Shown: positions 1-64,000 of the stretch, one piece after another | Numbering within the stretch: the first letter of the stretch is position 1 | Layout: each line of letters starts with the position of its first letter | Virus record (IMG/VR): IMGVR_UViG_3300037842_000377 | Location: 1-64,000 of that record | Length of the DNA stretch: 64,000 nt | Reading direction: 5' to 3' (one strand) | From: a virus | Lineage: Duplodnaviria > Caudoviricetes | Translations under genes and position numbers: made by a program | Notes under the pieces: generated by a model | What the model was told of the DNA's origin: nothing | What the model saw: the letters and a program-made list of their open reading frames with translations, nothing else | The model's database searches: none

Positions 1-61
1 CAAATATCTATGACAAGTTTATGGATAGGTACTTCGAGTGGGAAGAAAGCGAATAAAAGAG

Positions 62-89
62 TTGACATACGGTGAATGTACTGTATAAT
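62..89 (+). promoter_or_regulatory. sigma70-type promoter for tRNA-Ala
   Basis: TTGACA (62-67), 16-nt spacer, TATAAT (84-89) directly before the tRNA. Confidence 0.65.
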
Positions 90-162
90 GGGGACATAGC
101 TCAACTGGGAGAGCACCGCCCTTGCAAGGCGAAGGTTGCAGGTTCGATCCCTGTTGTTTCCA
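90..162 (+). tRNA. tRNA-Ala(UGC), CCA not encoded
   Basis: Acceptor GGGGACA/TGTTTCC with G3:U70, D arm AGCTCAACTGGGAGAGC, anticodon loop CTTGCAA, T arm GCAGG-TTCGATC-CCTGT. Confidence 0.92.
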
Positions 163-258
163 ATTACCTCTTAGGAATGATTGAAAGGAAAACCGGGGTC
201 TGAACGTGGCAGGAATTGATCTGTAAACTCGCGACCGGGGTTTTAAAAAGGAAGAATA

Positions 259-534
259 ATGAAATCGTCAGTAGTTAAAGATCTTACAGCTATGTGTTTA
301 GTACCTCCTATGTTGGCGTTACTTTGTATAGTTGGTTGTTTACCGGACTCACATCCGGATTCTAACTACCAGCAAAGTAGGCAAAAACGACTGAAGATGG
401 AAATACAAAACGATCTTCATATCGTTAAGGTGGGCAAATGCCAATACGTACTGTGGTATAACGGCTACGGGTCAGATATGGAACACTACGGTGCTTGCGA
501 ACATTGTGCTAATTTTCAGAAAAAGGACAAATAA
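259..534 (+). CDS. hypothetical protein, possible lipoprotein signal
   Basis: ORF with AAGGAAG RBS; hydrophobic N-terminus ending IVGC. Confidence 0.65.
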   Translation: MKSSVVKDLTAMCLVPPMLALLCIVGCLPDSHPDSNYQQSRQKRLKMEIQNDLHIVKVGKCQYVLWYNGYGSDMEHYGACEHCANFQKKDK

Positions 535-836
535 TGATCAAGATCACAGTCTCAGAAGCCGATAAACCTAGTGAGCCACTTATGAAGCTGTCTGAAATGT
601 TGGACTCTCCATATGGGACGGTCTTTCAGCAGTATATAGAAGGCAACCCCTCAAAAGAGTTCTGGATAAGCTGTGGTCATAGTGAGAAATCATTGGTAAA
701 CTTCTGGTGGGATGAAGAAGGCGGCTGTCACAAACTAAGTACAGATAGCAAGAAAACACTTAGATTACTCAAAGAGTCCATTCAGGCAAAACGTGTGGAC
801 GCAGATCTAAAATTGAAATTGAAAGTGAAAAAATAG
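534..836 (+). CDS. hypothetical protein
   Basis: ORF coupled to the upstream gene (TAATG). Confidence 0.7.
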   Translation: MIKITVSEADKPSEPLMKLSEMLDSPYGTVFQQYIEGNPSKEFWISCGHSEKSLVNFWWDEEGGCHKLSTDSKKTLRLLKESIQAKRVDADLKLKLKVKK

Positions 837-847
837 TCAAAAAGACC

Positions 848-876
848 TTGACAAACAGGGTCCAGTAGACTATAAT
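848..876 (+). promoter_or_regulatory. consensus sigma70 promoter upstream of the ncRNA array and 585-aa gene
   Basis: TTGACA (848-853), 17 nt, TATAAT (871-876). Confidence 0.88.
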
Positions 877-880
877 ATAT

Positions 881-933
881 GAGACAACAGGGGTTCCTAT
901 AAAAATCAATTTATGAAACTTACCCCTCGTCTT
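881..933 (+). ncRNA. repeated RNA helix, copy 1 (minimal A/U-rich loop)
   Basis: GAGAC-AAC-AGGGGT-TCCTAT...AAACTT-ACCCCT-C-GTCTT. Confidence 0.8.
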
Positions 934-939
934 TTTTTT

Positions 940-1052
940 GCAAGCGTAGCTCAATTGGCAGAGCACCAGATGTTACTTGTCAACTACGGTTAAAATCAAG
1001 TTCCTAACAAATTTTAAACTGTTAGATGCAGGTTCGAATCCTGCCGCTTGCA
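940..1052 (+). ncRNA. tRNA-like RNA (Lys-like remnant) with circularly permuted helix copy 2 in the anticodon arm
   Basis: Acceptor GCAAGCG/CGCTTGC-A, D arm AGCTCAATTGGCAGAGC, T arm GCAGG-TTCGAAT-CCTGC; anticodon arm holds ACTTGT-C-AAC-TACG-GTT-AAA-ATCAAGT-TCCTAA. Confidence 0.8.
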
Positions 1053-1055
1053 TTA

Positions 1056-1141
1056 GTGGTACAGAAAGTTCCTATCCGCTACTTCGGTAGCATGGTAAAC
1101 CCTTTCGGGGGTTTAGGTTCAAATCCTATACTTTCCACCAC
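1056..1141 (+). ncRNA. repeated RNA helix, copy 3, with two UUCG hairpins and a T-arm
   Basis: GTGGT-ACA-GAAAGT-TCCTAT...[GCTAC-TTCG-GTAGC][AAACCCT-TTCG-GGGGTTT][TAGG-TTCAAAT-CCTA]...ACTTTC-C-ACCAC. Confidence 0.8.
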
Positions 1142-1155
1142 AGTGATACAAATCA

Positions 1156-1202
1156 TGGGCATAAAGAGTTCCTATAAAAAATTGAAACTTACTCTTCGCC
1201 CA
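1156..1202 (+). ncRNA. repeated RNA helix, copy 4 (minimal loop)
   Basis: TGGGC-ATA-AAGAGT-TCCTAT...AAACTT-ACTCTT-C-GCCCA. Confidence 0.8.
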
Positions 1203-1210
1203 GTTAAAAC

Positions 1211-1296
1211 ATAGGTATAGAGAGTTCCTATTAAACCTCTGCCGCTAGGGCCACTTCGGTGGCAAGGCGGCTCCAAAAAATCTACTCTCCACTTAT
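1211..1296 (+). ncRNA. repeated RNA helix, copy 5, with GC-rich UUCG hairpin cargo
   Basis: ATAGGT-ATA-GAGAGT-TCCTAT...[GCCGC-TAGG-GCCAC-TTCG-GTGGC-AAG-GCGGC]...ACTCTC-C-ACTTAT. Confidence 0.8.
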
Positions 1297-1317
1297 TTTT
1301 TAGGAAGGACGTTAGCT

Positions 1318-3075
1318 ATGAAAACTCTGGAATTGTTTAACGCTGTTGTAGCCAAGCCAAGCAAGTCGGTTGACCCATTCGTGTCAGACCAAGGGTTTGT
1401 TGTTACTCCAGACGCTGCTTGGGCTAAGGATCGCATCGTTGCGTTCTATGGTCAGAACAAGTTGGACGGGAATGACCTGAACAAGGGTTTCCATAAGAGT
1501 TTCGCGAGGGTACGCAACTCATCTCGTTTTGAACTTGCTATGGAGCAGATCCGTCACTACGCATCTACTTACGGTAGCAACTTTGAAGACGAAATGTACA
1601 TCCCAGACGAAGTTCTGGAAGTGCCTGACGTTAAGTTGACGTTCAAGGTTGTTCGTGGTTTGACCGTGGAAGAAATGACAGAACGCTGTTTGGACATGCT
1701 TCGCTCAGGTATCGCCCTGACTGAAGAAACCGTTGACAGTTTGCTATCTATTCTACATGACGAATTGAACTACTCATTTACCGGAAAGGAAGGCGTTAAG
1801 AACAAAGAAGCGATCATCAAGATTGCTGATGCGTATGGCGTTATTCCTGACGATACAATGGAGTTCTTCCGTTACGTCATCTACCGTGCGACTGGGGAAA
1901 CCCTGTTGATCAAGAATGACAAGGCTATTGCTGCTATCAAGGAATCGTCTTTTAACCCATCTGTTCAGTTCCGTGCTCATGGAGTGGACCGTCTGGCGAC
2001 CATCTTCAATCGCTTTAAGCCACTGTTTTTGGCATTCAAGGGTCGATGCCCTGCTGTCATCAATAAGATCTCAAAGCTGTCTAAGACTCGTCATAAGCCT
2101 GTTCCACAGAACGCTTTGAATGAAGTGACAAGTCGTGTGTTGACTACTTGTGACCTTCACTGGTTGGACAACGCTACGCCCTTCGCTGTGTTCAAAGCTA
2201 TGACTGCGGTTTTCAATCGTATGCAGGGTCAAACTGTATTCAATTACCGTATTCGTAATGGTAAGAGTTGGGTTAAGGAAGGTAATGCACCTAAGGTCTT
2301 GGACATGGTGCAGAACTTTAATTTCCTGTCTGACTACGCTACTAAGCGTTGGAATCTGTTAGGGACTAAGGTTTTCCTTCCAGAGGATGTATCATACGCT
2401 GTGCCTACCTCTGAAAAGATGTTTGTGGGGAATATTCCTACGGGCAGCAAGTTTTTCGGAGAAAAGCTATGCGTTGGGATCTACTGGGAAAATGCTTGGG
2501 GTGCTCGTGACCTTGACCTCTCTGCCAGTGCTATTACTGGTGAAAAGATTGGTTGGAACGCTGGGTACTCTACGGGGTTACTTACTTACAGTGGGGACAT
2601 TACTAACGCTCCTAGCGGGGCTGTGGAATACCTACACTGTAAGAGTGGGACTAATCAGCCTTGGCTTGTACATAATAACGTATACTCAGGGTCTGATACA
2701 TCCGGATACAAGATCATTGTTGGTGCTGGAGACAGTGTTGACAAGAAGTTCCTGATGGACCCCAATAAGGTTACGATGGAAGTACGGACTGAAGCGGTTC
2801 AGAAGCAAATGATCCTTGGGATGTTTTTGCCTGAATCGAACGATACTCAGTCTTTTGTTCTTCTGAACTTTGGTGCTGGTCACGCAAGGGTCGGAGGTAG
2901 AAACACATTGGGAGTGCAGGCTCTGTACGAACAATACAAGAGCGTGTTTGACTTCGGACTGTTGCTACAAACACTGGGTGCGGAAGTTGTTACTGAAATC
3001 GATCCAGAGGATGAAGTCCTAGACTTCTCTGTGGATAAGTTGACAAAGGATAGCTTTACTAAGCTATTCAAGTAG
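1318..3075 (+). CDS. 585-aa phage protein with TerD-like C-terminal domain; candidate partner of the upstream RNA array
   Basis: Long ORF, RBS AGGAAGG; motifs FHKSF..EQIRHYASTYG, W..ARDLDLSA and YSGDITNAPSGAVEY. Confidence 0.85.
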   Translation: MKTLELFNAVVAKPSKSVDPFVSDQGFVVTPDAAWAKDRIVAFYGQNKLDGNDLNKGFHKSFARVRNSSRFELAMEQIRHYASTYGSNFEDEMYIPDEVLEVPDVKLTFKVVRGLTVEEMTERCLDMLRSGIALTEETVDSLLSILHDELNYSFTGKEGVKNKEAIIKIADAYGVIPDDTMEFFRYVIYRATGETLLIKNDKAIAAIKESSFNPSVQFRAHGVDRLATIFNRFKPLFLAFKGRCPAVINKISKLSKTRHKPVPQNALNEVTSRVLTTCDLHWLDNATPFAVFKAMTAVFNRMQGQTVFNYRIRNGKSWVKEGNAPKVLDMVQNFNFLSDYATKRWNLLGTKVFLPEDVSYAVPTSEKMFVGNIPTGSKFFGEKLCVGIYWENAWGARDLDLSASAITGEKIGWNAGYSTGLLTYSGDITNAPSGAVEYLHCKSGTNQPWLVHNNVYSGSDTSGYKIIVGAGDSVDKKFLMDPNKVTMEVRTEAVQKQMILGMFLPESNDTQSFVLLNFGAGHARVGGRNTLGVQALYEQYKSVFDFGLLLQTLGAEVVTEIDPEDEVLDFSVDKLTKDSFTKLFK

Positions 3076-3081
3076 GAGATT

Positions 3082-3210
3082 GGAAGGTTAATGTATTCCT
3101 GGGGCTAAATACCGTAGCTATCGTGAAATAAACACCAGACGTTCCCATATGCGAGCGAGGTACTGGTGATAAAAACACGACGTAGCCTGATTACAGGAAA
3201 CTGTACTTCC
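3082..3210 (+). ncRNA. long irregular rod-shaped RNA of unknown family
   Basis: Nested pairs GGAAG/CTTCC, TTCCTG/CAGGAA, GGGCTA/TAGCCT, TCGTG/CACGA, CACCAG/CTGGTG, CGTTC/GAGCG; no ORF. Confidence 0.55.
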
Positions 3211-3300
3211 TTTTGTTGCCACGCCAGTTGTCGCTGGCTAGTCGGGTGTTCCTCTAAATCCCGATGATTGAAGTAGGCTGACTGCCTATAAAACTACGGA

Positions 3301-3387
3301 GGCGGTAATTGAATTAGCCGGTGGAGGGTTAAATCCCAGTGAAGCTAGGTATGATGTAGGGGTGAGAAGCCCTGTTCGATTGCTGTT
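3301..3387 (+). ncRNA. tRNA-like structured RNA with two T-loop-like hairpins
   Basis: 13-bp closing stem GGCGGTAATTGAA/TTCGATTGCTGTT enclosing GGG-TTAAAT-CCC and TAGGG-GTGAGAAG-CCCTG; followed by a U-run. Confidence 0.5.
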
Positions 3388-3392
3388 TTTTT

Positions 3393-3501
3393 GTGATTGT
3401 GGCCGTAATGAGACAATTGGCGACTCACCCTGACTCTCGTATTATTTCCCATAAATTGGGTGTCAGGTCGGTTTATGCAGGTTCGACTCCTGTCAATCAC
3501 A
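3393..3501 (+). ncRNA. aberrant tRNA-like RNA with enlarged anticodon loop
   Basis: Acceptor GTGATTG/CAATCAC-A, D arm TGAG..TTGG..CTCA, stem CCTGAC/GTCAGG around a 27-nt insert, T arm GCAGG-TTCGACT-CCTGT. Confidence 0.65.
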
Positions 3502-3529
3502 CTAACCATTCTGAATGGTTTTACAATAC

Positions 3530-3803
3530 GGGGGCGTACTGGAATTGATTGGTAGACGGAGACTTCAACAACATGTGCTAGGTGGCGTGGAGGCTAGCTA
3601 AAAACCACACCAAACGATAACTGTAAACTCTTTTGCACTTGCAGCGTAAGCTGTGGGGCTTCTGTGAGCCTCATCACTCAATCACAGAGAGATCCTTCGG
3701 GAACTATCGCTAACAGCAAGAACCGTGCCTTAGGCACTAAACATGTAAAAACTGTTGATTTTGAAACCTATACAACACGCGGATTCGACTTCCGCCGCCT
3801 CCA
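3530..3803 (+). ncRNA. ssrA: tmRNA (one-piece, compact, 274 nt), tag (A)VNSFALAA
   Basis: GGGGGCG/CGCCTCC-A acceptor with G3:U70, T arm GCGGA-TTCGACT-TCCGC; ATAACT then GTA AAC TCT TTT GCA CTT GCA GCG TAA (3623-3649). Confidence 0.92.
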
Positions 3804-3923
3804 ATTCTTTTTCCCACGGTCTCCATCAGTTTTTGTGTACCTAATAATGGAAGCGGCGGAAAAACGATTGAAAGTCTCTAATGGTTGAGACTTAACTTTA
3901 GATCTTTTAGAAAGGAATTAAGT

Positions 3924-4313
3924 ATGAGAGGTCTTGTTTTGTTTGCTACTCTAGTAGCCTCAGTTGGTTCAGTGAGTTCAGCACAGGCGGGCGGTCCCTG
4001 TGTTACTGAGGTTCACGCGGTAGTGCCAGCGATTTACGTCGTTGAGCGACCTTCCATTTGTGTAAAACTGAAGGATCGGTTTTGCCTGATGAAGTCTCGT
4101 CTGAAGTCGTCGTTGACGACACGTAGGGTTCCAGCGTTTATAACGTCGGAAGAACTCTGTGCTGTTAAGAGGATTCGCTGTAAAGACGCTATCATTCAGC
4201 GTCAGAAAGAAGAAATTGAGGCACAGCAACGGGAGTTGGAACGGCGTAGGTCCGTAGCAGGGGTCGCTATTGTACCTTTCCAATACCGTACTTTGAAGTA
4301 TTACTCAAGATAG
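3924..4313 (+). CDS. hypothetical secreted protein
   Basis: ATG after AAGGA RBS; signal-peptide-like MRGLVLFATLVASVGSVSSAQA. Confidence 0.7.
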   Translation: MRGLVLFATLVASVGSVSSAQAGGPCVTEVHAVVPAIYVVERPSICVKLKDRFCLMKSRLKSSLTTRRVPAFITSEELCAVKRIRCKDAIIQRQKEEIEAQQRELERRRSVAGVAIVPFQYRTLKYYSR

Positions 4314-4329
4314 AATGCTTAAACACCTG

Positions 4330-4356
4330 AGACCGGCTTTTGAGCCGGTCTTTTTT
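4330..4356 (+). terminator. intrinsic terminator
   Basis: AGACCGGCT-TTTG-AGCCGGTCT followed by T-run. Confidence 0.85.
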
Positions 4357-4387
4357 ATTGGTATAGTCTAAAAATTCCAAAAACGAT

Positions 4388-4416
4388 TTGTCTTTTAGGT
4401 GGTTGTAGACTATAAT
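4388..4416 (+). promoter_or_regulatory. sigma70-type promoter
   Basis: TTGTCT-17-TATAAT, same GTAGACTATAAT context as the 848 promoter. Confidence 0.65.
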
Positions 4417-4458
4417 ATAACAACCAAATACAATTCTTTTAACAGGAGAAACAGAGAA

Positions 4459-4653
4459 GTGGCAGAAGAACAAGTGGCCTCAGTAGAGGAAATGGCAAAA
4501 GTTCACCTTATGAATGTTGAACGAGAGATCGTTGGTCTTGAGGAAAAGCGAGTAGCCATTGTAGCAGAGATTGAACGACTATCGCTTTACTTGAAGCAGG
4601 GACGTTCTACATTGGGTATCGATGGGCAGGAAGCAGCACCTGAGAGTGCGTAA
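4459..4653 (+). CDS. small coiled-coil hypothetical protein
   Basis: GTG after AGGAG RBS; heptad-like LEEKRVAIVAEIERL. Confidence 0.6.
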   Translation: MAEEQVASVEEMAKVHLMNVEREIVGLEEKRVAIVAEIERLSLYLKQGRSTLGIDGQEAAPESA

Positions 4654-4691
4654 TAATTATCAGTCCGAATTTGTAAATCTTGGAGTATCAG

Positions 4692-5036
4692 ATGAATCAG
4701 AATTGTTGGAACGGAGCGGGTCGGCTAACTAGTGATGCGGAATTTAACACAACGAGAAAGGGAACGTCCATGTCTAAGTTTAGGCTGGCCGTCAATGATC
4801 ATCGTAACGATGACACGTTGTTTATCAATGTTTTATGTTTTGGTAAGATGGCGGAAAACCTCAATCCTATGCTTCTTAGGGGCCGTTGCGTGGCTATTAC
4901 TGGCAAGCTAAAGATTGACAACTACGAGGATGAAGAAAAAAACAAGAAAAGTTCCGTCTGTATTATGGCAGACGATATCTCCCTCGGTCCCGATCCATCA
5001 CAGATCATACCAAGGGATAAAAATTCAGACAGATAA
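4692..5036 (+). CDS. ssb: single-stranded DNA-binding protein
   Basis: GRLTSDAE..FRLAVN..FINVLCFGKMAE..G..V.ITGKL OB-fold SSB pattern. Confidence 0.9.
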   Translation: MNQNCWNGAGRLTSDAEFNTTRKGTSMSKFRLAVNDHRNDDTLFINVLCFGKMAENLNPMLLRGRCVAITGKLKIDNYEDEEKNKKSSVCIMADDISLGPDPSQIIPRDKNSDR

Positions 5037-5089
5037 TGGTGGTCCACCTTTCGATGATGCGATGGGTACGGGGATAGACACCACTATTT

Positions 5090-5120
5090 AAGCCCCGGCG
5101 GGTAACTGTCGGGGTTTTTT
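5090..5120 (+). terminator. intrinsic terminator
   Basis: AGCCCCGGCGG-GTAA-CTGTCGGGGTT followed by T-run. Confidence 0.8.
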
Positions 5121-5142
5121 CGTAAATACTCTAAAGTAACCC

Positions 5143-5170
5143 TTGACAATCAGCCGATATAGACTATAAT
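5143..5170 (+). promoter_or_regulatory. sigma70-type promoter
   Basis: TTGACA-16-TATAAT. Confidence 0.75.
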
Positions 5171-5235
5171 AAGGGGATGAAGATGATTGATCGAAGAACA
5201 TTCAAGTAGGTGTATACTGAAAGAGGATTTCCCAA

Positions 5236-5664
5236 ATGGACGACCCTAGATCTATAGACCTGATGGTAAAACTATGTAGCTACGTCATAGGAACCTTCTG
5301 GTTTCTCTGTTTTTTCAACGGTTTAACTAACAAGAGCGTGAAACCACTCAAGATCCCAGAGCGTTTTGATCTTGGGTACATAGACGACCCTCCTGAGGCT
5401 CCACCCGTAGTGGCTGTTGAGCTACCTAAGGCTAAGAAGAAAAAGAAGAAGGGTAAGAAGAAAAAGAAGGGTAAGAACGCCTCACCTAAGGCTAAACCCA
5501 TCCCGCTCCCTGAACGTCAACAACATCCAGCTTATCATGATTGTGTTGACGCACTAGTGGGCCTTGGAGAACGACGAGGGTCAGCGAAACGAACGGTAAA
5601 CAAGTTTCTAACCGAAAACCCACGTACAAAAACTGTGCAGGAATTTTTAACGGAGGTATTCTAA
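5236..5664 (+). CDS. membrane-anchored protein with poly-Lys linker and RuvA-C-terminal-like domain
   Basis: N-terminal TM; KAKKKKKKGKKKKKGK; DCVDALVGLGERRGSAKRTV resembles RuvA domain III. Confidence 0.65.
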   Translation: MDDPRSIDLMVKLCSYVIGTFWFLCFFNGLTNKSVKPLKIPERFDLGYIDDPPEAPPVVAVELPKAKKKKKKGKKKKKGKNASPKAKPIPLPERQQHPAYHDCVDALVGLGERRGSAKRTVNKFLTENPRTKTVQEFLTEVF

Positions 5665-5843
5665 TGAAAATTGTTATTGACACAGACCGCTGGAATATAG
5701 TTAAATGTCTCCGCAGGAAATTCAATAAGCCCCCTAAAAATTGGTGGCACTATCACACTAAAGACTGTGGAACAAAGTATCGTGGGTGTTCACCCGATTG
5801 CCCTAAAGATATTTATGAAGAAACTGGTAAGTGGAAGGGTTGA
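5664..5843 (+). CDS. small Cys/His-rich hypothetical protein (59 aa, not in ORF track)
   Basis: TAATG coupling, GGAGG RBS; MKIVIDTDRW...HYHTKDCGTKYRGCSPDCPK. Confidence 0.6.
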   Translation: MKIVIDTDRWNIVKCLRRKFNKPPKNWWHYHTKDCGTKYRGCSPDCPKDIYEETGKWKG

Positions 5844-5846
5844 TAA

Positions 5847-6044
5847 ATGAGTTGTAATGAACTAAAAGAGGGAACATTTTACCTTGTCAGCACCCCGTCA
5901 GTAAAAGGTAGGTTCCAGTATGCTGGCCTAGTACGTGGCCGTTTCCGAAAACATTTATTTCAACATTTTGCCATAGATCTTTATCTTACTGAGGATGAAA
6001 TTATGTGGTATGTAGAAAAGGATAAAACTAATGCGAATATATGA
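5847..6044 (+). CDS. hypothetical protein
   Basis: Short ORF filling the operon gap. Confidence 0.55.
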   Translation: MSCNELKEGTFYLVSTPSVKGRFQYAGLVRGRFRKHLFQHFAIDLYLTEDEIMWYVEKDKTNANI

Positions 6045-6591
6045 TGAGATCCCGAAGTACAACCAAAGCGGCGACCCTGACGACTGGCATCGCTTCTTCA
6101 TTGGTATGTGTGTCTATGTGTCTCAGAAGTCCAAAGACCGTAGTACCAAGCTGGGAGCGGTTATTGTTGACGACGACCACGATATCCTCTCCGTGGGATG
6201 GAACGGGTTTCCAAGAGGTGTTGACGACAACAACGCAGAGTTACACAAACGGCCCACAAAATATGCGGTTACGCAGCACGCAGAACGTAACGCTATCTAC
6301 AATGCTGGTCGGAAGGGCGTATCTCTAAAAGGTGCCACGTTGTATTTGCCCTTCTACCCCACTCCATGCACAGGATGCACCACGGCTATCCTTCAAACCG
6401 GCATTAAACGCATTGTGGGTACGCCCTTCAAATTTACTGGAAAAGGTAAACAGTGGGATGAAGACTTAGCGTTTGCACAAACGTTGATTGAGACCACGCT
6501 CCAACGCGGCTCTGACCTCAGGGTTATCAAGCAGTATATTGTTGATGTGGGTGAAAATCTGGACATTCGTAATTTCTATGGAGTCAAATAA
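6031..6591 (+). CDS. dCMP deaminase family protein
   Basis: SKDRSTKLGAVIV, GWNGFPRG, HAERNAI, PCTGC zinc motifs. Confidence 0.92.
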   Translation: MRIYDEIPKYNQSGDPDDWHRFFIGMCVYVSQKSKDRSTKLGAVIVDDDHDILSVGWNGFPRGVDDNNAELHKRPTKYAVTQHAERNAIYNAGRKGVSLKGATLYLPFYPTPCTGCTTAILQTGIKRIVGTPFKFTGKGKQWDEDLAFAQTLIETTLQRGSDLRVIKQYIVDVGENLDIRNFYGVK

Positions 6592-7655
6592 TGGAATTAA
6601 ACCTAACGGCCCCGATCAACACCCTAGGCTATGGCGTAGCCGGGATGAATGTCCTCAAGGCACTCTGGAATCGTGGCGTAGAGGTATCACTATTCCCAAT
6701 ATCTGGCCCGGATAGCATTAGCGTTTCTTGTCAAGAAGACCATACAATAGTACAGAGATCTCTTGACCTAGCCAAAAACGGGTACAACCCAGAAGCCGCC
6801 TCAGTGCGTCTGTGGCATCAGTTTGACCTAGCCCAACACGTTGGTCGCGGAAAGCATATAGGGTTCCCTATCTTCGAGCTAGACACCTTCACGAAGCAGG
6901 AAATACACCAGCTACGGTCTTGTGATGAACTGATGGTATGCTCAGAGTGGGCTAAGGGTGTTATTCAGGATCATGGACTGGGTAATACAATCCACGTAGT
7001 GCCCCTAGGTGTAGACTCATCTGTATTCCTGCCTGCCAACCGAGTCCCTAAGGATAAGACGGTTTTCTTCAACTGTGGCAAATGGGAAGTGCGTAAGGGA
7101 CATGATATCCTCATTCAAGCCTTCAGGCTGGCCTATGAGAAGAATCCCAACATCGCACTGTGGATGATGTGCCACAACCCCTTTAACGACCCCGCAGAGA
7201 ATAGGAAGTGGGAACATCTGTACGATCACCCCGGAGTTGAACTTATTCCGAGGGCTGAGACACAGGAAGGCGTGTATAATATGATGGCCCGAGCGGACTG
7301 CGGCATCTTCCCCTCTCGTGGAGAGGGTTGGAATCTAGAACTCTTAGAGATGATGTCGGTAGGTAGACATGTAATTGCTACCAACTACTCTGCTCATACG
7401 GAGTTTTGTAACGCTGATAACTGTACGGCAATAAACGTCGATGATACTGAGTTGGCATATGACAACAAATGGTTCTTTGGACAAGGGAAATGGGCAAAAA
7501 TCAATGAAAATACTATCCGCGATCTTTCGGACGCTATGCTGGCCTTTGCGGCTACTGACACCAAAACCGTCTCAGAAGAAGGAATCACTACCGCCAGCGA
7601 ATTCACATGGAGAAACACAGCAGACAAAATCGTCGAGGGATGCCTCTGGAGCTAA
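6591..7655 (+). CDS. glycosyltransferase family 4
   Basis: GYG motif, GKWEVRKGHD, PSRGEGWNLELLE. Confidence 0.88.
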   Translation: MELNLTAPINTLGYGVAGMNVLKALWNRGVEVSLFPISGPDSISVSCQEDHTIVQRSLDLAKNGYNPEAASVRLWHQFDLAQHVGRGKHIGFPIFELDTFTKQEIHQLRSCDELMVCSEWAKGVIQDHGLGNTIHVVPLGVDSSVFLPANRVPKDKTVFFNCGKWEVRKGHDILIQAFRLAYEKNPNIALWMMCHNPFNDPAENRKWEHLYDHPGVELIPRAETQEGVYNMMARADCGIFPSRGEGWNLELLEMMSVGRHVIATNYSAHTEFCNADNCTAINVDDTELAYDNKWFFGQGKWAKINENTIRDLSDAMLAFAATDTKTVSEEGITTASEFTWRNTADKIVEGCLWS

Positions 7656-7992
7656 GGGTCGCCCTGCGTGCGTCTGCTACAGCGTTGACGAAGACGGTGA
7701 GATTGTCATAGACGTGGGAATGGATGACTATTCTCCGGAAACCATAAAGAAGTTCGCCCTGTTAATCGCTTCTATTCCAACGACGGCTTTTCAGGTCCAA
7801 TCTATGCAGATCCTGCAAACGGCGTTCGAAAGAGACTCAAAATCGGATGAATTCAGTACATTTGTCAAATCAGTTATACTTAAATCGACTATCCTTGAGG
7901 ATGGCGATCAATACATACGAGGAGAAGAGGAAGGCTTAACAAAAAGGAAATCTGGAGATACTCCAGTAATTAAACCTACAGACCTTTTTTAA
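7504..7992 (+). CDS. hypothetical protein (start uncertain)
   Basis: Open frame 7441-7992 overlapping the GT 3' end. Confidence 0.55.
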   Translation: MKILSAIFRTLCWPLRLLTPKPSQKKESLPPANSHGETQQTKSSRDASGAKGRPACVCYSVDEDGEIVIDVGMDDYSPETIKKFALLIASIPTTAFQVQSMQILQTAFERDSKSDEFSTFVKSVILKSTILEDGDQYIRGEEEGLTKRKSGDTPVIKPTDLF

Positions 7993-8002
7993 GGGCACTA
8001 CC

Positions 8003-8446
8003 ATGAAAACAAATAACAAAGTGGGTTGGCAAAAATACGAAGATTTACTACAAAGTCAGCTTGAGTCTCCATTGTTAGACATGTTGCACAAACAAGCGGG
8101 AGAGGCCGAAGACTTTGAAGAAGAAGACGTGCCTTATCAAGATGAACAAGATAGGAAAGAGGGCCAAATGCTCATTCCTATTAACGAGCGGCTAATGGAG
8201 AATATCTCTATAGCATCAAATTTTAACTGTTGGATGGGACACACCAACTTCAACATAACGGAGGAAATAAGGGACACACTGAGCGAAACTAGCGGCGTGG
8301 AAGTTTTAAAAATCTGTAGTAGATATAGGTTTTTTGTTGGGATTGGAAGAATGTTCGACTTCAGTGAAGTTAGAGCGGAGATTGAAGAAACTATTACAAG
8401 TAAAGGAAAAACACATGAAAAAGAAAATCCAGAAGTACCTGAATGA
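8003..8446 (+). CDS. hypothetical protein
   Basis: ORF; FNCWMGHTNFNIT..GVEVLK..SRYRFFVGIG. Confidence 0.75.
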   Translation: MKTNNKVGWQKYEDLLQSQLESPLLDMLHKQAGEAEDFEEEDVPYQDEQDRKEGQMLIPINERLMENISIASNFNCWMGHTNFNITEEIRDTLSETSGVEVLKICSRYRFFVGIGRMFDFSEVRAEIEETITSKGKTHEKENPEVPE

Positions 8447-8888
8447 TGAAGACGTAATGAACATCGCATACAGTGCGGCGTCATCTTTTGCTACGGTTTT
8501 GTCACAGGATGAGATCCAAAGTTGTATTTTAAACGCACTATGGAGAGCGTCAGAACGGTACAATAAGCGTAATGGGACCAAATTCACTTCCTATCTACAC
8601 ACGGGTGTGGTGTACGAGTGTCTCAGTCAAAGAAAGTTCAATAAATCCCAAAAAACCGCTGTTCTTCATGAAAACGTTGAAGATAAACACGATCCGGTCG
8701 CTCAAATTGACATGTTGGACACTATTTCGGCAAAATGTGAAGATCCGTCACTTATAGTGGATAGGTTCTATAACAACATGACGATCAAGGAATTAGCGGA
8801 AGATAGGCAAGTTTGTGGCGAGACTATTCGTGTTAGACTTCAGAAAAATCTGGAAAAACTGAAAGTTTCGCTTTTAAAAAGTGTATAA
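8415..8888 (+). CDS. phage sigma70-family sigma factor
   Basis: Region 2 (DEIQSCILNALWRASERYN...KFTSYL) and region 4 HTH (MTIKELAEDRQVCGETIRVR); AAGGA RBS. Confidence 0.82.
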   Translation: MKKKIQKYLNDEDVMNIAYSAASSFATVLSQDEIQSCILNALWRASERYNKRNGTKFTSYLHTGVVYECLSQRKFNKSQKTAVLHENVEDKHDPVAQIDMLDTISAKCEDPSLIVDRFYNNMTIKELAEDRQVCGETIRVRLQKNLEKLKVSLLKSV

Positions 8889-8889
8889 T
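8881..8889 (+). promoter_or_regulatory. putative phage late-promoter motif GTGTATAAT
   Basis: Same motif on the - strand at 62280-62288; both precede virion-type genes and lack a TTGACA -35. Confidence 0.45.
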
Positions 8890-8963
8890 ATCACAGGAAT
8901 TGGAATTACAGTCGGACACGGACAAATCTAAAACTTTTCATTTTTACTTACAGGAGATTTAAT

Positions 8964-9626
8964 GTGGCTACTGTAGCTCCAAGTGGTGCTGGCGACCAGC
9001 CAGCCGTTGAAAATCGTGATGGTGGAACTGTTGTACACGGTGGAACTCCCGCCTCAGACAGTCCTATTAACAACAACCTTATTCTTTCCACACTGGCTGA
9101 CGACGTAGGTCAAAGCTATGGTTCTAAGGTAATTGCACAAGATGGTACAGGATCTCAATATACTGACAAAGTTGGTATTTCTGGTGCTGTTCCCGGTGCT
9201 ATAACAGAAGGTACTACTCAGCTTGGTTATCAGGCTAATGGCACTGAGTGGGTTGTTCAAGGTGGTAATGTAACAACTACCTTGGGTGGTGTAGCTAACA
9301 CACTACTAATTGGTGGTGCTGCTGATGTTCATGGTGCTGACCCTCTTAGAGGATCAACTACGCAGTCTTCAGGTACTCATCTGTACGGAACGGTCGATAT
9401 TGACGTTCTGGCAGCACCTGCGTCTGGTTACAACTCGTTTGTAACTAAGAGCGGTAATACTGGTGTTGCTTCTGACTTTGTTCGTCCAAGCGGTGCTGGA
9501 GATGAGGCTTCTGCCGACGCTGCCGCAAACACAACTCGTGCTATTCCGGGTGAGTTGACGTATATGTTTGGTGGCAAAAATCCTCAGAGTGACGACTACA
9601 AAGCACAAGACTCTTATGAATCTTAA
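8964..9626 (+). CDS. probable virion structural protein (Gly/Thr/Ala-rich)
   Basis: AGGAG RBS, GTG start; composition typical of decoration/structural proteins. Confidence 0.6.
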   Translation: MATVAPSGAGDQPAVENRDGGTVVHGGTPASDSPINNNLILSTLADDVGQSYGSKVIAQDGTGSQYTDKVGISGAVPGAITEGTTQLGYQANGTEWVVQGGNVTTTLGGVANTLLIGGAADVHGADPLRGSTTQSSGTHLYGTVDIDVLAAPASGYNSFVTKSGNTGVASDFVRPSGAGDEASADAAANTTRAIPGELTYMFGGKNPQSDDYKAQDSYES

Positions 9627-9650
9627 GATGGCTCGTTCGTAGGAGTCATT

Positions 9651-10229
9651 ATGAATGTCACCATAGATGAAATTGTAGCCATCGCATCTCTGGTGGGTGC
9701 GATTGGCTCTGCTATTATTTTTCTGTGGCGTTTCTTCAAAGTTACTCGTGTTTGGTTTAAAGACCAGAAAGAAATCAAGAATAGTATCTTAGAAATCAAA
9801 TCCGAAGTCAGTTACAACGGAGGTGGTTCTATTAAAGATATGGTATTGAAACTTTCCAACACCTGTGATCGCATGGAAGTACGCCAAACAGTTATTGATC
9901 AACGTTCGAAGATAGCGTTGCATTATCAGGATATGTGTCTCTTTGAGACTGATAGGGAAGGAAATCTAATCTGGGCTAATGAAAATTTCTACCAACAAAC
10001 TGTTGGTCAGGGCGACATTAGCGGTGGATTAGACTGGGTTACGGTTATAGACGACGAAGAAAGAGGGAATTTCTTAGACGAACTTAATTCCTGCTTAATG
10101 ATGAGCAGAAGAATTGACATCGAAACCGTATCTGTAGATAAAAGGAAACTTCGCTTCATTGGACACCCTTATCGATTAGATGATGGTCAACATGAAGGAT
10201 TTCTAATTCACATCAAGATACAGGAGTAA
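9651..10229 (+). CDS. membrane-anchored PAS-domain protein
   Basis: N-terminal TM, then LFETDREGNLIWANENF...GLDWVTVIDDEER PAS pattern. Confidence 0.72.
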   Translation: MNVTIDEIVAIASLVGAIGSAIIFLWRFFKVTRVWFKDQKEIKNSILEIKSEVSYNGGGSIKDMVLKLSNTCDRMEVRQTVIDQRSKIALHYQDMCLFETDREGNLIWANENFYQQTVGQGDISGGLDWVTVIDDEERGNFLDELNSCLMMSRRIDIETVSVDKRKLRFIGHPYRLDDGQHEGFLIHIKIQE

Positions 10230-10232
10230 CAA

Positions 10233-10448
10233 ATGGGATCTAAGAAGTTCAAACTTAATATTTCCGACCTAAGTAATTTGGGTAAAAACGCACTACTTGT
10301 TGGCGGTGCTGCCGCTGTAACTTACGTAATGCAAAACCTTGGTGAACTAGACTTGGGCGATATGGGTGCTCTTGTAGTACCTATCATTGCTCTAGCTCTT
10401 GACACCGTTGTTAAGTGGATGAAAAATAACACTGACGACAAGGAGTAG
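10233..10448 (+). CDS. small two-TM membrane protein, holin-like
   Basis: Two hydrophobic segments and a charged C-terminus. Confidence 0.55.
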   Translation: MGSKKFKLNISDLSNLGKNALLVGGAAAVTYVMQNLGELDLGDMGALVVPIIALALDTVVKWMKNNTDDKE

Positions 10449-10450
10449 TC

Positions 10451-11377
10451 ATGAGGGAGTTTGATACACCACGCTCTCTCTTAAACGCTTATCGTGATGG
10501 TTTTGAGGGGAGCGTATGTGACCCTAAAGAGACTGCAGAGCTACTTGGTAAGTTAAAGACTCCCTTATTTGGTGCAGCAGCTTTCGGGTTGTATGGCTCA
10601 GGGGAGGGGAAACTTTCCCTTCCCTTTAAGTCATTACTTAGATTTGACCCTAACTTCGGGCCAGATGAGCAGCAAACAACAGGAGACTGTGTAAGTCACG
10701 CGACGAGAAATGCGTTAGATATCAGTCGTTCTGTTGAAATTGATATCAAAGGCGAGTCAGAATCTTTTGAATGTAGAAGTGCTACAGAAGGTATCTATCA
10801 ATCGCGTAGACATAGTGGGCAGGGTATGACCTGTTCTGGGGCCGCTCAATATGTTCATTCTAAGGGTGGTATCTTACTAAGAAAAGACTATGGAAAAATA
10901 GACCTATCTGTCTATAATTCAAGTCTAGGTGCAAGAAAACGCATCCCAGCGTCTATCTATACGACTGAGGCAAAGAAGCACCAAGTCAAAACGATTAGTA
11001 TGGTTACGACCATTCAGGAGGCACGAGACGCCCTCGCTAACGGGTATGCCCTCTCTGTATGCTCTGGTTACGGTTTTTCTTCTAGGAGAGACGCCAAGGG
11101 CATAGCAAAAAGATCTAGTGGCTGGTCACACGCTATGGCATGGATTGCTTGTGATGACACGAACGACAGGTTCAATGAAACACTATTCCTTGTACAAAAC
11201 AGTTGGGGTCGATGGAATTCCGGTCCTAAGGTGCATGGACAGCCTGATGGTAGCTTCTGGATTCGCGAAAAGGACGCGAGAGGAATGCTGGCTAGTCAGG
11301 GGTCTTGGGTCTTCAGTAACGTAGACGGTTTCCCTGCTAGGGATTTACTAGACTACGGCACTTCAACATATTTGTAG
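10451..11377 (+). CDS. papain-like (C1) cysteine peptidase
   Basis: QQTTGDCVSHA, HAMA, QNSWG and GSFWI catalytic motifs. Confidence 0.85.
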   Translation: MREFDTPRSLLNAYRDGFEGSVCDPKETAELLGKLKTPLFGAAAFGLYGSGEGKLSLPFKSLLRFDPNFGPDEQQTTGDCVSHATRNALDISRSVEIDIKGESESFECRSATEGIYQSRRHSGQGMTCSGAAQYVHSKGGILLRKDYGKIDLSVYNSSLGARKRIPASIYTTEAKKHQVKTISMVTTIQEARDALANGYALSVCSGYGFSSRRDAKGIAKRSSGWSHAMAWIACDDTNDRFNETLFLVQNSWGRWNSGPKVHGQPDGSFWIREKDARGMLASQGSWVFSNVDGFPARDLLDYGTSTYL

Positions 11378-11385
11378 GGTATAAA

Positions 11386-12075
11386 ATGAGAAACTTACTT
11401 TTTGCTACATTATTAGTATTTACTTCATCCTCATCAGGATCATGGGTTTATAGACCATACGTGGTAGTAAACTTAGCTAAAGCTATCATGACCTCGGGAG
11501 ATTCTCCAGAAGCCCCAGTAAACGACCTTTGTGATGGAACTGGATGGATCACTCATGGTGACGGTCACAAGACGGAGTGCCCCGGTTGTCTAGCTTGTAA
11601 GAATAAAGCCCCGGAACCCATCGTAAAAAAGTGCCAGTGCGGTTGCAAGAAGTCAAATTGCAACTGCATCAAGGGTCAAAAAGCCGCACGGTGTACACAG
11701 CAAAACGTTCAAAACGCCCAAACAAACGGACGGTTCGGAGGAGTTGCCCTACTAGACGCGGCTGACCGAAATAACATTATGGTTTACCATATGGGTGCCA
11801 GTTGGTGCCAACCGTGTAGAGATATGAAAAAGAAAACGTGGGCAAATTCAGAATTGAAGAAATTTATGCTTGACAACGGCATAACACTTCATATAATAGA
11901 TGAAGATGATGAGGATAAGGACAACTCAAAATACTTCAAGTACTATAAGATTGGTGCTTACCCAACTATGTTAGTTGTGGGTCGCGACGACCTGAATAAC
12001 CCAGTTAAAAGGGTTGAGGGTTTTCGGACACACCAAGAAGTACTTTCCATCTTAAAGGCTGAAATTGATGAATGA
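11386..12075 (+). CDS. exported thioredoxin-fold protein with Cys-rich linker
   Basis: Signal peptide, CDGTG..CPGC..CQCGC..CNC, active site WCQPC, YPT motif. Confidence 0.82.
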   Translation: MRNLLFATLLVFTSSSSGSWVYRPYVVVNLAKAIMTSGDSPEAPVNDLCDGTGWITHGDGHKTECPGCLACKNKAPEPIVKKCQCGCKKSNCNCIKGQKAARCTQQNVQNAQTNGRFGGVALLDAADRNNIMVYHMGASWCQPCRDMKKKTWANSELKKFMLDNGITLHIIDEDDEDKDNSKYFKYYKIGAYPTMLVVGRDDLNNPVKRVEGFRTHQEVLSILKAEIDE

Positions 12076-12418
12076 CAACAAGTTGACTGAATTGGCGGAG
12101 CGGGTACAAGTTTATGCTCAGGCTGAAAACAAGAAATTTGGCATTGATCCACTGACGCTGCTAACGATCTTCAAGATCATGATGACCCTCATTAATTTGC
12201 TCTACCGATGCAGAGGAAGCGAAGAGTCTGTTAAGGGTTCCATTAAACGACCGGGATTCATGGCACGTTTTGTCATGCGTAGAGTTATCGCTAAGAGATT
12301 ACTACGTAGCGAACGGAAGGCTGCTTACAATGCTCTAATCACTGTCTCCGGTCAACTATCAGAGAAAGAATTGAGCGAAGTTATTAGCTCACACAAATCA
12401 TTTAAGAAAAACCTATAG
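12068..12418 (+). CDS. hypothetical membrane protein
   Basis: FGIDPLTLLTIFKIMMTLINLL hydrophobic segment. Confidence 0.7.
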   Translation: MNDNKLTELAERVQVYAQAENKKFGIDPLTLLTIFKIMMTLINLLYRCRGSEESVKGSIKRPGFMARFVMRRVIAKRLLRSERKAAYNALITVSGQLSEKELSEVISSHKSFKKNL

Positions 12419-12431
12419 GAGGGACAGTGTA

Positions 12432-12782
12432 GTGACGACATTTCAGATGATCATAGTTGGTCTAGGAGTACTACTGGGTGGTAGTACATTTTGGGGGCAG
12501 ATTAGGGGTATCTTGCCTAAAATCTTAAAGCAGGTCAAGGACGCGAAAAAAGAAGACGATATTGTTCCTACGTCGGAAAAGAATGACCATCCAGAGGTGT
12601 GCTCTAAAGATTCACTATGCACTGTAGTGTCATGCTGGGAGGATCTCAGAAACCAACTTGTTAATCGCGGGTTGACGGAAGCTATCTCTGAGTTGGATAA
12701 GATCTTCCCACTATTTGTTGTCATGGATGAACCAGTGCAAAGTGCGGAGTTTGTCGATCAAGACGGGGGACAGGTGGCATGA
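12432..12782 (+). CDS. hypothetical membrane protein
   Basis: N-terminal TM, GGAGG RBS. Confidence 0.7.
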   Translation: MTTFQMIIVGLGVLLGGSTFWGQIRGILPKILKQVKDAKKEDDIVPTSEKNDHPEVCSKDSLCTVVSCWEDLRNQLVNRGLTEAISELDKIFPLFVVMDEPVQSAEFVDQDGGQVA

Positions 12783-13255
12783 ACAAAAAAACAAGACTTA
12801 TCGCCGCCTTCATTTTAGTACTTACAGGTCTCTTTGGGGAACAATCAGTTCAGTGGGTAAAGGATAACGTAGACTTTACCCCAAACACGCCAGATGTAGT
12901 TGTCGTAGACGAACCGTCTGATTCATACCAGAAGATGGTTAAAAACGTTGTAGATATTGACATTAGCAAAGAGCATTCATCTGTACTCGGACCCTTCTTC
13001 GCTGAGATGGCAAGTGTTATTGAGACTGACCCCGGCTTCTTAAAGAGCACTGGTCAGTTCCGTGAATTCAACATCATGGCTGGTGCGATGAACTTTGCTG
13101 GTCAAGATATCAAGGGCATCTACCCAGATCTAGGTGAAGCTATCGATAAAGCAGTGATTTCTGCTATCGGTAAAGAAAATGTACCATTAGATGGTGACCG
13201 TCGTGAACGACTTGTGAAGATCCTAACCGCTATTTCGTGGGGTACAAGTCAATGA
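12779..13255 (+). CDS. hypothetical membrane-anchored protein
   Basis: N-terminal TM; ATGA overlap. Confidence 0.72.
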   Translation: MNKKTRLIAAFILVLTGLFGEQSVQWVKDNVDFTPNTPDVVVVDEPSDSYQKMVKNVVDIDISKEHSSVLGPFFAEMASVIETDPGFLKSTGQFREFNIMAGAMNFAGQDIKGIYPDLGEAIDKAVISAIGKENVPLDGDRRERLVKILTAISWGTSQ

Positions 13256-13443
13256 CAATAACAGGTCGCCTTGTTGACACAGTCCTTGAACATCTAGGTG
13301 TAACAAAAGAACAAGTCGAAAGGGTTAAAACCATCATTGATATGGTTGAGTTTAAAGTGGAAGACGGCAAGAAGATTGCCACCATACAGCTTGGAGAGGG
13401 AATCGAAGTGACAATTGTCCAGCCTGACAAACCTCTCGACTAA
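13252..13443 (+). CDS. hypothetical protein
   Basis: ATGA overlap with upstream gene. Confidence 0.62.
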   Translation: MTITGRLVDTVLEHLGVTKEQVERVKTIIDMVEFKVEDGKKIATIQLGEGIEVTIVQPDKPLD

Positions 13444-13462
13444 GAAGTAGATTCAAATTGAT

Positions 13463-13502
13463 AGTCCTCTTGCGGCTTTTATGCGGCGAGGGGACTTTTT
13501 TT
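13463..13502 (+). terminator. intrinsic terminator
   Basis: AGTCCTCT...GAGGGGACT followed by T-run. Confidence 0.75.
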
Positions 13503-13513
13503 GTACTTTCTTA

Positions 13514-13542
13514 TTGACAATACGGGGTCTGCGGGATATAAT
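13514..13542 (+). promoter_or_regulatory. sigma70 promoter for nrd/replication operon
   Basis: TTGACA-17-TATAAT. Confidence 0.82.
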
Positions 13543-13588
13543 AGAGTGATCCTCCCGGATGTGTCGATCTTAACCATAAGGAACCAGT

Positions 13589-15817
13589 ATGCAAGTGAAG
13601 AAGAGAACGGGGGAGAAGGAAGATTTCTCCGTTGAGAAAATCCACAAAGTACTTGAGTGGGCTACGAAAGGAATCAATGGCGTCAGCTTCTCAGACATTG
13701 AGATGAACGCTAACCTATCTCTGTACGATGGGATACCAACAGAGGATATCCACAAAGTCCTCATTAAGAGTGCCAACGATCTTATCTCAAAATCGGCACC
13801 AAACTATCAGTATGTCGCCGCTAGACTACTGAACATGCAGCTACGCAAAGAAGTGTGGGGTAGTGGGAACCAGCCAACTGACTTCTTGGTATTCATACAG
13901 AGAAACGTGGACAACGCTATCTACGACCCGTCTATCCAAGAAAGATGGACTGGAGCAGAAGTAGACGCATTCGGTAAGTACATCAATCACGGTCTCGACG
14001 ATCAATTCACGTACGCTGGCCTACAACAGTTGATTGACAAATATCTCGTTAAGAACCGCAGTACAGGTGAGATCTACGAGACCCCTCAGTTCGCCTATAT
14101 GGCTATCGCTATGTGTTTGTTTGACACTGTAGATGAGGTAAAAAGGGCTTATGATTGCTATTCCACATTCAAGATTAATCTCCCCACCCCAATTATGGCT
14201 GGTGTTCGAACTAATATACGTCAATTCGCTTCCTGCGTGCTGGTTGATATCGATGATAATCTAGATGCCATCTTTGGAAGTCTTCACGCTGTAGGGCGGT
14301 ATACTGCACGTCGTGCTGGGATTGGACTGAACATTGGGCGTATGCGTCCCATCAATTCGCCCATCAGAGGCGGTGAGGTGATCCACACGGGCCTGATCCC
14401 GTACCTAAAGAACTTCGAGTCGTGCGTCAAGTCAACGTCCCAGAACGGGCTACGTGGTGGCTCTGCGACGGTACACCTTCCTTTTTGGCATTATGAGGTT
14501 GAAGACATAATGGTCCTCAAGAATAATGCTGGAACGGACGATAATAGAGTACGTAAGCTAGATTACTCTGTTCAGTTTTGTAAACTGTTCTACGACCGTT
14601 TGATTGAGAATCAGGATATTACCCTGTTCAGCCCTCATGAAGCCAAGGGTTTGTACGAGGCGTTCGGTAACAACGAAGAGTTCGAGAAATTATACGTGAA
14701 GTACGAAAACTCTAGATCTCTCAAGTTTAAGAGGAAGATACCAGCACGTAAGTTAGCTGAGATCTTTGCTAGGGAACGTCTGGAGACTGGACGTGTGTAC
14801 AGCATGAATATCGATACTGCCAACGAACATGGTTCTTGGGATGTGCCAGTGTATATGTCTAACCTGTGTCAGGAGATCATCCAGCCTACAAAACCCATCA
14901 AGGCTATTGATGACCCCGATGGAGAAATTGGTATCTGTATTCTGTCAGCACTAAACCTACTTGAACTCAACAGTGAGAAAGAGGTAGAAGATGCTTGTAC
15001 GATGGCAGTACGAACTCTGGAATCTGTTATTGATTACCAAGATTATCCTGTTCTCGCTGGTGAGAACTTTACTAAAAACAGACGATCTCTTGGTATTGGC
15101 ATAACAAACCTAGCCGGTTTTCTAGCTAAAAACAAACTGAAGTACGGTGAGGAAGCTGCCCTCCAACTTGTTCACGAGTCTATGGAGCAGATCCAGTGGA
15201 ATCTCCTAAACGCAAGTTGTGAGTTGGCTAGGGAAAAGGGGCCGTGTGAGAAGTTCCAAGACACTAAGTATGCTCGGGGACTACTACCTATTGACTGGTA
15301 CAAGAAGACCGTAGACCAGTTGGTTGAGCCAGTCTACAACATGGATTGGGAGGGTCTTAGGGAGAGAATCGCTAAGTGGGGTCTTAGGCACTCAACTATG
15401 TCTGCCATTATGCCCTGTGAGTCGTCCAGCGTCATCCAGAACAGCACGAACGGCCTTGAGCCAGTACGTAGTCTATTGATCCACAAAAAGGCCAAGAACG
15501 GCATTCTGAAACAACTGGTGCCAAACTACCATATGCGTAAGAATTTCTATACTATGGCTTGGGAAATGGAAGACAACAAGGGTGTCATAGATACCGCCGC
15601 TGTTATCCAGAAGTTTACTGATATGAGTATGAGTACAAATCTGTACTACAACTACGGTCAGTACGCAGATGGGAACATTCCACTGAGCGTAATTATTAAG
15701 GATCAGCTTTATGGTTACAAGATGGGGTTGAAGAACTTTTACTACGCCAACACGCCTGACGGCGATGGTGACACCGAGAAGGAGATAAACTGTGAATCGG
15801 GAGCATGTGCGATATGA
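13589..15817 (+). CDS. nrdA: class Ia ribonucleotide reductase alpha subunit
   Basis: ATP cone VKKRTG, ETPQF, PTPIMAG..QFASCVL, SNLCQEI, C-terminal CESGAC. Confidence 0.97.
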   Translation: MQVKKRTGEKEDFSVEKIHKVLEWATKGINGVSFSDIEMNANLSLYDGIPTEDIHKVLIKSANDLISKSAPNYQYVAARLLNMQLRKEVWGSGNQPTDFLVFIQRNVDNAIYDPSIQERWTGAEVDAFGKYINHGLDDQFTYAGLQQLIDKYLVKNRSTGEIYETPQFAYMAIAMCLFDTVDEVKRAYDCYSTFKINLPTPIMAGVRTNIRQFASCVLVDIDDNLDAIFGSLHAVGRYTARRAGIGLNIGRMRPINSPIRGGEVIHTGLIPYLKNFESCVKSTSQNGLRGGSATVHLPFWHYEVEDIMVLKNNAGTDDNRVRKLDYSVQFCKLFYDRLIENQDITLFSPHEAKGLYEAFGNNEEFEKLYVKYENSRSLKFKRKIPARKLAEIFARERLETGRVYSMNIDTANEHGSWDVPVYMSNLCQEIIQPTKPIKAIDDPDGEIGICILSALNLLELNSEKEVEDACTMAVRTLESVIDYQDYPVLAGENFTKNRRSLGIGITNLAGFLAKNKLKYGEEAALQLVHESMEQIQWNLLNASCELAREKGPCEKFQDTKYARGLLPIDWYKKTVDQLVEPVYNMDWEGLRERIAKWGLRHSTMSAIMPCESSSVIQNSTNGLEPVRSLLIHKKAKNGILKQLVPNYHMRKNFYTMAWEMEDNKGVIDTAAVIQKFTDMSMSTNLYYNYGQYADGNIPLSVIIKDQLYGYKMGLKNFYYANTPDGDGDTEKEINCESGACAI

Positions 15818-15996
15818 GAGATATATATTCTAAACTGTTAATATTAGTACAGGACGTTTCTATTGAGCATCCATCAGGAGGTAAGGTTGTCTTAGAGAAC
15901 GACCCAATAAGTTTTGCCTTCTTATTTTGTGCCACTGCGGTAGCGTTGACTTACCTTGTTTTTAAGATTAAGAAACTCAAAGACAAAGAAGATTGA
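15814..15996 (+). CDS. small membrane protein
   Basis: ATGA overlap; C-terminal TM. Confidence 0.55.
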   Translation: MRDIYSKLLILVQDVSIEHPSGGKVVLENDPISFAFLFCATAVALTYLVFKIKKLKDKED

Positions 15997-16049
15997 AGTT
16001 GCCGTCATGACATTACAACAGCTTAAAGAATTACGAGAGGTAAATAAAA

Positions 16050-16652
16050 ATGGACAGAAGAACATTTAACAAAGCGTTGGGTGGATTATTCGCTGGGGCG
16101 TTTCTACCTATTACTGAGCCTATAGTAGCTGGTATAGTGCCGGGTGCGGCTCATATGCCAAGTCACTTTGGTTTGACACATTTTGGACTGACTAGCAGTT
16201 TTACGTTAGAGCCTATACTAGGAAGTGGAAAGTTAGAACCTTTTATAGATATAGAAGAAGAACCAATAGTAGAGGGTGAGTTCGCTTTCTATGCAGACGA
16301 AGAACGCACCATCGAAAACACGGTTTTCTTTGAGGGGAAAAGTAAGAAGTGGGATGTAGTATCTGAGCCTCAGCCGGAACCTAGTGATCAAACTAATGTT
16401 TTAGAGGGCGAAGTCGTAGGCCGTGTAATAGACGATAGTGCTATGAGGTGTTACTATGAGATGAAATCCGTAGAAATGTTCCTCCCAAACGATGGTGATC
16501 AAATTAACCTCATGGATATCCAGAAGGATAAGCGGTACGACATTGTTCTTAAATTTTCAACGAATGATGCAACGGGTAGCGTAACCATGCGAGACGCCTT
16601 AATCACAGACATAGTAACAGTGAGTGACAATGAAAACAATTTTCAATCTTAA
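16050..16652 (+). CDS. hypothetical protein with Tat-like leader
   Basis: MDRRTFNKALGGLFAGAFL; GAGG RBS. Confidence 0.65.
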   Translation: MDRRTFNKALGGLFAGAFLPITEPIVAGIVPGAAHMPSHFGLTHFGLTSSFTLEPILGSGKLEPFIDIEEEPIVEGEFAFYADEERTIENTVFFEGKSKKWDVVSEPQPEPSDQTNVLEGEVVGRVIDDSAMRCYYEMKSVEMFLPNDGDQINLMDIQKDKRYDIVLKFSTNDATGSVTMRDALITDIVTVSDNENNFQS

Positions 16653-17703
16653 AAACGTGGACCCTATGAGTCAACCCCTATTTATGGGGAAAGATCTAGG
16701 AGTCCAACGTTATGATGTTCTCAAGTATCCGGTCTTCAAAGAACTGGATAGCAAGCAGATGATGAACTTCTGGCGACCCGAAGAAATCGAACTCAAGAAA
16801 GATCGAGGCGATTTCAAGGAAATGTCAGATAACGAAAAGTTTATCTTTACGTCCAATCTCAAGTACCAGACGATGCTGGACAGCGTCATCTGCCGTGGTG
16901 TACCAACGCTGCTTGAATTCGTCACAAATACCGAACTTGAAGCCTGTCTGATGACTTGGCAATTCTTTGAGAAAATTCACTCTCAGAGCTATTCCTACAT
17001 CATTCAGAACGTCTATGCTGACAGTTCAGAGGTTTTTAGTGGGATTTATGACGATAAAGAGATAATTCAGCGGGCAAGTAGTGCTATTCAGGACTATAAT
17101 AACCTGATGGGGATGGCTTGCGAGAGCACCAAACTGTCAGACCTGAGGCGTCAGATTTATATGACGGTCATCAGTATCAACATCTTGGAAGCTGTACGGT
17201 TTTACGTCAGCTTTGTTTGTAGCTTTGCTTTCGCGGAGAACAAGAAGATGGTCGGCAATGCTGATATCATCAAGCTGATCAAGAGGGACGAGGCACTACA
17301 CCTAGCGAACACTCAGGAGATTCTAAAGATCCTCCACAAGGAAGAGAGTGAGGGTTTTATCAAGACCGCTAAACAGTGCCAGAGTGATGCCATTGAGATG
17401 TTTGAGCGTGCCGCTGAAGAAGAAAAGAAGTGGGCCTCATATCTGTTCAAGGACGGTTCAATTATTGGTCTCAACGAAGTAATCCTACATCAGTATATTG
17501 ATTGGCTGTGTATGTCACGCCGAAAGACAATTGGGTTGCCTTATGACAATGTCGGGAAAAACCCTATTGCTGGTTGGACTGAGCACTGGATGAGCAGCGA
17601 ATCAGTGCAAGTTGCCCCTCAGGAACACGAGATCACCAGTTACAAGATTGGTGCTAGTAAGAACGATTTGGAAGACATGGACTTTGGAGATATGACACTA
17701 TGA
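16630..17703 (+). CDS. nrdB: class Ia ribonucleotide reductase beta subunit
   Basis: FWRPEE, EKIHSQSY, LEAVRFYVSF, RDEALH, VAPQE. Confidence 0.97.
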   Translation: MKTIFNLKNVDPMSQPLFMGKDLGVQRYDVLKYPVFKELDSKQMMNFWRPEEIELKKDRGDFKEMSDNEKFIFTSNLKYQTMLDSVICRGVPTLLEFVTNTELEACLMTWQFFEKIHSQSYSYIIQNVYADSSEVFSGIYDDKEIIQRASSAIQDYNNLMGMACESTKLSDLRRQIYMTVISINILEAVRFYVSFVCSFAFAENKKMVGNADIIKLIKRDEALHLANTQEILKILHKEESEGFIKTAKQCQSDAIEMFERAAEEEKKWASYLFKDGSIIGLNEVILHQYIDWLCMSRRKTIGLPYDNVGKNPIAGWTEHWMSSESVQVAPQEHEITSYKIGASKNDLEDMDFGDMTL

Positions 17704-18326
17704 CAGAGCAGCACGCGGATCAGACGGCGAGAATGAATATGATGAATCAGCTTCAGGAAATGGGGCGGGGTCATTTTGACATACCCATGTCTGGTGTATG
17801 TGAGGCGGGAGTAGATGAGAATGGTGATAATTTCTACTTTACCAGTGTTATTGCGAATAGGGATGGTCTACCCAATAAGAACGGAGATATCTTTCCAATA
17901 GATATTAGTGACTGGCCGATGACATGTGGGGTAGCGTTGGCTCTTGAGCACGACAAACCAGTGTTCAATGTGGCGGAGATGATGCCCAATCTCTATTCGT
18001 GTTCACACGGTACTACTCACAAGTACCCTCTGATAGAGTTAATTGACAATGTTATTGGGTGGCACTACGACCGAAATCTAATAGATGGTAGCACAGATAA
18101 GGACCAAACCCTAAAGCTGGCACAGGAGTTGGGTGAGTTGTCCGACAGCGTGTGTAAAGGTAAGGATATCAGGGACGATATCGGGGATATGTTAGTCGTC
18201 ATGCTGAATATTACTGAGAGAAACAATATCTCTCTCGAAGACTGTCTTGAGAAAGCATGGGACGACATTAAAGACCGTAAGGGCAAAATGATCGACGGAA
18301 TCTTCGTCAAAGAATCTGATCTATAA
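17700..18326 (+). CDS. mazG: MazG-like nucleotide pyrophosphohydrolase with N-terminal extension
   Basis: KLAQELGEL..DDIGDMLVV..AWDDIKDRKGKMIDGIFVK. Confidence 0.82.
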   Translation: MTEQHADQTARMNMMNQLQEMGRGHFDIPMSGVCEAGVDENGDNFYFTSVIANRDGLPNKNGDIFPIDISDWPMTCGVALALEHDKPVFNVAEMMPNLYSCSHGTTHKYPLIELIDNVIGWHYDRNLIDGSTDKDQTLKLAQELGELSDSVCKGKDIRDDIGDMLVVMLNITERNNISLEDCLEKAWDDIKDRKGKMIDGIFVKESDL

Positions 18327-18334
18327 GGGGTCAC

Positions 18335-19000
18335 ATGAGAAAAGCTAAAAAAGGTAAAGCGAAAGTGGAAAGATGGAGAGTTACTCCCCTAGAGGCTAAG
18401 ACTGAAAATCAAAAAGACTACATTCGTGATATTGCTGAATATGATATCGTGATATGTTCCGGACCCTCTGGATCTGGCAAGTCTTTCATCGCCTCGGGTA
18501 TGGCTGCTCACAAATTACATAGCGGAGATACTAAGCAAATAATCGTATCTCGCCCATTGGTATCTACAGGCAAAGATATTGGCTCTCTACCCGGAGAGAT
18601 GAACGAGAAGATAGCACCGTATTTACTTCCTATGGAAGAGAACCTCAAATATTTTCTTTCACAGACTTACTACGGACACTATTTCAATAATGGTGCTATT
18701 CAATATCGCCCTCTGGAACTGATGCGTGGAGCAACTTTTCATGATTCATTTATGATTCTGGACGAGGCACAGAACTGTACACTAGATCAGATCAAGATGT
18801 TCATAACACGCATGGGTAGGAATACCAAAGTGTTAATAAATGGTGATATCAACCAGAACGACCTGTATGGCTCAAGCGGGCTAGCTATTTGTATGGATAA
18901 ATTAGAAGACGTTGAGGGGTGTGCTATTTGTGAGTTACAGTATAGCGATATTCAACGTAACGGTCTTCTGGGCAACGTAATTCAAGCACTGGAGAATTAA
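18335..19000 (+). CDS. phoH: PhoH-family ATPase
   Basis: GPSGSGKS, IGSLPG, MRGATF, ILDEAQN, TRMG. Confidence 0.95.
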   Translation: MRKAKKGKAKVERWRVTPLEAKTENQKDYIRDIAEYDIVICSGPSGSGKSFIASGMAAHKLHSGDTKQIIVSRPLVSTGKDIGSLPGEMNEKIAPYLLPMEENLKYFLSQTYYGHYFNNGAIQYRPLELMRGATFHDSFMILDEAQNCTLDQIKMFITRMGRNTKVLINGDINQNDLYGSSGLAICMDKLEDVEGCAICELQYSDIQRNGLLGNVIQALEN

Positions 19001-19360
19001 ATGCCAGATTACGACTATGAGTGCTCAGAGTGTGAGCACTTCCTTGAGGATGTGACACAGGGGATAACTGAAAAACCATTAGAACTCTGTCCAGCGTGTG
19101 GGGAACCCGCGTTGTTCAGAGTTATTTCTGGTGGACTAGGATTCCAAGTGAAGAAGGTGGAGACTATTGGTCAATTAGCGAATAAAAACGCTAAGATCTA
19201 TAAGACCCAAATTGCGGAAGCGGCGGCTAAGAAAAAAGAAGAGACGCCGGAAGAACCCAAGACTTGGGTGGACAAATTTGGCGGAGACGCCACTAGTCAG
19301 GAGATCAACAAAATGTCTCCTAATCAAAAAACACGTTATGTTATGGAAGGTAAAAAATGA
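19001..19360 (+). CDS. FmdB-family zinc-ribbon protein
   Basis: MPDYDYECSEC...CPACG. Confidence 0.85.
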   Translation: MPDYDYECSECEHFLEDVTQGITEKPLELCPACGEPALFRVISGGLGFQVKKVETIGQLANKNAKIYKTQIAEAAAKKKEETPEEPKTWVDKFGGDATSQEINKMSPNQKTRYVMEGKK

Positions 19361-19713
19361 CAGAAAAAAGACAGATGCGTTATGTTGACAAACCCCTTGC
19401 TATTTCAGATACGCGAGAGGAAGAACTCTTCGATAGAACTGGCTCTCTGGTAGAAGAAGAAAATAAGCACAAAGTACCACATTACGCTAAAACGATTTCT
19501 AATATAGAAGCCAACGTTTCGACGGTTTACTATGTCCTGACACACACGGGAACGCTGATGGACCCTATGGGGCCGTACAGTAAGAGACAACGTAATCTTG
19601 ATACCAAAATGAAGCGGGTTTCCAAGGGCACGTTCGATTTGTACTTGACTTACCTCAAGACTAACAATTCTATTTACTTAACGAAGGCACAAAGGGGATT
19701 TTTGAATGACTAA
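19357..19713 (+). CDS. hypothetical protein
   Basis: Coupled ORF in operon. Confidence 0.72.
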   Translation: MTEKRQMRYVDKPLAISDTREEELFDRTGSLVEEENKHKVPHYAKTISNIEANVSTVYYVLTHTGTLMDPMGPYSKRQRNLDTKMKRVSKGTFDLYLTYLKTNNSIYLTKAQRGFLND

Positions 19714-20020
19714 GAAGGGACCACTAAGCAAAGCGGAGAAGTTCTACATTGAGAACCATGTAGACGTGGGAGTGAAGGAACTGTGTAAGGATTTGGACCG
19801 AGCACAAACGGCGGTAAAAAAGTTTATCAGCACGCTTCCTAAAAATAATACCGTAACTACTAAAAGTGAGGGTAAAGGACGAGTGTTTGATCAGTTTGCT
19901 AGAAACGAAGAGGGTGGTGCGACTGTTATGACGCCCGCTGCTGCTGAAATGGCTGATGAAATGAGAAAGAAGCCAACTCAAACTCCCAGAGCAGGCCGCT
20001 GTACTACTACTGTTAAGTAA
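19706..20020 (+). CDS. hypothetical protein (possible N-terminal HTH)
   Basis: LSKAEKFYIENH..VKELCKDLDR. Confidence 0.7.
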   Translation: MTKKGPLSKAEKFYIENHVDVGVKELCKDLDRAQTAVKKFISTLPKNNTVTTKSEGKGRVFDQFARNEEGGATVMTPAAAEMADEMRKKPTQTPRAGRCTTTVK

Positions 20021-20028
20021 GGAAAATC

Positions 20029-20475
20029 ATGGATAATCAAAGATGGGCACAATTCTATCGCAGTAAGAAGAGTAACACTAAGTACGTCTTCATTAAGGCG
20101 ATGACTACTGACGGTGAGCACTTTTTCTGTCAAGATTACGAAGAGTGGTTTGACGTAAAGGAGTACTGTGACAAGAATTCCGTCTTTATTCAGGATTTGC
20201 ACTTGCAATTTCGCTCTAACCGAACTATAATAGATGTAGCAGAAGCTGACGCTATTTATGTTGTACGGTCGGTTTTGGGTGCGATGGGTCAGGAAACGAA
20301 GCACTATCTTACCGTTGGGGTCTTATCTGACGGTAAGATGGTGAAGCGTATGTATATTGTACCAGAGTTGATCAAGGAAAAAGAGTACGAAGACACATTA
20401 GACAACTGTTTCGACGAGGCTTTGATCTACAATGAAAAAACGAAAACGAACAGACAAGAGCAGGTACAAACATGA
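20029..20475 (+). CDS. hypothetical protein
   Basis: ORF with AAGGA RBS. Confidence 0.72.
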   Translation: MDNQRWAQFYRSKKSNTKYVFIKAMTTDGEHFFCQDYEEWFDVKEYCDKNSVFIQDLHLQFRSNRTIIDVAEADAIYVVRSVLGAMGQETKHYLTVGVLSDGKMVKRMYIVPELIKEKEYEDTLDNCFDEALIYNEKTKTNRQEQVQT

Positions 20476-20896
20476 GTCAACAGGCGATCACTGCACCTGT
20501 GCGGCCTACGTGGCTGAAATCATGTGTAAGAAGAACGCCGAGAATAAGAATGAGGGTTCACTACCGCATAAGTTCTGGAGTAAAAAACCGTGGGACTGGA
20601 CCTTCAAACGACAGCTATTCGTAGCTAACAAATTGATCAAGAAATTTAGTGAGGCGGGAATTGTTAAAGCTATCACCTCTAATGAATTCCGAAAGATATT
20701 CTCTCTCAACCATCCTCAGGCAGAGAGAATCATCCGCAAATATCACCTAATAGCGGAAGAACAGAGTAAGGCAGAAAAACAAGAAGTTGTGTACACGGAG
20801 AATCCAACTGTACGCAAGAAGACATACGGTAAAAAGAACATCCTACAAAAGTTGAGGAATATTGAGAATGGCAAAAAAAGCAGCGAAGAAGGATAA
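20432..20896 (+). CDS. hypothetical basic protein
   Basis: ORF upstream of recA. Confidence 0.7.
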   Translation: MKKRKRTDKSRYKHESTGDHCTCAAYVAEIMCKKNAENKNEGSLPHKFWSKKPWDWTFKRQLFVANKLIKKFSEAGIVKAITSNEFRKIFSLNHPQAERIIRKYHLIAEEQSKAEKQEVVYTENPTVRKKTYGKKNILQKLRNIENGKKSSEEG

Positions 20897-21989
20897 TAAC
20901 AAAGAGGTAGGGGACGTATTGATAGATGGTATTACTAAGAAGTACGGTCAGATTATTGAGTCTGGAACTAAGGTGTTGGAAACACTGGAGACATTTGACG
21001 TTCTGAGTGTATCGCCAGCGTTAGATCTCGCCCTAGGAGGCGGCTTCAGAGAGGGACAATGTGTTAATATTACAGGCGATCCAAAAACTGGCAAGACAAC
21101 AACAGCCCTTTATTTCGCTGCTAAGGCACAGAAAGCCGGGAAGAAAGTGTTCTACCTAAACACTGAGGGTCGACTAACCAAAGAGAACTTCACTGGTATC
21201 AAAGGTTTGGATATTGGAGCTATTAGTATTGTACAGGCTACAGATAAAGAACCCAGAGTCTCTGCTGAGACATTCCTAAACACACTAGAAACCCTAATCA
21301 AGCAAGAACCGGGTATAGTGTGTATCGTCGATTCAGCTTCAAACATGGTGCCGGAAGACGAATTAGATGGTGAGATCCGTACGGGTGTGAGAAATGCCCT
21401 ACCTAGGCTACTGTCTATGTTCTTTAAGCGTGTGAGTGGAGACGTAGCTCGAATGAAGTCTATCGTTATCTTCATCACTCACAATATTGCTAACACTGGT
21501 GGTAGCCGCTTCGCCCCAAAGAAGATGGCCGACTGTGGAAACATGTTACAGTTCCAAGTTAATACAAATATGGTGATCACACATCGTGGTAAGTGGGAAG
21601 TACCAAAAGAGTCTGGTAACCATGTGGGTCAAGTTGCCAACTGGAAAATCCTAACCTCTGCCGCTGGAGGTATACCCAACAGTCTTGCTGAGAGTTGGAT
21701 TAAATATGGCGTTGGAATCGATGAGGCACAGGAGATCTGTCACATAGCTACACAGTTCGCCCTGATATCCGCTAAGGGGGCTTGGTATACCGTTGGGTGC
21801 TTCGTCGATAACAAAGATGACCCAACCATCCAAAAACACCTGAAGGCTAATGAGGTGGACCCAGAGGACGCAGAGGCGGTCATCAAAGCGTTCAAGTTCC
21901 AAGGTATGGATAATCTTTCATCTTTTATCACTGAGCAGGAAGACCTTCAAGCATTCTTAATTCAACAAGTAAGAGATATTCTACTATGA
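20868..21989 (+). CDS. recA: RecA/UvsX-like recombinase
   Basis: LDLALGGG, Walker A GDPKTGKTT, Walker B IVDS, KGAWY. Confidence 0.92.
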   Translation: MAKKAAKKDNNKEVGDVLIDGITKKYGQIIESGTKVLETLETFDVLSVSPALDLALGGGFREGQCVNITGDPKTGKTTTALYFAAKAQKAGKKVFYLNTEGRLTKENFTGIKGLDIGAISIVQATDKEPRVSAETFLNTLETLIKQEPGIVCIVDSASNMVPEDELDGEIRTGVRNALPRLLSMFFKRVSGDVARMKSIVIFITHNIANTGGSRFAPKKMADCGNMLQFQVNTNMVITHRGKWEVPKESGNHVGQVANWKILTSAAGGIPNSLAESWIKYGVGIDEAQEICHIATQFALISAKGAWYTVGCFVDNKDDPTIQKHLKANEVDPEDAEAVIKAFKFQGMDNLSSFITEQEDLQAFLIQQVRDILL

Positions 21990-22402
21990 AAGTGACCGGA
22001 CTAAATGGTCTGGAATACATTTTAGACCTAAAGAAATATTCAAAACAAAGATCTAGATGTTCGTCTTACCACCGTATTGCTAGGGAAATCCTTGGAGAAA
22101 AGTTCAAGGGTTACTCTGTCTATGAAGAGGTAAAACTACCGGGAACGGTTAATCCCGCTAAAAAATCCGTTTTATACCTTGACTTTTACGTCCCGAACGC
22201 TAAAATAGGTATTGAGGTTCATGGAGAACAGCACTTCAAGTTCGTTCCCTTTTTTCACAAAACGAAGGCTGGATTTCTTTTCTCTCAGATGAGGGATCGC
22301 CATAAGGCTGACTGGTGTGAGATCAATGAGATTGAGCTAATCGTTTTCAACTACAGTGACCCTGAAGAATATTGGAGAAAGCAAATTGAGTGCTGCTGCT
22401 GA
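21986..22402 (+). CDS. PD-(D/E)XK (Vsr/DUF559-like) endonuclease
   Basis: YLDFYVP..IEVHGEQHF..RD..K..WC. Confidence 0.75.
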   Translation: MKVTGLNGLEYILDLKKYSKQRSRCSSYHRIAREILGEKFKGYSVYEEVKLPGTVNPAKKSVLYLDFYVPNAKIGIEVHGEQHFKFVPFFHKTKAGFLFSQMRDRHKADWCEINEIELIVFNYSDPEEYWRKQIECCC

Positions 22403-22844
22403 CAGGCTGAAAGAGTTTCTCGGAAGAATTGATGAGTATATTACTCTGAAGAACGCTAGTCCTACGGTGTTTAAAGCTGATTTCGCTATGGCGGAAACCT
22501 TTGATCTGGCGACCCTAGATACCTTAACCCAAGACGAGTGCTTCAATTATGCCTTTATGCTGTATCAGTATGCCGACCACATTGCTAGCGAGCGTGCTGG
22601 TCAGGAAAATGTGGCCCGTTGGTGTAGCACATCTCTTAACAGCATCTACGCCCAAGAGTTTGATAGCCAAGTGATTGCTAAACATGAGATTAAAGTGGCT
22701 AGGGTTCTCTTGGAGAATGAACTAGCCAGCAAAATCTATGACTGGAAGGAAGTCGCGGACTCCAGATTGGCAAAGTTAGTAAACCGTGAACAAAACATAC
22801 GGCGAAAGGCCGATATTCTAATTGATAAAGGAAGGCGAAAATGA
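22386..22844 (+). CDS. hypothetical helical protein (possible recombination mediator)
   Basis: TTG start after GGAG; coiled-coil character; position near recA. Confidence 0.6.
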   Translation: MSAAADRLKEFLGRIDEYITLKNASPTVFKADFAMAETFDLATLDTLTQDECFNYAFMLYQYADHIASERAGQENVARWCSTSLNSIYAQEFDSQVIAKHEIKVARVLLENELASKIYDWKEVADSRLAKLVNREQNIRRKADILIDKGRRK

Positions 22845-23299
22845 GTGCGGAAATTCTAAGAAAGATGTTTGACGCATTATCTCCAGAAGATAAGAAAGAA
22901 ATCATGGGGGAAATCATGAAAGATGTCACCAAACGACTTACGTCAACACAAGCTCCTGAGGTGGACCCTGTGGAGCGAAACGAGACCGAGAGACCAGTGT
23001 ACAAACCTCAAACACGACAAGCGGTCGTAAACGAAGATTTCTCTGTGACACCTATTGAGAACCCCAAGGGTCATAGGACACCTGTCAAAGCTAAGACCAA
23101 TCAGTGGTCAGATACGGGAGAAAGTCGCGACGAAGAGTTTGACGCCTCTAAGTACGAAGAAATAGGCAGGACACCTCGTACTAGACAAGCCCCAGAGATA
23201 GTAGATGTAGAGTGTCATGTTTGTAAGAAGATGTTCACGGCAAATGTAAGTACTTTGTATGGAACATTTCACCGTTGTGGTCGTTGTGTAGGAAGATAA
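22841..23299 (+). CDS. hypothetical protein with C-terminal zinc ribbon
   Basis: CHVC...CGRC. Confidence 0.72.
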   Translation: MSAEILRKMFDALSPEDKKEIMGEIMKDVTKRLTSTQAPEVDPVERNETERPVYKPQTRQAVVNEDFSVTPIENPKGHRTPVKAKTNQWSDTGESRDEEFDASKYEEIGRTPRTRQAPEIVDVECHVCKKMFTANVSTLYGTFHRCGRCVGR

Positions 23300-24748
23300 T
23301 TGAGTATGGATCAGAAACTCTCAGACGTTGGTGCTGAACGGGCCGTCTTGGCAGGACTCTTTAGCTATGGGCTTAATGCCTATGTAGAGATAAACGACGT
23401 TATCGACCACGGTAGCTTTGCCCACCAGAACAATCAGGTCATCTATAGATGTATCGAGAAGGTTCTGCAAAATGAGGCGGTTGTAGACGTACCAGCCATC
23501 TTATCTGCTGCACAACAACTCAACCTATCTGACGTTATCAGTACAGATCAGGAGTTGGAATACATCGGTTCCTTGATGGAGTTTCCCATTAAGCAGGACA
23601 ATGTTCTTTTCTTCGCGGCACAGATTAAGAAGTTTGAGTTTGCTCGTAGTGCCAAACGTATTGCTAAGAAGATTGAGAGGGGTATTGACGATATCAATGG
23701 TGACGAATCCATTGATGATATCATCGGCATCGTAGAAAACCCTTTGATGGAGTTCTTACGAGACGATGAGAACGGTCAAAAACCCGAACAGCTTGGCGAT
23801 GGTGCCGATGACTACCTACAATTCTTGATAGAGAATAAGTGTGACCAAATTGGTCTGACCTCTGGATATCCTAGGTATGACGCGGTTATCGGAGGTGGAC
23901 TAAGACGCAAGTGTATTGATATCGTCTCCGCACGTCCCGGCGTTGGTAAGTCTGTATTTGCTGACAACGTGGCACTCCACAACGCTCGTAACGGTATTCC
24001 AGTAATTATGCTGGACACCGAGATGAGTAAAGAGGACCATATGAACAGGCTGGCCGCTCATATTAGTGGTGTGCCTATTAACGAGATTGCCACGGGTAAA
24101 TTCTCAGAGACTGAGGAAAAGTACATCGCTGTCAAGGCCGCGTTCGAAGAGATCAAGGCTCTACCATACACCTACGTTGGTGTTGCTGGTGCTCCATTTG
24201 AGACGATTGTAAACACGATCAAACGTTGGATTCTACGGGAGGTTGGACAGGATGAAGAGGGTCTTACTAACGACTGTTTGGTTGTATACGACTATCTCAA
24301 ACTTATGTCCTCCTCTGGTATTTCTAACAACGTGGCAGAGTATCAAGCCCTAGGGTTTCAGATTACTACTCTACACAACCTTTCTGTTAAGTATGACTTT
24401 GCCTGTATATCATTTATTCAATTGAATCGAGATGGAATCACTAGAGAAGACACCTCTGTTGCTGCTGGGTCAGACCGCATTATCTGGCTTTGTACCTCAT
24501 TTGCTATCTTTAAGCTAAAGTCCCAAGAGGAAATAGCCGAAGATGGTCCTCAGTGCGGAACCCATAAGGCTGTCGTTAAGAAAGCTAGACATGGTGGAGG
24601 TTTAGTGGACGGTAACTATATCAACTTTGCTATGGACGGTGCTCACGCTAGGATCACAGAGATCAGTACTAGGGATGAGGCAATTAATAATCCTAATGGT
24701 GCTCTTGAGGGTGCCAACCAGCCTATTGAGGAAGAATTAGATGGTTAA
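23300..24748 (+). CDS. dnaB: replicative DNA helicase
   Basis: AERAVLAG, ARPGVGKS, DTEMS, VYDYLKL, QLNR, KARHG. Confidence 0.95.
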   Translation: MSMDQKLSDVGAERAVLAGLFSYGLNAYVEINDVIDHGSFAHQNNQVIYRCIEKVLQNEAVVDVPAILSAAQQLNLSDVISTDQELEYIGSLMEFPIKQDNVLFFAAQIKKFEFARSAKRIAKKIERGIDDINGDESIDDIIGIVENPLMEFLRDDENGQKPEQLGDGADDYLQFLIENKCDQIGLTSGYPRYDAVIGGGLRRKCIDIVSARPGVGKSVFADNVALHNARNGIPVIMLDTEMSKEDHMNRLAAHISGVPINEIATGKFSETEEKYIAVKAAFEEIKALPYTYVGVAGAPFETIVNTIKRWILREVGQDEEGLTNDCLVVYDYLKLMSSSGISNNVAEYQALGFQITTLHNLSVKYDFACISFIQLNRDGITREDTSVAAGSDRIIWLCTSFAIFKLKSQEEIAEDGPQCGTHKAVVKKARHGGGLVDGNYINFAMDGAHARITEISTRDEAINNPNGALEGANQPIEEELDG

Positions 24749-24831
24749 GAGCTATATGATTATGTGGCAGCGTGACGGTGACCGTTGTTACTTAATTAAT
24801 GTTTCTAACGGTTTATTCAAGGAGATCCATA

Positions 24832-25035
24832 ATGGGGACTAACGACTACCAATTTTTGGATGTTCCAAGAAATTGTATAGAGGCAGTGATTCCAATCTGC
24901 CCACTGTGTCATGATACAAAGTGTACCGAAATACCCTTACAAACAGTCATCTTAACCATAGACGCTCCATACCGTACAGAGTGCCACTCTTGTAAGAGAT
25001 GGTGGAATACACGCAGAACCAAAATTAGGATATGA
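24832..25035 (+). CDS. small zinc-finger protein
   Basis: AAGGAG RBS; CPLC...CHSC. Confidence 0.6.
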   Translation: MGTNDYQFLDVPRNCIEAVIPICPLCHDTKCTEIPLQTVILTIDAPYRTECHSCKRWWNTRRTKIRI

Positions 25036-25036
25036 A

Positions 25037-25336
25037 ATGATAACACGAAAAGACCTAGGGTTTCTTGGGCTGGAAGTTACAGTGACGCCAGACGATGACT
25101 ATGAATACTTGTTTTGTAAGAACGTTGATGAAAACAGTCACTTCTGGGTTAGGAGAAAAGATGGAATCTTAAACTTCTATCTAGTAGAACCGGACGAGTG
25201 GGATGAGCGTGGTCTGGAGTTTACAAAAATGAGAAACAAACACCAGCTTAACATAAATATTGTAACCAGAGAGACCACCATTATACTACCGAGTAGAAAG
25301 CAGGCGTATCAAGAACTAAATAAGAGGGCGAACTAA
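25037..25336 (+). CDS. hypothetical protein
   Basis: ORF in operon. Confidence 0.62.
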   Translation: MITRKDLGFLGLEVTVTPDDDYEYLFCKNVDENSHFWVRRKDGILNFYLVEPDEWDERGLEFTKMRNKHQLNINIVTRETTIILPSRKQAYQELNKRAN

Positions 25337-25545
25337 TGACTAGAACAGCACTGGTTGTCACAACACTTGTAATCACCCTTGGATTATATGACCTGTACGC
25401 GGTCGCCGTAGGTGGGGTAGAGTTGAGTGTCAGTCGGTTTATGCAGAATTCGGCTTTTGAGGCACCTTTTGTAACCTTTACAGTTGGGTTTATTTGCGGA
25501 CATATTTTTGGCTACATGCCACCACAGACGAGGGGGGAAAGATGA
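25336..25545 (+). CDS. small membrane protein
   Basis: Two hydrophobic segments, GFICGHIF. Confidence 0.7.
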   Translation: MTRTALVVTTLVITLGLYDLYAVAVGGVELSVSRFMQNSAFEAPFVTFTVGFICGHIFGYMPPQTRGER

Positions 25546-25742
25546 ACGAAACATTAATAGATGACGTACTTGGGGGTGCGATTAACGTAGACCACAAAGG
25601 CACTAAGAGATGGAGGTATGTGGCTGATGGTCTAGTACAATATATGGCTCAGAATGAGTTTGCGGACTTTTTCAACGACGTAATCAACAAAGTACAAGAA
25701 GCGGCAAATAGTTGGAAAGATGAATGTCAATCTACGCAATAG
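25542..25742 (+). CDS. hypothetical protein
   Basis: ATGA overlap, GAGG RBS. Confidence 0.6.
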   Translation: MNETLIDDVLGGAINVDHKGTKRWRYVADGLVQYMAQNEFADFFNDVINKVQEAANSWKDECQSTQ

Positions 25743-25856
25743 CCGCTGCTTCTTTCTTGTATCTGATTTGTGCTGTAGATAACTTCCGACAGGGCGATTA
25801 TCCGCACGCTTTAACGTGGTTTTCCTACGCACTGGCAAACACAGGATTGCTCTGGT

Positions 25857-26876
25857 ATGAATACAACAAACACGTCGGATAAGAGATTAGACCTAGAGAA
25901 GGTCAAGGATATCATTTTCGATGATGTTTACAAGTTGTTAGACAACTTCAATCTGAAGTACGATCAGGACGGCGACAACATCTTCATGTGCTGCCCTATC
26001 CACGAAGGTAGCGATAACCGTAACGGCTGCTCAATCTCTCCCAAATTCAAGGTTTGGAAGTGTTGGACTCGTGGGTGTCACGATCATTACGGTAGTGATA
26101 TCTTTGGGTTTATCAAGGGTTTACTGGACACAGATTCTTTTGGTGACGTTCTGAGGGTAATTTCTCAGATATACAACATCAACGACGCACAGGGTTTTGA
26201 GTCTAAGCAGGTTAAGTGTCACCATCTTACCAATCTGAACAAGATCTTCAACAAACCCTCTCAGACCCTCATAGAGAGCACGTTTGACGAAGTGAGCACT
26301 TGCGGTCGCTCACCCTATTTCGAGGCTCGTGGGTTCAAGCCAGAGACCCTCAAGGTGTTTGGAGTGGAAGACTGTGACGATAAACAGTCGCCCATGAAGT
26401 TTCGCTCCATAATCCCCATCTATTTCAAGAGAAAACAGATGGGATACATTGCTAGATCCACAGAGCAATGGTTACAGCCTAAGTACTTGTTCTCAAACGG
26501 ACTTAGGAAGACTGACTATTGCTACAACTGGGACCGTGCTATTGAACGTGCGTTGGAAACCCGAACCCTTTTCATTGTAGAGGGTCAGGGTGACGTATGG
26601 AAAATGTTTGAGGCTGGCGTTGTAAATTGCGTCGGGCTGTTTGGCAAGTCGGTATCAGAGCAGCAGAAGAGATTGTTGCTCACCAGCGGAATTACCAATC
26701 TCGTAATCCTCACAGATAACGACTCAGCGGGCAGAGAAGGTAAGATCAAGATCAAGAGGGACTTCGGTCGTTTATTCACGCTCATCTTTCCACAGATGCA
26801 CTCCAAAGACTTGGGGAACCTGTTTGTGGAGAAAATTCAATTGGACATTCTATCAGGACTAAGGGGATTGTATTAA
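25857..26876 (+). CDS. dnaG: DNA primase (CHC2 zinc finger + TOPRIM)
   Basis: CPIH..WKCWTRGC, VEGQGD, DNDSAG, KDLG. Confidence 0.92.
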   Translation: MNTTNTSDKRLDLEKVKDIIFDDVYKLLDNFNLKYDQDGDNIFMCCPIHEGSDNRNGCSISPKFKVWKCWTRGCHDHYGSDIFGFIKGLLDTDSFGDVLRVISQIYNINDAQGFESKQVKCHHLTNLNKIFNKPSQTLIESTFDEVSTCGRSPYFEARGFKPETLKVFGVEDCDDKQSPMKFRSIIPIYFKRKQMGYIARSTEQWLQPKYLFSNGLRKTDYCYNWDRAIERALETRTLFIVEGQGDVWKMFEAGVVNCVGLFGKSVSEQQKRLLLTSGITNLVILTDNDSAGREGKIKIKRDFGRLFTLIFPQMHSKDLGNLFVEKIQLDILSGLRGLY

Positions 26877-27679
26877 TGAAGGTTATTGGTATCTCAGGTA
26901 GGAAGCAGGCTGGTAAGAACACAACTGCTAATATCCTCAATGGCCTGGTTCTCCAGAAATATGGGTTGGCAGAAGATTGGAATATTGGGGCTGAGGGAGA
27001 CCTTAACGTTCTAACCCACGACACCTTCGGAAATTTGGGGTGGGGCGGTTTTGACATTACCCGCAAGGACAGGGAATTCGTAGAGTACGCAGAGTTGAAT
27101 CTGTGGCCCTATGTGAAGCTGTACAGTTTCGCTGATAGTCTCAAGCAAATGTGTACTGAACTGTTTAACATTCCCCCTGAATGTGTTTGGGGTACTGACG
27201 ACCAGAAGAATACGGTACAGGAACACCTTCTGTGGGAGAATATGCCGGGAGTTGTTACCCCTCAGGTGGTCGATGGAATGATGTCAAGCTGGGAGGAGGG
27301 TAGGCAAGACTTTTTAGAGGGCGTTGGATTAATATCTCATGAACCCGGCCCAATGACCGCTCGTCAATTCTTACAATTCCTAGGGACTGACGTGATGCGT
27401 AAGATGTACGGTCCTATCTGGATCAACTCATGTATTAGAAGAATTCAACAGGAACAATCAGAACTCGCCATTATTGCGGATATTCGTTTTCCCAATGAGG
27501 CAGAAGCAGTAGAAAAAATCGGTGGAGACCTGTGGAGGTTGAACCGAGTACCCTTTAGCGACGATAAGCATTCCAGCGAAATTGCACTAGATGATTACCC
27601 GTTCAAAACTGTCATTGACAACGCTGATAGTAGCATTGATCACCTTGTGGCAGCAGTCAAAAAACTACACAGGAGATAA
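26876..27679 (+). CDS. deoxynucleoside monophosphate kinase
   Basis: GISGRKQAGKNT, SFADSLK, RQFLQFLGTD, DIRFPNE, HSSE. Confidence 0.9.
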   Translation: MKVIGISGRKQAGKNTTANILNGLVLQKYGLAEDWNIGAEGDLNVLTHDTFGNLGWGGFDITRKDREFVEYAELNLWPYVKLYSFADSLKQMCTELFNIPPECVWGTDDQKNTVQEHLLWENMPGVVTPQVVDGMMSSWEEGRQDFLEGVGLISHEPGPMTARQFLQFLGTDVMRKMYGPIWINSCIRRIQQEQSELAIIADIRFPNEAEAVEKIGGDLWRLNRVPFSDDKHSSEIALDDYPFKTVIDNADSSIDHLVAAVKKLHRR

Positions 27680-27681
27680 TC

Positions 27682-28722
27682 TTGATCGTCACTTACATGC
27701 GTAGTTCGAGTTACAACAACTTTGACTACTGCCAGATGCAGTATTTCATTACTTACAATCTCGGCTGGCCGTCTAAGAGTAATAAACGGGCGGATCTGGG
27801 AACAATGGCCCATAAGGTTATGGAGATCCTATCTGGGCTAAAGAAATTCCAACAGGATAAACCCAAGAACAAGTGGTTGGTTGTGGAAGATGATGCCTGT
27901 GGTAAAGTAAGAATAGAAAAAGACAGGCTACTGACTAATGACCTCATAGAAGAGTTATGTGAGTTAAGTTTCAATTCATATAAGGTGAAAATGACGGATC
28001 ATAAGTGGTATCCAAGAGATATTAAGGAAGTCAAGCGTTCCGTCTATATGTTCATTGAGCAGAACGACGGCCAATTCGATCCACGCTTCCGAAATATCCA
28101 TCATCCAGAACCTCATTTCGACATTCCTATCGAGGAAGACTGGGCAAAGTTTGAGTATGAGATTGACGGTAAGACGGTAGAGGGCCAGCTAGCCATTAAG
28201 GGCACAATTGACCTTGTAACGCTAGTCAACGACAAAACCATTGAGGTTATTGACTGGAAAACCGGGCGACGTATGAACTGGGCTACCGGGGAAGAAAAAG
28301 ATTTCAAAAAGTTAAGTAGTGACCCCCAGTTGTTACTCTACTTCTACGCTATCTCCAAGTTGTACCCAGACTATCCGAATCGGATCATGAGTATCTTCTT
28401 CTGTAAGGATACCGAGGGAGAAATGGACCCAAAACCCTTTAGTATGTGCTTCGACAAGAGCGATGAAGAACGGTTTTTGGGGATGCTCAAGGCTAGATTC
28501 GAGGAAATCAAGAAAAACACTAGTCCTAAGCTAATGGACCCCAGTCGTAGATCGTTTAAATGCACTAGAATGTGCCACTATTGCAAGACCAATTGGGAGG
28601 GTACGGACGAAAATATGTGTATATTTATAGAGAAACACATAAAAGAACACGGAATGGAAGAGACCGTCAAGAAATGTACCAGACCCGGCTTTGACATAGG
28701 TTTCTACGAAGCACCGGGTTGA
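27682..28722 (+). CDS. PD-(D/E)XK exonuclease (Cas4/RecB-like)
   Basis: N-terminal Cys, GTMAH, KGTIDLV, IDWKTG, QLLLY, C-terminal C..C..C cluster. Confidence 0.85.
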   Translation: MIVTYMRSSSYNNFDYCQMQYFITYNLGWPSKSNKRADLGTMAHKVMEILSGLKKFQQDKPKNKWLVVEDDACGKVRIEKDRLLTNDLIEELCELSFNSYKVKMTDHKWYPRDIKEVKRSVYMFIEQNDGQFDPRFRNIHHPEPHFDIPIEEDWAKFEYEIDGKTVEGQLAIKGTIDLVTLVNDKTIEVIDWKTGRRMNWATGEEKDFKKLSSDPQLLLYFYAISKLYPDYPNRIMSIFFCKDTEGEMDPKPFSMCFDKSDEERFLGMLKARFEEIKKNTSPKLMDPSRRSFKCTRMCHYCKTNWEGTDENMCIFIEKHIKEHGMEETVKKCTRPGFDIGFYEAPG

Positions 28723-28734
28723 TAGGAGATAGTC

Positions 28735-29196
28735 ATGAAACGTAGGGAATTCATCCAACTGGCACTGGTTGGGGGCATTTCAGCCCTCGCCGTGTCGGAT
28801 TCGGTGGAAGAGAATGTTGAACTACCTGTCTACCCCGACTACCCACCAAAACACAAGCTGGACGACCTTTACATATCCAAAGAGGCTATGGAGGATATCC
28901 AGAACTGGGGGGTAGAAGAGTTAGACGAGGAAACCAAGAAGGAAATACTCACTCCACCTAAGGAAATTGTTGAGGTAGATGAGTACAAACCGCGATGGAA
29001 CGTAGACGGTAGTTGGGATAAGGCTGAGGATAGAGGAGAACTCATCAAACACCTCAGTGGGCCAGTTCACAGAAAAGACCCTAACCATTTAATAACACTG
29101 TCAACAGACGACCTACAAAGACTACACGACAACAGTCACTGGTCTATGGGTGGTCGCACGACCAAGAAAGTGCGGAAACGCAAGCGGAGAAGATGA
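28735..29196 (+). CDS. hypothetical protein with Tat-like leader
   Basis: MKRREFIQLALVGG; AGGAG RBS. Confidence 0.65.
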   Translation: MKRREFIQLALVGGISALAVSDSVEENVELPVYPDYPPKHKLDDLYISKEAMEDIQNWGVEELDEETKKEILTPPKEIVEVDEYKPRWNVDGSWDKAEDRGELIKHLSGPVHRKDPNHLITLSTDDLQRLHDNSHWSMGGRTTKKVRKRKRRR

Positions 29197-29197
29197 C

Positions 29198-30439
29198 ATG
29201 AAAAGGCGAGATTTCATCAGATATAATGCGGGTTCCCTCGGTGGTGCCTGTATTTCTACTGGTAACATCACAGCAAGCTATGGAAAGGATAAGAACCCAG
29301 ACGATCCTGCGGTTCTATTCTTATTTCTATCTGGTGGTGCTACTCATATTGAAACGTTCAACCCCATTCCTACCGCTCCTCCTGAGAGGCGTGGGACAAC
29401 TGGTGCTATCGATACCAACGTTGAAGGTATCCAAATAGGTGGGTTGTTCAAAGAGTTAGCCAAACGTACAGACAAAATCGCTATTGCTAGAGGTTTTGGT
29501 CATCGTGATGCCAACCACGCGAGTGCGACCCATTGGGTTGTTACTGGTGAAGCTAATTTTGGTGCTGGGACTACATCTAAGTGGCCTAGTTATGGCAGTA
29601 TGATGAGTAAGTATCACGGTACAAACACACCTAATGGTCTACCCACTTACGTTAAGATTGGGTCATTCCAACATGACGCTGCGGCTTGGCTTGGAGGTAA
29701 GTATACTGGCTATGACGCAACTCGTGAGGGTAGAAAAGACCTACGCCTACTAAGTGGAGATGCTAGGTTTAAGAATCGCCTTAGAGTTCTCGATATTGTA
29801 GATGGCGGATATAAACCGGGTGTTCAAATTGTGGAAGACTGGGGAGAACTGAAGGGTCAGGCTGTTGAGATTATCATGGGTGACGCCTCTGAAGCATTCA
29901 GAGTTGAAGAAGATCCAGACTACAATGAGTTCAAGGGTTCCTCTTTTGGTACCGATGCCCTTACAGCCATCCGTTTGATTCAGGCGGGATCTAAGTTTGT
30001 GACCCTGAACCTTGGTGGTTGGGACATGCACAACAACATCGTTCCCGCTCTCAATAGTAGACAGGTGGAACTCGACACATACCTAGCTAAAATCATGGAC
30101 GCTATCCAAGCAAGAGGTATGTACAAGAATGTCATGCTGGTTGTTACCTCTGAGTTTGGCAGAACCCCCAAGGTAAACGCTAATGCTGGGAGAGACCACT
30201 TTGGCCGTATCGCTCCATTGATGATTAGTTGTGGTCAGTATGAAATGGGTAGGGTCATTGGTAAAACAAACTCTTATGCAGACGTAGTTGAGGAGGGTGA
30301 ATGCACCCCAGAAGATTTAGCTTGGACCGTGTACAATCACCTTGGTATGAAACGTGGAACCAGATATGTTGCTCTGGACGGTCGTCCTCACGAGATGGTT
30401 AAGAAGGATGCTAAGAACATTTTAACGGAGGTTGTCTAA
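29198..30439 (+). CDS. DUF1501 family protein with Tat leader
   Basis: MKRRDF, LFLSGGATHIETFNP, PSYGS, GGWDMH, SEFGRTPKVN..GRDH. Confidence 0.9.
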   Translation: MKRRDFIRYNAGSLGGACISTGNITASYGKDKNPDDPAVLFLFLSGGATHIETFNPIPTAPPERRGTTGAIDTNVEGIQIGGLFKELAKRTDKIAIARGFGHRDANHASATHWVVTGEANFGAGTTSKWPSYGSMMSKYHGTNTPNGLPTYVKIGSFQHDAAAWLGGKYTGYDATREGRKDLRLLSGDARFKNRLRVLDIVDGGYKPGVQIVEDWGELKGQAVEIIMGDASEAFRVEEDPDYNEFKGSSFGTDALTAIRLIQAGSKFVTLNLGGWDMHNNIVPALNSRQVELDTYLAKIMDAIQARGMYKNVMLVVTSEFGRTPKVNANAGRDHFGRIAPLMISCGQYEMGRVIGKTNSYADVVEEGECTPEDLAWTVYNHLGMKRGTRYVALDGRPHEMVKKDAKNILTEVV

Positions 30440-30440
30440 A

Positions 30441-30605
30441 ATGAAAAACATCAAGGAGTGGCTTGAAGAAGTCACGGGGGAACTAGAACGTCTAGGGGCG
30501 AATAAGACATACAAATACGCAGACCCTCACACCGGAGAGGTTTTTGAATTTAAACGTCAGGGAATTTACAAAAAGAACGGTAGGACACTCATACCTATAA
30601 GGTGA
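30441..30605 (+). CDS. small hypothetical protein (54 aa, not in ORF track)
   Basis: GGAGG RBS; MKNIKEWLEE...YADPHTGEVFEFKRQGIYKKNGR. Confidence 0.6.
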   Translation: MKNIKEWLEEVTGELERLGANKTYKYADPHTGEVFEFKRQGIYKKNGRTLIPIR

Positions 30606-30611
30606 TTATTA

Positions 30612-32582
30612 ATGAATGATTTGTCCGCATGTCAATGCTCTGGTCCGGGTTGGTGCAAGGTCTTTAAAAAAGAGATGGGTGTAATACCACCTAACTGGAA
30701 ATGGTGCCAAGATGCATCTCAAGCAGAGAGGGAAAAATATCTACGACCATCTAAGCGTAGGGGTGTGCTTAGTTTGAGTACGTCGGAACATAGAGTTAGC
30801 ACCATTGATTTTTATGATAATATTCCAGAACCCAAAAGTACATTGGCTATATGCGTCATTCCAGCTAATGAGGCAGCTAGGAAACTACTCAGAGTAACAC
30901 GTCAGAGAATCAAAGAATACGCACAAGAATGCGGTGCAGATTACATAGAGCTAACTGGAGATCAACATCCAGATTGGCCTATGGCTAACAAGTATAGAGT
31001 AGGACAAGTAACTTCTATATACGAAAAAACATTGTATTTAGATTGTGATATACTTGTATCTGATAAAGCACCAAATATCTTTGAGATAACACCAGATGAT
31101 AAAATATCTGGCTTTGATGAATATTGCATCTGGTCTCAAAAAGATTACAGTTGGATTGAACGAGAGCAGGACATAATAATAAGAAAGACTCTAACAGACA
31201 AGCAGGCAGAAAAATTTTTAGATAATGGTAGAACAATTTACCCTAAGGTAATGATTAATGGGGGCGTTTTGGTTATACCAAAGTCTTGTGCAAAATACTA
31301 CCAACAGCCCACAGATACATATCCTAAGCAGTGGTGCTTTGACCAGAATTATTTGACCCTTTTAGTTTATGGCGAAGATGTTTTTAACCCACTTGACTTC
31401 AAGTGGAACTGTCTATTCACTTGTGAAGATGGTTTCTGGTACAATGCCTCAGAATCTTATTTCATACATGTAAATTCTTTAAGGGACCAAGAAACTAGAG
31501 AGGCCGTTCTGTCACAAATATCTTTAGGGGATTTTTGCCCAATAGAGCCTCAAAGGTATGAAAACTCTTACCCGTACATGGAGCCGATCTGGCAACCAAA
31601 TGATTTAAATAATCTAAAGTCAAACACTTTTAAAGCAAACAAAATAGGTCTAATTCAAGGTGAAATAGCCCCCGGCGGTGCCTTAACGTGGATGAAACTT
31701 TTTGCACAATGTTTTGGTGACGACATTACTGGTATAGTGCCAATTGTGGACTTTCCCCGATTCCATAGCCTTGAAACGGGTATGAAGACTGGTTATTCTT
31801 ACGAAGAAATGGAAGAAGTTTATGTAAAATCTGATATTATCATCTATTGGGCATACTATTTAAATGAATCCTTACCAACGTTTATAAGAGATAACCCACT
31901 CAACAAGAAGATAGTATATGTATCTCACTCTGGATTTAGACATAACCGACTGCACGATATATTAATTGATATTCTCAAACCAGACGTTAGTGTGTTTGTG
32001 GACAAGACTGTTGCAACACATTATAACGGTATATGTATACCTCCACCAGTATTCTTCGACAAAGAATTAAAAAGAAAGCCGGTCCCAAAAAATATCCTGT
32101 GGCATCATAGGATAGAGAAATATAAGGGCGTCCAAGTCCTTGCCGATATTATTAACTGTTTACCAGATTTTAATTTCCATATAGCTGGTAGTTGGTTAGA
32201 GCAATACTTCGATCAAGAAACAAGAGATTTGGTCAACCATAGGATTTTAAGTGACAGTATACAAAATGTGTTCTATTATGGGTACGTAGAAGATGTTTCA
32301 CAATTATTCAAAACGTGCTCTTTATCTTTATCTACATCTTATGACGAATCTTTCGGTTTATCCGTAGCGGAAAGCATTGCACATGGTATACCAACAGTTT
32401 CTCACCCCGTTGGCGTAGGTATGTTTTCTGACTCCATTGTAAAATATAAATCTCACGCAACAGAGTGGGCTAAAGCGATAAGGTCGTGCGAGGAGACAAC
32501 AAAAGAAGCAAAAAATAGAGACTACATTCGAGAAAATTTTTCTATTGAAAATTTCAAAGTAGAGTGGAACAAGATATTATGA
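30612..32582 (+). CDS. two-domain glycosyltransferase (GT-A/GT8-like + GT4-like)
   Basis: LYLDCD, INGGV, DQNYL, then RIEKYKG, ESFGLSVAESIAHG. Confidence 0.8.
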   Translation: MNDLSACQCSGPGWCKVFKKEMGVIPPNWKWCQDASQAEREKYLRPSKRRGVLSLSTSEHRVSTIDFYDNIPEPKSTLAICVIPANEAARKLLRVTRQRIKEYAQECGADYIELTGDQHPDWPMANKYRVGQVTSIYEKTLYLDCDILVSDKAPNIFEITPDDKISGFDEYCIWSQKDYSWIEREQDIIIRKTLTDKQAEKFLDNGRTIYPKVMINGGVLVIPKSCAKYYQQPTDTYPKQWCFDQNYLTLLVYGEDVFNPLDFKWNCLFTCEDGFWYNASESYFIHVNSLRDQETREAVLSQISLGDFCPIEPQRYENSYPYMEPIWQPNDLNNLKSNTFKANKIGLIQGEIAPGGALTWMKLFAQCFGDDITGIVPIVDFPRFHSLETGMKTGYSYEEMEEVYVKSDIIIYWAYYLNESLPTFIRDNPLNKKIVYVSHSGFRHNRLHDILIDILKPDVSVFVDKTVATHYNGICIPPPVFFDKELKRKPVPKNILWHHRIEKYKGVQVLADIINCLPDFNFHIAGSWLEQYFDQETRDLVNHRILSDSIQNVFYYGYVEDVSQLFKTCSLSLSTSYDESFGLSVAESIAHGIPTVSHPVGVGMFSDSIVKYKSHATEWAKAIRSCEETTKEAKNRDYIRENFSIENFKVEWNKIL

Positions 32583-33340
32583 TTGTGAATATTGCTATGC
32601 CAGTATACAATACGAATGTTCTTTGGTTAAAAGAGGCGATTCAGAGTATTCAAAGCCAAACTTATAAACATTGGAAACTTATTGTTGTAGATGATTGCAG
32701 TACCAACTTAGAGACAATTAAATTTCTTGAATCAATTGTTAGTCAAAATATTCAACTGGTCAGGACGGAGCAAAACCTTGGGTGTGACTCAGCTAGACTT
32801 TTTGCGAAAAAATTTTTAGACAAAGATTGTGAGTTGCTTATATTTATGGATAGCGACGATATAATGATGCCCAATAGAATAGAGAAACAGATTGCTTTCT
32901 TAGACACAAATAAAGACGTAGGAATAGTAGGAGGTCAAATGCAAATGTTTGTCGACCGAACATCACCATTCATTGATATGAACACTCCAGATTGCGAAGG
33001 GGTTACTTCACATCCTTACAATGTAAACCAGTACATTTTGTCCAAATCGTGGGTTATAAACAACCCCTCAACGGCCATGAGACGCTCTGTTGTAGATGAG
33101 TTTGACGCCGGTTTGATAAGAAAAATTCAAGACGAGTTAGGTCTCGATAGGAATGTGTACGGCGATTTAATTTTCTACAGTATCAACGCAATGATAGGTG
33201 TTCAGATTAGGAATTTATCAGATATCATTATCTTTTATCGCGTCAGCAAACATAACCTTTCGGGAAAAAGTTGGTATCAGAACAAAGAAAAACACAAGCA
33301 ATTACGAAAAAAAATATTGGAGTACTATGTTAGTAAATAA
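32579..33340 (+). CDS. glycosyltransferase family 2
   Basis: MPVYNT, VVDDCST, MDSDD. Confidence 0.9.
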   Translation: MIVNIAMPVYNTNVLWLKEAIQSIQSQTYKHWKLIVVDDCSTNLETIKFLESIVSQNIQLVRTEQNLGCDSARLFAKKFLDKDCELLIFMDSDDIMMPNRIEKQIAFLDTNKDVGIVGGQMQMFVDRTSPFIDMNTPDCEGVTSHPYNVNQYILSKSWVINNPSTAMRRSVVDEFDAGLIRKIQDELGLDRNVYGDLIFYSINAMIGVQIRNLSDIIIFYRVSKHNLSGKSWYQNKEKHKQLRKKILEYYVSK

Positions 33341-33938
33341 AGACAAGAAGATGATTTTTGTACGTATTCCAAAAACTGCATGTACGTCAATTCATTATGC
33401 TTTGATGGAATCTGATCAGGGGTGGGAAAGTATAATAAAGCCAGACGAGTCTTGGCATCAGAACAGTAGATCATTACCTGACGAATTTAATGACTATGAA
33501 TTGATCGCTGTGTCAAGAAATCCTTGGGAAAGAATGTTATCCCTGTTTTGTTTTTATATACAAAGGACGTGGAAGATTATAAACAACCCATCGTCTGTGG
33601 AAGAACTAAGTAATAAAGATGGGGTCCGCAAATGGGCTAACGATTTAAACATAGAAGTAATAACCAAGGGGTTCCATAATTTTTTGAAGGATTATAAAGA
33701 TGATTCCGCTGAAACATGTACATATTGGGTCAACGAGCGTCACCCCGGAGGTGTAATGTGGTTCAAATATGAACAACTTGATAAGATAGAAAGTTATCTA
33801 GATATTAAGTTGCCGCTACTGAATCAAAGCATCCATCTTCATTATTCTCATTACTACAATAACGAGACGATCAAACTGGTCGAAAACAAACACTCTATAG
33901 ATATAGATAAGTTTGGGTATTTTTTTGAACACGCTTGA
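33327..33938 (+). CDS. sulfotransferase (Sulfotransfer_2-like)
   Basis: 5'-PSB motif RIPKTACTS, RNPWERMLS, DIDKFGY. Confidence 0.82.
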   Translation: MLVNKDKKMIFVRIPKTACTSIHYALMESDQGWESIIKPDESWHQNSRSLPDEFNDYELIAVSRNPWERMLSLFCFYIQRTWKIINNPSSVEELSNKDGVRKWANDLNIEVITKGFHNFLKDYKDDSAETCTYWVNERHPGGVMWFKYEQLDKIESYLDIKLPLLNQSIHLHYSHYYNNETIKLVENKHSIDIDKFGYFFEHA

Positions 33939-34004
33939 TTTTGTCTCCGTTGTATCGTACGGCCAGAAATTATCAGAAAAATCAAGAATCGCTCAAAGTA
34001 ACCC

Positions 34005-34032
34005 TTTACATTCAGAGATTCTGGACTATAAT
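34005..34032 (+). promoter_or_regulatory. sigma70-type promoter for dnaE operon
   Basis: TTTACA-16-TATAAT; near-duplicate of the 5143 promoter. Confidence 0.7.
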
Positions 34033-34073
34033 AAAGGAGAAGACAGGAATTAGGACACTAACAAGGACAAGAT

Positions 34074-35699
34074 ATGAAGTGGTTTCCGTTGTGCAATTAC
34101 ACGCACTATTCTCTACAGCGAGCCTTCTCAAAGCCCAAACAACTAGCTAAAAAATGCTCAGAGAATTCTTATCGAGCCTGCGGGATTGCTGACTACAAGT
34201 CTATCTCCGGGGCCGTTTCTTTTTACCAAGCCTGTATCGCGAACGATATTAAGCCAATTATTGGTTGTGCGTTTGATGGTTTCACCCTCTTTGCTAAGAA
34301 CAAAGAAGGTTGGTTGGAACTAATCCGCATCGTGTCCACCCTCGACGACAGGGGAAATGTTGACACTGGGCTATTGGTCAAGCTGGCTAATCAGGGTAAC
34401 CTAATCTGTCTGGCTAGAGATCCCTCTGTCTCACCAATCTCGGGTGAAGACTTCTATCAGAAGAGTTCTGCTTTCCCAAATACGTATTACGTAGAGAGAG
34501 ATCAAGCTGAACTGCACAGGGTTTTGATATGTGGTCACCTAAAGAAGACTATGTCACAAGTAAAGCGGATGATCCGAAACAACACTGATATTGCTGACTA
34601 CCAGATATTCTTTGAGTGTAGCGAATTCTACATAAAAGACAAGATGGAGGCCGCACAGATTCTAGTAGATGATCCTAAGATGGATATCTTCGATGAGATC
34701 TTTGATAAGTGTGAGAACTACAATATCCTCAGTAAGCCAATGCTTCCTAAATTCCCCTGTCCCATTGGTTACAGCGAAGGTGAGTATCTGGTAAAACTGT
34801 GTAAAGAGGGTTGGTTGGAGCTAGAGAAAGACGGCACTATTACATCTGATAACTGTGTAGAATACAGGGCACGCTACGACAGAGAACTCAAGGTTATAGA
34901 GAATGCTAATCTCTCAGGTTACTTCCTTATCGTTTGGGATATTCTCAAATTCTGTCGTGATAACGGTTGGATGGTTGGTCCGGGTCGCGGTTCTGCTGCT
35001 GGATGTTTGATATCCTATCTCATGCAGATTACCATGATAGACCCTATTGAGTTTAATCTACTGTTCGAGCGTTTCTATAATGACGGTCGTAATACAGAAG
35101 ACCATGTATCCCTACCCGATATTGACATGGACGTTCCTACGGGTAAGCGTGACGCAATTATTCAGGAGTTGAAAGAGAGGTATGGTGCGGAAAATGTAAG
35201 TCAAATGTGTACTTTTGGTAGGCTTCAGGGTCGTAGTGCTATCAAAGAAGTACTACGTGTTAACCAAGCCTGTGGGTTTGGTGAGATGAACTACATCACA
35301 AAGTACATACCTGACGAGGCCGCTATCTCTGACCAGTTAGCTATGATGGATGAAGAGGATCGCTCTATCATTCGTTGGGCACTCCTGAACAACGCAGATG
35401 ATCTTAGAGACTACTGTCATATTGATGATGACGGTGAACTACGAGGTGACTACTCTGAGTACTTCCAACAGGCTATTGATATGGAGGGCACCTTTAAGAC
35501 TCAGGGTAAACACGCCGCTGGTGTGGTTATCTCCGCTCAACCGCTTCATGAGGTGTGCCCTATGGTCAACCAAAAAAGCGGTGGAGAAAAGATCGCTGGA
35601 TTAGAGATGAACGATCTGGAGGCACTGGGGCATGTTAAATTTGATGTTCTCGGGATAAATCTTTTGGATAAATTGATGTATGTGAAGGAATTAATATGA
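34074..35699 (+). CDS. dnaE: DNA polymerase III alpha, N-terminal half (PHP + palm)
   Basis: THYSL PHP start, GPGRGSAAG, LFERF, PDIDMD, GKHAAG, KFDVLG. Confidence 0.93.
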   Translation: MKWFPLCNYTHYSLQRAFSKPKQLAKKCSENSYRACGIADYKSISGAVSFYQACIANDIKPIIGCAFDGFTLFAKNKEGWLELIRIVSTLDDRGNVDTGLLVKLANQGNLICLARDPSVSPISGEDFYQKSSAFPNTYYVERDQAELHRVLICGHLKKTMSQVKRMIRNNTDIADYQIFFECSEFYIKDKMEAAQILVDDPKMDIFDEIFDKCENYNILSKPMLPKFPCPIGYSEGEYLVKLCKEGWLELEKDGTITSDNCVEYRARYDRELKVIENANLSGYFLIVWDILKFCRDNGWMVGPGRGSAAGCLISYLMQITMIDPIEFNLLFERFYNDGRNTEDHVSLPDIDMDVPTGKRDAIIQELKERYGAENVSQMCTFGRLQGRSAIKEVLRVNQACGFGEMNYITKYIPDEAAISDQLAMMDEEDRSIIRWALLNNADDLRDYCHIDDDGELRGDYSEYFQQAIDMEGTFKTQGKHAAGVVISAQPLHEVCPMVNQKSGGEKIAGLEMNDLEALGHVKFDVLGINLLDKLMYVKELI

Positions 35700-36091
35700 T
35701 CATTCCACCAAGCGTAAGAGTTAAAGGCATATGGGCAGAGAACTTGATGGAGTTCTTCTATTACTCCGTTACAGAAGCTGGAGGAGACGGTGCTGCGGTG
35801 ATTTGCTGTGCGAACCCTAGAGAAACCGCAGACTTCTTTGTTGAGTGGTGGAAAGGGAAATACCTACCAAAAATGAAAAAGGCTGGATACAAAAAAGACG
35901 AGTTTTTTCATAAACGCGAAGAAACCAGAGGTAGACGTGGAGAGTTAGTGGTTAACTTTCACGATGGCGACGAGAACTTTATGTTTTGCGACCAGATAGA
36001 ATATCTACCCTTTGGTGATATATGCTTCATAGTAGATTGCGACTGTCTAAGTTGTAGAAATTCTTTTTTAGTATTAAAGGTTGAACAATGA
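35696..36091 (+). CDS. hypothetical protein
   Basis: ATGA-coupled ORF. Confidence 0.65.
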   Translation: MIIPPSVRVKGIWAENLMEFFYYSVTEAGGDGAAVICCANPRETADFFVEWWKGKYLPKMKKAGYKKDEFFHKREETRGRRGELVVNFHDGDENFMFCDQIEYLPFGDICFIVDCDCLSCRNSFLVLKVEQ

Positions 36092-36381
36092 GACCCTTCA
36101 GTAAAGAACGCTACGCATCAGCGGCTAAGATAATGAGATCTCTACCAGAGTTAGATTGCTGCGGATCTGGTCACGACAAGATCTATATCTCAGACCTTCT
36201 TGAGAATGCGATCACTATGATCGAAATCAACGCAGAACGCGAGAAGAAATGGGTACAGCCTATGAAAGACAGGGTTTGTGACGATTTGAACAGGCGTAGT
36301 ATAAAACAGCTACAAGAGATGCTAGGTCTAGTTGAGAAACGAGTTTGCCGCCTAGAAGACAACCAGAGAGGGTCATCATGA
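36088..36381 (+). CDS. hypothetical protein
   Basis: ATGA-coupled ORF. Confidence 0.62.
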   Translation: MRPFSKERYASAAKIMRSLPELDCCGSGHDKIYISDLLENAITMIEINAEREKKWVQPMKDRVCDDLNRRSIKQLQEMLGLVEKRVCRLEDNQRGSS

Positions 36382-36845
36382 GAGAAATCAAATTTCGTAT
36401 ATGGCACAAGAACGAAAACAGATGGTTAGATCCGTGGGCGGAAGAAGACCCTATGCTCTCATTAAAGGATTCCGGTGAAGGCTGTGAAGTTTATCTATAT
36501 GATAGGGCCTCTGGCGATTGGTCTAATAAAAACTGTCTTAGGAAAGATGTTGTAATCCAACAATACACCAACGCTAAAGATTGTGACGATGTAGAGGTTT
36601 ATGAGGGCGACATACTAGAACGTAAATGGGCTGGTGAAAAGGGTCATGAGACAAAAAGACCCGTATTCGTGGAGTTTAACAGCGATAATTATGGTCAGGT
36701 TATAGGCTGGAACCTAATGGAGGGAAACCCAGACGGACCAAAGGAAGCGTTTGAGCACTATTATGGCTCATCACCAAGTAAACAATGGAGAGTTATAGGA
36801 AACGTACTTGAAAACCCTGAACTTTTGAAGGAATTTAAAGAATGA
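36378..36845 (+). CDS. YopX family protein
   Basis: MREIKFRIW, QQYT..KD...EVYEGDIL, VIGNVLENPELL. Confidence 0.88.
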   Translation: MREIKFRIWHKNENRWLDPWAEEDPMLSLKDSGEGCEVYLYDRASGDWSNKNCLRKDVVIQQYTNAKDCDDVEVYEGDILERKWAGEKGHETKRPVFVEFNSDNYGQVIGWNLMEGNPDGPKEAFEHYYGSSPSKQWRVIGNVLENPELLKEFKE

Positions 36846-37012
36846 AAGACGTTGTCTTTATGCCAGACTATCCCATACGTAAACTCAAAGATATCACTTG
36901 GTGTGATCATAAGGAAGCACAGTTTCAGGGGATGTATTCCCTCGTTGGGTACTATCATTGTCCCAACTGTAAATCAAAGATTTGTCCACAGGAATTTCAA
37001 AATAGAGGATAA
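36842..37012 (+). CDS. small Cys-rich protein (56 aa, not in ORF track)
   Basis: ATGA overlap with YopX stop; WCDH...YHCPNC. Confidence 0.5.
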   Translation: MKDVVFMPDYPIRKLKDITWCDHKEAQFQGMYSLVGYYHCPNCKSKICPQEFQNRG

Positions 37013-37017
37013 AAGAT

Positions 37018-37695
37018 ATGAAAAGAGATATCGTGGTTTTCGACTTTGAAACGGGTGGACGTAACCCACTTCGTTGCCAGCCAACTCAAATCGCTGCTAT
37101 CGCCCTAGATGGTCGCAATTTCAGGCCCAAGGGTGAATTCCAGAGCATGATGCGTCCCATCATTGACGATGAGAAGGCACTGGCTGCTGGCGTTGACCCC
37201 ATTGAGGAAGGGGCACTCAAGGTCACAGGTCAGACGCGAGAGCAGCTTGCGAAAGCACCGCTACCCAAGGGTGTGTGGAAGAAGTTCTGCACATTCGTTA
37301 ATAAGTACAACTGGTCTGGAAAACAGTTCCACGCCCCAATTCCATGTGGGTTTAACATCTTGGGATATGACATGAAGATCGTAGACCGTTTGTGTAAGGA
37401 ATACGGACCCTTCGATGATAAGAGACAGGGTCAGAAGCTATTCCATCAGATCTACAAGATCGATGTTATGGACGACATGTGGCTGTGGACAGAGGGCGAC
37501 CCTGCCATCAAGTCTATCAGTATGGACTCTCTGCGAGAACGTATGGGAATGTCCTCAGAGAACGCTCACGACGCCCTACAGGACGTTAAGGATACAGCCA
37601 ACATCTTCATCAAGTTTCAAAAGTCCCGCCGTCTAGTCTATCAAAATCTAACGGTGGACAAGTGTTTTGCCAATGGTGGTCTAGCAATTAAGTAG
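37018..37695 (+). CDS. dnaQ: DEDDh 3'-5' exonuclease (DnaQ/epsilon-like)
   Basis: VFDFETGG, GFNILGYD, AHDALQDV. Confidence 0.9.
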   Translation: MKRDIVVFDFETGGRNPLRCQPTQIAAIALDGRNFRPKGEFQSMMRPIIDDEKALAAGVDPIEEGALKVTGQTREQLAKAPLPKGVWKKFCTFVNKYNWSGKQFHAPIPCGFNILGYDMKIVDRLCKEYGPFDDKRQGQKLFHQIYKIDVMDDMWLWTEGDPAIKSISMDSLRERMGMSSENAHDALQDVKDTANIFIKFQKSRRLVYQNLTVDKCFANGGLAIK

Positions 37696-37703
37696 GAGAA
37701 ATC

Positions 37704-37997
37704 ATGCTCAGAAAAGTAGAGAACAAAAACAGGTATAGGACTGCTCAACCCTACTATTACCACCTTCACGACTCCGATGGTCAAGGTAACACAATTAACT
37801 ATCTGTTTACTATCAGTCAACTGGACAACGCAGAAGAGAGAGCGGAAGCAAACCCAGAAGACGTTGTGGAAGATGGTATTCTGGAGAATAGATTTATTAC
37901 AGGGTTGTGTTTGGGTCTACCACTAGGGTCTGCCATAGGTTGTCTGGTATATTTCCTTTGTGTGGAATTCAATGTTAAGTCACTGTTAGGATGGTAA
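37704..37997 (+). CDS. hypothetical protein with C-terminal TM
   Basis: AGGAG RBS; hydrophobic tail. Confidence 0.65.
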   Translation: MLRKVENKNRYRTAQPYYYHLHDSDGQGNTINYLFTISQLDNAEERAEANPEDVVEDGILENRFITGLCLGLPLGSAIGCLVYFLCVEFNVKSLLGW

Positions 37998-37998
37998 G

Positions 37999-39558
37999 AT
38001 GGATTTGAAGGACGAAAAAGCGTGGGCCTTATATCACGATGGTCTCACCAAGGGTATTTTCCAGTTGGAGAGTAATCTTGGTAGGTCTTGGTCTAAGAAG
38101 GTGTCTCCCAGTAATATCGAAGAGTTGGCAGCACTCATTGCTATCATTAGACCCGGAACGCTCAAAGCTATTAGCGATGGTAAATCTATGAGCCAGCGGT
38201 TTGTTGACCGCAAGGCTGGCCGAGAGGAGGTTACTTACCTTCACGACTCTCTGGAGGATATTCTCAATACAACATACGGGGTGTTGGTCTATCAAGAACA
38301 GGCGATGCGTATCGCTGTGAAACTCGCTGGCTTCAGTGAGCAGGAAGCGGATTATCTACGTAAGGCTATCGGCAAGAAGAAAGCCAAGCTGATGATGGAA
38401 ATCCGTGGGCAGTTCATTGAGGGTTGTGAGAAGGTGGGTATAGTAGACGGTGATGTAGCTAAAGAAATCTTTAGCTGGATTGAAAAGTCGTCTCGATACT
38501 CATTCAACAAGTCTCACGCTGTGGCGTACGCCATGAACTCTTATTGGTCAGCTTGGTATAAAGCTAATCACACGGTTGAGTTCTTCACGTCTTACCTATA
38601 CCACGCGAATGAAAAACAGGATACCCATCAGGAGATCTATGAACTAGTCTCTGAGGCTAAACTGTTTGACATTGAGGTGAAGTCGCCAAATCTAACCTCT
38701 TTTGGTCTGAAATTTGAGCGTGTGGGTAGTGACGTGTTCTTTGGGGTCAAGGATGTTAAGGGTCTTACTGGGGTCACTGGTGACAAGGTGGTGAAAGCCA
38801 TTAAGGATGCTGTGTGGGAATCCAATAAATCACTAGAGGAATTCACTTGGATGGATGTTCTATTATACATTGCTCCCAACATAACTAGTACTGCTTTCAA
38901 AGCCCTGTGTTCTATTGGGTTTTTCTCTACCAAATCTACCGGTGTGAGCAGAAATAAGGCACTGTACGAATACCTTATATTCCGTGAACTGACTAAGGCG
39001 GAAATGAAGTGGGTTACAACGCAGTATCCGGAAAAACGATGGGAAACCCTTGGTGAGTGTTTTCAAGACCTGTCTCCTACAAAGAAGATGGGTGGAGGGA
39101 CCAGTAACGCCAACCGTAGTCAGATCGTCCTGAACGAAGTGGGTATGCTGGCAAGCCCACCATACGGAATGTCGGATGACCCTTCTTGGATCGTCGAGAT
39201 GGAAAAGAAGTTCTTGGGCTGTCCAGTTTCCCTAAGTGAAGTCGAAGCGGTCGATACGTCTATCTCCAACACTTCATGTAAGGATATCGCGAATGGGAAG
39301 TTTGGTAAGGATATCTGTCTTGTAGTGAACATCACAAGGATGAACAACTTCAAGATCAAGAAGCAGGGCAAGAACTTTGGCAAACTCATGTCATTCCTAA
39401 CCGTCGAAGATGCTTCCTGTTCTCTTGATAGCGTCGTGGTATTTCCTGAGACCAGAGAAAAGTACAGGTTCATTCTATATGAGGGCAACAATCTAATGCT
39501 GTGCGGCGACGTAGAGCAGGATAATTCCTTCATTGTTAACAAAATTCACGAAATCTGA
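37999..39558 (+). CDS. dnaE: DNA polymerase III alpha, C-terminal half (fingers, HhH, OB fold)
   Basis: GIFQLES, IRPG, TYGVLVYQEQ, LRKAIGKK, YSFNKSHAVAY, MSFLTVED. Confidence 0.93.
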   Translation: MDLKDEKAWALYHDGLTKGIFQLESNLGRSWSKKVSPSNIEELAALIAIIRPGTLKAISDGKSMSQRFVDRKAGREEVTYLHDSLEDILNTTYGVLVYQEQAMRIAVKLAGFSEQEADYLRKAIGKKKAKLMMEIRGQFIEGCEKVGIVDGDVAKEIFSWIEKSSRYSFNKSHAVAYAMNSYWSAWYKANHTVEFFTSYLYHANEKQDTHQEIYELVSEAKLFDIEVKSPNLTSFGLKFERVGSDVFFGVKDVKGLTGVTGDKVVKAIKDAVWESNKSLEEFTWMDVLLYIAPNITSTAFKALCSIGFFSTKSTGVSRNKALYEYLIFRELTKAEMKWVTTQYPEKRWETLGECFQDLSPTKKMGGGTSNANRSQIVLNEVGMLASPPYGMSDDPSWIVEMEKKFLGCPVSLSEVEAVDTSISNTSCKDIANGKFGKDICLVVNITRMNNFKIKKQGKNFGKLMSFLTVEDASCSLDSVVVFPETREKYRFILYEGNNLMLCGDVEQDNSFIVNKIHEI

Positions 39559-39587
39559 TTGTCATATTTCGACTCATAGACTATTAT
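39559..39587 (+). promoter_or_regulatory. sigma70-type promoter for glycan cluster
   Basis: TTGTCA-17-TATTAT with AGAC before the -10, as in the other promoters. Confidence 0.55.
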
Positions 39588-39692
39588 AGAGCATAGGAGA
39601 AGACATGCGGAAAGGATGGACGAGTTTACCATTGGTAATACACGATACCTCAACCCCGTGGGCAATTGACAATATAAAAAAGGGAAAAACGT

Positions 39693-41381
39693 ATGAGGCG
39701 TAAGCGTATATTATTTTGTAGTGAGGCAACTTTTCTCAATACTGGGTACGCAACATACACCAGAGAGATTCTGACCTACCTGCACGGAACTGGTAAGTAC
39801 GAAATTGCCGAGATGGGTTCCTACGGTCAGCGAAATGACCCTCGGGCCGCTAACATCCCTTGGAAGTATTACGGAGTATCTCCAAATACAGACTGCGAAC
39901 CTAAGGCAACAGAAGAGGAAATGCAGGCTTACAACAACTCTGGCACTAACCAGTTTGGTGAGTGGATCTTTGAGCACGTATGTCTGGACTTCATGCCAGA
40001 TGTAGTGTGTGATATCCGTGACTTCTGGATGTTGGACTTCGCTGAACGTTCTCCGTTTAGGAATTACTTCAAGTGGGCTATTATGCCGACCGTTGACGCT
40101 CGTCCACAGGCCCGTCAGTGGATCTCTACATATGCCAATGCTGACGCCTGCCTGACTTATTCGGACTGGGCCGGTGGGGTGTTGAATGAACAATCTGGTG
40201 GGAAAATTAAGTACCACGGATCGTCACCCCCATCTGCTCACCCGGCTTACAATCCGGTCCCTGATAAGAAAGCCCATAAGTTATCTTACGGTATTAACCC
40301 AGATTTCAAAATCTTAGGGACGGTTATGCGTAATCAACGACGTAAATTGTACCCAGATCTCTTTGAGGCTTTCCGTAAGTTTCTAGATAAGGCGGAAAAT
40401 GACAACTACTACCTGTATTGTCATACATCCTACCCAGACTTGGGTTGGGATATCCCAGAACTGATTCTGCAGCACAATCTGTCTGCTCACGTTCTGTTCA
40501 CATATATCTGCCCAGAGACCAAGAAACCCTTCCCATCTCTCTTTAAAGGTGCGGTTGCTCAGTCCCCATTCACTGGTAAGTGGGGTTCGACCCTGTCAAA
40601 CGTTAAAAACGGTGTCTCCTATGAGGACTTGTCCAACATCATCAATCTGTTCGACCTCTACACGCAGTATGCTAATTGTGAGGGTTTTGGACTTCCGCAG
40701 GTTGAAGCCGCCGCATGTGGGGTTCCCGTTTGTGGCACTGATTATTCTGCTATGGAGTCTGTACTTCGTAAGTTAGAAGGGTTCACCCTGACGCCAGCCG
40801 CTCTTTATAAAGAGCTAGAAACTGGCTGTCTCAGGGCTGTGCCTGATAACGAATATTCCTCAGAAGTATTTCTTCATTTCTTTGAAAAGATGACGGATGA
40901 AGGTAGAGAAAAAATGGGCACAAAAACCCGTGAGAATTTCGAAAAGTACTATCAATGGGACATGAGCGGTAAGAAGTGGGAAGATATCTTTGATAGCTTT
41001 GAGGTAATACCCACCAAACAAACATGGGGGTCACCGCTCAAGCAACATAGACCAGTTCAAAAACTAAGCGATGAGCAGATATCCAACGTGGACGCTGGTC
41101 AGCTTGCTAAGTGGTTGATCATTGAAGCTCTCGGAGACCCTTCCAAACTCAATACTTTCTTCGAGTCACGTCTATGTAGGGATTTGACATACAAGTCGGC
41201 TACGGGGTCTACGGGGGGCATGTACTTCAACGAATCTTCGGCTGCTTTTGACGGTGCTAATCATCGTTCATCGTTTGATTTCAATATGGCCTACAATCAA
41301 ATGGTGGCTCAGTGCGATAAGAGGAATAACTGGGAACAGAAGAGGGTCCAAGTTATGAAGCAAAAGGGGGTAATTCAATGA
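39693..41381 (+). CDS. glycosyltransferase family 4
   Basis: TGYA, MRNQRRK, EGFGLPQVEAAACGVP. Confidence 0.88.
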   Translation: MRRKRILFCSEATFLNTGYATYTREILTYLHGTGKYEIAEMGSYGQRNDPRAANIPWKYYGVSPNTDCEPKATEEEMQAYNNSGTNQFGEWIFEHVCLDFMPDVVCDIRDFWMLDFAERSPFRNYFKWAIMPTVDARPQARQWISTYANADACLTYSDWAGGVLNEQSGGKIKYHGSSPPSAHPAYNPVPDKKAHKLSYGINPDFKILGTVMRNQRRKLYPDLFEAFRKFLDKAENDNYYLYCHTSYPDLGWDIPELILQHNLSAHVLFTYICPETKKPFPSLFKGAVAQSPFTGKWGSTLSNVKNGVSYEDLSNIINLFDLYTQYANCEGFGLPQVEAAACGVPVCGTDYSAMESVLRKLEGFTLTPAALYKELETGCLRAVPDNEYSSEVFLHFFEKMTDEGREKMGTKTRENFEKYYQWDMSGKKWEDIFDSFEVIPTKQTWGSPLKQHRPVQKLSDEQISNVDAGQLAKWLIIEALGDPSKLNTFFESRLCRDLTYKSATGSTGGMYFNESSAAFDGANHRSSFDFNMAYNQMVAQCDKRNNWEQKRVQVMKQKGVIQ

Positions 41382-42391
41382 AAACCGTAGTGGTTACAGG
41401 GTGTGCTGGACTACTTGGTAGTCATTTCTCTCGTTATTTGATCAGACAAGGTTTTAGAGTTGTTGGTATTGACGACCTTAGCGGTGGGTATCCAGAATAC
41501 TTACCTCAGGCTAACATAAAACAGTTTGAATTTTGGCCTATTGACCTATCTGACGTGGATGCTAAGGGATGTTTAAACAATATCTTTACTATGGAGAAAG
41601 ATGTAGTAGCTTGTTATCACTTCGCTGCTTACGCTGCGGAGGGTCTATCACCCTTTATTCGCCACTTTAACTACTCCAACAACGTATTATCCAGTGCTAA
41701 TGTAATAAACGCTTGTATTCAGAATAACGTTAAGATGATCTTCACCTCATCTATGGCGGTTTACGGTGCTCAAAAACCCCCATTCGTTGAAACTATGGCT
41801 CCACAACCCATTGACCCGTACGGTGTAGCTAAATACGCGGTAGAAATGGATATGAAGATAGCTGGAGATCAACACGGTCTTCGTTATTCCATTGTTAGAC
41901 CGCATAATATTATCGGTATCTACCAGAATATCTGGGACCGCTATAGGAATGTGGTGGGAATCTTTATACGGCGTGCCCTTGAAGGTGAGCCGCTCTTAAT
42001 TTATGGAGATGGTGAGCAGACTCGTCAATTCTCTGATGTTCAATATTATATGAAACCGTTCGAGCAATTGATTGACAATCACGACGGAGAAACGTTCAAC
42101 TTAGGTGCCGAAGAGGATTGGACCCTTAATGAACTAGCTGAGACCGTACGACGTGTAGCCATATGGAACGGGTGCAATCCAGTACAGGTTAAACATGTGG
42201 AGGCACGTCACGAAGCTAAACATACGCAATGTGATCATTCTAAGGCAAAAATGTGCCTAGGATTTAAGGATACTACTTACCTTATCAAAACCGTAGATGA
42301 AATGTTTCAATGGGCGAAAAAACAACCCAAGAGAGAACAAGTGACTATGGAATATGAGATAACGGAGGGTATGTATGACTGTTGGAAATAA
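41378..42391 (+). CDS. NAD-dependent epimerase/dehydratase
   Basis: TGCAGLLG, SSMAVYG, YGVAK, GDGEQTR. Confidence 0.92.
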   Translation: MKTVVVTGCAGLLGSHFSRYLIRQGFRVVGIDDLSGGYPEYLPQANIKQFEFWPIDLSDVDAKGCLNNIFTMEKDVVACYHFAAYAAEGLSPFIRHFNYSNNVLSSANVINACIQNNVKMIFTSSMAVYGAQKPPFVETMAPQPIDPYGVAKYAVEMDMKIAGDQHGLRYSIVRPHNIIGIYQNIWDRYRNVVGIFIRRALEGEPLLIYGDGEQTRQFSDVQYYMKPFEQLIDNHDGETFNLGAEEDWTLNELAETVRRVAIWNGCNPVQVKHVEARHEAKHTQCDHSKAKMCLGFKDTTYLIKTVDEMFQWAKKQPKREQVTMEYEITEGMYDCWK

Positions 42392-43142
42392 ACTTCAGTT
42401 ACCGCAAGTAACCATGTTCACATTCTGCTGGGGTACGGAGCACGTACGTAAGTCCCTCAGGGCCATGCTGATTGGTATGGATCAGGTAGAATTTGGTAAG
42501 AAAGTTTTAATCACAGACCCTAGTAAGACTGATCTCAGTTTGTTCGAAACCGTCATTGACAAATACGGTATCGAAGTGTATGATATGAGTGTCGATCTGA
42601 ATAGCAATCTTCAGGATGATGATACTAACCGCTCAGGGTTTTGTGAGTCGTTCGTTCAACAGACGGCACGCTACATTACTGGTGACTATTGCTTGAATGT
42701 CCAGCACGACTCTACCATCATCGACGCTAGTAAGTGGGAAGCACGGTTTCTGGCCTATGATTACATTGGTGCCCCTTGGCCCATGAGTATCATCCAAGCT
42801 AGTGACATGGTCGCCGGGCAAATCGAGGATATCCCAAATGTTGTTGGTAACGGGGGATTTTCCCTGAGAACAAGACGGTTTGTTGAAGAATCAGCCAAGC
42901 TAGGCTGGGAACACAAGAACGAAGACCTGAACATCTGCATATTCAACTACGACCGAATGAGAAAGGTTGGGATTCAGTTCGCACCACCAGAACTGGCCGC
43001 TAAGTTCTCTGTTGAGCACCCCACGCACTATAGAAACTTCAATCGAGACATGCTGTTTAGCTATGGGTCATTTGGATTTCACGGGGAGTTTAATAAGGGC
43101 GGCATGGATTTCATTAACAATTACGACTTAGGAGTAATATGA
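42375..43142 (+). CDS. DUF5672 family protein
   Basis: QHD..YDYIGAPW..VGNGGFSLR..ED..FSVE..FGFH. Confidence 0.82.
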   Translation: MTVGNKLQLPQVTMFTFCWGTEHVRKSLRAMLIGMDQVEFGKKVLITDPSKTDLSLFETVIDKYGIEVYDMSVDLNSNLQDDDTNRSGFCESFVQQTARYITGDYCLNVQHDSTIIDASKWEARFLAYDYIGAPWPMSIIQASDMVAGQIEDIPNVVGNGGFSLRTRRFVEESAKLGWEHKNEDLNICIFNYDRMRKVGIQFAPPELAAKFSVEHPTHYRNFNRDMLFSYGSFGFHGEFNKGGMDFINNYDLGVI

Positions 43143-43768
43143 AAACGTTACAGGATAGAGACGCTTATCTAGCGTACATGAAAGAATTGCTACCTGACAA
43201 TCCAAAAGTGTTGGAAGTTGGAGTAGAAGCTGGACACTTCTCTAAGCGTATTATGGAAGTGCTGGAGCCTGAAGAGTTACATCTATTAGACCCTTGGGAG
43301 TCTAATCCTTTTAACGGCAAGATATACTCAGAGGGGCACATGAGAAACACCCCTACTGCTCATAGTAATATTGGTATGCAAGAAGCCATCGAAAAGAGAT
43401 ATGAGAAAGAAATTCAGATGGGCACTGTCCGTTTACACCGTGGGTACTCACACCAGCTAGTTCACAGGTTTGAGGTTGGGCACTTTGATTTCATATATTT
43501 AGATGGTTGCCACTTATACGAGTCTGTGAAACAAGACCTACAAGATTACCACCAAAAGGTACAGCCGGATGGTATTTTAGGTGGACACGACTACATAAGT
43601 GTGGCTAGGGAGTTTGTTCAAGAGGGTACTACCTACAACAATCAATTGGGTTACGGAATTAAACAGGCCGTAGACGAATTTTTGAATGAACAATCGGGAC
43701 TAGAACTATGTGCCCTAGTTAGCGATGAAATTCCATTCCCAGACTGGGCAATCAGGAGAACAAAATGA
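43139..43768 (+). CDS. class I SAM methyltransferase (Methyltransf_24-like)
   Basis: LEVGVEAG, DFIYLDGCHLYE, GGHDY. Confidence 0.87.
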   Translation: MKTLQDRDAYLAYMKELLPDNPKVLEVGVEAGHFSKRIMEVLEPEELHLLDPWESNPFNGKIYSEGHMRNTPTAHSNIGMQEAIEKRYEKEIQMGTVRLHRGYSHQLVHRFEVGHFDFIYLDGCHLYESVKQDLQDYHQKVQPDGILGGHDYISVAREFVQEGTTYNNQLGYGIKQAVDEFLNEQSGLELCALVSDEIPFPDWAIRRTK

Positions 43769-44886
43769 AGGTACTCTACGTAGGTTATTACAGGGAAAAA
43801 AGTGACTGGGGAAAACAGACGGTCAATAACATCTTAGCACTGGAGAAAGCCGGTGTGGACGTTGTCTGCCGCAGTATTGAACTGGGCCACACCCAAACCC
43901 CAGAAGCCATCGCTCATCTTGAAGACAAAGACATTGGGGATGCGACCCACTGTATTCAACATGTGTTTCCAGAACATATGGTGGGCACTGGAAAATTTGA
44001 GAAGAACATAGGGTTTTTGGGTAACAACTTTTTTGAGTTGGAACACTCTGTCTGGGTTGAGCGTCTGGATATGATGGACGAAGTTTGGGTTCCATCTGAC
44101 ACAGCGTATAGTGCCTTTTCTTACAAGTGTAAAGATAAGGTTAAGTACGTACCGTTAGCCATAGATACAGCCGTTCATAACAAAAGATATAAAGAGTTGG
44201 CTATCAAAGAGGCTGAGAACACTTTCAAGTTCTATACATTTGCCTCTACGAGTGACGCTCAGGGTCTTGACTGGATCTTAGCCTCGTTCCACTCAGAGTT
44301 CGATGTTAATGACAATGTAAGCCTTGTTATCTACATGAAGCCGCAGTCGTCAGACAGTCAGAGGGAACTTAAATTTGTAGATGATCTCTCTGAGAATATC
44401 AAGTCACTTCTGAGATTAGAGACAAGTCCGGAACTCTATAATCGTGAGATTGTTATTTCCGCACCAGATCTTACCGATGAAAACTTGTATGAGCTACATC
44501 AATACTGTAACTGTTATGTGAGTTGTAACACAGGAGTTACTTTCCCATTAGCTGAAATAGATGCTGCTGGATTTGGAAACACCCCAATCATCTCCGATAA
44601 GAATTCTGTTCGTGAGTATCTGCGAGGGTCAGCTAACGCAGTAAACTCCATTCACCAAGTAGTTCAATCCAAAGGTGGTATCTTTGGAGGTGTTAACAAT
44701 GGTAATGACTACTGGATTAAGCCCGATGAGCGTAACATCAAACGGACCATGCGTATGATGTACAACCTTTGGTGTGATGACAAATTTTTGAAAGATACAG
44801 AATTTATACCAGAGGCTAGAGAGCAATTATCACATTTTTCTCTTGAAACCGTTGGGGAAAAAATGAAGGAGGCACTAAGTGTTTAG
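43765..44886 (+). CDS. GT4-like glycosyltransferase (divergent)
   Basis: MDEVWVPS, FHSEF, CNCYVS; similar to the 6591 GT. Confidence 0.7.
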   Translation: MKVLYVGYYREKSDWGKQTVNNILALEKAGVDVVCRSIELGHTQTPEAIAHLEDKDIGDATHCIQHVFPEHMVGTGKFEKNIGFLGNNFFELEHSVWVERLDMMDEVWVPSDTAYSAFSYKCKDKVKYVPLAIDTAVHNKRYKELAIKEAENTFKFYTFASTSDAQGLDWILASFHSEFDVNDNVSLVIYMKPQSSDSQRELKFVDDLSENIKSLLRLETSPELYNREIVISAPDLTDENLYELHQYCNCYVSCNTGVTFPLAEIDAAGFGNTPIISDKNSVREYLRGSANAVNSIHQVVQSKGGIFGGVNNGNDYWIKPDERNIKRTMRMMYNLWCDDKFLKDTEFIPEAREQLSHFSLETVGEKMKEALSV

Positions 44887-45856
44887 ATCGCTGAACATCC
44901 TTAACGACGTAGGTAGAACGTCGGACAAGTACAATATTCTCACGTTTAATACGCACGAGCGTTACCAGACCCAAGTTGCTAAGACTGGGCATAACTTTTA
45001 TGCCTTCAACTATAATGGCGGTAAAGACTGGTATGACGGTCACGCCCCCATGCCTGAGAATTACTACCAACTACCAAAAAACTCTATGTATCCGGGTGTT
45101 GTCTTCGACTTCATCTTCGTGAATAGTAAGTTTGGGCAGTTCCAAACAGCTATGGAAATCAACCAGAAACTACAGTTGCCCATTCTGTGTCTTGAGCACA
45201 CGTTGCCACTACCGAATTGGCCCAGCGATCAACTAGCTGCTTTTCGACGAATGAAGGGTGATGTAAACGTATTCATTACTGAATACTCTAAGCGTTCTTG
45301 GGGAATACCCGGAGAGGTTGTTTATCACTCAATTGATACCGACTTGTTCTGTCCCGCTGAAGAAAACCCTCTAGATCAGGTTCTAACGGTCGCTCACGAC
45401 TTTGTTAACCGTGACTACGCCCTAAATTACAAGGGTTGGGAACGTATTACTAAGGATCTTCCTAGGGTCGTGGTTGGAGATACGCCGGGATTATCCAAAC
45501 AAAGCGATTCAGTAGAGGATTTGATCAAGTCGTATCAGGCTGCTTCGATTTATATCAACCCAAGCACCCTCAGTCCGGTCCCCACGTCCATGCTAGAGGC
45601 TATGTCGTGCGGCTGTGCGGTCGTTACGACAGAAACGTGTGAAATCCCGAATATCATCGAGAATGGCGTCAACGGCTTTATCTCGAACGATGAGAGCGTC
45701 CTACGTGAGAGGATCGAGATGCTGCTCAAAGACCCGGCGAAAGCGAAGGAAATTGGGTTAGCTGGACGAGAAACTATTAAAGAGAAGTTCGGTGAAGAAC
45801 GCTATATCAAAGAGTGGAATTCAATTTTTGACACTGTTACAGAGGTGGGGAAATAA
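44879..45856 (+). CDS. glycosyltransferase family 4
   Basis: PTSMLEAMSCGCAVV, NGVNGF. Confidence 0.85.
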   Translation: MFRSLNILNDVGRTSDKYNILTFNTHERYQTQVAKTGHNFYAFNYNGGKDWYDGHAPMPENYYQLPKNSMYPGVVFDFIFVNSKFGQFQTAMEINQKLQLPILCLEHTLPLPNWPSDQLAAFRRMKGDVNVFITEYSKRSWGIPGEVVYHSIDTDLFCPAEENPLDQVLTVAHDFVNRDYALNYKGWERITKDLPRVVVGDTPGLSKQSDSVEDLIKSYQAASIYINPSTLSPVPTSMLEAMSCGCAVVTTETCEIPNIIENGVNGFISNDESVLRERIEMLLKDPAKAKEIGLAGRETIKEKFGEERYIKEWNSIFDTVTEVGK

Positions 45857-46275
45857 TGAAGTTGCAAATTGTTCGTGAAGCACAGGAAGCTATTATTGGA
45901 TACAAAGTATTGACCGTTGGTAATAACAGTCTGGATTTGGGAAGTGTTACGTCTAACGAGTGTGAAGTCATCCTAGCGTCTGACGTTATGGATTCATTTC
46001 CCGTGGGTAACAGTCATGAAGTTATTGGGGCACTTCGTTCCAAACTCAGGATCAACGGAGAGTTGGTTGTGGGCGGTACTGAAGTACGTGCTTTTGCTAA
46101 GGCTGTAGCCAACGGCTTAATCACCCCAGACGATGCGTCTAACGTAGTGACACAAAACAACTCAATGACCTCTGTGGGTACTGTTAAGGGTATTCTAGAG
46201 GGTTTTGGGCTGGATATCATGTCTAGTCACATTGACGGTCTTCATTACGAGATCAAAGCTAAGAGGTCTGAATAA
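45856..46275 (+). CDS. hypothetical protein (methyltransferase-fragment-like)
   Basis: KLRINGELVVGGTE; coupled ORF. Confidence 0.6.
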   Translation: MKLQIVREAQEAIIGYKVLTVGNNSLDLGSVTSNECEVILASDVMDSFPVGNSHEVIGALRSKLRINGELVVGGTEVRAFAKAVANGLITPDDASNVVTQNNSMTSVGTVKGILEGFGLDIMSSHIDGLHYEIKAKRSE

Positions 46276-47054
46276 TGAAGGAAGCAACGACGAGTTGTAA
46301 GGGTTGTACTTTTGCCGAATATTCAGAGCACCCTAATACTGTTTTTGGTGCTTCTGGACTACTGTTCCCACAAGTTCAGACTGGATGCAGGGCTGATCGT
46401 ATAGACCTGTTTAAGGTGAGGCATGAGGCCGCTATGACCGTTGGACAACCCTACTACAACCTGAGTAAGTTCTGTAATATGTACAGGGGTTCAGATTGGG
46501 TAGACCTAAACGGTGATGATAAGGACAAGGCACGCAAGGAAATTATGCCCTTGTTTGGGATTGCTATCTATGATCACCCAAGTAGTACCCTAGAAGATCT
46601 ACAGCGTACTATTGACTCAGTGCTCGCTATGGATTATCCAGTGGGAAAAATGAAATTGGTCATATCCACATTTGACAAACGTGGTGTAAACGAAGTGTCT
46701 AATATGGTCAATGTTATACAGGAGACGATGTACACCTCGTGTGCTATTTTTCATGTAATAGACACAATCAGAATTAGAGACAGGGACGTGTTTAATAAGC
46801 TGGTTGAAGCGGCTTACTTTGTGAACATCAAGGCCGGTAGCGTGTTGCCACCAGATATTTTCGATATCATTGATAAATCCCAAAACGACGAAGTACTTAG
46901 CAATGTAATGTATGAGGGTGATGGATTTTCAATTATCCACAAGGCAGTAGTAAACAACCTGTACTTGGAACACCGAGATTACAAGAAAATGGTAGATAGC
47001 GTCAGGGTTATGTCACAGGAACAGAAGCTATACCAAAAATATGAAACAAAATAG
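46275..47054 (+). CDS. hypothetical protein, degenerate GT2-like C-terminus
   Basis: CKGC N-terminus; TIDSVLAMDYP. Confidence 0.6.
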   Translation: MKEATTSCKGCTFAEYSEHPNTVFGASGLLFPQVQTGCRADRIDLFKVRHEAAMTVGQPYYNLSKFCNMYRGSDWVDLNGDDKDKARKEIMPLFGIAIYDHPSSTLEDLQRTIDSVLAMDYPVGKMKLVISTFDKRGVNEVSNMVNVIQETMYTSCAIFHVIDTIRIRDRDVFNKLVEAAYFVNIKAGSVLPPDIFDIIDKSQNDEVLSNVMYEGDGFSIIHKAVVNNLYLEHRDYKKMVDSVRVMSQEQKLYQKYETK

Positions 47055-47790
47055 CCGATACATAACGAGTGCTAAGACAGACAACCCAGAGTTGAAGCGT
47101 GATGAAAAGGTTACATTCATATTCTTAGCAGAAAACTATGGCTACCGTATGAAATCGTACGGTCCAGTCCCCCTAATCAATATTGGAGAAAAAACCCTCT
47201 TAGAGCACCAAATTCACGCTATTGAGGCGACATTTATTGACTTCGAAGTCATCTTATGCTCTGGATTTGAGACCCAAAAGATCTACCAGTTCGTTCAGGC
47301 GAACTTTGCCCCCAGCGTTCCCATTCGCATTGTTGAGAATCAGGTCTATTATCACAGCAACTGTTGTGAGGGTCTTCGGTTGTGTTTGAACAACACTAGA
47401 AATGACAAAATTATCGTCTGTGGAGGCGGTGTACTATTAACTATTCCTTATCTAAGATCTCTCAATACTAAGAAGTCGTCGATACCATATCAGAAGAGTT
47501 CTAAAGAGTCTTCTTTTGATATTGGGATTATCAACAACAATGACCGTCTGGAGAATTTCGCCTTAGCGGTGAAAGATAAAGTGTGGACAGACCTACTTTA
47601 CCTTAATAGTGAAGCTATGATTAGATCATTCTATAACACTATTTCCAAACCAGAACTAAAGACCAAGTTTCTGTTTGAGGCTATCAACGCTTGGCGTGGG
47701 AGAAGGCAACTTTTCCTCTCAGAAAATAAAGATGAACAAATTATCAAAGTGGACAACATAAAGACCTTCAAGAGGATTACTGAACAATGA
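47041..47790 (+). CDS. nucleotidyltransferase-like protein
   Basis: FLAENYGYRMKSYGPVPLI, a degenerate LAAG.G.RM..PK motif. Confidence 0.72.
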   Translation: MKQNSRYITSAKTDNPELKRDEKVTFIFLAENYGYRMKSYGPVPLINIGEKTLLEHQIHAIEATFIDFEVILCSGFETQKIYQFVQANFAPSVPIRIVENQVYYHSNCCEGLRLCLNNTRNDKIIVCGGGVLLTIPYLRSLNTKKSSIPYQKSSKESSFDIGIINNNDRLENFALAVKDKVWTDLLYLNSEAMIRSFYNTISKPELKTKFLFEAINAWRGRRQLFLSENKDEQIIKVDNIKTFKRITEQ

Positions 47791-48680
47791 AAATCTTGTT
47801 TCACGACTATTCAAGTGAACTAACCACGGAACCTAGGTATATGACGGTCGCACTACAGTATTGTGGTGTGGATGCCGCGTTGTGGAATGATAGTCGTGTC
47901 AGTGCTTTTGACATATGCGACCAGCTACAGCCAAATGTGTTTGTTACTCACTACACAATGATCACTCCGGATATAATTAAGTATTTGGAACAAAATAACA
48001 GTATTCAATTGGTTGTTAATGTGACAGGTATGTCTGACAATCAACTTGTTGATTTTGAAAAATTCACAGCCAACAAGGGGATAAATGTACCCTTCGTCTT
48101 TACCAATTCGTTTGATCAGACCGAGCCACAAACCAATATTCGATATGAGAAGATTCCACCGGCTTTTGATCTATTTGCTACTCAGCGTTCTAAACACACT
48201 GAGCCGCTATGCCCTAGAGCCATCTTTGCTAATGTATATGACGATGCAGTTGAACATGAAACTAAGGATGGAGATGTTTACCACTTAGTACAATTCACTA
48301 ACGGTGAAATCAACCCGAAGTTTGATATTCGGTCTAACGCAACGTCTGCTCATGAGTTGTACAAGAGGTATGGGTCATTTACCCTCGTAGGAGATATGGA
48401 CTTCTGTTCTTCTCAGATATTCTTCGATCTCACAATGAATGCTACTAATGTCATCGTTAAGACAGATAATACAGACGAGTTTGAGAAAGTCCTAACGTCA
48501 TTATTTAAAGACACGGGATCTACTGAGGATATGTCTATACAGATTAAGAATCAAATGAAGAGTCACCACACGCCATTCCATCGTGTTGGAACCCTGATGA
48601 GACTCTTAGGTGATGAAGAAGCCGCCAATAAGGTTGATCCTGCTCACGGAGTCGTGCTAGAAGTCATCAAGGAGATATAA
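47787..48680 (+). CDS. hypothetical protein (GT-fold-like)
   Basis: Coupled ORF within glycan cluster; HTPFHR C-terminus. Confidence 0.65.
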   Translation: MKILFHDYSSELTTEPRYMTVALQYCGVDAALWNDSRVSAFDICDQLQPNVFVTHYTMITPDIIKYLEQNNSIQLVVNVTGMSDNQLVDFEKFTANKGINVPFVFTNSFDQTEPQTNIRYEKIPPAFDLFATQRSKHTEPLCPRAIFANVYDDAVEHETKDGDVYHLVQFTNGEINPKFDIRSNATSAHELYKRYGSFTLVGDMDFCSSQIFFDLTMNATNVIVKTDNTDEFEKVLTSLFKDTGSTEDMSIQIKNQMKSHHTPFHRVGTLMRLLGDEEAANKVDPAHGVVLEVIKEI

Positions 48681-49394
48681 ATGAGAATTCTAGTACAATT
48701 TCCTACATACGGTCGGGCTGCTAAGTTTATAGACGTGTTATCTAAGTACGTGGAGTTGTGTAGCGATGAGAATGAAATCACTTTTAACATCAATTGCGAC
48801 ACGTCTGATTCGACTATGACAAGTGAGTATGTGAAGGGTCGTATTATTCGTTTATTACTGGGTCACAAACCCAGCACACACGGGACAATCTACTACGACG
48901 AGAATACTGAGAAGATCAGTGCTATCAACAATCATATTCCTAAGGATGGTTGGGATGTAGTTGTATGTGCTAGTGATGACATGGTTCCACAAGTGGAAAA
49001 CTGGGACAGGGAGATCTCACATGCGATGATGGAGTACTTCCCAGACCTTGACGGCTGTGTTCACTTCGACGACGGCAACACTAATGGAGAGCTAATCACT
49101 TTCTCAATTCTAGGGAAAAAGCTGTATGACGAATTTGGATACATCTACCACCCAGACTACAAAAGCCTCTACTGCGACAACGAGTTCACAGACGAAGTTC
49201 GAAGAATGGGCCGAGAACAGTATATTGATAAGGTTATTGTTAGCCACGAGCATTGGAGTATTGAGGGTTCTGAGAACCACAACGAGGTGGATCTAGCTGT
49301 TCAGAAGACACTTCACTACTCAGGCCGGGACGCTCAGGTGTACGAGCAAAGAAAAGCCCTAGGGTTCCCTAAAGAAAGGATTACAAGTGATTAA
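48681..49394 (+). CDS. GT2-like glycosyltransferase
   Basis: FPTYGR, KISAIN, SDDM, YCDNE. Confidence 0.8.
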   Translation: MRILVQFPTYGRAAKFIDVLSKYVELCSDENEITFNINCDTSDSTMTSEYVKGRIIRLLLGHKPSTHGTIYYDENTEKISAINNHIPKDGWDVVVCASDDMVPQVENWDREISHAMMEYFPDLDGCVHFDDGNTNGELITFSILGKKLYDEFGYIYHPDYKSLYCDNEFTDEVRRMGREQYIDKVIVSHEHWSIEGSENHNEVDLAVQKTLHYSGRDAQVYEQRKALGFPKERITSD

Positions 49395-50139
49395 ATATTC
49401 AATAGGAATAGTAACGTTTGAACATCGGTTCGAGAAGTTCTTTAAGCCTCTCATTAAGCAGATCAAAGAGTTCCGTCCAGACATTGAGATAATGGTTGCT
49501 ATCAATGGAGAGTATAAAGCTGATTTCAATCAAACTTACAGGGCCGATATTCTGAAATTCATTAGTGAATATTCCAATATCTTTCCCAATATACATCCAG
49601 AGTTCAGATCGTTAGCCAAATTATGGAACAACCTATTAATCAACGCTAGTAATCATCATGTATTACTGTTAAACGACGATGTTTCTATTTCCAATGAAGC
49701 GTTTTTTGATGCCCTAGAGGGAGTCCTAGAATCAGATGGGTTTTTTAAGATCAACGGCAGTTGGAGCCACACCATGCTGGATAGAAGGATCATCTCCGCA
49801 TTAAACTGGTTTGATGAGAGATTTTTAGGGGTTGGCGAAGAAGACGGCGACATGGAGTGGCAAATTGGTGTCCAGTCTGATGGGGGAACTATAAAGTCAA
49901 TACAAGTACCAAATATCATCAACCATGTAGACGCAGAAAATGTACTACAGAATATTAAGAAAGTGAACACTAAATACACTCAGTTCAATCTTGATTTTAT
50001 TCACTGGCACAAATATGAGATAGATCCCACTGATGGTCAGCAGTATGGGATTAACCCACGGCCACTAGTGTTGAAGAACCCTAAGCCGCCCCTACACACA
50101 ACTGAGCCATTTTACTGGGAAAACAGGGGTGAATTATGA
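49387..50139 (+). CDS. GT2-like glycosyltransferase
   Basis: AKLWN, LLNDDV, FDERF..GEEDGD. Confidence 0.8.
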   Translation: MIKYSIGIVTFEHRFEKFFKPLIKQIKEFRPDIEIMVAINGEYKADFNQTYRADILKFISEYSNIFPNIHPEFRSLAKLWNNLLINASNHHVLLLNDDVSISNEAFFDALEGVLESDGFFKINGSWSHTMLDRRIISALNWFDERFLGVGEEDGDMEWQIGVQSDGGTIKSIQVPNIINHVDAENVLQNIKKVNTKYTQFNLDFIHWHKYEIDPTDGQQYGINPRPLVLKNPKPPLHTTEPFYWENRGEL

Positions 50140-51365
50140 GAGTTCATAGACTCAGCAGTATCGATAAACACCGACGACTATTTGACTCCGATATGAATGG
50201 CAGATATATAAATGTGTATCAGTTAGATAACGCGGAGTTAGTAGGTGATCTGATATACCCCAACGTCCGAGTGTTATCCCCTAAGGATAATAAGGTATAC
50301 AACCCCATTAACGAGAGGGTTATGTCCCTCCAGAGTGTGGATACAGAGGATTCTATCGAAGATGTAGCTCCAAGAGGAAGAACCGCTGTTAAAGACCCAG
50401 TGTTTTTCTTCATGTATAACACAGATAATTACTACCATTTCCTGTACGACACTATGCCGTATCTACTGTCGTACTTCAGGATGAAACAGAATTACCGAAA
50501 TCTCCGTCTTCTAATGACATATCCAAACGCGGAGGCTCGTAAACTGTACCCATTTGTAGTAGAGTTTCTGGAGTTGGCAGGGATTGATATGGAAAAAGAC
50601 GTTGTCTTCGCAGACTCTGGAATGTGGTGTAAACCCATGTTTATCTCAGAATCTTACACTCATGGACATGACTCCAACGCTCCGCCTAGAGCAGAGGTGT
50701 ACGACTTTCTCAAAGATATAGCGAAGGATATCAAGCCCAATACAAATTATGGACAAAAGCTGTATATATCCAGACGCTCGTGGAAGCATAACGACAAATC
50801 TAACATAGGTACAGACTACACCACACGGAGACGCTTGGCAAATGAAGACAAACTGGTTGACTTTCTTGAATCCATAGGTTATACTGAAGTATTCACGGAA
50901 ACCATGTCTACGGAAGAGAAGATAGGGGTTTTCAAGCAGGCCACACATGTGGTTGGTGCTATTGGTGGGGGAATGCTAAATACCCTGTTTTGCCCAAAGA
51001 CAACTAATATTGAGTGTATAGTGTCTCCCACCTTCTTCGATGTAAATGTAAGATTCACTCATGGACTTCCTTCTGGCACTAGGATGTTTGGCAGCACCGA
51101 GCACGTAGAAAAGAGAACCTACAAGAACCATATGAGAGCATCTGACCTTCAGGGTAATGTTGGGGAAATTTGTAGGATGAAGGGTGATGAGGCGGGTATG
51201 ATCGGACTGAAGTATCTAGATAAACAGAGGGTCGCTGGATGGAATCTTCAAGCAAGTTACCGTAGAAAGCTAGTACGTGAAGAAGATTTAAAACTCTTAG
51301 ATAAAGGGTTAAATTCTGAATGGACTATGAACCTTGAACAATTTAAGCAGATGATGAATGAATAA
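50136..51365 (+). CDS. GT61/DUF563-like glycosyltransferase
   Basis: NYYHFLYD, YISRR, RRLANE, GAIGGGMLN. Confidence 0.78.
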   Translation: MRVHRLSSIDKHRRLFDSDMNGRYINVYQLDNAELVGDLIYPNVRVLSPKDNKVYNPINERVMSLQSVDTEDSIEDVAPRGRTAVKDPVFFFMYNTDNYYHFLYDTMPYLLSYFRMKQNYRNLRLLMTYPNAEARKLYPFVVEFLELAGIDMEKDVVFADSGMWCKPMFISESYTHGHDSNAPPRAEVYDFLKDIAKDIKPNTNYGQKLYISRRSWKHNDKSNIGTDYTTRRRLANEDKLVDFLESIGYTEVFTETMSTEEKIGVFKQATHVVGAIGGGMLNTLFCPKTTNIECIVSPTFFDVNVRFTHGLPSGTRMFGSTEHVEKRTYKNHMRASDLQGNVGEICRMKGDEAGMIGLKYLDKQRVAGWNLQASYRRKLVREEDLKLLDKGLNSEWTMNLEQFKQMMNE

Positions 51366-51966
51366 TGTCATAGCTATCTGCGGAGACTCTGGTAGTGGTA
51401 AGACCACGCTGGCCGCTCAGTTACTGTCTCGTATAAACCACTCTATGGTTCTTGAGTGCGACAGATACCACAGGTGGGAGAGAAGTGACTACCACTGGAA
51501 GTATTACACGCCCCTCAATCCGTTGGCAAACCATCTAGACTTAATGGTCAGCGACGTTGAGCAACTAAGGAATGGCAAGGAAATTTTCCAGCGAGACTAT
51601 GATCATACCCTTGGGACATTTACTGAGACACAAGCAATAAGTCCAGAGAAAACAATCATTGTCAGCGGCCTCCACACACTACATATCTCTGCCGACGTAA
51701 AGATCTTCATAGACACGGAGAAGAACCTCAAATACCTGTGGAAGCTGGAGAGGGACTTCAAATATCGTGGCTATCAAATAGACGACATAATGGCTAAGAT
51801 TAAGAGCAGGGAAATTGAGTTCCAGAATTACATTCTACCACAGAAAGAGGTCGCAGATATCATCTTAACGTATTTCTGGGATAAAAAACAAACACAGTCT
51901 GTTCAAATTGTTAATGACAATGAGAGTTCACAAAAAATAGTGAGGATACTAAATGAATCAGTATAA
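51358..51966 (+). CDS. uridine kinase/phosphoribulokinase-family P-loop kinase
   Basis: AICGDSGSGKTT, DRYH, RD..RG, YILPQK..AD. Confidence 0.85.
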   Translation: MNNVIAICGDSGSGKTTLAAQLLSRINHSMVLECDRYHRWERSDYHWKYYTPLNPLANHLDLMVSDVEQLRNGKEIFQRDYDHTLGTFTETQAISPEKTIIVSGLHTLHISADVKIFIDTEKNLKYLWKLERDFKYRGYQIDDIMAKIKSREIEFQNYILPQKEVADIILTYFWDKKQTQSVQIVNDNESSQKIVRILNESV

Positions 51967-52687
51967 CCAAATAGACATTTGTAATAACAACTCCAAGAAC
52001 TGTATTTCTAATGATGTTTATGAGGCTTTCAACAAGTTCATATTCTCCAGCGATATCAAGCTGATCGGCAAGCTACTCCATCGCTTTCACTTCTTTCAAG
52101 AGACCAAACACCTAGCCGGTGACATAGTGGAAGTAGGGGTGTTTAAGGGGTCTGGAGTAGCAACGTTTGTCAAGTTCCTAGAAGTGTTCATTCCCAACTC
52201 TAATAAGAAAATTGTTGGGTTTGACATATTTGACCCCGGTGAAGGCAGTTTCATCTTCAATAATAAAGACACAGAGATCGACAAGAACAGTATGGAGGCC
52301 GTCTACAGCAAGGTGGATAACGATGAATTATCCTTAGAGGTTGTAAATGATCGACTGTTAGGCATTTCAGAGGGTGTTGTTGACAAAGTCAAACTGATCA
52401 AGGGTGACGTACAGGAGACCATGCCTAAGTTCTTAGAAGATAACCCCGGCTTCAGGGCATCCTTGATCTATATTGATGTAGACATTGAGCGTCCAACATA
52501 CCATGCGTTAATGAACCTGTGGGATAGGCTATTACCCGGAGGCGTAATTCTATTCGACGAGTATGAATACCATCTATTTAGCGAGAGCGTTGGTGTGGAG
52601 AAATTCCTGAAAGATAAGGGTCTTAAATACAACGTACACTCTACCGATTGGTTCGCCCCAACTGCTTACATGAGGAAAGAACAATGA
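51953..52687 (+). CDS. TylF/MycF-family O-methyltransferase
   Basis: GDIVEVGVFKG, GFDIF, IDVD, GGVILFDEY. Confidence 0.85.
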   Translation: MNQYNQIDICNNNSKNCISNDVYEAFNKFIFSSDIKLIGKLLHRFHFFQETKHLAGDIVEVGVFKGSGVATFVKFLEVFIPNSNKKIVGFDIFDPGEGSFIFNNKDTEIDKNSMEAVYSKVDNDELSLEVVNDRLLGISEGVVDKVKLIKGDVQETMPKFLEDNPGFRASLIYIDVDIERPTYHALMNLWDRLLPGGVILFDEYEYHLFSESVGVEKFLKDKGLKYNVHSTDWFAPTAYMRKEQ

Positions 52688-53325
52688 TGGACATTGTAGA
52701 TATGACACTGGCACTGGAGCCATTTGTAGTAGGTACGGAGGGAAATACATCATGTAGACATAACATGGGTAAGGGCTTTACTATAAAAGCTAGTGGAAAA
52801 TCGTTTAAGAAAATCACATACGGTGACTTTGTAGAGTGTGACAATCTTGGAAACGGCAAGTCGTCACATCTTAAACCCAGCATGGAGAGTGCTCTACACG
52901 CTTACATATACAAGGAAAACCCTAAGGTTAACTTCATAGCACATACCCACCCCTTAAACTGCTTGAAGATCGTGTGTAACGCAGATAAAATGTACACATT
53001 CGCCAATGATAGATTCTTTCCAGATCAAGTAGTGTTCAACGGTCGGAAATCCTGTGTAGTTCCCTACGCTATACCCGGTGAACCATTGGCTCTAGCGTTA
53101 TCTGAATCTATCTCTAATTGGCGTGGTTCGTTTCCAGAGGTGATCTTGCTCGCTAATCATGGTATCATTTGCTGCGGAAAGACCGCTAAGGAGTGCGTCA
53201 TTAAGACTCATATATGTGAGAAGGCAGCGGCTTCCTTCTCGATGGACAACAATCCACTGAGCTATGAGCAGGTTAAAGAAATTCTAGAAGACCCTAAGGA
53301 AATTCACAGGAGAAACTTAGCATGA
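52684..53325 (+). CDS. class II aldolase/adducin family protein
   Basis: EGNTS, PSMESALH, HTHP, LANHG. Confidence 0.88.
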   Translation: MMDIVDMTLALEPFVVGTEGNTSCRHNMGKGFTIKASGKSFKKITYGDFVECDNLGNGKSSHLKPSMESALHAYIYKENPKVNFIAHTHPLNCLKIVCNADKMYTFANDRFFPDQVVFNGRKSCVVPYAIPGEPLALALSESISNWRGSFPEVILLANHGIICCGKTAKECVIKTHICEKAAASFSMDNNPLSYEQVKEILEDPKEIHRRNLA

Positions 53326-53630
53326 AGATCAGAGTAGACATAGACGAGACCATCTGTTCTTACGAAGAGGATATAGCTCTGGATGGAAAGAAATGCTATG
53401 ACAAGGCTATACCCAACCACATAAACATCGCTAAGATCAACAACCTATACGACGGTGGACATGAGATTATCTACTGGACCGCGAGAGGTAGTAGAAGTGG
53501 ACTCGATTGGCATGAGTTCACAGAGAATCAACTGAAGTCTTGGGGGGCAAAATTTCACGGGCTAGAGTGTAATAAACCCTATTATGACCTATTCATAGAA
53601 GATCGTAGTAAAAGGATTGAAGAAATATGA
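53322..53630 (+). CDS. minimal HAD-family phosphatase
   Basis: DIDETI, WTARG, KP.YDLFIED. Confidence 0.8.
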   Translation: MKIRVDIDETICSYEEDIALDGKKCYDKAIPNHINIAKINNLYDGGHEIIYWTARGSRSGLDWHEFTENQLKSWGAKFHGLECNKPYYDLFIEDRSKRIEEI

Positions 53631-54445
53631 GACGATGTAAAATAGAACCATTATACGGCATGTCACTACACCTAGATTATTATTGTGTGTTTGCCGGATG
53701 CCCACACATACAGTTTGAAGTGGTTTTTAATGACGACCTTATTAAACAACTCCGACCAGAGCACTGGAAAGAGTATTCTCAGAAAATGTACGATATTCTT
53801 CGAGCAAGAATGTCAGACTTAGATAATGTGCGTACGACAGATGATAGCACGAGCACTGAAGACTGCCCTCTTATCAAACGTCCCATTCCTCACGATCTAG
53901 CTAAATTCCTAGATATCAAACCCAACTCTATTAAGACAGCAATTCCTCCCGCTACGATACGTGAAAACCACGTAGTCCTGAACACAAAATGTATAACGGT
54001 CTCAGATTATGGGCTTAAAGAAAAATGGGATGCTATAAAAACACCACTGTTTCATATGCTAAATGACTCTGGTGTTAAAGTGATAATCATAGGAGAGAAA
54101 GAACCCTCTCACTGTCGGGAGTATGATATACATAAAACATTCTCCATTTATAAAGACATTGTTAATGGGGATCTTCTGAATTTGGAAGATCTTACTCAAC
54201 CTGAAACCACCTCGTTGTACGACCAGAGGATTATCGATAGAAACATAGATTGGCTTAGACATTCCCTGTTTAATATCCACATAGGGGAAGGCGGAGGGCA
54301 AGTAGTATATTCTCACTGTAACAATCTAATAGCACTAACAGGAAGAGAGTTACAGATGTTCAAATTCATAGACAACCCATACTTTACCGAAAATACGTTT
54401 GACCAAAACGCTTTTCTTGAAATGGTATGGAGTAAATTAGGATGA
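53627..54445 (+). CDS. hypothetical protein (GT-B-like)
   Basis: Coupled ORF in glycan cluster. Confidence 0.6.
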   Translation: MRRCKIEPLYGMSLHLDYYCVFAGCPHIQFEVVFNDDLIKQLRPEHWKEYSQKMYDILRARMSDLDNVRTTDDSTSTEDCPLIKRPIPHDLAKFLDIKPNSIKTAIPPATIRENHVVLNTKCITVSDYGLKEKWDAIKTPLFHMLNDSGVKVIIIGEKEPSHCREYDIHKTFSIYKDIVNGDLLNLEDLTQPETTSLYDQRIIDRNIDWLRHSLFNIHIGEGGGQVVYSHCNNLIALTGRELQMFKFIDNPYFTENTFDQNAFLEMVWSKLG

Positions 54446-54930
54446 AGATTATATCACATAGAGGGAATTTAGACGGTCCCAATATTGAGAGGGAAAATAC
54501 CCTAAGTTACATAGATGAAGCCCTGTCTCATGGGTACGACGCGGAGATTGATCTTAGGGTTCAGCATGGCGTTCTTCATTTGGGGCACGATAGGCCGGAT
54601 CGACAGATAAATTATCTAGACCTAAAAGATAGAAGACAAAGACTATGGATGCACTGTAAGGATATCTTATCGTTCTCCTACTGTTCAGGGGGACGTGCGT
54701 TTTGTCATAAGTCTGACCCCTTCTCCATCGTTACAAATGGTCCGTGGATATCTAGTAACAATGGGTTTATGTGGGTTCACGACTTATCCCTAGAACTCAC
54801 AAGAGATAGTGTAATTCCCCTCATTTCTAAAGAAGATATCGACAACTTTGATCTAGAGAGAGCTAAGTGTATTTATGGTATATGTACGGATTACCCAAAC
54901 TATCTCAAGGAGCAGTTGAGTGATCAATAA
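54442..54930 (+). CDS. glycerophosphodiester phosphodiesterase-like protein
   Basis: ISHRGN, ENT, EIDL, LGHD, GICTDY. Confidence 0.8.
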   Translation: MKIISHRGNLDGPNIERENTLSYIDEALSHGYDAEIDLRVQHGVLHLGHDRPDRQINYLDLKDRRQRLWMHCKDILSFSYCSGGRAFCHKSDPFSIVTNGPWISSNNGFMWVHDLSLELTRDSVIPLISKEDIDNFDLERAKCIYGICTDYPNYLKEQLSDQ

Positions 54931-56470
54931 GAAAGATGTACAACTAGTAATCCCAATGTCGGGAATTGGCAAGAGGTTTATAGAGGCTGGCTATGAGACC
55001 ACTAAGTCTATGATTGAGGTGGACGGTAAGCCAATTATAGCTCACGTCTTAGACATGTTTCCGGGTGTAGAGGATGTTACGTTTATCTGTAATCAGGACC
55101 ATATCAGTAATACCAATATGTCAAAGGTGTTATACGGTCTATGTCCCACATGTAATATTATTTCCATCGCTCCCCATAAGAAGGGACCAGTATACGCCGT
55201 ATCCAGCGTGGCACGTCTCTTAGATCGGGATAAGCCTGTTATCGTGAGCTACTGTGACTTTGGTACCGTGTGGGATTTTGAGGGCTTCCTAGGGGCCGTA
55301 GAGGGCTTCGATGGCGGAATACCATGTTACACTGGGTTTCACCCTCACATGCTCAGAGGGGAGAACTACGCCTTCTGTAAAGAAGAGAATATGACCCTCC
55401 AAGATATCAAAGAGAAGGAATCATTCACTGAGAATAAGATGGATGAGTACGCCTCCAACGGTGTCTACTACTTCAACTCCGGGGCCACAGTAAAAAAATA
55501 CTTCAACCAGTTAATGGATGAAGATATCAATCTCAATGGTGAGTTCTACGTAAGCCTAGTCTACAAGCTACTACTAAGAGATGGACTGAAGACTAAGATC
55601 TTTGAAATAGATAAGATGTTACAGTGGGGCACTCCTTACGATCTTGAAATCTACAAAGGGTGGTCTAATTGTTTCGCTAATCTCAAAAAGGAGCAAAATA
55701 CAGCACCAGAGCAGGACTTCACCCTCGTTCTCCCAATGGCTGGTAAAGGCGAGAGGTTCTCATCTCGTGGGTATAAACAACCCAAGCCGCTAATCCCAGT
55801 TAATGGAGACCCTATGGTTATCAGGGCGGTGAAATCTTTGCCTAAATTCAAGGATTCTTGCTTTATTTGCTTGGAAAAACACACTAACGACCCTATAATA
55901 GATAGGGAGATACAGAAGTATTACCCGAACGCATCAGTTTTAACCACGGGCGGTGTCACTGATGGTCAAGCATGTACGGTTCGCCTAGCTACCAAGTATT
56001 TGGATGACGAACCCATCCTGATCTCAGCTTGCGACAACGGAGCGTGCTACGACGAGGCTAAGTTCCTAGATCTTGTAAATGATGAGACCGTTGACGTAAT
56101 CGTGTGGTCGTTTAGGAATAATCAGACGAGTAAAATCAATCCTGACATGTACTCTTGGTTGGACGTAGACGAGAATAACAGCGTGCGGAACGTATCCTGT
56201 AAAAAGTTTCCGGGTGGAGATCCACTGAAGACACACGCTATCATTGGAACGTTCTACTACAGAAGGGGACGGGACTTCAACGATGGGTTCAAAGAAAACC
56301 GTAAAAAAGATATTCGTACCGCCAGCGAATTTTATGTGGACGATGTTTTGAACAGGAACATAGAAGCCGGGCTTAATGTCAAGGTGTTTGAGGTAGATAA
56401 TTACATCTGCTGGGGAACCCCTGACGACTATGAGACCTACAACTATTGGAGAGAGCACTTTGAAGACTAA
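54920..56470 (+). CDS. tandem two-domain sugar nucleotidyltransferase
   Basis: Two repeats: PMSGIGKRF..EFYV..WGTP and PMAGKGERF..EFYV..WGTP. Confidence 0.85.
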   Translation: MINKKDVQLVIPMSGIGKRFIEAGYETTKSMIEVDGKPIIAHVLDMFPGVEDVTFICNQDHISNTNMSKVLYGLCPTCNIISIAPHKKGPVYAVSSVARLLDRDKPVIVSYCDFGTVWDFEGFLGAVEGFDGGIPCYTGFHPHMLRGENYAFCKEENMTLQDIKEKESFTENKMDEYASNGVYYFNSGATVKKYFNQLMDEDINLNGEFYVSLVYKLLLRDGLKTKIFEIDKMLQWGTPYDLEIYKGWSNCFANLKKEQNTAPEQDFTLVLPMAGKGERFSSRGYKQPKPLIPVNGDPMVIRAVKSLPKFKDSCFICLEKHTNDPIIDREIQKYYPNASVLTTGGVTDGQACTVRLATKYLDDEPILISACDNGACYDEAKFLDLVNDETVDVIVWSFRNNQTSKINPDMYSWLDVDENNSVRNVSCKKFPGGDPLKTHAIIGTFYYRRGRDFNDGFKENRKKDIRTASEFYVDDVLNRNIEAGLNVKVFEVDNYICWGTPDDYETYNYWREHFED

Positions 56471-57317
56471 AGCGTTTGTTTACTACCATCAAGGAATGAC
56501 AGATCTGGTAGTCTGTATGGGTTTGATAGACCATTATAGCTCTCTCTATGATGAGGTGTTAGTATTCCTGAGGTCAGACGTTAGGGATATGATGGACTTC
56601 TACCTACGGGGTAAAGATAATGTCGAGCCTATCTATTTCAAGGGTGACGACGGTAGATATTATGGAACTATTGAAAAAAGCCTTAGTATTGACAGATTTC
56701 ACTACTCATCCGCTAACAATGGATCTTTATTACTCAACCCAGAATACGTAATGTGTACTCATGGAGAGCATGATAAGTGGAGAGAAGACGAGTTGGGTAT
56801 GAGGTGGTATAATTACTTCGTAGCCCACAGGATTGTTCCGGGCACCCTCAAGTTCCCACACTTCACAAAGGCTTTCTATGAGTATTACAACATCGATTTC
56901 TCAAAAAGAGTCACTAACTTCAGTATTAAGAGAGATACAGAGCTAGAAGATGCCGCTTATGAGAAATTCGTCAGGGAGCATGGGGAAGATTATGTCATGT
57001 ACCACGACGATCAGAAACGTGAAGAGACTAAGGGCGTTGGGGTTCCCTACAAATCGACCCATATTAAGCTAGATAGGAAAGAGGGTCTCAGCTATGTCAA
57101 TCTTAACAAAGCAACCAATACGTTCTTTGACTACATTAAGATCATTGAGAACGCACATGAAATACATGTGGTAGACTCTGTTTGGGCCTGCTTGCTGTAT
57201 CAGCTAGACTCTAGATATGGAACGCTAGACAATAAGACCGTCAACGTGTACTGCCAGCGTGGGCACTACGAAATATTCAAAAACCCTATCTCATTATCAA
57301 ACTGGAATCTAATATGA
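56460..57317 (+). CDS. hypothetical GT-like protein
   Basis: TTG start; HQGMTD, ENAHEIHVVDS. Confidence 0.65.
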   Translation: MKTKAFVYYHQGMTDLVVCMGLIDHYSSLYDEVLVFLRSDVRDMMDFYLRGKDNVEPIYFKGDDGRYYGTIEKSLSIDRFHYSSANNGSLLLNPEYVMCTHGEHDKWREDELGMRWYNYFVAHRIVPGTLKFPHFTKAFYEYYNIDFSKRVTNFSIKRDTELEDAAYEKFVREHGEDYVMYHDDQKREETKGVGVPYKSTHIKLDRKEGLSYVNLNKATNTFFDYIKIIENAHEIHVVDSVWACLLYQLDSRYGTLDNKTVNVYCQRGHYEIFKNPISLSNWNLI

Positions 57318-58147
57318 TAGTTCACGCTAACGTTATGATACAGAATGAAGCGTTGATCCTCCCGGAGGTATACAAATACTGGAAGGATTACCCAGTGGAC
57401 AAGTGGGTTTTCTACGACGACAACTCCACTGACAATACCGTAGAGGTGATCAGCGATCTGTTTGGGGACAAAGCCATTATCCTTAAGGGTAGGAGAACAG
57501 AGTTCAACGAGAGTCACAATAGGCAAGAGATGTTGTCCTGCTCTAGATGGAACGATGCTGACTTTGTGTTAGCAATAGATGCCGACGAGCTACTATCTCA
57601 GTCTTGGTTGGATAATTGGGAGCCGTTGTTAGAGTTAAACACCCTCTTCGACCTTGAATTCTTCTGGTATAATGTTGTGGGAGAGATAGGAAAATTCAGA
57701 ACAGACCCTATGTATCAGGACAACTACCGTACATTCATGCTACCAATGAAGAGTACGGGAAATTTTGATCTAGGTCAATACAAGTATCACACTCCACGCA
57801 CCCCTCCTGTGTGCCTTGAGAGGCGTAGGTTTAAGGATGCTGGAGTCATCCATCTACAGGGTATCAATCTACGGTATTATGCCCTCAAACAACTGTGGTA
57901 CAAGCATTACGAATACAAGAAATGGAACCATCCAATAGACTATATCAATCAGAGGTATGACCCAGTAGTCAACGGTTTCAATTTTCATGAGGAAGATACC
58001 CCAGAATACATTCTTGGAGATATGACTTTTGACGCCTCAATTTACGACAAAATAGCAGACGTTAAGGGGTATGAGCAATTTATCAGAGACCACTATGTCC
58101 CGGAGTTGGTGACATTTGGGAAACAATTCTTGGAGGGAATAGAATGA
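57314..58147 (+). CDS. glycosyltransferase family 2
   Basis: QNEA, DDNSTDNT, IDADE. Confidence 0.82.
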   Translation: MIVHANVMIQNEALILPEVYKYWKDYPVDKWVFYDDNSTDNTVEVISDLFGDKAIILKGRRTEFNESHNRQEMLSCSRWNDADFVLAIDADELLSQSWLDNWEPLLELNTLFDLEFFWYNVVGEIGKFRTDPMYQDNYRTFMLPMKSTGNFDLGQYKYHTPRTPPVCLERRRFKDAGVIHLQGINLRYYALKQLWYKHYEYKKWNHPIDYINQRYDPVVNGFNFHEEDTPEYILGDMTFDASIYDKIADVKGYEQFIRDHYVPELVTFGKQFLEGIE

Positions 58148-59088
58148 AGATTTTGATAACAGGAGGCACAGGGTTTTTGGGGTTGAATATTAGAGATAAC
58201 CTCAAACAGTACTTCCCAGATGATCAAGTTGAGGGCGTAGGGTCTAAGGCTTTTGATCTCACCGATGAGTTTAACACGGAATTGATGTTAGCTGGATATA
58301 AGCCAGATGTTATCGTTCATGCCGCTGGTAGTGTGGGTGGTATTGGAGCAAACCGAGACAACCCCGGCAAGTTCATGTTCGAGAACTTGATGATGGGAAT
58401 TCATATTTTAGAAAAGGCCAGACTGTTAAAAATCCCTAAGGTTGTAATGTTGGGGACGGTTTGTGCTTACCCTAAACACACTCCTGTACCCTTTAAGGAA
58501 GAGGATATCTGGTACGGTTATCCCGAAGAGACTAACGCACCTTATGGTATTGCCAAAAAGACCCTAATGAGGCTCGGAGAAGCATATGTAGAGCAGTACG
58601 GAATGGATGTAGTTAACCTAATTCCCGTCAACATGTACGGTCCTTATGATCACTTCAACACTACTACCAGTCATGTAATCCCAGCCCTGATCATGAAGAT
58701 CCACGAAGCCATCAAGAATGATGATGATTGGCTTCCAGTTTGGGGCACTGGCAAGGCTTCAAGAGAGTTCTTATACGCCCCAGATTGCGTGGAAGCGATA
58801 GCTCAGGCTATCAAGAAGGATGTGGGGCCAGAACCAATCAATATTGGAACGGGTCAGGAAATCACAATCCACGACTTGGTAGAAGAGATTAGTGTACAAA
58901 TGGGTTATGAGGGTCATTTTGAGTGGGACACTAGTAAACCAGATGGACAACCTCGTAGGTGTCTAAATGTAGATAAAGCCAAGACATTATTGGATTGGGA
59001 AGCTAAGACTGAATTAAAAGAGGGTCTCAAGAAGACCATTGAATGGTATATCGACCTCGAAAAACTAAAAGAAAAGGAGACAAACTAA
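58144..59088 (+). CDS. fcl: GDP-L-fucose synthase
   Basis: TGGTGFLG, VGGIGAN, GTVCAYP, YGIAK, SHVIPAL, KPDGQPRR. Confidence 0.92.
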   Translation: MKILITGGTGFLGLNIRDNLKQYFPDDQVEGVGSKAFDLTDEFNTELMLAGYKPDVIVHAAGSVGGIGANRDNPGKFMFENLMMGIHILEKARLLKIPKVVMLGTVCAYPKHTPVPFKEEDIWYGYPEETNAPYGIAKKTLMRLGEAYVEQYGMDVVNLIPVNMYGPYDHFNTTTSHVIPALIMKIHEAIKNDDDWLPVWGTGKASREFLYAPDCVEAIAQAIKKDVGPEPINIGTGQEITIHDLVEEISVQMGYEGHFEWDTSKPDGQPRRCLNVDKAKTLLDWEAKTELKEGLKKTIEWYIDLEKLKEKETN

Positions 59089-59534
59089 TGAAATTAGGGT
59101 TTTATGTAGATACAAACGGTGGCACTCCACGCAATTCGGAGATCTACAACTTCCTCAATCAAGAGGTGGAAAATAACACCCTTGAGGATGCGGCTGTGTT
59201 CTTCGATACTGTCGATTTCAATCCGATCCAGACTAAATTCGGGATGTTTGACGCAACAGAATTGTGGCACTTTACGGGCCATCTGATTACTACATCTATA
59301 ATTGGCACTGTAAAAGCAGAGAGCGTGGTCAACAAATTCAAGGTGGCATATCTTTTCAATGCCGCAGATAAGAATGAGCGTACTATTTTTGAATTGATTA
59401 GAATAGCCAATAACCATAAGGTATTGGTAACAAACGAATTGGATGAGAAGGAATTCCTACGACTAACTGGTGTTAAACCAACATTAATGGAAGGGTTTTC
59501 TCTACAACAAATAAGAGAGGTTTTCGATGAGTGA
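59088..59534 (+). CDS. hypothetical protein
   Basis: TAATG coupling, AGGAG RBS. Confidence 0.7.
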   Translation: MKLGFYVDTNGGTPRNSEIYNFLNQEVENNTLEDAAVFFDTVDFNPIQTKFGMFDATELWHFTGHLITTSIIGTVKAESVVNKFKVAYLFNAADKNERTIFELIRIANNHKVLVTNELDEKEFLRLTGVKPTLMEGFSLQQIREVFDE

Positions 59535-60288
59535 TTTTGAACAAACGGTCCTAAAGATGTATGATGACGATAACAGCACATATGTTATTGCTAAACATCT
59601 TGACACGTACCCTAATAAGATTCGCCGCACCCTGCTGAAGCACGGTCGTAAGCTGAAGGACCGAAGTAGTGCCCAAAAGGCCGCACTGGACTCAGGCCGT
59701 AGTAAACATCCAACCGCTGGTAAGACACGCTCTAAGGAAGAACGTGTTAAGATCAGTAGTAGTCTGGAAGTCTACTGGAATACCATGAGCGATGAGGAAC
59801 GTAATCGCCGTGTAGATATGGCGAAAGAAAACTGGAATAAGATGACCGACAAGCAGAAGGAAACCATGCGTGCTAAGGGCGTCAAAGCGATCCGCGTGGC
59901 CGCTTCAGAAGGGTCTAAACTGGAGAAGATTTTCGAGGAAAGAATCGAAGAATCCGGGTACAAAGTTGAGTTACATAAACTCATAATTCCAGCAGAAAAG
60001 CTGGAAATTGACCTGTATATTCCGGAGTTGAAGACTATAATAGAGGTAGACGGGCCTTCTCACTTCTTACCAATTTGGGGAGAAGAGAAGCTGCAAAAAC
60101 AGATGAATGCAGACTTGAGAAAGAACGGCTCTCTGCTTACGAAAGGATATGCTGTGATTCGCGTGAAATCACTAGGACAGGAATCCTTGGCGAAACGAGA
60201 AGACCTAATCGAACAGGTCTTGGCTCACATTGAAAAGATCAATGATAAGTTTCCGTCAAGAAACAAACGTTTTATAGAGGTGGAGTAA
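59527..60288 (+). CDS. HTH/NUMOD3-like DNA-binding region fused to Vsr/DUF559-like endonuclease
   Basis: STYVIAKHL..KIRRTL, GKTRSKEERVKIS, EIDLY..IEVDGPSHF. Confidence 0.75.
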   Translation: MSDFEQTVLKMYDDDNSTYVIAKHLDTYPNKIRRTLLKHGRKLKDRSSAQKAALDSGRSKHPTAGKTRSKEERVKISSSLEVYWNTMSDEERNRRVDMAKENWNKMTDKQKETMRAKGVKAIRVAASEGSKLEKIFEERIEESGYKVELHKLIIPAEKLEIDLYIPELKTIIEVDGPSHFLPIWGEEKLQKQMNADLRKNGSLLTKGYAVIRVKSLGQESLAKREDLIEQVLAHIEKINDKFPSRNKRFIEVE

Positions 60289-61065
60289 ATGGCAGAAGAT
60301 GATTTGTTTGAGGGTACTGAACTAGAGAGTCCGTCAACGGAAGCTATGAAAGCGACTGGAAGTGTGGACAAGATCGTTCTGGATGGTCCGAGTAGGACTT
60401 CTCCGGAGTGGAACGACTGGGTCATGTCTCTGTTTGAAGACAGTGAGATGTTCGCTGAACGTCCAACCTGTGCTGGATTGAGACGTGTAGCAGAATTGGT
60501 ATTAGGGCCAGTGATTGAGAGTCGTCCCACTCAGGTATTCCCACCAAGCACTCATGATGAGATTGGACGAGCAACGGTCGTATGGGAAGTGAGATTTTGT
60601 ACGGGGCAAGTATTTGCCGACGTAGCCGACTGTTGGGAAGGAAACACAGATGACGCATTCTGTGTGTTTAACACTGCAACAGCAGCTACACGGGCTGAGA
60701 GTCGTGCTTTGCGGAAGGCTCTTGGAATCAAGACAGCTTCTTCAGAGGAAATGACAAGCAAGAACACCGCCAGTATCGTAAAAGAACTGAGTGGCAAGAA
60801 GAATTCTTCGACGGAGGGTGAATATGACAATTCGGGGAGGATGACAGATCCTCAAGCCAACTTCATTGACATTAAAGCAAAGCAGTTGGATATCAATGTG
60901 ACGAAATTTTTCAAAGACGTATTCAAAATCAATGTTAGCCGTAAGGTTGACAAACGGCAAGCGAGTGACGCGATTGAAAAACTAAACGAGTATCAAGGCG
61001 ATAAGTCGTTGATTCCAGATTCTATTTTTTCTTACCAAAATGATTGGAGAAGCACGAGCAAATGA
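60289..61065 (+). CDS. probable single-strand annealing protein (Sak/Rad52-like)
   Basis: GLRRVA, ATAATRAESRALRKALGI, C-terminal TDPQ..FI..ASDAI domain. Confidence 0.6.
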   Translation: MAEDDLFEGTELESPSTEAMKATGSVDKIVLDGPSRTSPEWNDWVMSLFEDSEMFAERPTCAGLRRVAELVLGPVIESRPTQVFPPSTHDEIGRATVVWEVRFCTGQVFADVADCWEGNTDDAFCVFNTATAATRAESRALRKALGIKTASSEEMTSKNTASIVKELSGKKNSSTEGEYDNSGRMTDPQANFIDIKAKQLDINVTKFFKDVFKINVSRKVDKRQASDAIEKLNEYQGDKSLIPDSIFSYQNDWRSTSK

Positions 61066-61400
61066 AGGTTAACTACCAAACAGGAAACGGTCGATTGAGT
61101 GTGGCACTAGAGGGAGATGGTCAGGCTGATATCTTCCACGAAATCTCACGTTTTCAAGAGGTGTTTGAGCAGAACACTTGTGGTAAATGTGGGAACGAGG
61201 ATATTCGCTTTGTTGTTCGAAACAATGACGATAATCTGTACCACGAACTACACTGTAAGGATCTCGGTTGTCGAGCCAAGCTGGCGTTCGGTGCCCACAA
61301 GAAGGGCGGCGGCTTGTTCCCTAAACGCAAGGATGGCGATGACTGGCTACCTAATGGTGGCTGGGTACGGTGGAATAAAGAGAAGGGTGTGAACGAATAA
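61062..61400 (+). CDS. zinc-binding hypothetical protein
   Basis: CGKCG...HC..GC.AKLAFG. Confidence 0.72.
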   Translation: MKVNYQTGNGRLSVALEGDGQADIFHEISRFQEVFEQNTCGKCGNEDIRFVVRNNDDNLYHELHCKDLGCRAKLAFGAHKKGGGLFPKRKDGDDWLPNGGWVRWNKEKGVNE

Positions 61401-61431
61401 GAGGCATTGTTAGATACCTCTACCAACGAAG

Positions 61432-61460
61432 AAGCCCCGGCCAAATGGTCGGGGCTTTTT
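61432..61460 (+). terminator. intrinsic terminator between convergent gene blocks
   Basis: AAGCCCCGGCCA-AA-TGGTCGGGGCTT followed by T-run. Confidence 0.85.
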
Positions 61461-61482
61461 CTATTTGAGGCTTTGAGTTGGC

Positions 61483-62250
61483 TTACAGGTACTCAAGCGT
61501 GAAGTACAGACCAAAATCCGTCTTACTTCCGATACTGTCCGGTGAAGCACTCATCGCAATGAACCAGTCGTGACGAGTGGCACGGCAGGATTCACCTGAC
61601 TGAGAAATCCAGTTAGTGTAAGCTCCGTCTCCAGTCGCCAGCACTTCGCTGGAGTTGGTATTCAGCCCACTTGGGCCGGGACCAGCGGTCATAACCATGT
61701 CGGTCATAGAGAAACCGTCAGCAAACTGTGTCCAACCGTGTGCGTCAGTAACGCCACGATGCTTCAATGGGCCAATGTCGTTACCAAAGTCAACTCCCTC
61801 AGTGGGATGTGGATGGCGTACTTCGTAAACCTGTGTAGTCACACCACTAGCATGTTGTGCGATATCAGAGCGGTCGAAGATACGTAGTTTACAGTTTTGG
61901 ACCCTAACTCCCTCAGAGTGCTCAAATCGAATATTGAGAGGGGCCGCGATGTTGGGAATACCAGATGTGCCAGTGGTTACACCGCCCTGAATCTGAACCC
62001 CACTATTGGGGAAGGCAACAGTATCACTGTATTTAGTGTTGGAGCACCTAACCCCAGATGCAGTACCATTTGAGTTGGTTACGTACATTGTGGTCTGATA
62101 GTCATTTACCGGGACAGAAATACCGAAACCACCACCAAAGAAGCCCATACCGGAGCCTGCCGCGTGGTCGATCAAATCAGGGGGATTTGTCGGATTGCTA
62201 GGGTAAATGCTGTTATTGTTAGCATGAAACGTGATTGCTGCCATATTCAT
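61483..62250 (-). CDS. probable virion structural protein
   Basis: AAGGAG RBS; Gly/Ser/Thr-rich; ends ASPDSIGSKTDFGLYFTLEYL. Confidence 0.72.
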   Translation of the reverse strand: MNMAAITFHANNNSIYPSNPTNPPDLIDHAAGSGMGFFGGGFGISVPVNDYQTTMYVTNSNGTASGVRCSNTKYSDTVAFPNSGVQIQGGVTTGTSGIPNIAAPLNIRFEHSEGVRVQNCKLRIFDRSDIAQHASGVTTQVYEVRHPHPTEGVDFGNDIGPLKHRGVTDAHGWTQFADGFSMTDMVMTAGPGPSGLNTNSSEVLATGDGAYTNWISQSGESCRATRHDWFIAMSASPDSIGSKTDFGLYFTLEYL

Positions 62251-62279
62251 CGATCTCCTTGTTTGAAAGATTCTGTAGT

Positions 62280-62288
62280 ATTATACAC
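62280..62288 (-). promoter_or_regulatory. putative late-promoter motif GTGTATAAT
   Basis: Identical to the motif at 8881; intergenic, ~30 nt upstream of the start. Confidence 0.45.
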
Positions 62289-62299
62289 AAAAGGTGTGA

Positions 62300-64000
62300 T
62301 TATCGTGGGTTAATCTTAACTGTGATATGTTGTTCGTGGGCTGGTGTTTGATTGTTACCAATATAATTAGTAGGACTAGATCCATGAAAATGTTCTTGCG
62401 AAGCCATCCACGTCATAGTGATATCATTGTGGAAATGGAAGAATACGTCATATTCTTTGTTGTCGGAATATAAAGTTGGATCTAAGGTATAACTAATTCC
62501 ATAGGTTTCATTGACGAAGGCTCCCGCTTCCGCTGCCGCGTCGTGCCCAGTATTAGGCCCAGTACTTTGCGAAACATCAGATGCGACCCTCACAATTTCC
62601 TCACCGTCTCGCTTCATTAGGTAGGGCTTAGGGTCTATCATATCTACATAATAAACACTAATGGACACAAAGTAAGCATCAAAGCCCTCTCCCGCCTCCG
62701 TAGAGAGCGTACCAAGCGTAATAGGACCGTTGGTATCAGAATTGAACTTATCGTCGTGAGCGGCTGTCTGAGACTCTGAGAAGCCAGTCCCTCTACTAAT
62801 ACATTTTAATTCCTTTATAGCTCCCTGAGTATCTCCGGAATTCTCTTCCACAGTCTCAACTTTAAACACAATATCATCCAATCCAACGGTATCCCCAGCC
62901 ACATATCCAGTACCTTTGCTTTTTACACACATTTTACCTAAAATGGTAGACGCTGGCATATTATCAAAGTTTGGAGTGTCAAGATGTTGAGCGGGATCAT
63001 TGGGCGATCCAGTTCCATCTATAACAAACTTGGTTCCTACGGGGATTGAAATACCAACCTCTTGCTTTCTATACTTAAATGGTAGTAATTTTCCAGTACG
63101 ACTACTATCAATAACCCAATATTTTTCCGCCATAACTGGACCAAACGGAGTTGTATCGTTCATCACCACATCTGAGAAAATATGATCATCAATCTGTACA
63201 TTTTGAGGGTAATATTGTTCAAAATTTTCATGACCTTCGCCTAAGTTAGGATTGATATGTTTAGCATTCCTAGTCATACCCCTGAGATCCACTACGCTGA
63301 AAGAGTCCTGATAATAATATTGATATTTGATATTCTGTCCATTACTACTTACCCCATCTATCTCGGTTGAGAGCTGCGGTGTACGGTAAAAGGCTTCAGT
63401 TGTGCCGTCGTCTTTCATATACAGGTCGTTAGCATATCTCACATCTGGGTTGAAGTGATGTACGGCGAACGTCCTAGGGTCAAAGAGGGTCTGGTCCCTA
63501 GGGTGTTGTTGGTAAATACGAACACTTAAGTCTGGAATATTCTCTTGTCTGTAAGAATCACGAAGCTGGGACACACCCCAAGTTTTATCTTGGTGTTGAT
63601 AGCCATTAGAGATAGAGAAAGGTATGTTACCCCAACCTGCTGCACCCATACCATAAATGTTATCAGTAGAGAAATCAATCCTTTCATTAGCTTTGATGGT
63701 ATTGAATGTTGTAATTACACCATAAGCATTACCACCCTTATTTTTCCAGAAACCGGCACCCGACTCCCTAAACCCCTCAGTCCACTTCATGGGTCCATAT
63801 TCCTTATTCCAATATAAATAATCGTGATATTGATTATAAGAACGTTGAACGGTTGTGTCGTTGTTGTATTTGTTCTCTATGTCTCCACCCCATTTTAAAC
63901 CATATTCTGTTGTCCACAGGTCTGCGTGTCCGTCTGCCTTTTCCCTATCTTCAAAGAATGCCGTACATGGGCGTTCATTATCCTTCTGAGTTCTACGTGC
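62300..64000 (-). CDS. large virion/tail-associated protein, 5' end beyond window
   Basis: Frame stays open from 63790 to 64000; KGTGY..GD and RGTGF repeats typical of tail/baseplate proteins. Confidence 0.72.
   Translation of the reverse strand, partial: ARRTQKDNERPCTAFFEDREKADGHADLWTTEYGLKWGGDIENKYNNDTTVQRSYNQYHDYLYWNKEYGPMKWTEGFRESGAGFWKNKGGNAYGVITTFNTIKANERIDFSTDNIYGMGAAGWGNIPFSISNGYQHQDKTWGVSQLRDSYRQENIPDLSVRIYQQHPRDQTLFDPRTFAVHHFNPDVRYANDLYMKDDGTTEAFYRTPQLSTEIDGVSSNGQNIKYQYYYQDSFSVVDLRGMTRNAKHINPNLGEGHENFEQYYPQNVQIDDHIFSDVVMNDTTPFGPVMAEKYWVIDSSRTGKLLPFKYRKQEVGISIPVGTKFVIDGTGSPNDPAQHLDTPNFDNMPASTILGKMCVKSKGTGYVAGDTVGLDDIVFKVETVEENSGDTQGAIKELKCISRGTGFSESQTAAHDDKFNSDTNGPITLGTLSTEAGEGFDAYFVSISVYYVDMIDPKPYLMKRDGEEIVRVASDVSQSTGPNTGHDAAAEAGAFVNETYGISYTLDPTLYSDNKEYDVFFHFHNDITMTWMASQEHFHGSSPTNYIGNNQTPAHEQHITVKINPR

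Follow-up and report, generated by a model that had tools for sequence, protein, structure and literature searches.

The window analyzed here, a 64,000-nt stretch of viral DNA, carries a promoter-led array of small structured RNAs directly upstream of a gene for a 585-aa protein, and the array and protein probably form a particle resembling Ro60 and its Y RNAs that acts in RNA repair or quality control around the ligase RtcB. What we observed are the fold of the RNAs and how it covaries, the association of the units with the gene, the neighborhood in the operons and the folds of the protein; the binding of the RNAs, their processing into separate molecules and the link to repair activity are inferred. 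For the RNA-repair operons of bacteria, two pairs of a scaffold protein with a tRNA-like RNA have been put forward, namely Ro60/Y RNA and Band-7/b7a-tRNA, and the available portion of the Wang 2018 preprint treats the role of both pairs in these operons as still open. With a protein and an RNA helix that are related to neither, the locus described here looks like a third pair of this kind.

A promoter-led array of structured RNA units precedes the gene

Transcription of the array is predicted to begin at a perfect sigma-70-type promoter, noted in the initial annotation and matched at every consensus position, with the first base of unit 1 lying 5 nt past the -10 hexamer (Table 1). Comparable promoter hexamers were seen by eye directly 5' of the first unit in four other loci (L024, L025, L031 and L098). 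Within positions 881-1296 we observed four standard units of one fold and a fifth, permuted copy inside a tRNA body. Each unit comprises a 5-bp outer stem, an A-rich bulge of 3 nt on the 5' strand opposite a lone C on the 3' strand, and a 6-bp inner stem that ends in G-U and is followed by UCCUA. The five-copy reading of the initial annotation holds in that the minimum free energy (MFE) fold reproduces this structure for all five copies, with z-scores of -2.9 to -3.7 (unit 1, -3.7; unit 5, -3.4), and the varied loop cargo that it listed is likewise borne out (Table 1). The T-arm-like hairpin of unit 3 reads UAGG UUCAAAU CCUA, and a unit subtype with a T-arm also occurs in marine Flavobacteriaceae. 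The outer stem of unit 5, AUAGGU/ACUUAU, is of a type that many loci keep in their last unit. The array was said to end about 20 nt before the gene; the gap to the ATG at 1318 measures 22 nt. When a covariance model built from relatives was run on the whole 111,468-bp record, its matches were these four standard units only, and a strict pattern scan returned no further convincing copy.

Table 1. Positions and properties of the array, the neighboring gene and the tmRNA gene.
Feature	Position	Strand	Sequence parts, 5' to 3'	Description	Score
Promoter	848..876	+	TTGACA-17-TATAAT	sigma-70 type	12/12 consensus positions matched
Unit 1	881..933	+	GAGAC / AAC / AGGGGT / TCCTA ... ACCCCT / C / GTCTT	22-nt A/U-rich loop, then 8-T run	R1 model 55.0 bits, E 1.5e-14
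tRNA body	940..1052	+		permuted unit in place of anticodon loop	Rfam RF00005 51.4 bits (gathering score 29)
Permuted copy	975..1006	+	ACTTGT / C / AAC / TACG / GTT / AAAA / TCAAGT / TCCTA	circularly permuted unit; hairpin 975-1001, UCCUA 1002-1006	
Unit 3	1056..1141	+	GTGGT / ACA / GAAAGT ... ACTTTC / C / ACCAC	UUCG hairpin, second hairpin, T-arm-like hairpin	R1 model 32.7 bits, E 4.7e-7
Unit 4	1156..1202	+	TGGGC / ATA / AAGAGT ... ACTCTT / C / GCCCA	simple, 16-nt A/U-rich loop	R1 model 56.9 bits, E 3.5e-15
Unit 5	1211..1296	+	ATAGGT / ATA / GAGAGT ... ACTCTC / C / ACTTAT	long hairpin with CUUCGG cap	R1 model 40.1 bits
Gene of 585-aa protein	1318..3075	+		N-domain, residues 1-~358; TerD-fold C-domain, residues ~380-536 (nt ~2455-2925)	
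tmRNA gene	3530..3806	+		context, not a proven part of the system	Rfam tmRNA 52.2 bits

A tmRNA also lies directly 3' of the gene in two related loci, L003 (permuted, 80.3 bits) and L005 (73.9 bits). Metatranscriptome contigs from four RNA runs cover the gene, positions 3104-3345, and positions 3381-3762 over the tmRNA, and none lies on the units; a 91-nt contig touching 947-965 and 1028-1046 was set aside as uninformative, its agreement being limited to generic D-arm and T-arm letters.

The units covary and match no named RNA family

Among 92 units aligned to the covariance model, 96.6% of cells pair, as opposed to 34-48% when the partners are slid. Both sides change in 10 of the 11 pairs, and the covariation score was reached by none of 500 shuffles; the seed alignment for covariation held 41 units. 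The outer stems, which differ in sequence yet always pair, had been taken as a sign of structural conservation, and this covariation argues for the same reading. What is conserved in sequence is GUUCCU(A), in units that span 41-120 nt, the minimal ones 41-55 nt. A relaxed scanner also caught several chance sites inside genes, and we therefore relied on covariance-model counts throughout.

The motif had not been recognized as a named family from the sequence alone, and Rfam 15, searched at the gathering score and at E<=10, contained no family for the units, with 'tRNA' for 940-1052 as the only assignment. As judged from these searches, the RNA family is previously unnamed. DNA similarity to 50,697 phage records was absent, and a search of viral contigs with the single-sequence locus gave no match, the related loci being found by alignment-based search. 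In the literature searched we found no paper on an RNA with a GUUCCU helix or on a link between the 585-aa protein and RtcB; the motif may be present without a name in the large alignment supplements of a catalogue of 10,006 candidate viral RNAs (PMC10690425). Comparisons by eye with the hammerhead, twister, HDV-like, K-turn and bulge-helix-bulge motifs were dropped, since the pairing at the conserved positions is of the plain Watson-Crick kind and a pseudoknot is absent. Pairing of the UCC with a GGA in the loop was likewise rejected as a general feature, GGA occurring in just 21 of 82 scanner units.

A permuted unit replaces an anticodon loop

The tRNA body at 940-1052 has an acceptor stem, D-arm and T-arm and forms a cloverleaf, in which 49 nt stand in place of the anticodon loop such that a 7-nt loop with a readable anticodon is absent; ARAGORN called no tRNA at these positions. 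The initial annotation placed a permuted copy of the unit here. Its position inside the tRNA body and its fold stand, but the inner helix has 5 pairs rather than the 6-7 implied there. Equivalent motif-bearing tRNA bodies were found in six viral loci, their acceptor stems varying by locus (by eye), and a D-arm...GTTCCT...T-arm pattern recurs in 56 of 80 bacterial loci. The converse arrangement occurs in L016, where a T-arm, closed acceptor stem and D-arm lie inside a unit, that is, permuted tRNA bodies within the helix. No consistent anticodon context was found across the homologous tRNA-like RNAs.

The 585-aa protein joins a helical domain to a TerD-like fold

In the AlphaFold model, the C-domain matches 2qz7_B (Z 10.7, rmsd 3.2, 137 residues aligned) and 2kxt (Z 9.9), and Foldseek gives a probability of 1.00 to four TerD entries. 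The TerD-like label of the initial annotation is thus correct for this domain, even though the Pfam TerD profile matched 0 of 83 family members at E<=0.1. The N-domain, modeled as a helical domain of ~360 residues, gave no credible match in fold searches (best match Z 6.3 over 68 residues; best Foldseek E-value 0.12) and carries the invariant polar residues Y81, N162, E164, N249 and R313. A known RNA-binding fold was found in neither domain. TerD domains are regarded as ligand or Ca2+ binders in the portion of Iyer et al. 2021 (PMC7824862) that was available.

No Pfam, NCBIfam or PHROG model matches the 585-aa protein, a sequence-profile search of the PDB gave nothing meaningful, and just unnamed viral clusters match in the ESM Atlas. 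The protein had been called non-TROVE, and at the sequence level this is so: TROVE (PF05731) was found neither in the window protein at E<=1 nor in 83 diverse relatives at E<=0.1. Ro60 chains are also absent among the fold matches listed for the full model and for the N-domain model. The family is widespread, with 1559 clusters at 50% identity matching at E<=0.001 and ~57% identity conserved across many metagenomic relatives. The label 'phage protein' proved too narrow, since relatives occur in at least 209 bacterial species genomes as well as in the cultured phages S-CRM01, S-CBWM1 and Phass-1.

The RNA units accompany the gene

Units are present in 27 of 29 evaluable viral loci of the gene. 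The viral loci, 265.6 kb in total, gave 78 matches to the covariance model. Every match is on the strand of the gene and all but one lie at most 553 nt upstream of it, and the last unit ends 13-32 nt ahead of the start codon in most of these loci. In L010 and L019, for which the full upstream DNA is at hand, the gene is present with no unit within 2.5 kb. All three cultured phages carry units: five in S-CRM01 (178.6-kb genome), all of which flank g174, two in S-CBWM1 and eight in Phass-1. Bacteroidota loci yielded units in 80 of 80 cases (227 matches, all upstream on the gene's strand), although these are not independent samples because Chryseobacterium species dominate them. In 73 of these loci no more than 23 nt (mostly 13-21 nt, in one case 1 nt) separate the last unit from the start codon, and the remaining seven have a gap of 34-104 nt. 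Three chromosomes of 3.4-4.7 Mb, all complete, had their strong matches at the gene locus only, and one of the three had a weak match elsewhere (E 0.0017). Searching in reverse, we fetched 80 loci by a 15-base motif, 14 of them model-positive and 66 model-negative, and found the gene in 10 of the 14 versus none of the 66. The motif is therefore enriched near homologs of the gene, a check that the initial annotation had itself proposed.

Placement is not confined to the upstream position. In L041 and L077 the gene comes first and the array follows it, L030 and S-CRM01 each have a single unit just past the stop codon, and units are scattered among tRNA genes in Phass-1 and S-CBWM1. In Phass-1 they lie 1.3 kb past the gene and, among tRNA genes, 9-11 kb upstream of it. 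In L098, two units stand ahead of an unrelated ORF. Given these downstream arrays, post-stop units, interspersion among tRNA genes and the unrelated ORF of L098, the RNAs appear to act in trans and not simply to serve as a leader.

The bacterial module sits in rtcB operons and alternates with Ro60

In 60 of the 80 bacterial loci, rtcB lies directly upstream of the module. Further neighbors include RlaP, an R2K ATP-grasp protein and a WYL regulator in a Chryseobacterium locus, an RF-1-domain protein, RNase_T and Band_7 in Tenacibaculum, and an adjacent Band_7 in Pontimicrobium. Within 1.5 kb, Band_7 was found in one of the 80 bacterial loci, in no viral locus and not in the window; in Tenacibaculum it is farther off. 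Some viral copies lie near an RNA ligase, Tpt1 or HAD_SAK_1. The viral loci are without rtcB, and the phage record, which is 67% complete, contains no rtcB, RlaP or Band_7. A sub-threshold YrlA/tRNA-like signal was seen between the gene and Band_7 in L167.

We also surveyed 121 genomes of one bacterial family. The gene is present in five, each time within ~0.5 kb of an rtcB, and in five other genomes a TROVE protein lies 0.9-3.7 kb from an rtcB of similar score and equal RtcB-model coverage; in all, the Pfam TROVE model finds proteins in 16 of the 121. Four of these TROVE loci were compared. Their RtcB shares 80-82% identity with the RtcB that accompanies the gene, and in three of the four RlaP shares 78%. 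The motif is absent from all four, two of which have a different tRNA-like RNA of ~130 nt with an insert. Because three of the five gene-bearing genomes also hold a TROVE protein elsewhere, the two systems are not mutually exclusive. The guess of the initial annotation that the locus serves RNA repair is thus upheld at the level of context, the Bacteroidota module lying in rtcB operons and TROVE in the orthologous operon of sister genomes.

Comparison with known systems

The closest likeness is to Ro60 and Y RNA, found in rsr-yrl-rtcBA operons and in some phages. Both systems place one to several small RNAs beside a protein gene, combine a conserved bulged helix near the RNA ends with a variable module, and often include at least one tRNA-like RNA per locus. 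Ro60 folds as a helical-repeat ring with a vWA domain and has the TROVE domain that the profile search found in neither our protein nor its 83 relatives, and the C-domain here matches TerD, not vWA. In the consulted parts of Chen et al. 2014 (PMC4201824), YrlA has the order T-arm, closed acceptor stem, D-arm, as does the L016 unit, and the Ro-binding motif is a GNCGAAN0-1G / GGUCCGA helix; GNCGAAN0-1G is absent here and the conserved GUUCCU(A) stands instead. Rfam YrlA and Y_RNA gave no match on 700-4200 at E<=10. Ro60/Y RNA adjoins RtcB according to the accessible part of the Wang 2018 preprint, an adjacency shared by the 60 bacterial loci and by all five gene-bearing genomes of the family sample but not by the window or the viral loci. 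The placement of the bulges, 3 nt on the 5' strand and the lone C on the 3' strand, also sets the present RNAs apart. A further difference is that many units here are minimal, without an effector module, and stand in arrays of up to five.

The second pair, a Band-7/SPFH protein with a 'b7a-tRNA' beside RtcB, is a prediction by Burroughs and Aravind 2016, as described in the Wang 2018 preprint. It is alike in joining a predicted scaffold protein and a tRNA-like ncRNA in RtcB repair loci, but its protein belongs to another family, and neither a GUUCCU bulged helix nor arrays of minimal units appear in the portion of that preprint that describes it. UG27 resembles the present system in its phage-borne unit arrays, which keep fold and short motifs as sequence diverges, in the dedicated protein genes that adjoin them and in a copy number that differs between relatives. 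Its units, however, are ~135-167 nt long and serve as cDNA templates for a reverse transcriptase with two accessory proteins, whereas the units here span 41-120 nt and bear another motif; no reverse transcriptase was found among 78 window, 95 flanking viral and 46 bacterial neighbor proteins. With the TerD family of tellurite-resistance Ter systems the protein shares the beta-sandwich of its C-terminal ~160 residues. Unlike in those systems, this is fused to a 360-residue helical domain in a context of RNA genes and rtcB, and no other Ter genes were seen near the gene in the window or among the bacterial neighbors scanned. Type III toxin-antitoxin (toxIN-like) loci differ in that the units here share structure, not sequence, and the protein matches no ToxN/AbiQ-type endoRNase.

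A candidate RNA repair particle and its alternatives

The initial annotation proposed that the locus follows the logic of Ro60 with a different helix and a non-TROVE protein, and the covariation, Rfam, linkage and protein searches all favor this. The array would encode small structured RNAs of one undescribed family, in which the constant part, the bulged helix with G-U-U-C-C-U, is a putative docking site for the protein encoded next door. The variable part would emerge at a permissive site in the loop; it may be absent altogether, or consist of a hairpin, of a T-arm module or of a whole tRNA body, in normal or permuted order. The protein would hold the RNA while the tRNA-like modules recruit, or substitute for, tRNA-shaped RNAs in a process of repair or quality control centered on RtcB. 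In bacteria the module belongs to rtcB operons; in phages it sits without rtcB inside tRNA/tmRNA islands, where its presumed role is to keep the RNAs of phage and host translation in working order under nuclease attack.

The units could instead form a cis-regulatory leader, controlling transcription or translation of the gene from its 5' UTR, for instance through attenuation or through feedback in which the protein binds the last unit, adjacent to the ribosome-binding site. In nearly all loci they lie on the same strand immediately upstream of the gene, T runs follow some of them, the last one often retains the outer stem TAGGT/ACTTA, and the nearly fixed 13-21 nt between it and the start codon fits a cis role at least equally well. 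We nevertheless consider a leader unlikely in view of the downstream arrays, the post-stop units and the placements in Phass-1 and L098 described above, together with a copy number that ranges from 1 to 5 and whole tRNA bodies as cargo, which a leader hardly accounts for; the last unit alone may have a dual role. Alternatively, the helix may mark RNA for cutting and rejoining, with the N-domain perhaps cutting the bulged helix and RtcB resealing the ends, which would remove inserts and yield circular or un-permuted tRNA-like RNAs. The motif does occupy precisely the anticodon loop in tRNA bodies that are complete in other respects and differ in their acceptor stems (by eye), it encloses permuted tRNA bodies in L016, the splicing ligase RtcB is the immediate neighbor in those 60 bacterial loci, Tpt1 and an RNA ligase lie near some viral copies, and the invariant polar N-domain residues are also in keeping with such a role. 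It is nonetheless highly unlikely: 3 to 8 nt separate the anticodon stem from the motif, eight examples inspected by eye have no steady U33-anticodon-purine37, the majority of units, being simple loops, contain nothing that splicing could remove, and the fold searches found no nuclease fold. The bulges here also face each other, which those of the bulge-helix-bulge, the signal of known splicing endonucleases, do not.

A decoy or antidote function, in which the units neutralize a nuclease or toxin, either the neighboring protein as in type III systems or a host anticodon nuclease, is the least probable of the readings weighed here. The order of promoter, RNA array and protein gene resembles toxIN-type loci, in which a promoter and an RNA repeat array precede the toxin gene, and residence in phage tRNA islands with a patchy spread (those 5 of 121 genomes) would fit a conflict system. 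Yet type III antitoxins are near-identical repeats, as opposed to units that keep structure rather than sequence, the protein is large, highly conserved and matches no nuclease or toxin family, and the loops are unlike anticodon loops.

Should the Ro60-like particle be borne out, it would represent an independent solution to the problem addressed by the two earlier pairs, so that a shared function becomes testable by comparison, and the minimal units would provide binding and structural studies with a defined RNA of very small size. Should the cut-and-rejoin reading prove true, it would amount to a protein-only pathway of RNA splicing or circularization in bacteria and phages, with tRNA bodies, permuted ones included, as natural substrates. 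The tRNA islands of phages thus contain a further, so far unannotated family of RNAs, and its units explain seemingly spurious short ORFs annotated over them in published phage genomes.

A structured RNA array precedes the gene for a TerD-fold protein

The initial annotation described a perfect promoter, a repeated RNA fold and a tRNA body carried as cargo upstream of a gene for a 585-aa protein, and this account proved accurate in both sequence and folding. The 5' half of each unit consists, in order, of an outer stem of 5-6 bp, an A-rich 3-nt bulge, a 6-bp inner stem ending in G-U, and UCCUA, and the 3' half continues with a variable loop, then the inner stem's 3' strand, which starts A-C, one bulged C and the outer stem's 3' strand. 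Rfam alignment of the tRNA body revealed that its anticodon loop is replaced by 49 nt, within which lies a circularly permuted copy of the motif whose loop caps the outer stem and whose inner helix opens towards the tRNA. This permuted copy had also been claimed and is present, and the sole correction to its description is that the inner helix has five pairs. All five elements (the four units and the permuted copy) adopt the described structure, at z-scores between -2.9 and -3.7. The DNA runs containing the window sequence are seawater metagenomes; the window makes up the first 64 kb of an IMG/VR viral record that is 111,468 bp long with an estimated completeness of 67%, and within this record the covariance model of the units, R1, matched the four standard units only.

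Features of the array and its surroundings in the window
Feature	Position	Remark
Promoter TTGACA-17-TATAAT	848-876	perfect match
Four standard units	881-933, 1056-1141, 1156-1202, 1211-1296	same fold, downstream of promoter
tRNA body	940-1052	between units 1 and 3; Rfam tRNA 51.4 bits
585-aa gene	1318-3075	array ends 22 nt before it
One-piece tmRNA	3530-3806	

No Pfam, PHROG or NCBIfam family was found for the window protein or for 83 relatives, and the protein family is large (more than 1494 matches in one search; 1559 clusters at 50% identity). The TerD-like label first given to the protein agrees with its predicted structure: in a whole-protein AlphaFold model (pLDDT 79.7), residues about 380-536, the C-domain, resemble TerD structures, with Z scores of 10.7 (2qz7_B) and 9.9 (2kxt) and a Foldseek probability of 1.00. 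When the N-domain was modelled alone (pLDDT 90.2), a fold search returned no credible match (best Z 6.3 over 68 residues; Foldseek E 0.12), and its weak Foldseek rows, mostly helical-repeat proteins, prove nothing. Full-length structural look-alikes were found in Campylobacter virus IBB35, Lactobacillus phage LpeD and an uncultured siphovirus. No TROVE domain was found, in keeping with the original description of a non-TROVE protein.

The units are a conserved RNA structure with variable cargo

The units form a real, conserved RNA structure. R1 was based on A2, an alignment of 41 simple units from the window and its viral relatives, and a search of the window and 34 viral loci encoding protein homologs (265.6 kb, both strands) yielded 78 matches at E ≤ 2e-4, every one on the strand of the gene. 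In A5, an alignment of 92 R1 matches from 33 non-redundant sources, 96.6% of cells paired compared to 34-48% with slid partners, both-sided changes occurred in 10 of the 11 pairs, and the covariation score was reached by 0 of 500 shuffles, figures to be read with the caveat that the 41 seed units were picked by a scanner that demanded pairing and that A5 was fitted to R1. The covariation proposed in the initial annotation is borne out at 10 of 11 pairs among the 92 matches. The letters G-U-U-C-C-U (5' side) and U-A-C (3' side) do not vary; most lineages have A as the fifth letter, following UCCU, and U or G stands there in the group formed by S-CRM01, S-CBWM1, Phass-1 and one further viral locus (L035). 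As had been suspected of the motif, the units match no named family in Rfam 15, either at the gathering score or at E ≤ 10.

The commonest loop is A/U-rich and 15-28 nt long, beginning UAUAAA and ending AAAUU or AAAAU. Other units carry a stable hairpin at a fixed loop position, frequently with a UUCG or GNRA cap, and some carry a T-arm; a subtype common to marine Flavobacteriaceae comprises CUGGUUCGAUUCCAG, a GAAA-capped hairpin and GUGGUU. At viral locus L016, two units (2187-2304 and 2310-2429) each enclose a circularly permuted tRNA body, ordered as T-arm, acceptor stem closed by a tetraloop, and D-arm, and the Rfam tRNA model spans both units at 29.5 bits. The converse form, in which the anticodon loop of a normal tRNA body holds the motif hairpin, occurs in the window, in six further viral loci (L003, L008, L009, L013, L014 and L024) and in 56 of 80 bacterial loci, the best 80 of at least 209 genomes. 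Read by eye, the acceptor stems of the viral tRNA bodies vary in sequence between loci, and the 3-8 nt stretches between anticodon stem and motif have no consistent anticodon context.

RNA and gene are linked in viruses and bacteria

The predicted enrichment of the motif near homologs of the gene was observed in both search directions. Starting from the gene, we found units in 27 of the 29 viral loci with usable upstream DNA (34 loci in total, including five near-identical pairs); the remaining two, L010 and L019, had no R1 unit. With a single exception, located 16 nt after the stop codon, the viral R1 matches lie no more than 553 nt upstream of the gene. Starting from the RNA, a 15-base motif scan of viral contigs gave 80 loci, of which R1 confirmed units in 14, 11 of them strongly; a gene homolog lay within 2 kb in 10 of these 14 compared to 0 of the remaining 66, with 4 of the 10 coming from contigs already in the first set. 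The array is placed after the gene in L041 and L077, and in L098 two units follow a strong promoter and precede an unrelated 125-aa ORF.

Units also occur in the complete genomes of three cultured phages: S-CRM01 has five, all flanking g174, S-CBWM1 has two and Phass-1 has eight. Of the Phass-1 units, five sit 1.3 kb downstream of the gene; the other three are scattered between tRNA genes, with the suppressor tRNA flanked by two of them. Annotated hypothetical-protein ORFs overlie RNA units in S-CRM01 (g173c, HQ615693.1 132391-132537) and Phass-1 (OQ749652.1 92744-93043), and neither is probably a gene.

A scan that took one genome per species found relatives of the protein in at least 209 bacterial genomes. 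The 80 best matches all belong to Bacteroidota, the majority to Chryseobacterium; among the others are Tenacibaculum, other Flavobacteriaceae, Chitinophagaceae, Marivirga and Roseivirga. Units lie directly upstream of the gene in all 80 of these loci (227 R1 matches, all on its strand), and an independent scanner placed 211 of 213 bacterial units within 600 nt upstream. In three complete chromosomes, where R1 scoring covered 150 first-look candidates per genome, strong matches were confined to the gene locus; one of the three chromosomes had a single weak match (E 0.0017) at another place.

In 60 of these best 80 loci the adjacent upstream gene, on the same strand, is the RNA ligase gene rtcB. 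The order in Chryseobacterium is a divergent WYL regulator, then rtcB, the RNAs and the gene, followed by an 82-aa ORF, RlaP, a 213-aa ORF, an R2K ATP-grasp protein, a 589-aa ORF and another RlaP. In Tenacibaculum, rtcB is followed by a 208-aa ORF, an RF-1-domain protein, a TPR protein and a 103-aa ORF; next come the RNAs and the gene, and then RNase_T, 15 arrayed tRNAs, an RNaseH-like protein and Band_7. In Pontimicrobium, an array of 19 tRNAs precedes the RNAs, and Band_7 comes after the gene. Viral copies sporadically have an RNA ligase (L020), Tpt1 with a metallophosphoesterase (L011), HAD_SAK_1 (L019) or NADAR (L023) nearby. Between the gene and Band_7 in Pontimicrobium (L167 3383-3598) are YrlA (34.4 bits) and tRNA (33 bits) signals, both below threshold, which may represent the predicted Band-7-associated tRNA. 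A Winogradskyella MAG (L172 126-605) has a GOLLD-like RNA (136.9 bits, E 1.3e-36; gathering score 150) some 400 nt ahead of the array's first RNA, a tRNA-like RNA at 993.

Orthologous rtcB operons carry a TROVE or a TerD-fold module

In a sample of 121 genomes of the bacterial family containing G001, the gene was present in 5, RtcB in 46 and TROVE in 16. The gene was within about 0.5 kb of an rtcB match in all five gene-bearing genomes, and five others (G097, G077, G043, G083 and G031) had a TROVE protein 0.9-3.7 kb from an rtcB match of similar score and equal RtcB-model coverage. In the four TROVE loci fetched (G097, G077, G043 and G083), RtcB shares 80-82% identity with its counterpart next to the gene, three of the loci have an RlaP with 78% identity, and R1 found no unit (best E-value 0.42). 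Two of them (L249 5085-5214 and L251 5201-5329) contain a tRNA-like RNA of about 130 nt whose anticodon arm bears a different long hairpin, ACUUUAUCA...UGAUAAAGU; this RNA had no Rfam YrlA match at E ≤ 0.01 and is probably an unannotated Y RNA type. Orthologous rtcB operons thus have either a TROVE protein, accompanied in two of the four fetched loci by a tRNA-like RNA that bears an insertion, or the TerD-fold protein with GUUCCU-motif RNAs. The modules are not exclusive, as three of the five gene-bearing genomes have a TROVE protein at another locus.

As described in Chen 2014 and a preprint (Wang 2018), Y RNAs are encoded beside the Ro60 gene and combine a conserved bulged helix with a variable, often tRNA-like module, and Ro60/Y RNA is found next to RtcB. 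The system described here is alike in all three respects; however, its TerD-fold protein has no TROVE domain, and its units have neither a Ro-binding motif nor a YrlA match. We therefore read the TerD-fold protein and its units as an independent counterpart that would work like Ro60/Y RNA, and we infer its binding, processing and function. The rtcB neighborhood is also compatible with a reading in which the units are cut and ligated, to which we assign a low probability. The last unit, whose distance from the start codon is nearly fixed, may have an added cis role. Phages use the module within tRNA/tmRNA islands, and in the window, L003 and L005 the gene is followed by a tmRNA.

RtcB neighborhoods were reportedly surveyed by Burroughs and Aravind in 2016; our literature search, which covered neither that survey nor the alignment supplements of a 10,006-candidate viral RNA catalogue (PMC10690425), returned no paper on the unit RNA or a TerD-RtcB link.

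Other features of the window

Within the non-coding stretch that separates the gene from the tmRNA (3076-3530), 3104-3345 and 3109-3297 are each covered by a metatranscriptome contig, and the two contigs stem from different studies. The 3104-3345 segment had no Rfam match at E ≤ 10 and no nhmmer relative in any fetched locus, and may be another, lineage-specific non-coding RNA. Just upstream of the tmRNA, 3450-3530 contains a T-arm-like hairpin, GCAGGTTCGACTCCTGT, and a weak permuted-tmRNA match (18.6 bits), and a promoter-like site lies at 3417-3445. A second perfect promoter (62-89; 12 of 12 positions, 16-nt spacer) ends at the first base of a tRNA-Ala (89-163), so that a normal start site would fall inside the tRNA.

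A DNA polymerase III alpha homolog is split into ORFs at 34074-35696 and 37999-39555, one with PHP and NTPase domains and the other with the finger domain; the 2.3 kb between them holds YopX and RNase_T-type exonuclease ORFs. Finally, genes for glycosyltransferases, sugar epimerases/dehydratases, methyltransferases and nucleotidyl-transferases form a long run at 30612-61062, of an extent unusual for a phage.

Follow-up and report, generated by a model that had tools for sequence, protein, structure and literature searches.

What is a tRNA whose anticodon loop has been replaced by a helix that also shapes the RNAs beside it? The question is raised by the 64,000-nucleotide window of a marine phage analysed here (positions 1 to 64,000 of the IMG/VR virus record IMGVR_UViG_3300037842_000377, Caudoviricetes), in which five small structured RNAs, four stand-alone elements and one tRNA chimera, are clustered at 882-1294 ahead of a gene for a 585-aa protein. 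An earlier note on this DNA had read the chimera as a non-decoding tRNA mimic built around a circularly permuted copy of its neighbours' helix.

The tRNA body of the chimera (940-1052, plus strand) is recognised by the Rfam tRNA model, by the intron option of ARAGORN, by its predicted fold and through 28 homologous chimeras. The Rfam model (RF00005) covers 940-1052 at 51.4 bits (E 3.3e-9; gathering score 29) with all of its 71 positions matched, and the anticodon loop measures 49 nt versus 9 in the model. The acceptor stem (940-946 with 1045-1051) is followed by the discriminator A at 1052, after which CCA is not encoded. The D arm lies at 949-964 and the T arm at 1028-1044; G18G19 and the T-loop GTTCGAA are present, and a remnant of the anticodon stem pairs 966-969 with 1019-1022. 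Within this remnant sits the permuted motif (971-1009, plus strand), identified from its sequence, its fold and the retention of the same parts in 28 aligned chimeras. It consists of the 3' strand of a helix that we call P1 (ACUUGU, 975-980), a bulged C (981), a second helix P0 (AAC 982-984 with GUU 989-991) capped by a UACG tetraloop (985-988), AAAA (992-995), the 5' strand of P1 (UCAAGU, 996-1001) and UCCU (1002-1005). Unlike in the earlier note, four A residues and not three stand opposite the C, and the outermost P1 pair is U.U. The string of letters given for this insert in the earlier note proved exact from 975 to 1007.

Both P1 and P0 are part of the predicted fold. Folding of the single sequence yields the acceptor, D and T arms together with a hairpin of ACUUG/CAAGU and AAC/GUU under the UACG cap, at -32.6 kcal/mol (z -3.16; equalled by 2 of 200 shuffles). 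An inner helix, UGUU 971-974 with AACA 1006-1009, can be read from the sequence and is not in the minimum free energy (MFE) fold, where CUAACA (1004-1009) pairs instead with UGUUAG (1020-1025) and replaces the extended anticodon arm. In most chimeras the stretch after UCCUA is also able to fold back on GUUCC, as judged partly by eye, and because of these two alternatives the exact geometry of the arm is uncertain. On its 3' side, the unpaired segment AAUUUUAAA (1010-1018, plus strand) is not conserved in relatives. It coincides both with the anticodon loop (UUA) chosen by ARAGORN with its intron option (-i) and with the supposed remnant of a tRNA-Lys(UUU) ancestor. The latter idea is not supported by comparison: L003, the nearest relative detected, already has UGUUAAA in place of UUUUAAA.

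The helix grafted onto this tRNA is shared with the stand-alone RNAs of the cluster. In these, the module is arranged as P0, AAA opposite C, a 6-bp P1, an asymmetric core and a variable cargo; P1 always ends with G-U/A-C, and the core has an invariant 5' UCCUA(U)A and 3' U. The first of them (882-932) shows P0, AAC opposite C, P1 (AGGGGU/ACCCCU), a UCCUAUA core and a small hairpin as cargo. With R1, a covariance model built from stand-alone copies, it scores 57.8 bits (E 3.4e-16) and is part of the seed alignment. The three others, all outside the seed, are RNA 3 (1057-1140; 31.8 bits, E 1.6e-7), RNA 4 with a minimal cargo (1157-1201; 46.6 bits, E 1.9e-12) and RNA 5 (1213-1294; 39.7 bits, E 4e-10). 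The 55-nt cargo of RNA 3 comprises a pair of hairpins with tetraloops and, at 1114-1128, a hairpin resembling a T arm (UAGG-UUCAAAU-CCUA), and RNA 5 combines a P0 of the GGU/ACU class with a G+C-rich nested hairpin. These are the only four copies that R1 detects in the 64-kb window, all on the plus strand and all within 882-1294; likewise, when all 111,468 bp of the record were scanned by script, full-scoring copies of the motif turned up only at 882-1294. The insert of the chimera has the invariant letters of the module, GU-UCCUA on one strand and U-AC on the other with AAA opposite C, in swapped strand order, and the same holds for 28 further chimeras. The insert is thus a permuted copy of the neighbours' helix, and comparison of the chimeras supports the view that the tRNA body occupies the position of the cargo. 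Loops of short cargos contain GGA, a possible partner of the UCC bulge, in 36 of 135 cases versus 10.1 expected. We note this enrichment, which arose from considering GGA/UGG in cargo loops, as an observation and do not adopt the pairing, as GGA is present in only about a quarter of the short cargos and absent from the chimera of the window.

Sequence comparison indicates that the module is a conserved RNA structure. In 49 stand-alone copies, chosen for perfect P0/P1 pairing, 99.6% of cells are paired versus 76.3% in shuffles (none of 500 shuffles reaches 99.6%), and 8 of the 10 pairs change on both sides. Since the copies were selected on P0/P1, the unbiased item is an extra flanking pair that was not a selection criterion: it is paired in 47 of the 49 copies, with six pair types. 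The covariation of P0 and P1 and the flanking pair bear out the claim that the element acts as a folded RNA. They also weigh against a site acting in DNA, in which the GTTCCTA core and its inverted repeats would bind a recombinase or a regulator. GTTCC is indeed followed by GGAAC within 3-13 nt in several chimeras, and the core would resemble half of the yeast FRT site, the 9-mer AGTTCCTAT being presumably identical to part of an FRT half-site. However, P0/P1 pairing is kept by compensatory changes while the sequences vary, which therefore points to a transcript structure and not to a protein-DNA site. Moreover, all 234 copies detected by R1 across related loci (E <= 0.001; 94 loci) lie on the strand of the protein gene, and no recombinase is adjacent. 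A DNA-level site thus appears extremely improbable.

Related phage loci contain 28 further distinct tRNAs with the permuted insert, which places it far beyond chance. In all 29 chimeras, window included, the insert lies between the D arm and the T arm, with no variation in its place or orientation, and the loops capping P0 are mostly of 3-4 nt. Among the 28 aligned chimeras the acceptor stem is 98% paired with compensatory changes at all 7 pairs, and pairing reaches 100% in the D stem, 97.9% in the T stem, 89.9% in P1 and 95.2% in P0. As the stems stay paired through compensatory changes, both the tRNA body and the rod formed by P0 and P1 are under selection. One could imagine instead a phage tRNA gene destroyed by a small repeat spreading in the locus, the chimera being without function. 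Five copies of one repeat within 420 nt would fit such a scenario, and pseudo-tRNAs do occur in phage tRNA arrays (annotation of S-CBWM1). Intact and covarying acceptor, D and T stems in 29 chimeras, together with the constant place and orientation of the insert, are not what is expected of dead genes. Rfam tRNA scores of 37-53 bits in the six chimeras scored (window 51.4, L020 52.8, L014 50.6, L008 49.3, L013 49.2, L003 37.3) argue in the same direction, and neither a target-site duplication nor terminal repeats are evident. We regard this scenario as very improbable.

Could the chimera nevertheless decode? In an intron-bearing tRNA the rod would be excised to release a decoder reading UUA (an ochre suppressor, according to ARAGORN) or UUU (lysine, as proposed in the earlier note). 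The motif would then be a cut-and-join signal akin to a bulge-helix-bulge, and the same enzyme would free or circularise the cargos and mature permuted tRNA genes. The earlier note had anticipated such an intron call, and ARAGORN, silent by default, indeed reports with its intron option a tRNA-Stop(tta) whose 'intron' of 42 nt separates positions 31 and 32. Only 2 of the 29 chimeras are called by default; with the intron option there are 28 calls on 29 chimeras, all modelled as intron-bearing. Removal of the discarded side of the stem and joining of cargo ends would also explain the permuted tRNA cargos described below, and a plausible loop, UUUUAAA, lies beside the anticodon stem in the window. 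Against this, the 28 calls return 19 different anticodons with 'introns' of 4-53 nt at positions 31-38, and near-identical bodies are assigned to different amino acids. No pair of cut positions fixed relative to the motif, sought by hand and computed, gives a 7-nt loop in all chimeras. The spacing between anticodon stem and rod is inconstant, its 5' part measuring from -2 to 10 nt and its 3' part from 1 to 16 nt; in L111 (1+1) and L083 (-2+4) a total of 2 nt separates the anticodon stem from the motif, which would leave these tRNAs loopless after excision. The bulge geometry is not 3-4-3, with one 4-nt bulge (UCCU) and no matching bulge 4 bp away, and neither a tRNA-intron endonuclease (PF01974) nor an RtcB ligase was found in the record, which is 67% complete. 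A group I intron would require a core of more than 200 nt, far beyond the 42-49 nt of the insert, and an Rfam scan of positions 1-5000 at E <= 1 detected no intron family.

The tRNA-Stop(tta) call raised in addition the possibility of stop-codon recoding. We rejected it on ORF statistics: read with the standard code, the genome is already densely covered by ORFs, and TAA readthrough gains no more than that of TGA or TAG. Nothing thus points to a recoding of TAA for which a UUA suppressor would be needed. We thus consider an intron-bearing tRNA improbable, whether viewed as a suppressor or lysine tRNA or as the product of a general cut-and-join signal. The elbow and the acceptor end are kept and the anticodon loop is missing, for which reason the chimera should be unable to decode. 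The spread of 19 anticodons and the absence of a loop in L111 and L083 support the non-decoding nature proposed in the earlier note. By comparison of sequences, the chimera is most likely a tRNA-shaped adaptor RNA and not a decoder.

The module is distributed well beyond this phage. At least one copy occurs within 800 nt upstream of the protein gene in 91 of 99 non-identical loci encoding the protein, and 8 have none; the script used for this count demanded pairing, so that any 'percent paired' derived from script-based locus counts is biased upward. An independent scan used a pattern of 15 motif bases; among the 80 loci fetched, 8 held a paired motif, with the protein adjoining in 5 of the 8. 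Linkage between motif and gene persists down to about 31-34% protein identity, including in the Synechococcus phages S-CRM01 and S-CBWM1. A DNA search of the phage GenBank collection for close relatives gave no match and a single-sequence scan of viral contigs found nothing, whereas alignment-based scans did find relatives. Our literature search found no description of the motif, of such tRNA chimeras or of the 585-aa protein family. A 2023 compilation of some 10,000 candidate RNAs from viruses (PMC10690425) may hold the module unnamed; GUUCCUA/GTTCCTA is absent from the searchable part of its supplement.

Some of these loci display the opposite topology. Stand-alone copies in L015 (two), L063, L087/L088 and L109 carry a permuted tRNA as their cargo, in the order T arm, closed acceptor hairpin, D arm. 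One of them (L015 2847-2912) gives a sub-threshold match to the Rfam model of YrlA, a Y RNA known to mimic tRNA (RF02553; 33.1 bits vs a cut-off of 69; E 0.0024), and no YrlA match was obtained in positions 1-5000 of the window at E <= 1. The likeness to YrlA RNAs suggested in the earlier note is therefore apt, given the YrlA-like topology in other loci and this weak match.

How might the cluster be expressed? A predicted sigma-70-type promoter (TTGACA, 17 nt, TATAAT; 848-876, plus strand) agrees with the consensus at 12 of 12 positions. From this promoter, transcription would start at about 882-884, that is, at the first base pairs of RNA 1. RNA 5 ends 24 nt 5' of the start codon of the 585-aa protein, just before the ribosome-binding site. 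Among 20 matched public runs, one is on record as RNA and one is labelled RNA but is probably DNA. The only metatranscriptome contig near the locus (2004-2271) lies inside the protein gene and may be DNA carry-over; no RNA-library contig covers 840-1300 in the four public runs examined, which is uninformative on splicing either way.

This arrangement could suggest that the five elements are merely parts of the 5' UTR of the protein gene, acting in cis as repeated binding sites in autoregulation, or to stabilise or process the transcript. The tRNA body would then be just a cutting signal by which RNase P and RNase Z separate the elements, with no trans-acting particle and no role for tRNA shape other than in processing. 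The copies lie directly upstream and all on the strand of the gene, the last one adjoins the ribosome-binding site, and a single promoter would serve the entire unit; tRNAs are generally known to serve as processing punctuation. However, copies also occur 3' of the gene in four loci (L024 5110-5310, L027 4788-4913, L031 3898-3936 and L001 5827-5876), and two precede a different small gene in L195. In addition, a precise graft of the rod onto the anticodon stem would be superfluous for a cutting signal, the reverse topology with its closed acceptor cannot be cut out as a tRNA, and distinct cargo classes follow one another in a fixed order across loci. A purely cis-acting leader is thus an unlikely reading, albeit one that deserves consideration.

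The product of the neighbouring gene (1318-3075, plus strand) is the candidate partner of these RNAs. This 585-aa protein has at least 1494 homologues, occurs commonly in phage contigs of marine, freshwater and gut origin, and sits within tRNA/tmRNA regions. It has no Pfam or PHROG family, and Pfam TerD does not match at E <= 0.01. Its structure model (pLDDT 78.8) predicts a helical N-terminal domain and a TerD-like C-terminal domain. The TerD beta-sandwich (residues ~380-536) is matched with a VIA Z score of 10.4 and an rmsd of 3.2 over 138 residues for 2qz7_B, and with a Foldseek E value of 2.4e-5 for 2kxt; a further VIA Z score of 9.4 and a Foldseek probability of 1.0 were obtained among TerD family proteins. 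For the N-terminal domain alone (~350 residues), the best matches reach a VIA Z score of 6.3 across 70 residues and a Foldseek E value of 0.15. TerD domains are known as Ca-binding stress proteins and are not known to bind RNA, and searches of Pfam, PHROGs, PDB profiles and the N-domain fold revealed no recognisable RNA-binding domain. Neither did we see any likeness to Ro60 or its TROVE domain in Pfam, PHROGs, PDB single-sequence and profile searches or the ESM Atlas. Pfam TROVE was found neither in the 67% complete record nor among 29 homologues of the protein at E <= 1, and Ro60 is not among the Foldseek and VIA matches of the full model and the N-domain, a distant relation being beyond the reach of such searches. 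From the gene neighbourhood, we infer that the protein probably binds the RNAs of the cluster.

With moderate confidence, we propose that the five-RNA cluster, with its shared rod and its chimera as a non-decoding tRNA mimic, represents a new family akin to the Y RNAs, to which the downstream protein probably binds. Structure and absence of decoding are deduced by comparison, and protein binding and function are inferred. A single strong promoter would drive all five RNAs, which precede a conserved phage gene. In RNA 2, the chimera, the chain is circularly permuted such that the cargo is a tRNA body whose acceptor stem is formed by the RNA's own 5' and 3' ends, and the rod, closed by the UACG tetraloop, would project from the anticodon stem. 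A protein could dock on this rod, the likeliest candidate being the helical and TerD-like protein encoded 24 nt downstream. The tRNA body would permit maturation as a tRNA, by RNase P, 3' trimming and CCA addition, and could bring the particle into contact with a factor able to recognise the shape of a tRNA. The logic would be that of Ro60 with YrlA, using another helix and another protein. The last copy, set against the ribosome-binding site, may also let the protein control its own translation.

It is tempting to go further and to suggest, more tentatively and with somewhat less than even confidence, that a widespread and undescribed phage ribonucleoprotein exists, in which the helical and TerD protein is served by dedicated modular 'GUUCCUA-rod' RNAs whose rod has been grafted onto tRNA bodies in both circular permutations. 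If so, tRNA-shaped adaptors could bring the protein to the tRNA machinery of the host (RNase P, the CCA-adding enzyme, EF-Tu or the ribosome), or the chimeras could act as decoys for this machinery, for instance in a contest between phage and host over tRNAs. The principle of Ro60 and Y RNAs would then have been invented independently.

Several consequences follow for the study of phage RNAs. Ro60 with YrlA is the one known system to combine tRNA mimicry with a helix for protein docking, and the same design seems to recur here with a different helix and, as presumed docking partner, a different protein of unassigned function. In this family, nature has circularly permuted an RNA module around a tRNA, providing direct comparative evidence that the three-dimensional shape is selected and not the order of the chain. 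Default tRNA finders miss such genes, and the intron option labels them as suppressor or intron-bearing tRNAs, and this can be a source of error when phages are claimed to recode stop codons. The module RNAs also offer a testable handle on a large family of 'hypothetical' phage proteins.

Among known systems, ordinary phage tRNAs (RF00005) share with the chimera the acceptor, D and T arms, G18G19, the T-loop GTTCGAA, a score above the Rfam threshold and a location in phage tRNA/tmRNA regions. In contrast to them, the chimera is devoid of a 7-nt anticodon loop, its ~40 extra nucleotides form a conserved rod, and chimeras are skipped by default tRNA finders. Intron-bearing and circularly permuted tRNA genes of archaea and algae are processed at bulge-helix-bulge motifs. 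They resemble the module in that one motif is found in two mirrored settings, inside the anticodon region of a tRNA or surrounding a permuted one. The module differs from them in having no 3-4-3 bulge-helix-bulge, no endonuclease or RtcB found in the 67% complete record and no consistent mature anticodon loop, and it mostly flanks non-tRNA cargo. As for the TerD family, the 585-aa protein is modelled with its beta-sandwich in the C-terminal domain, but this is fused to a ~350-residue helical domain for which no structural relative was found, and the gene lies outside any ter operon.

The closest parallel is offered by YrlA and Ro60. According to Chen et al. (2014; PMC4201824), these small RNAs likewise adjoin the gene of a conserved protein, often with several per locus and also in phages, and possess a long stem with a conserved protein-contact motif, a contact that for our module is presumed. 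As described there, YrlA also bears a tRNA-mimicking module with T and D arms, a feature seen in 940-1052 and in the permuted cargos, and its topology is that of the RNAs in L015, L063, L087 and L109, with the ends of the RNA within the stem and the acceptor closed by a loop. The Ro-contact motif reported in the same source is GNCGAAN0-1G in YrlA and GGUCCGA in vertebrate Y RNAs; the module does not have it, its invariant strand being GUUCCUA. In contrast to Ro60, neither a TROVE nor a vWA signal was seen in the neighbouring protein, which is TerD-like in its C-terminal half, and most members of the module family have no tRNA-like cargo, unlike YrlA. The helix differs as well, being GU-UCCUA / U-AC with AAA opposite C, and in the chimera of the window the permutation is the opposite one, the ends of the acceptor being free and the rod forming a hairpin.

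The motif found upstream of the 585-aa gene is closed in every copy by a helix, P0, followed by an internal loop of three A (sometimes AYA) facing a single C, and by a 6-bp helix, P1, that always ends in G-C followed by U-A. Its core carries UCCUA(U)A on the 5' strand and a U directly preceding AC on the 3' strand, and the variable stretch between the core strands forms its cargo. Five occurrences of GTTCCTA on the + strand lie between 893 and 1230; the 12 in the whole window are no more than expected by chance, so that the clustering is what matters. From 49 stand-alone copies (not embedded in a tRNA) drawn from many loci we built a covariance model, which recovered four copies in the 64-kb window, at 882-932, 1057-1140, 1157-1201 and 1213-1294, three of them outside the model seed, and no further copies outside this 882-1294 cluster. 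Our script likewise found full-scoring copies only there in the whole 111,468-bp record; its background in this genome, about 24 weak calls in 222 kb, is negligible for counts of upstream copies. No family of Rfam 15 covers the motif copies.

The comparison drew on 36 viral and 80 metagenome loci encoding the 585-aa protein; the non-identical loci, including the window and two cyanophages, number 99. At least one copy, and usually two to four, lies within 800 nt upstream of the gene in 91 of them. The eight others are L009, L018, L024, L036, L073, L081, L089 and L100; in L024 and L036, other parts of the locus do contain copies. At E <= 0.001 the covariance model found 234 copies in 94 loci, 100% on the strand of the gene. 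In the 49-copy alignment, 99.6% of cells are paired versus 76.3% in shuffles, and both sides change in 8 of 10 pairs. As these copies were selected for perfect P0/P1 pairing, an additional outer pair that was not selected on is the fair item: it is paired in 47/49, with AU, UA, CG, GC, GU and UG all seen. The motif is thus a conserved, covarying RNA module. A site acting at the DNA level fits these data poorly, and its probability is close to nil.

The residue following UCCUA is U where protein identity is at least 47%, while clades at 28-44% identity (L028-L033, L031, L037, L001, L002) have A there or a UCCUU, UCCUG or UCCUC core. This might reflect co-evolution of RNA and protein, but is only a hint, because related loci share ancestry. 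Independently, viral contigs were scanned for a pattern; of 80 loci fetched, 72 were chance matches and eight had a paired motif, five of these with a protein of the 585-aa family. L159 and L185 are doubtful, and L195, a 4.3-kb contig, has two good copies (1981-2070, minus strand) behind a promoter-like site and followed by a different small gene (126-140-aa protein) outside that family. The linkage of the motif to the 585-aa gene is tight, not absolute.

Several features of the copies deserve mention. In most loci the copy closest to the start codon (1213-1294 in the window) forms its own class, in which P0 is GGU with ACU or ACC versus GRC with GYC elsewhere, and the cargo lacks GG; a U-run and the ribosome-binding site come after the copy. 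The copy classes keep their order across loci. UGGA/UGG is enriched in hairpin loops of short cargos (e.g. L008 1641-1690, L054 1287-1339), with GGA in 36 of 135 (10.1 expected) and UGG in 37 (10.5 expected); these loops and the invariant UCC bulge could form a pseudoknot. GGA(A/G)C also stands directly 5' of the 3' anticodon strand in many tRNA chimeras, the window chimera being without it. In Synechococcus phage S-CRM01 (L001), five model matches (3515-3966) lie directly upstream of g174 and one (5827-5876) just past it; the overlapping reverse-strand ORF g173c (3788-3934) is probably not a gene.

The second RNA of the cluster (940-1052, +) had been described in the earlier note as a tRNA containing a circularly permuted copy of the motif, and the sequence string given there matches the window. 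It aligns end to end with the Rfam tRNA model at 51.4 bits (gathering score 29), with 49 nt in the anticodon-loop region versus 9 in the model. ARAGORN makes no call by default and, with introns allowed, calls a tRNA-Stop(tta) that has 42 nt inserted after position 31. The single-sequence fold (-32.6 kcal/mol, z -3.16; 2/200 shuffles equally stable) retains the acceptor, D and T arms, and 975-1001 folds as ACUUG/CAAGU plus AAC/GUU with a UACG cap. The minimum-energy fold prefers a local hairpin of 1004-1009 with 1020-1025, and the geometry of the arm joining the anticodon stem to the motif's rod is uncertain. The motif parts run 3' strand, loop, 5' strand: the same parts with the strand order swapped, which bears out the proposed permutation with the tRNA body in the cargo's place.

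Thirty permuted-copy candidates were found, 29 of them, from 27 loci, flanked by D and T arms; that of L049 was a false call with no tRNA around it. ARAGORN spans 2/29 chimeras by default and 28/29 with the intron option. In an alignment of 28 of the 29, compensatory changes occur at each of the seven acceptor pairs, with 98% of cells paired; pairing reaches 100% in the D stem, 97.9% in the T stem, 89.9% in P1 and 95.2% in P0, and none of 500 shuffles attains the observed level. The anticodon stem at its canonical site is paired in 116/140 cells, with 21 strand combinations. The module is permuted into a maintained tRNA body: stem covariation and anticodon-stem pairing argue for a maintained fold rather than a wreck, and a dead tRNA struck by a repeat fits poorly and is highly improbable.

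An intron whose splicing would restore a decoding tRNA might be read from the ARAGORN calls made with that option. These 28 calls, however, give 19 different anticodons and 'introns' of 4-53 nt at positions 31-38, and near-identical bodies are called Leu-taa (L094), Phe-aaa (L103), Gly-tcc (L092) and Leu-caa (L110). Anticodon stem and rod are separated by -2 to 10 nt 5' of the rod and by 1 to 16 nt 3' of it, leaving no nucleotides for a loop in L111 (1 and 1) and L083 (-2 and 4), and the P0 cap loop is mostly 3-4 nt. Moreover, UUUUAAA of the window is not retained in L003, the closest relative found, and nothing in the genome points to TAA recoding. For these reasons the chimera appears not to be a decoder, its anticodon loop having been lost, and splicing to a decoder, a poor fit, is quite unlikely. 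Neither RtcB nor a tRNA-intron endonuclease was found in the record, which is only 67% complete.

A sigma-70-type promoter perfectly matching the consensus is predicted at 848-876, from which the transcript likely starts at the first pair of RNA 1, and the RNA cluster ends 24 nt before the 585-aa ORF (1318-3075). A purely cis-acting leader array is possible, if rather improbable. In the mechanism we favour, the rod would be the binding site of the 585-aa protein, the chimera would be matured like a tRNA, and the particle, through its tRNA shape, would gain access to a tRNA-binding partner or imitate one; the copy adjoining the ribosome-binding site may provide translation feedback.

The 585-aa protein matches no Pfam or PHROG family, and no RNA-binding domain was recognised in it. 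Of 7999 scored candidates, at least 1494 are homologues at E <= 0.001, most of them from viral contigs; those of Synechococcus phages S-CRM01 and S-CBWM1 are located within tRNA arrays. Its AlphaFold model (pLDDT 78.8) combines a helical N-terminal part with a C-terminal beta domain resembling TerD proteins (Foldseek E 2.4e-5; VIA Z 10.4, rmsd 3.2 over 138 residues). For the N-terminal 350 residues, modelled separately (pLDDT 81.6), no structural relative is convincing (at best, Foldseek E 0.15 and VIA Z 6.3 over 70 residues). We saw no sign of Ro60/TROVE in the protein, its homologues or its own record, although fold searches cannot exclude a relation.

On its 3' side, the gene is followed by a long non-coding stretch (within 3080-3806) with a tRNA-like T arm at about 3469-3500, a tmRNA at 3530-3806 (Rfam, 52.2 bits) and a weak permuted-tmRNA match at 3450-3649 (18.6 bits); L003 has a clear permuted (two-piece) tmRNA at the same position (4777-5029, 80.3 bits). 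With the chimera cluster 5' and the tmRNA 3', the gene is flanked on both sides by translation-related RNAs. Further upstream, tRNA-Ala(UGC) (89-163) begins where a perfect sigma-70 consensus promoter (62-89, 12/12) ends; its transcript would have no leader. Elsewhere the window consists of a replication and nucleotide-metabolism region typical of lytic phages and, after it, a large glycosyltransferase cluster. DNA polymerase III alpha appears split into PHP plus NTPase domains (34074-35699) and a finger domain (37999-39558), with small ORFs between, among them those for a YopX-family protein and an RNase T-like exonuclease. At least 13 ORFs in 30612-61000 encode glycosyltransferases, sugar epimerases/dehydratases, methyltransferases or nucleotidyltransferases, an unusually long run for a phage.

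The mirror arrangement also exists: long-cargo stand-alone copies enclose a permuted tRNA in L015 (two, 2688-2928), L063 (1369-1481), L087/L088 (453-563 in L087) and L109 (313-428). Their cargo runs from the 3' anticodon strand through variable loop, T arm, acceptor helix with a short closing loop and D arm to the 5' anticodon strand, and a T-arm-like hairpin alone occurs in shorter cargos (window 1057-1140, L039 1315-1371, S-CRM01 3896-3956). The same three-dimensional design, a rod plus a tRNA-like body, thus occurs with either chain connectivity, which argues that selection acts on shape. YrlA, as described by Chen et al. (2014; PMC4201824), has this arrangement, and L015 2847-2912 is a sub-threshold match to the Rfam YrlA model (33.1 bits, E 0.0024). 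We regard the helix, the protein, the stand-alone forms and the acceptor-open permutation as new, since they have no Rfam family and we found no description of them in the literature, where a 2023 catalogue of viral candidate RNAs, its supplements partly searched, could contain the stand-alone motif unnamed. The principle itself is already known from Ro60/YrlA.
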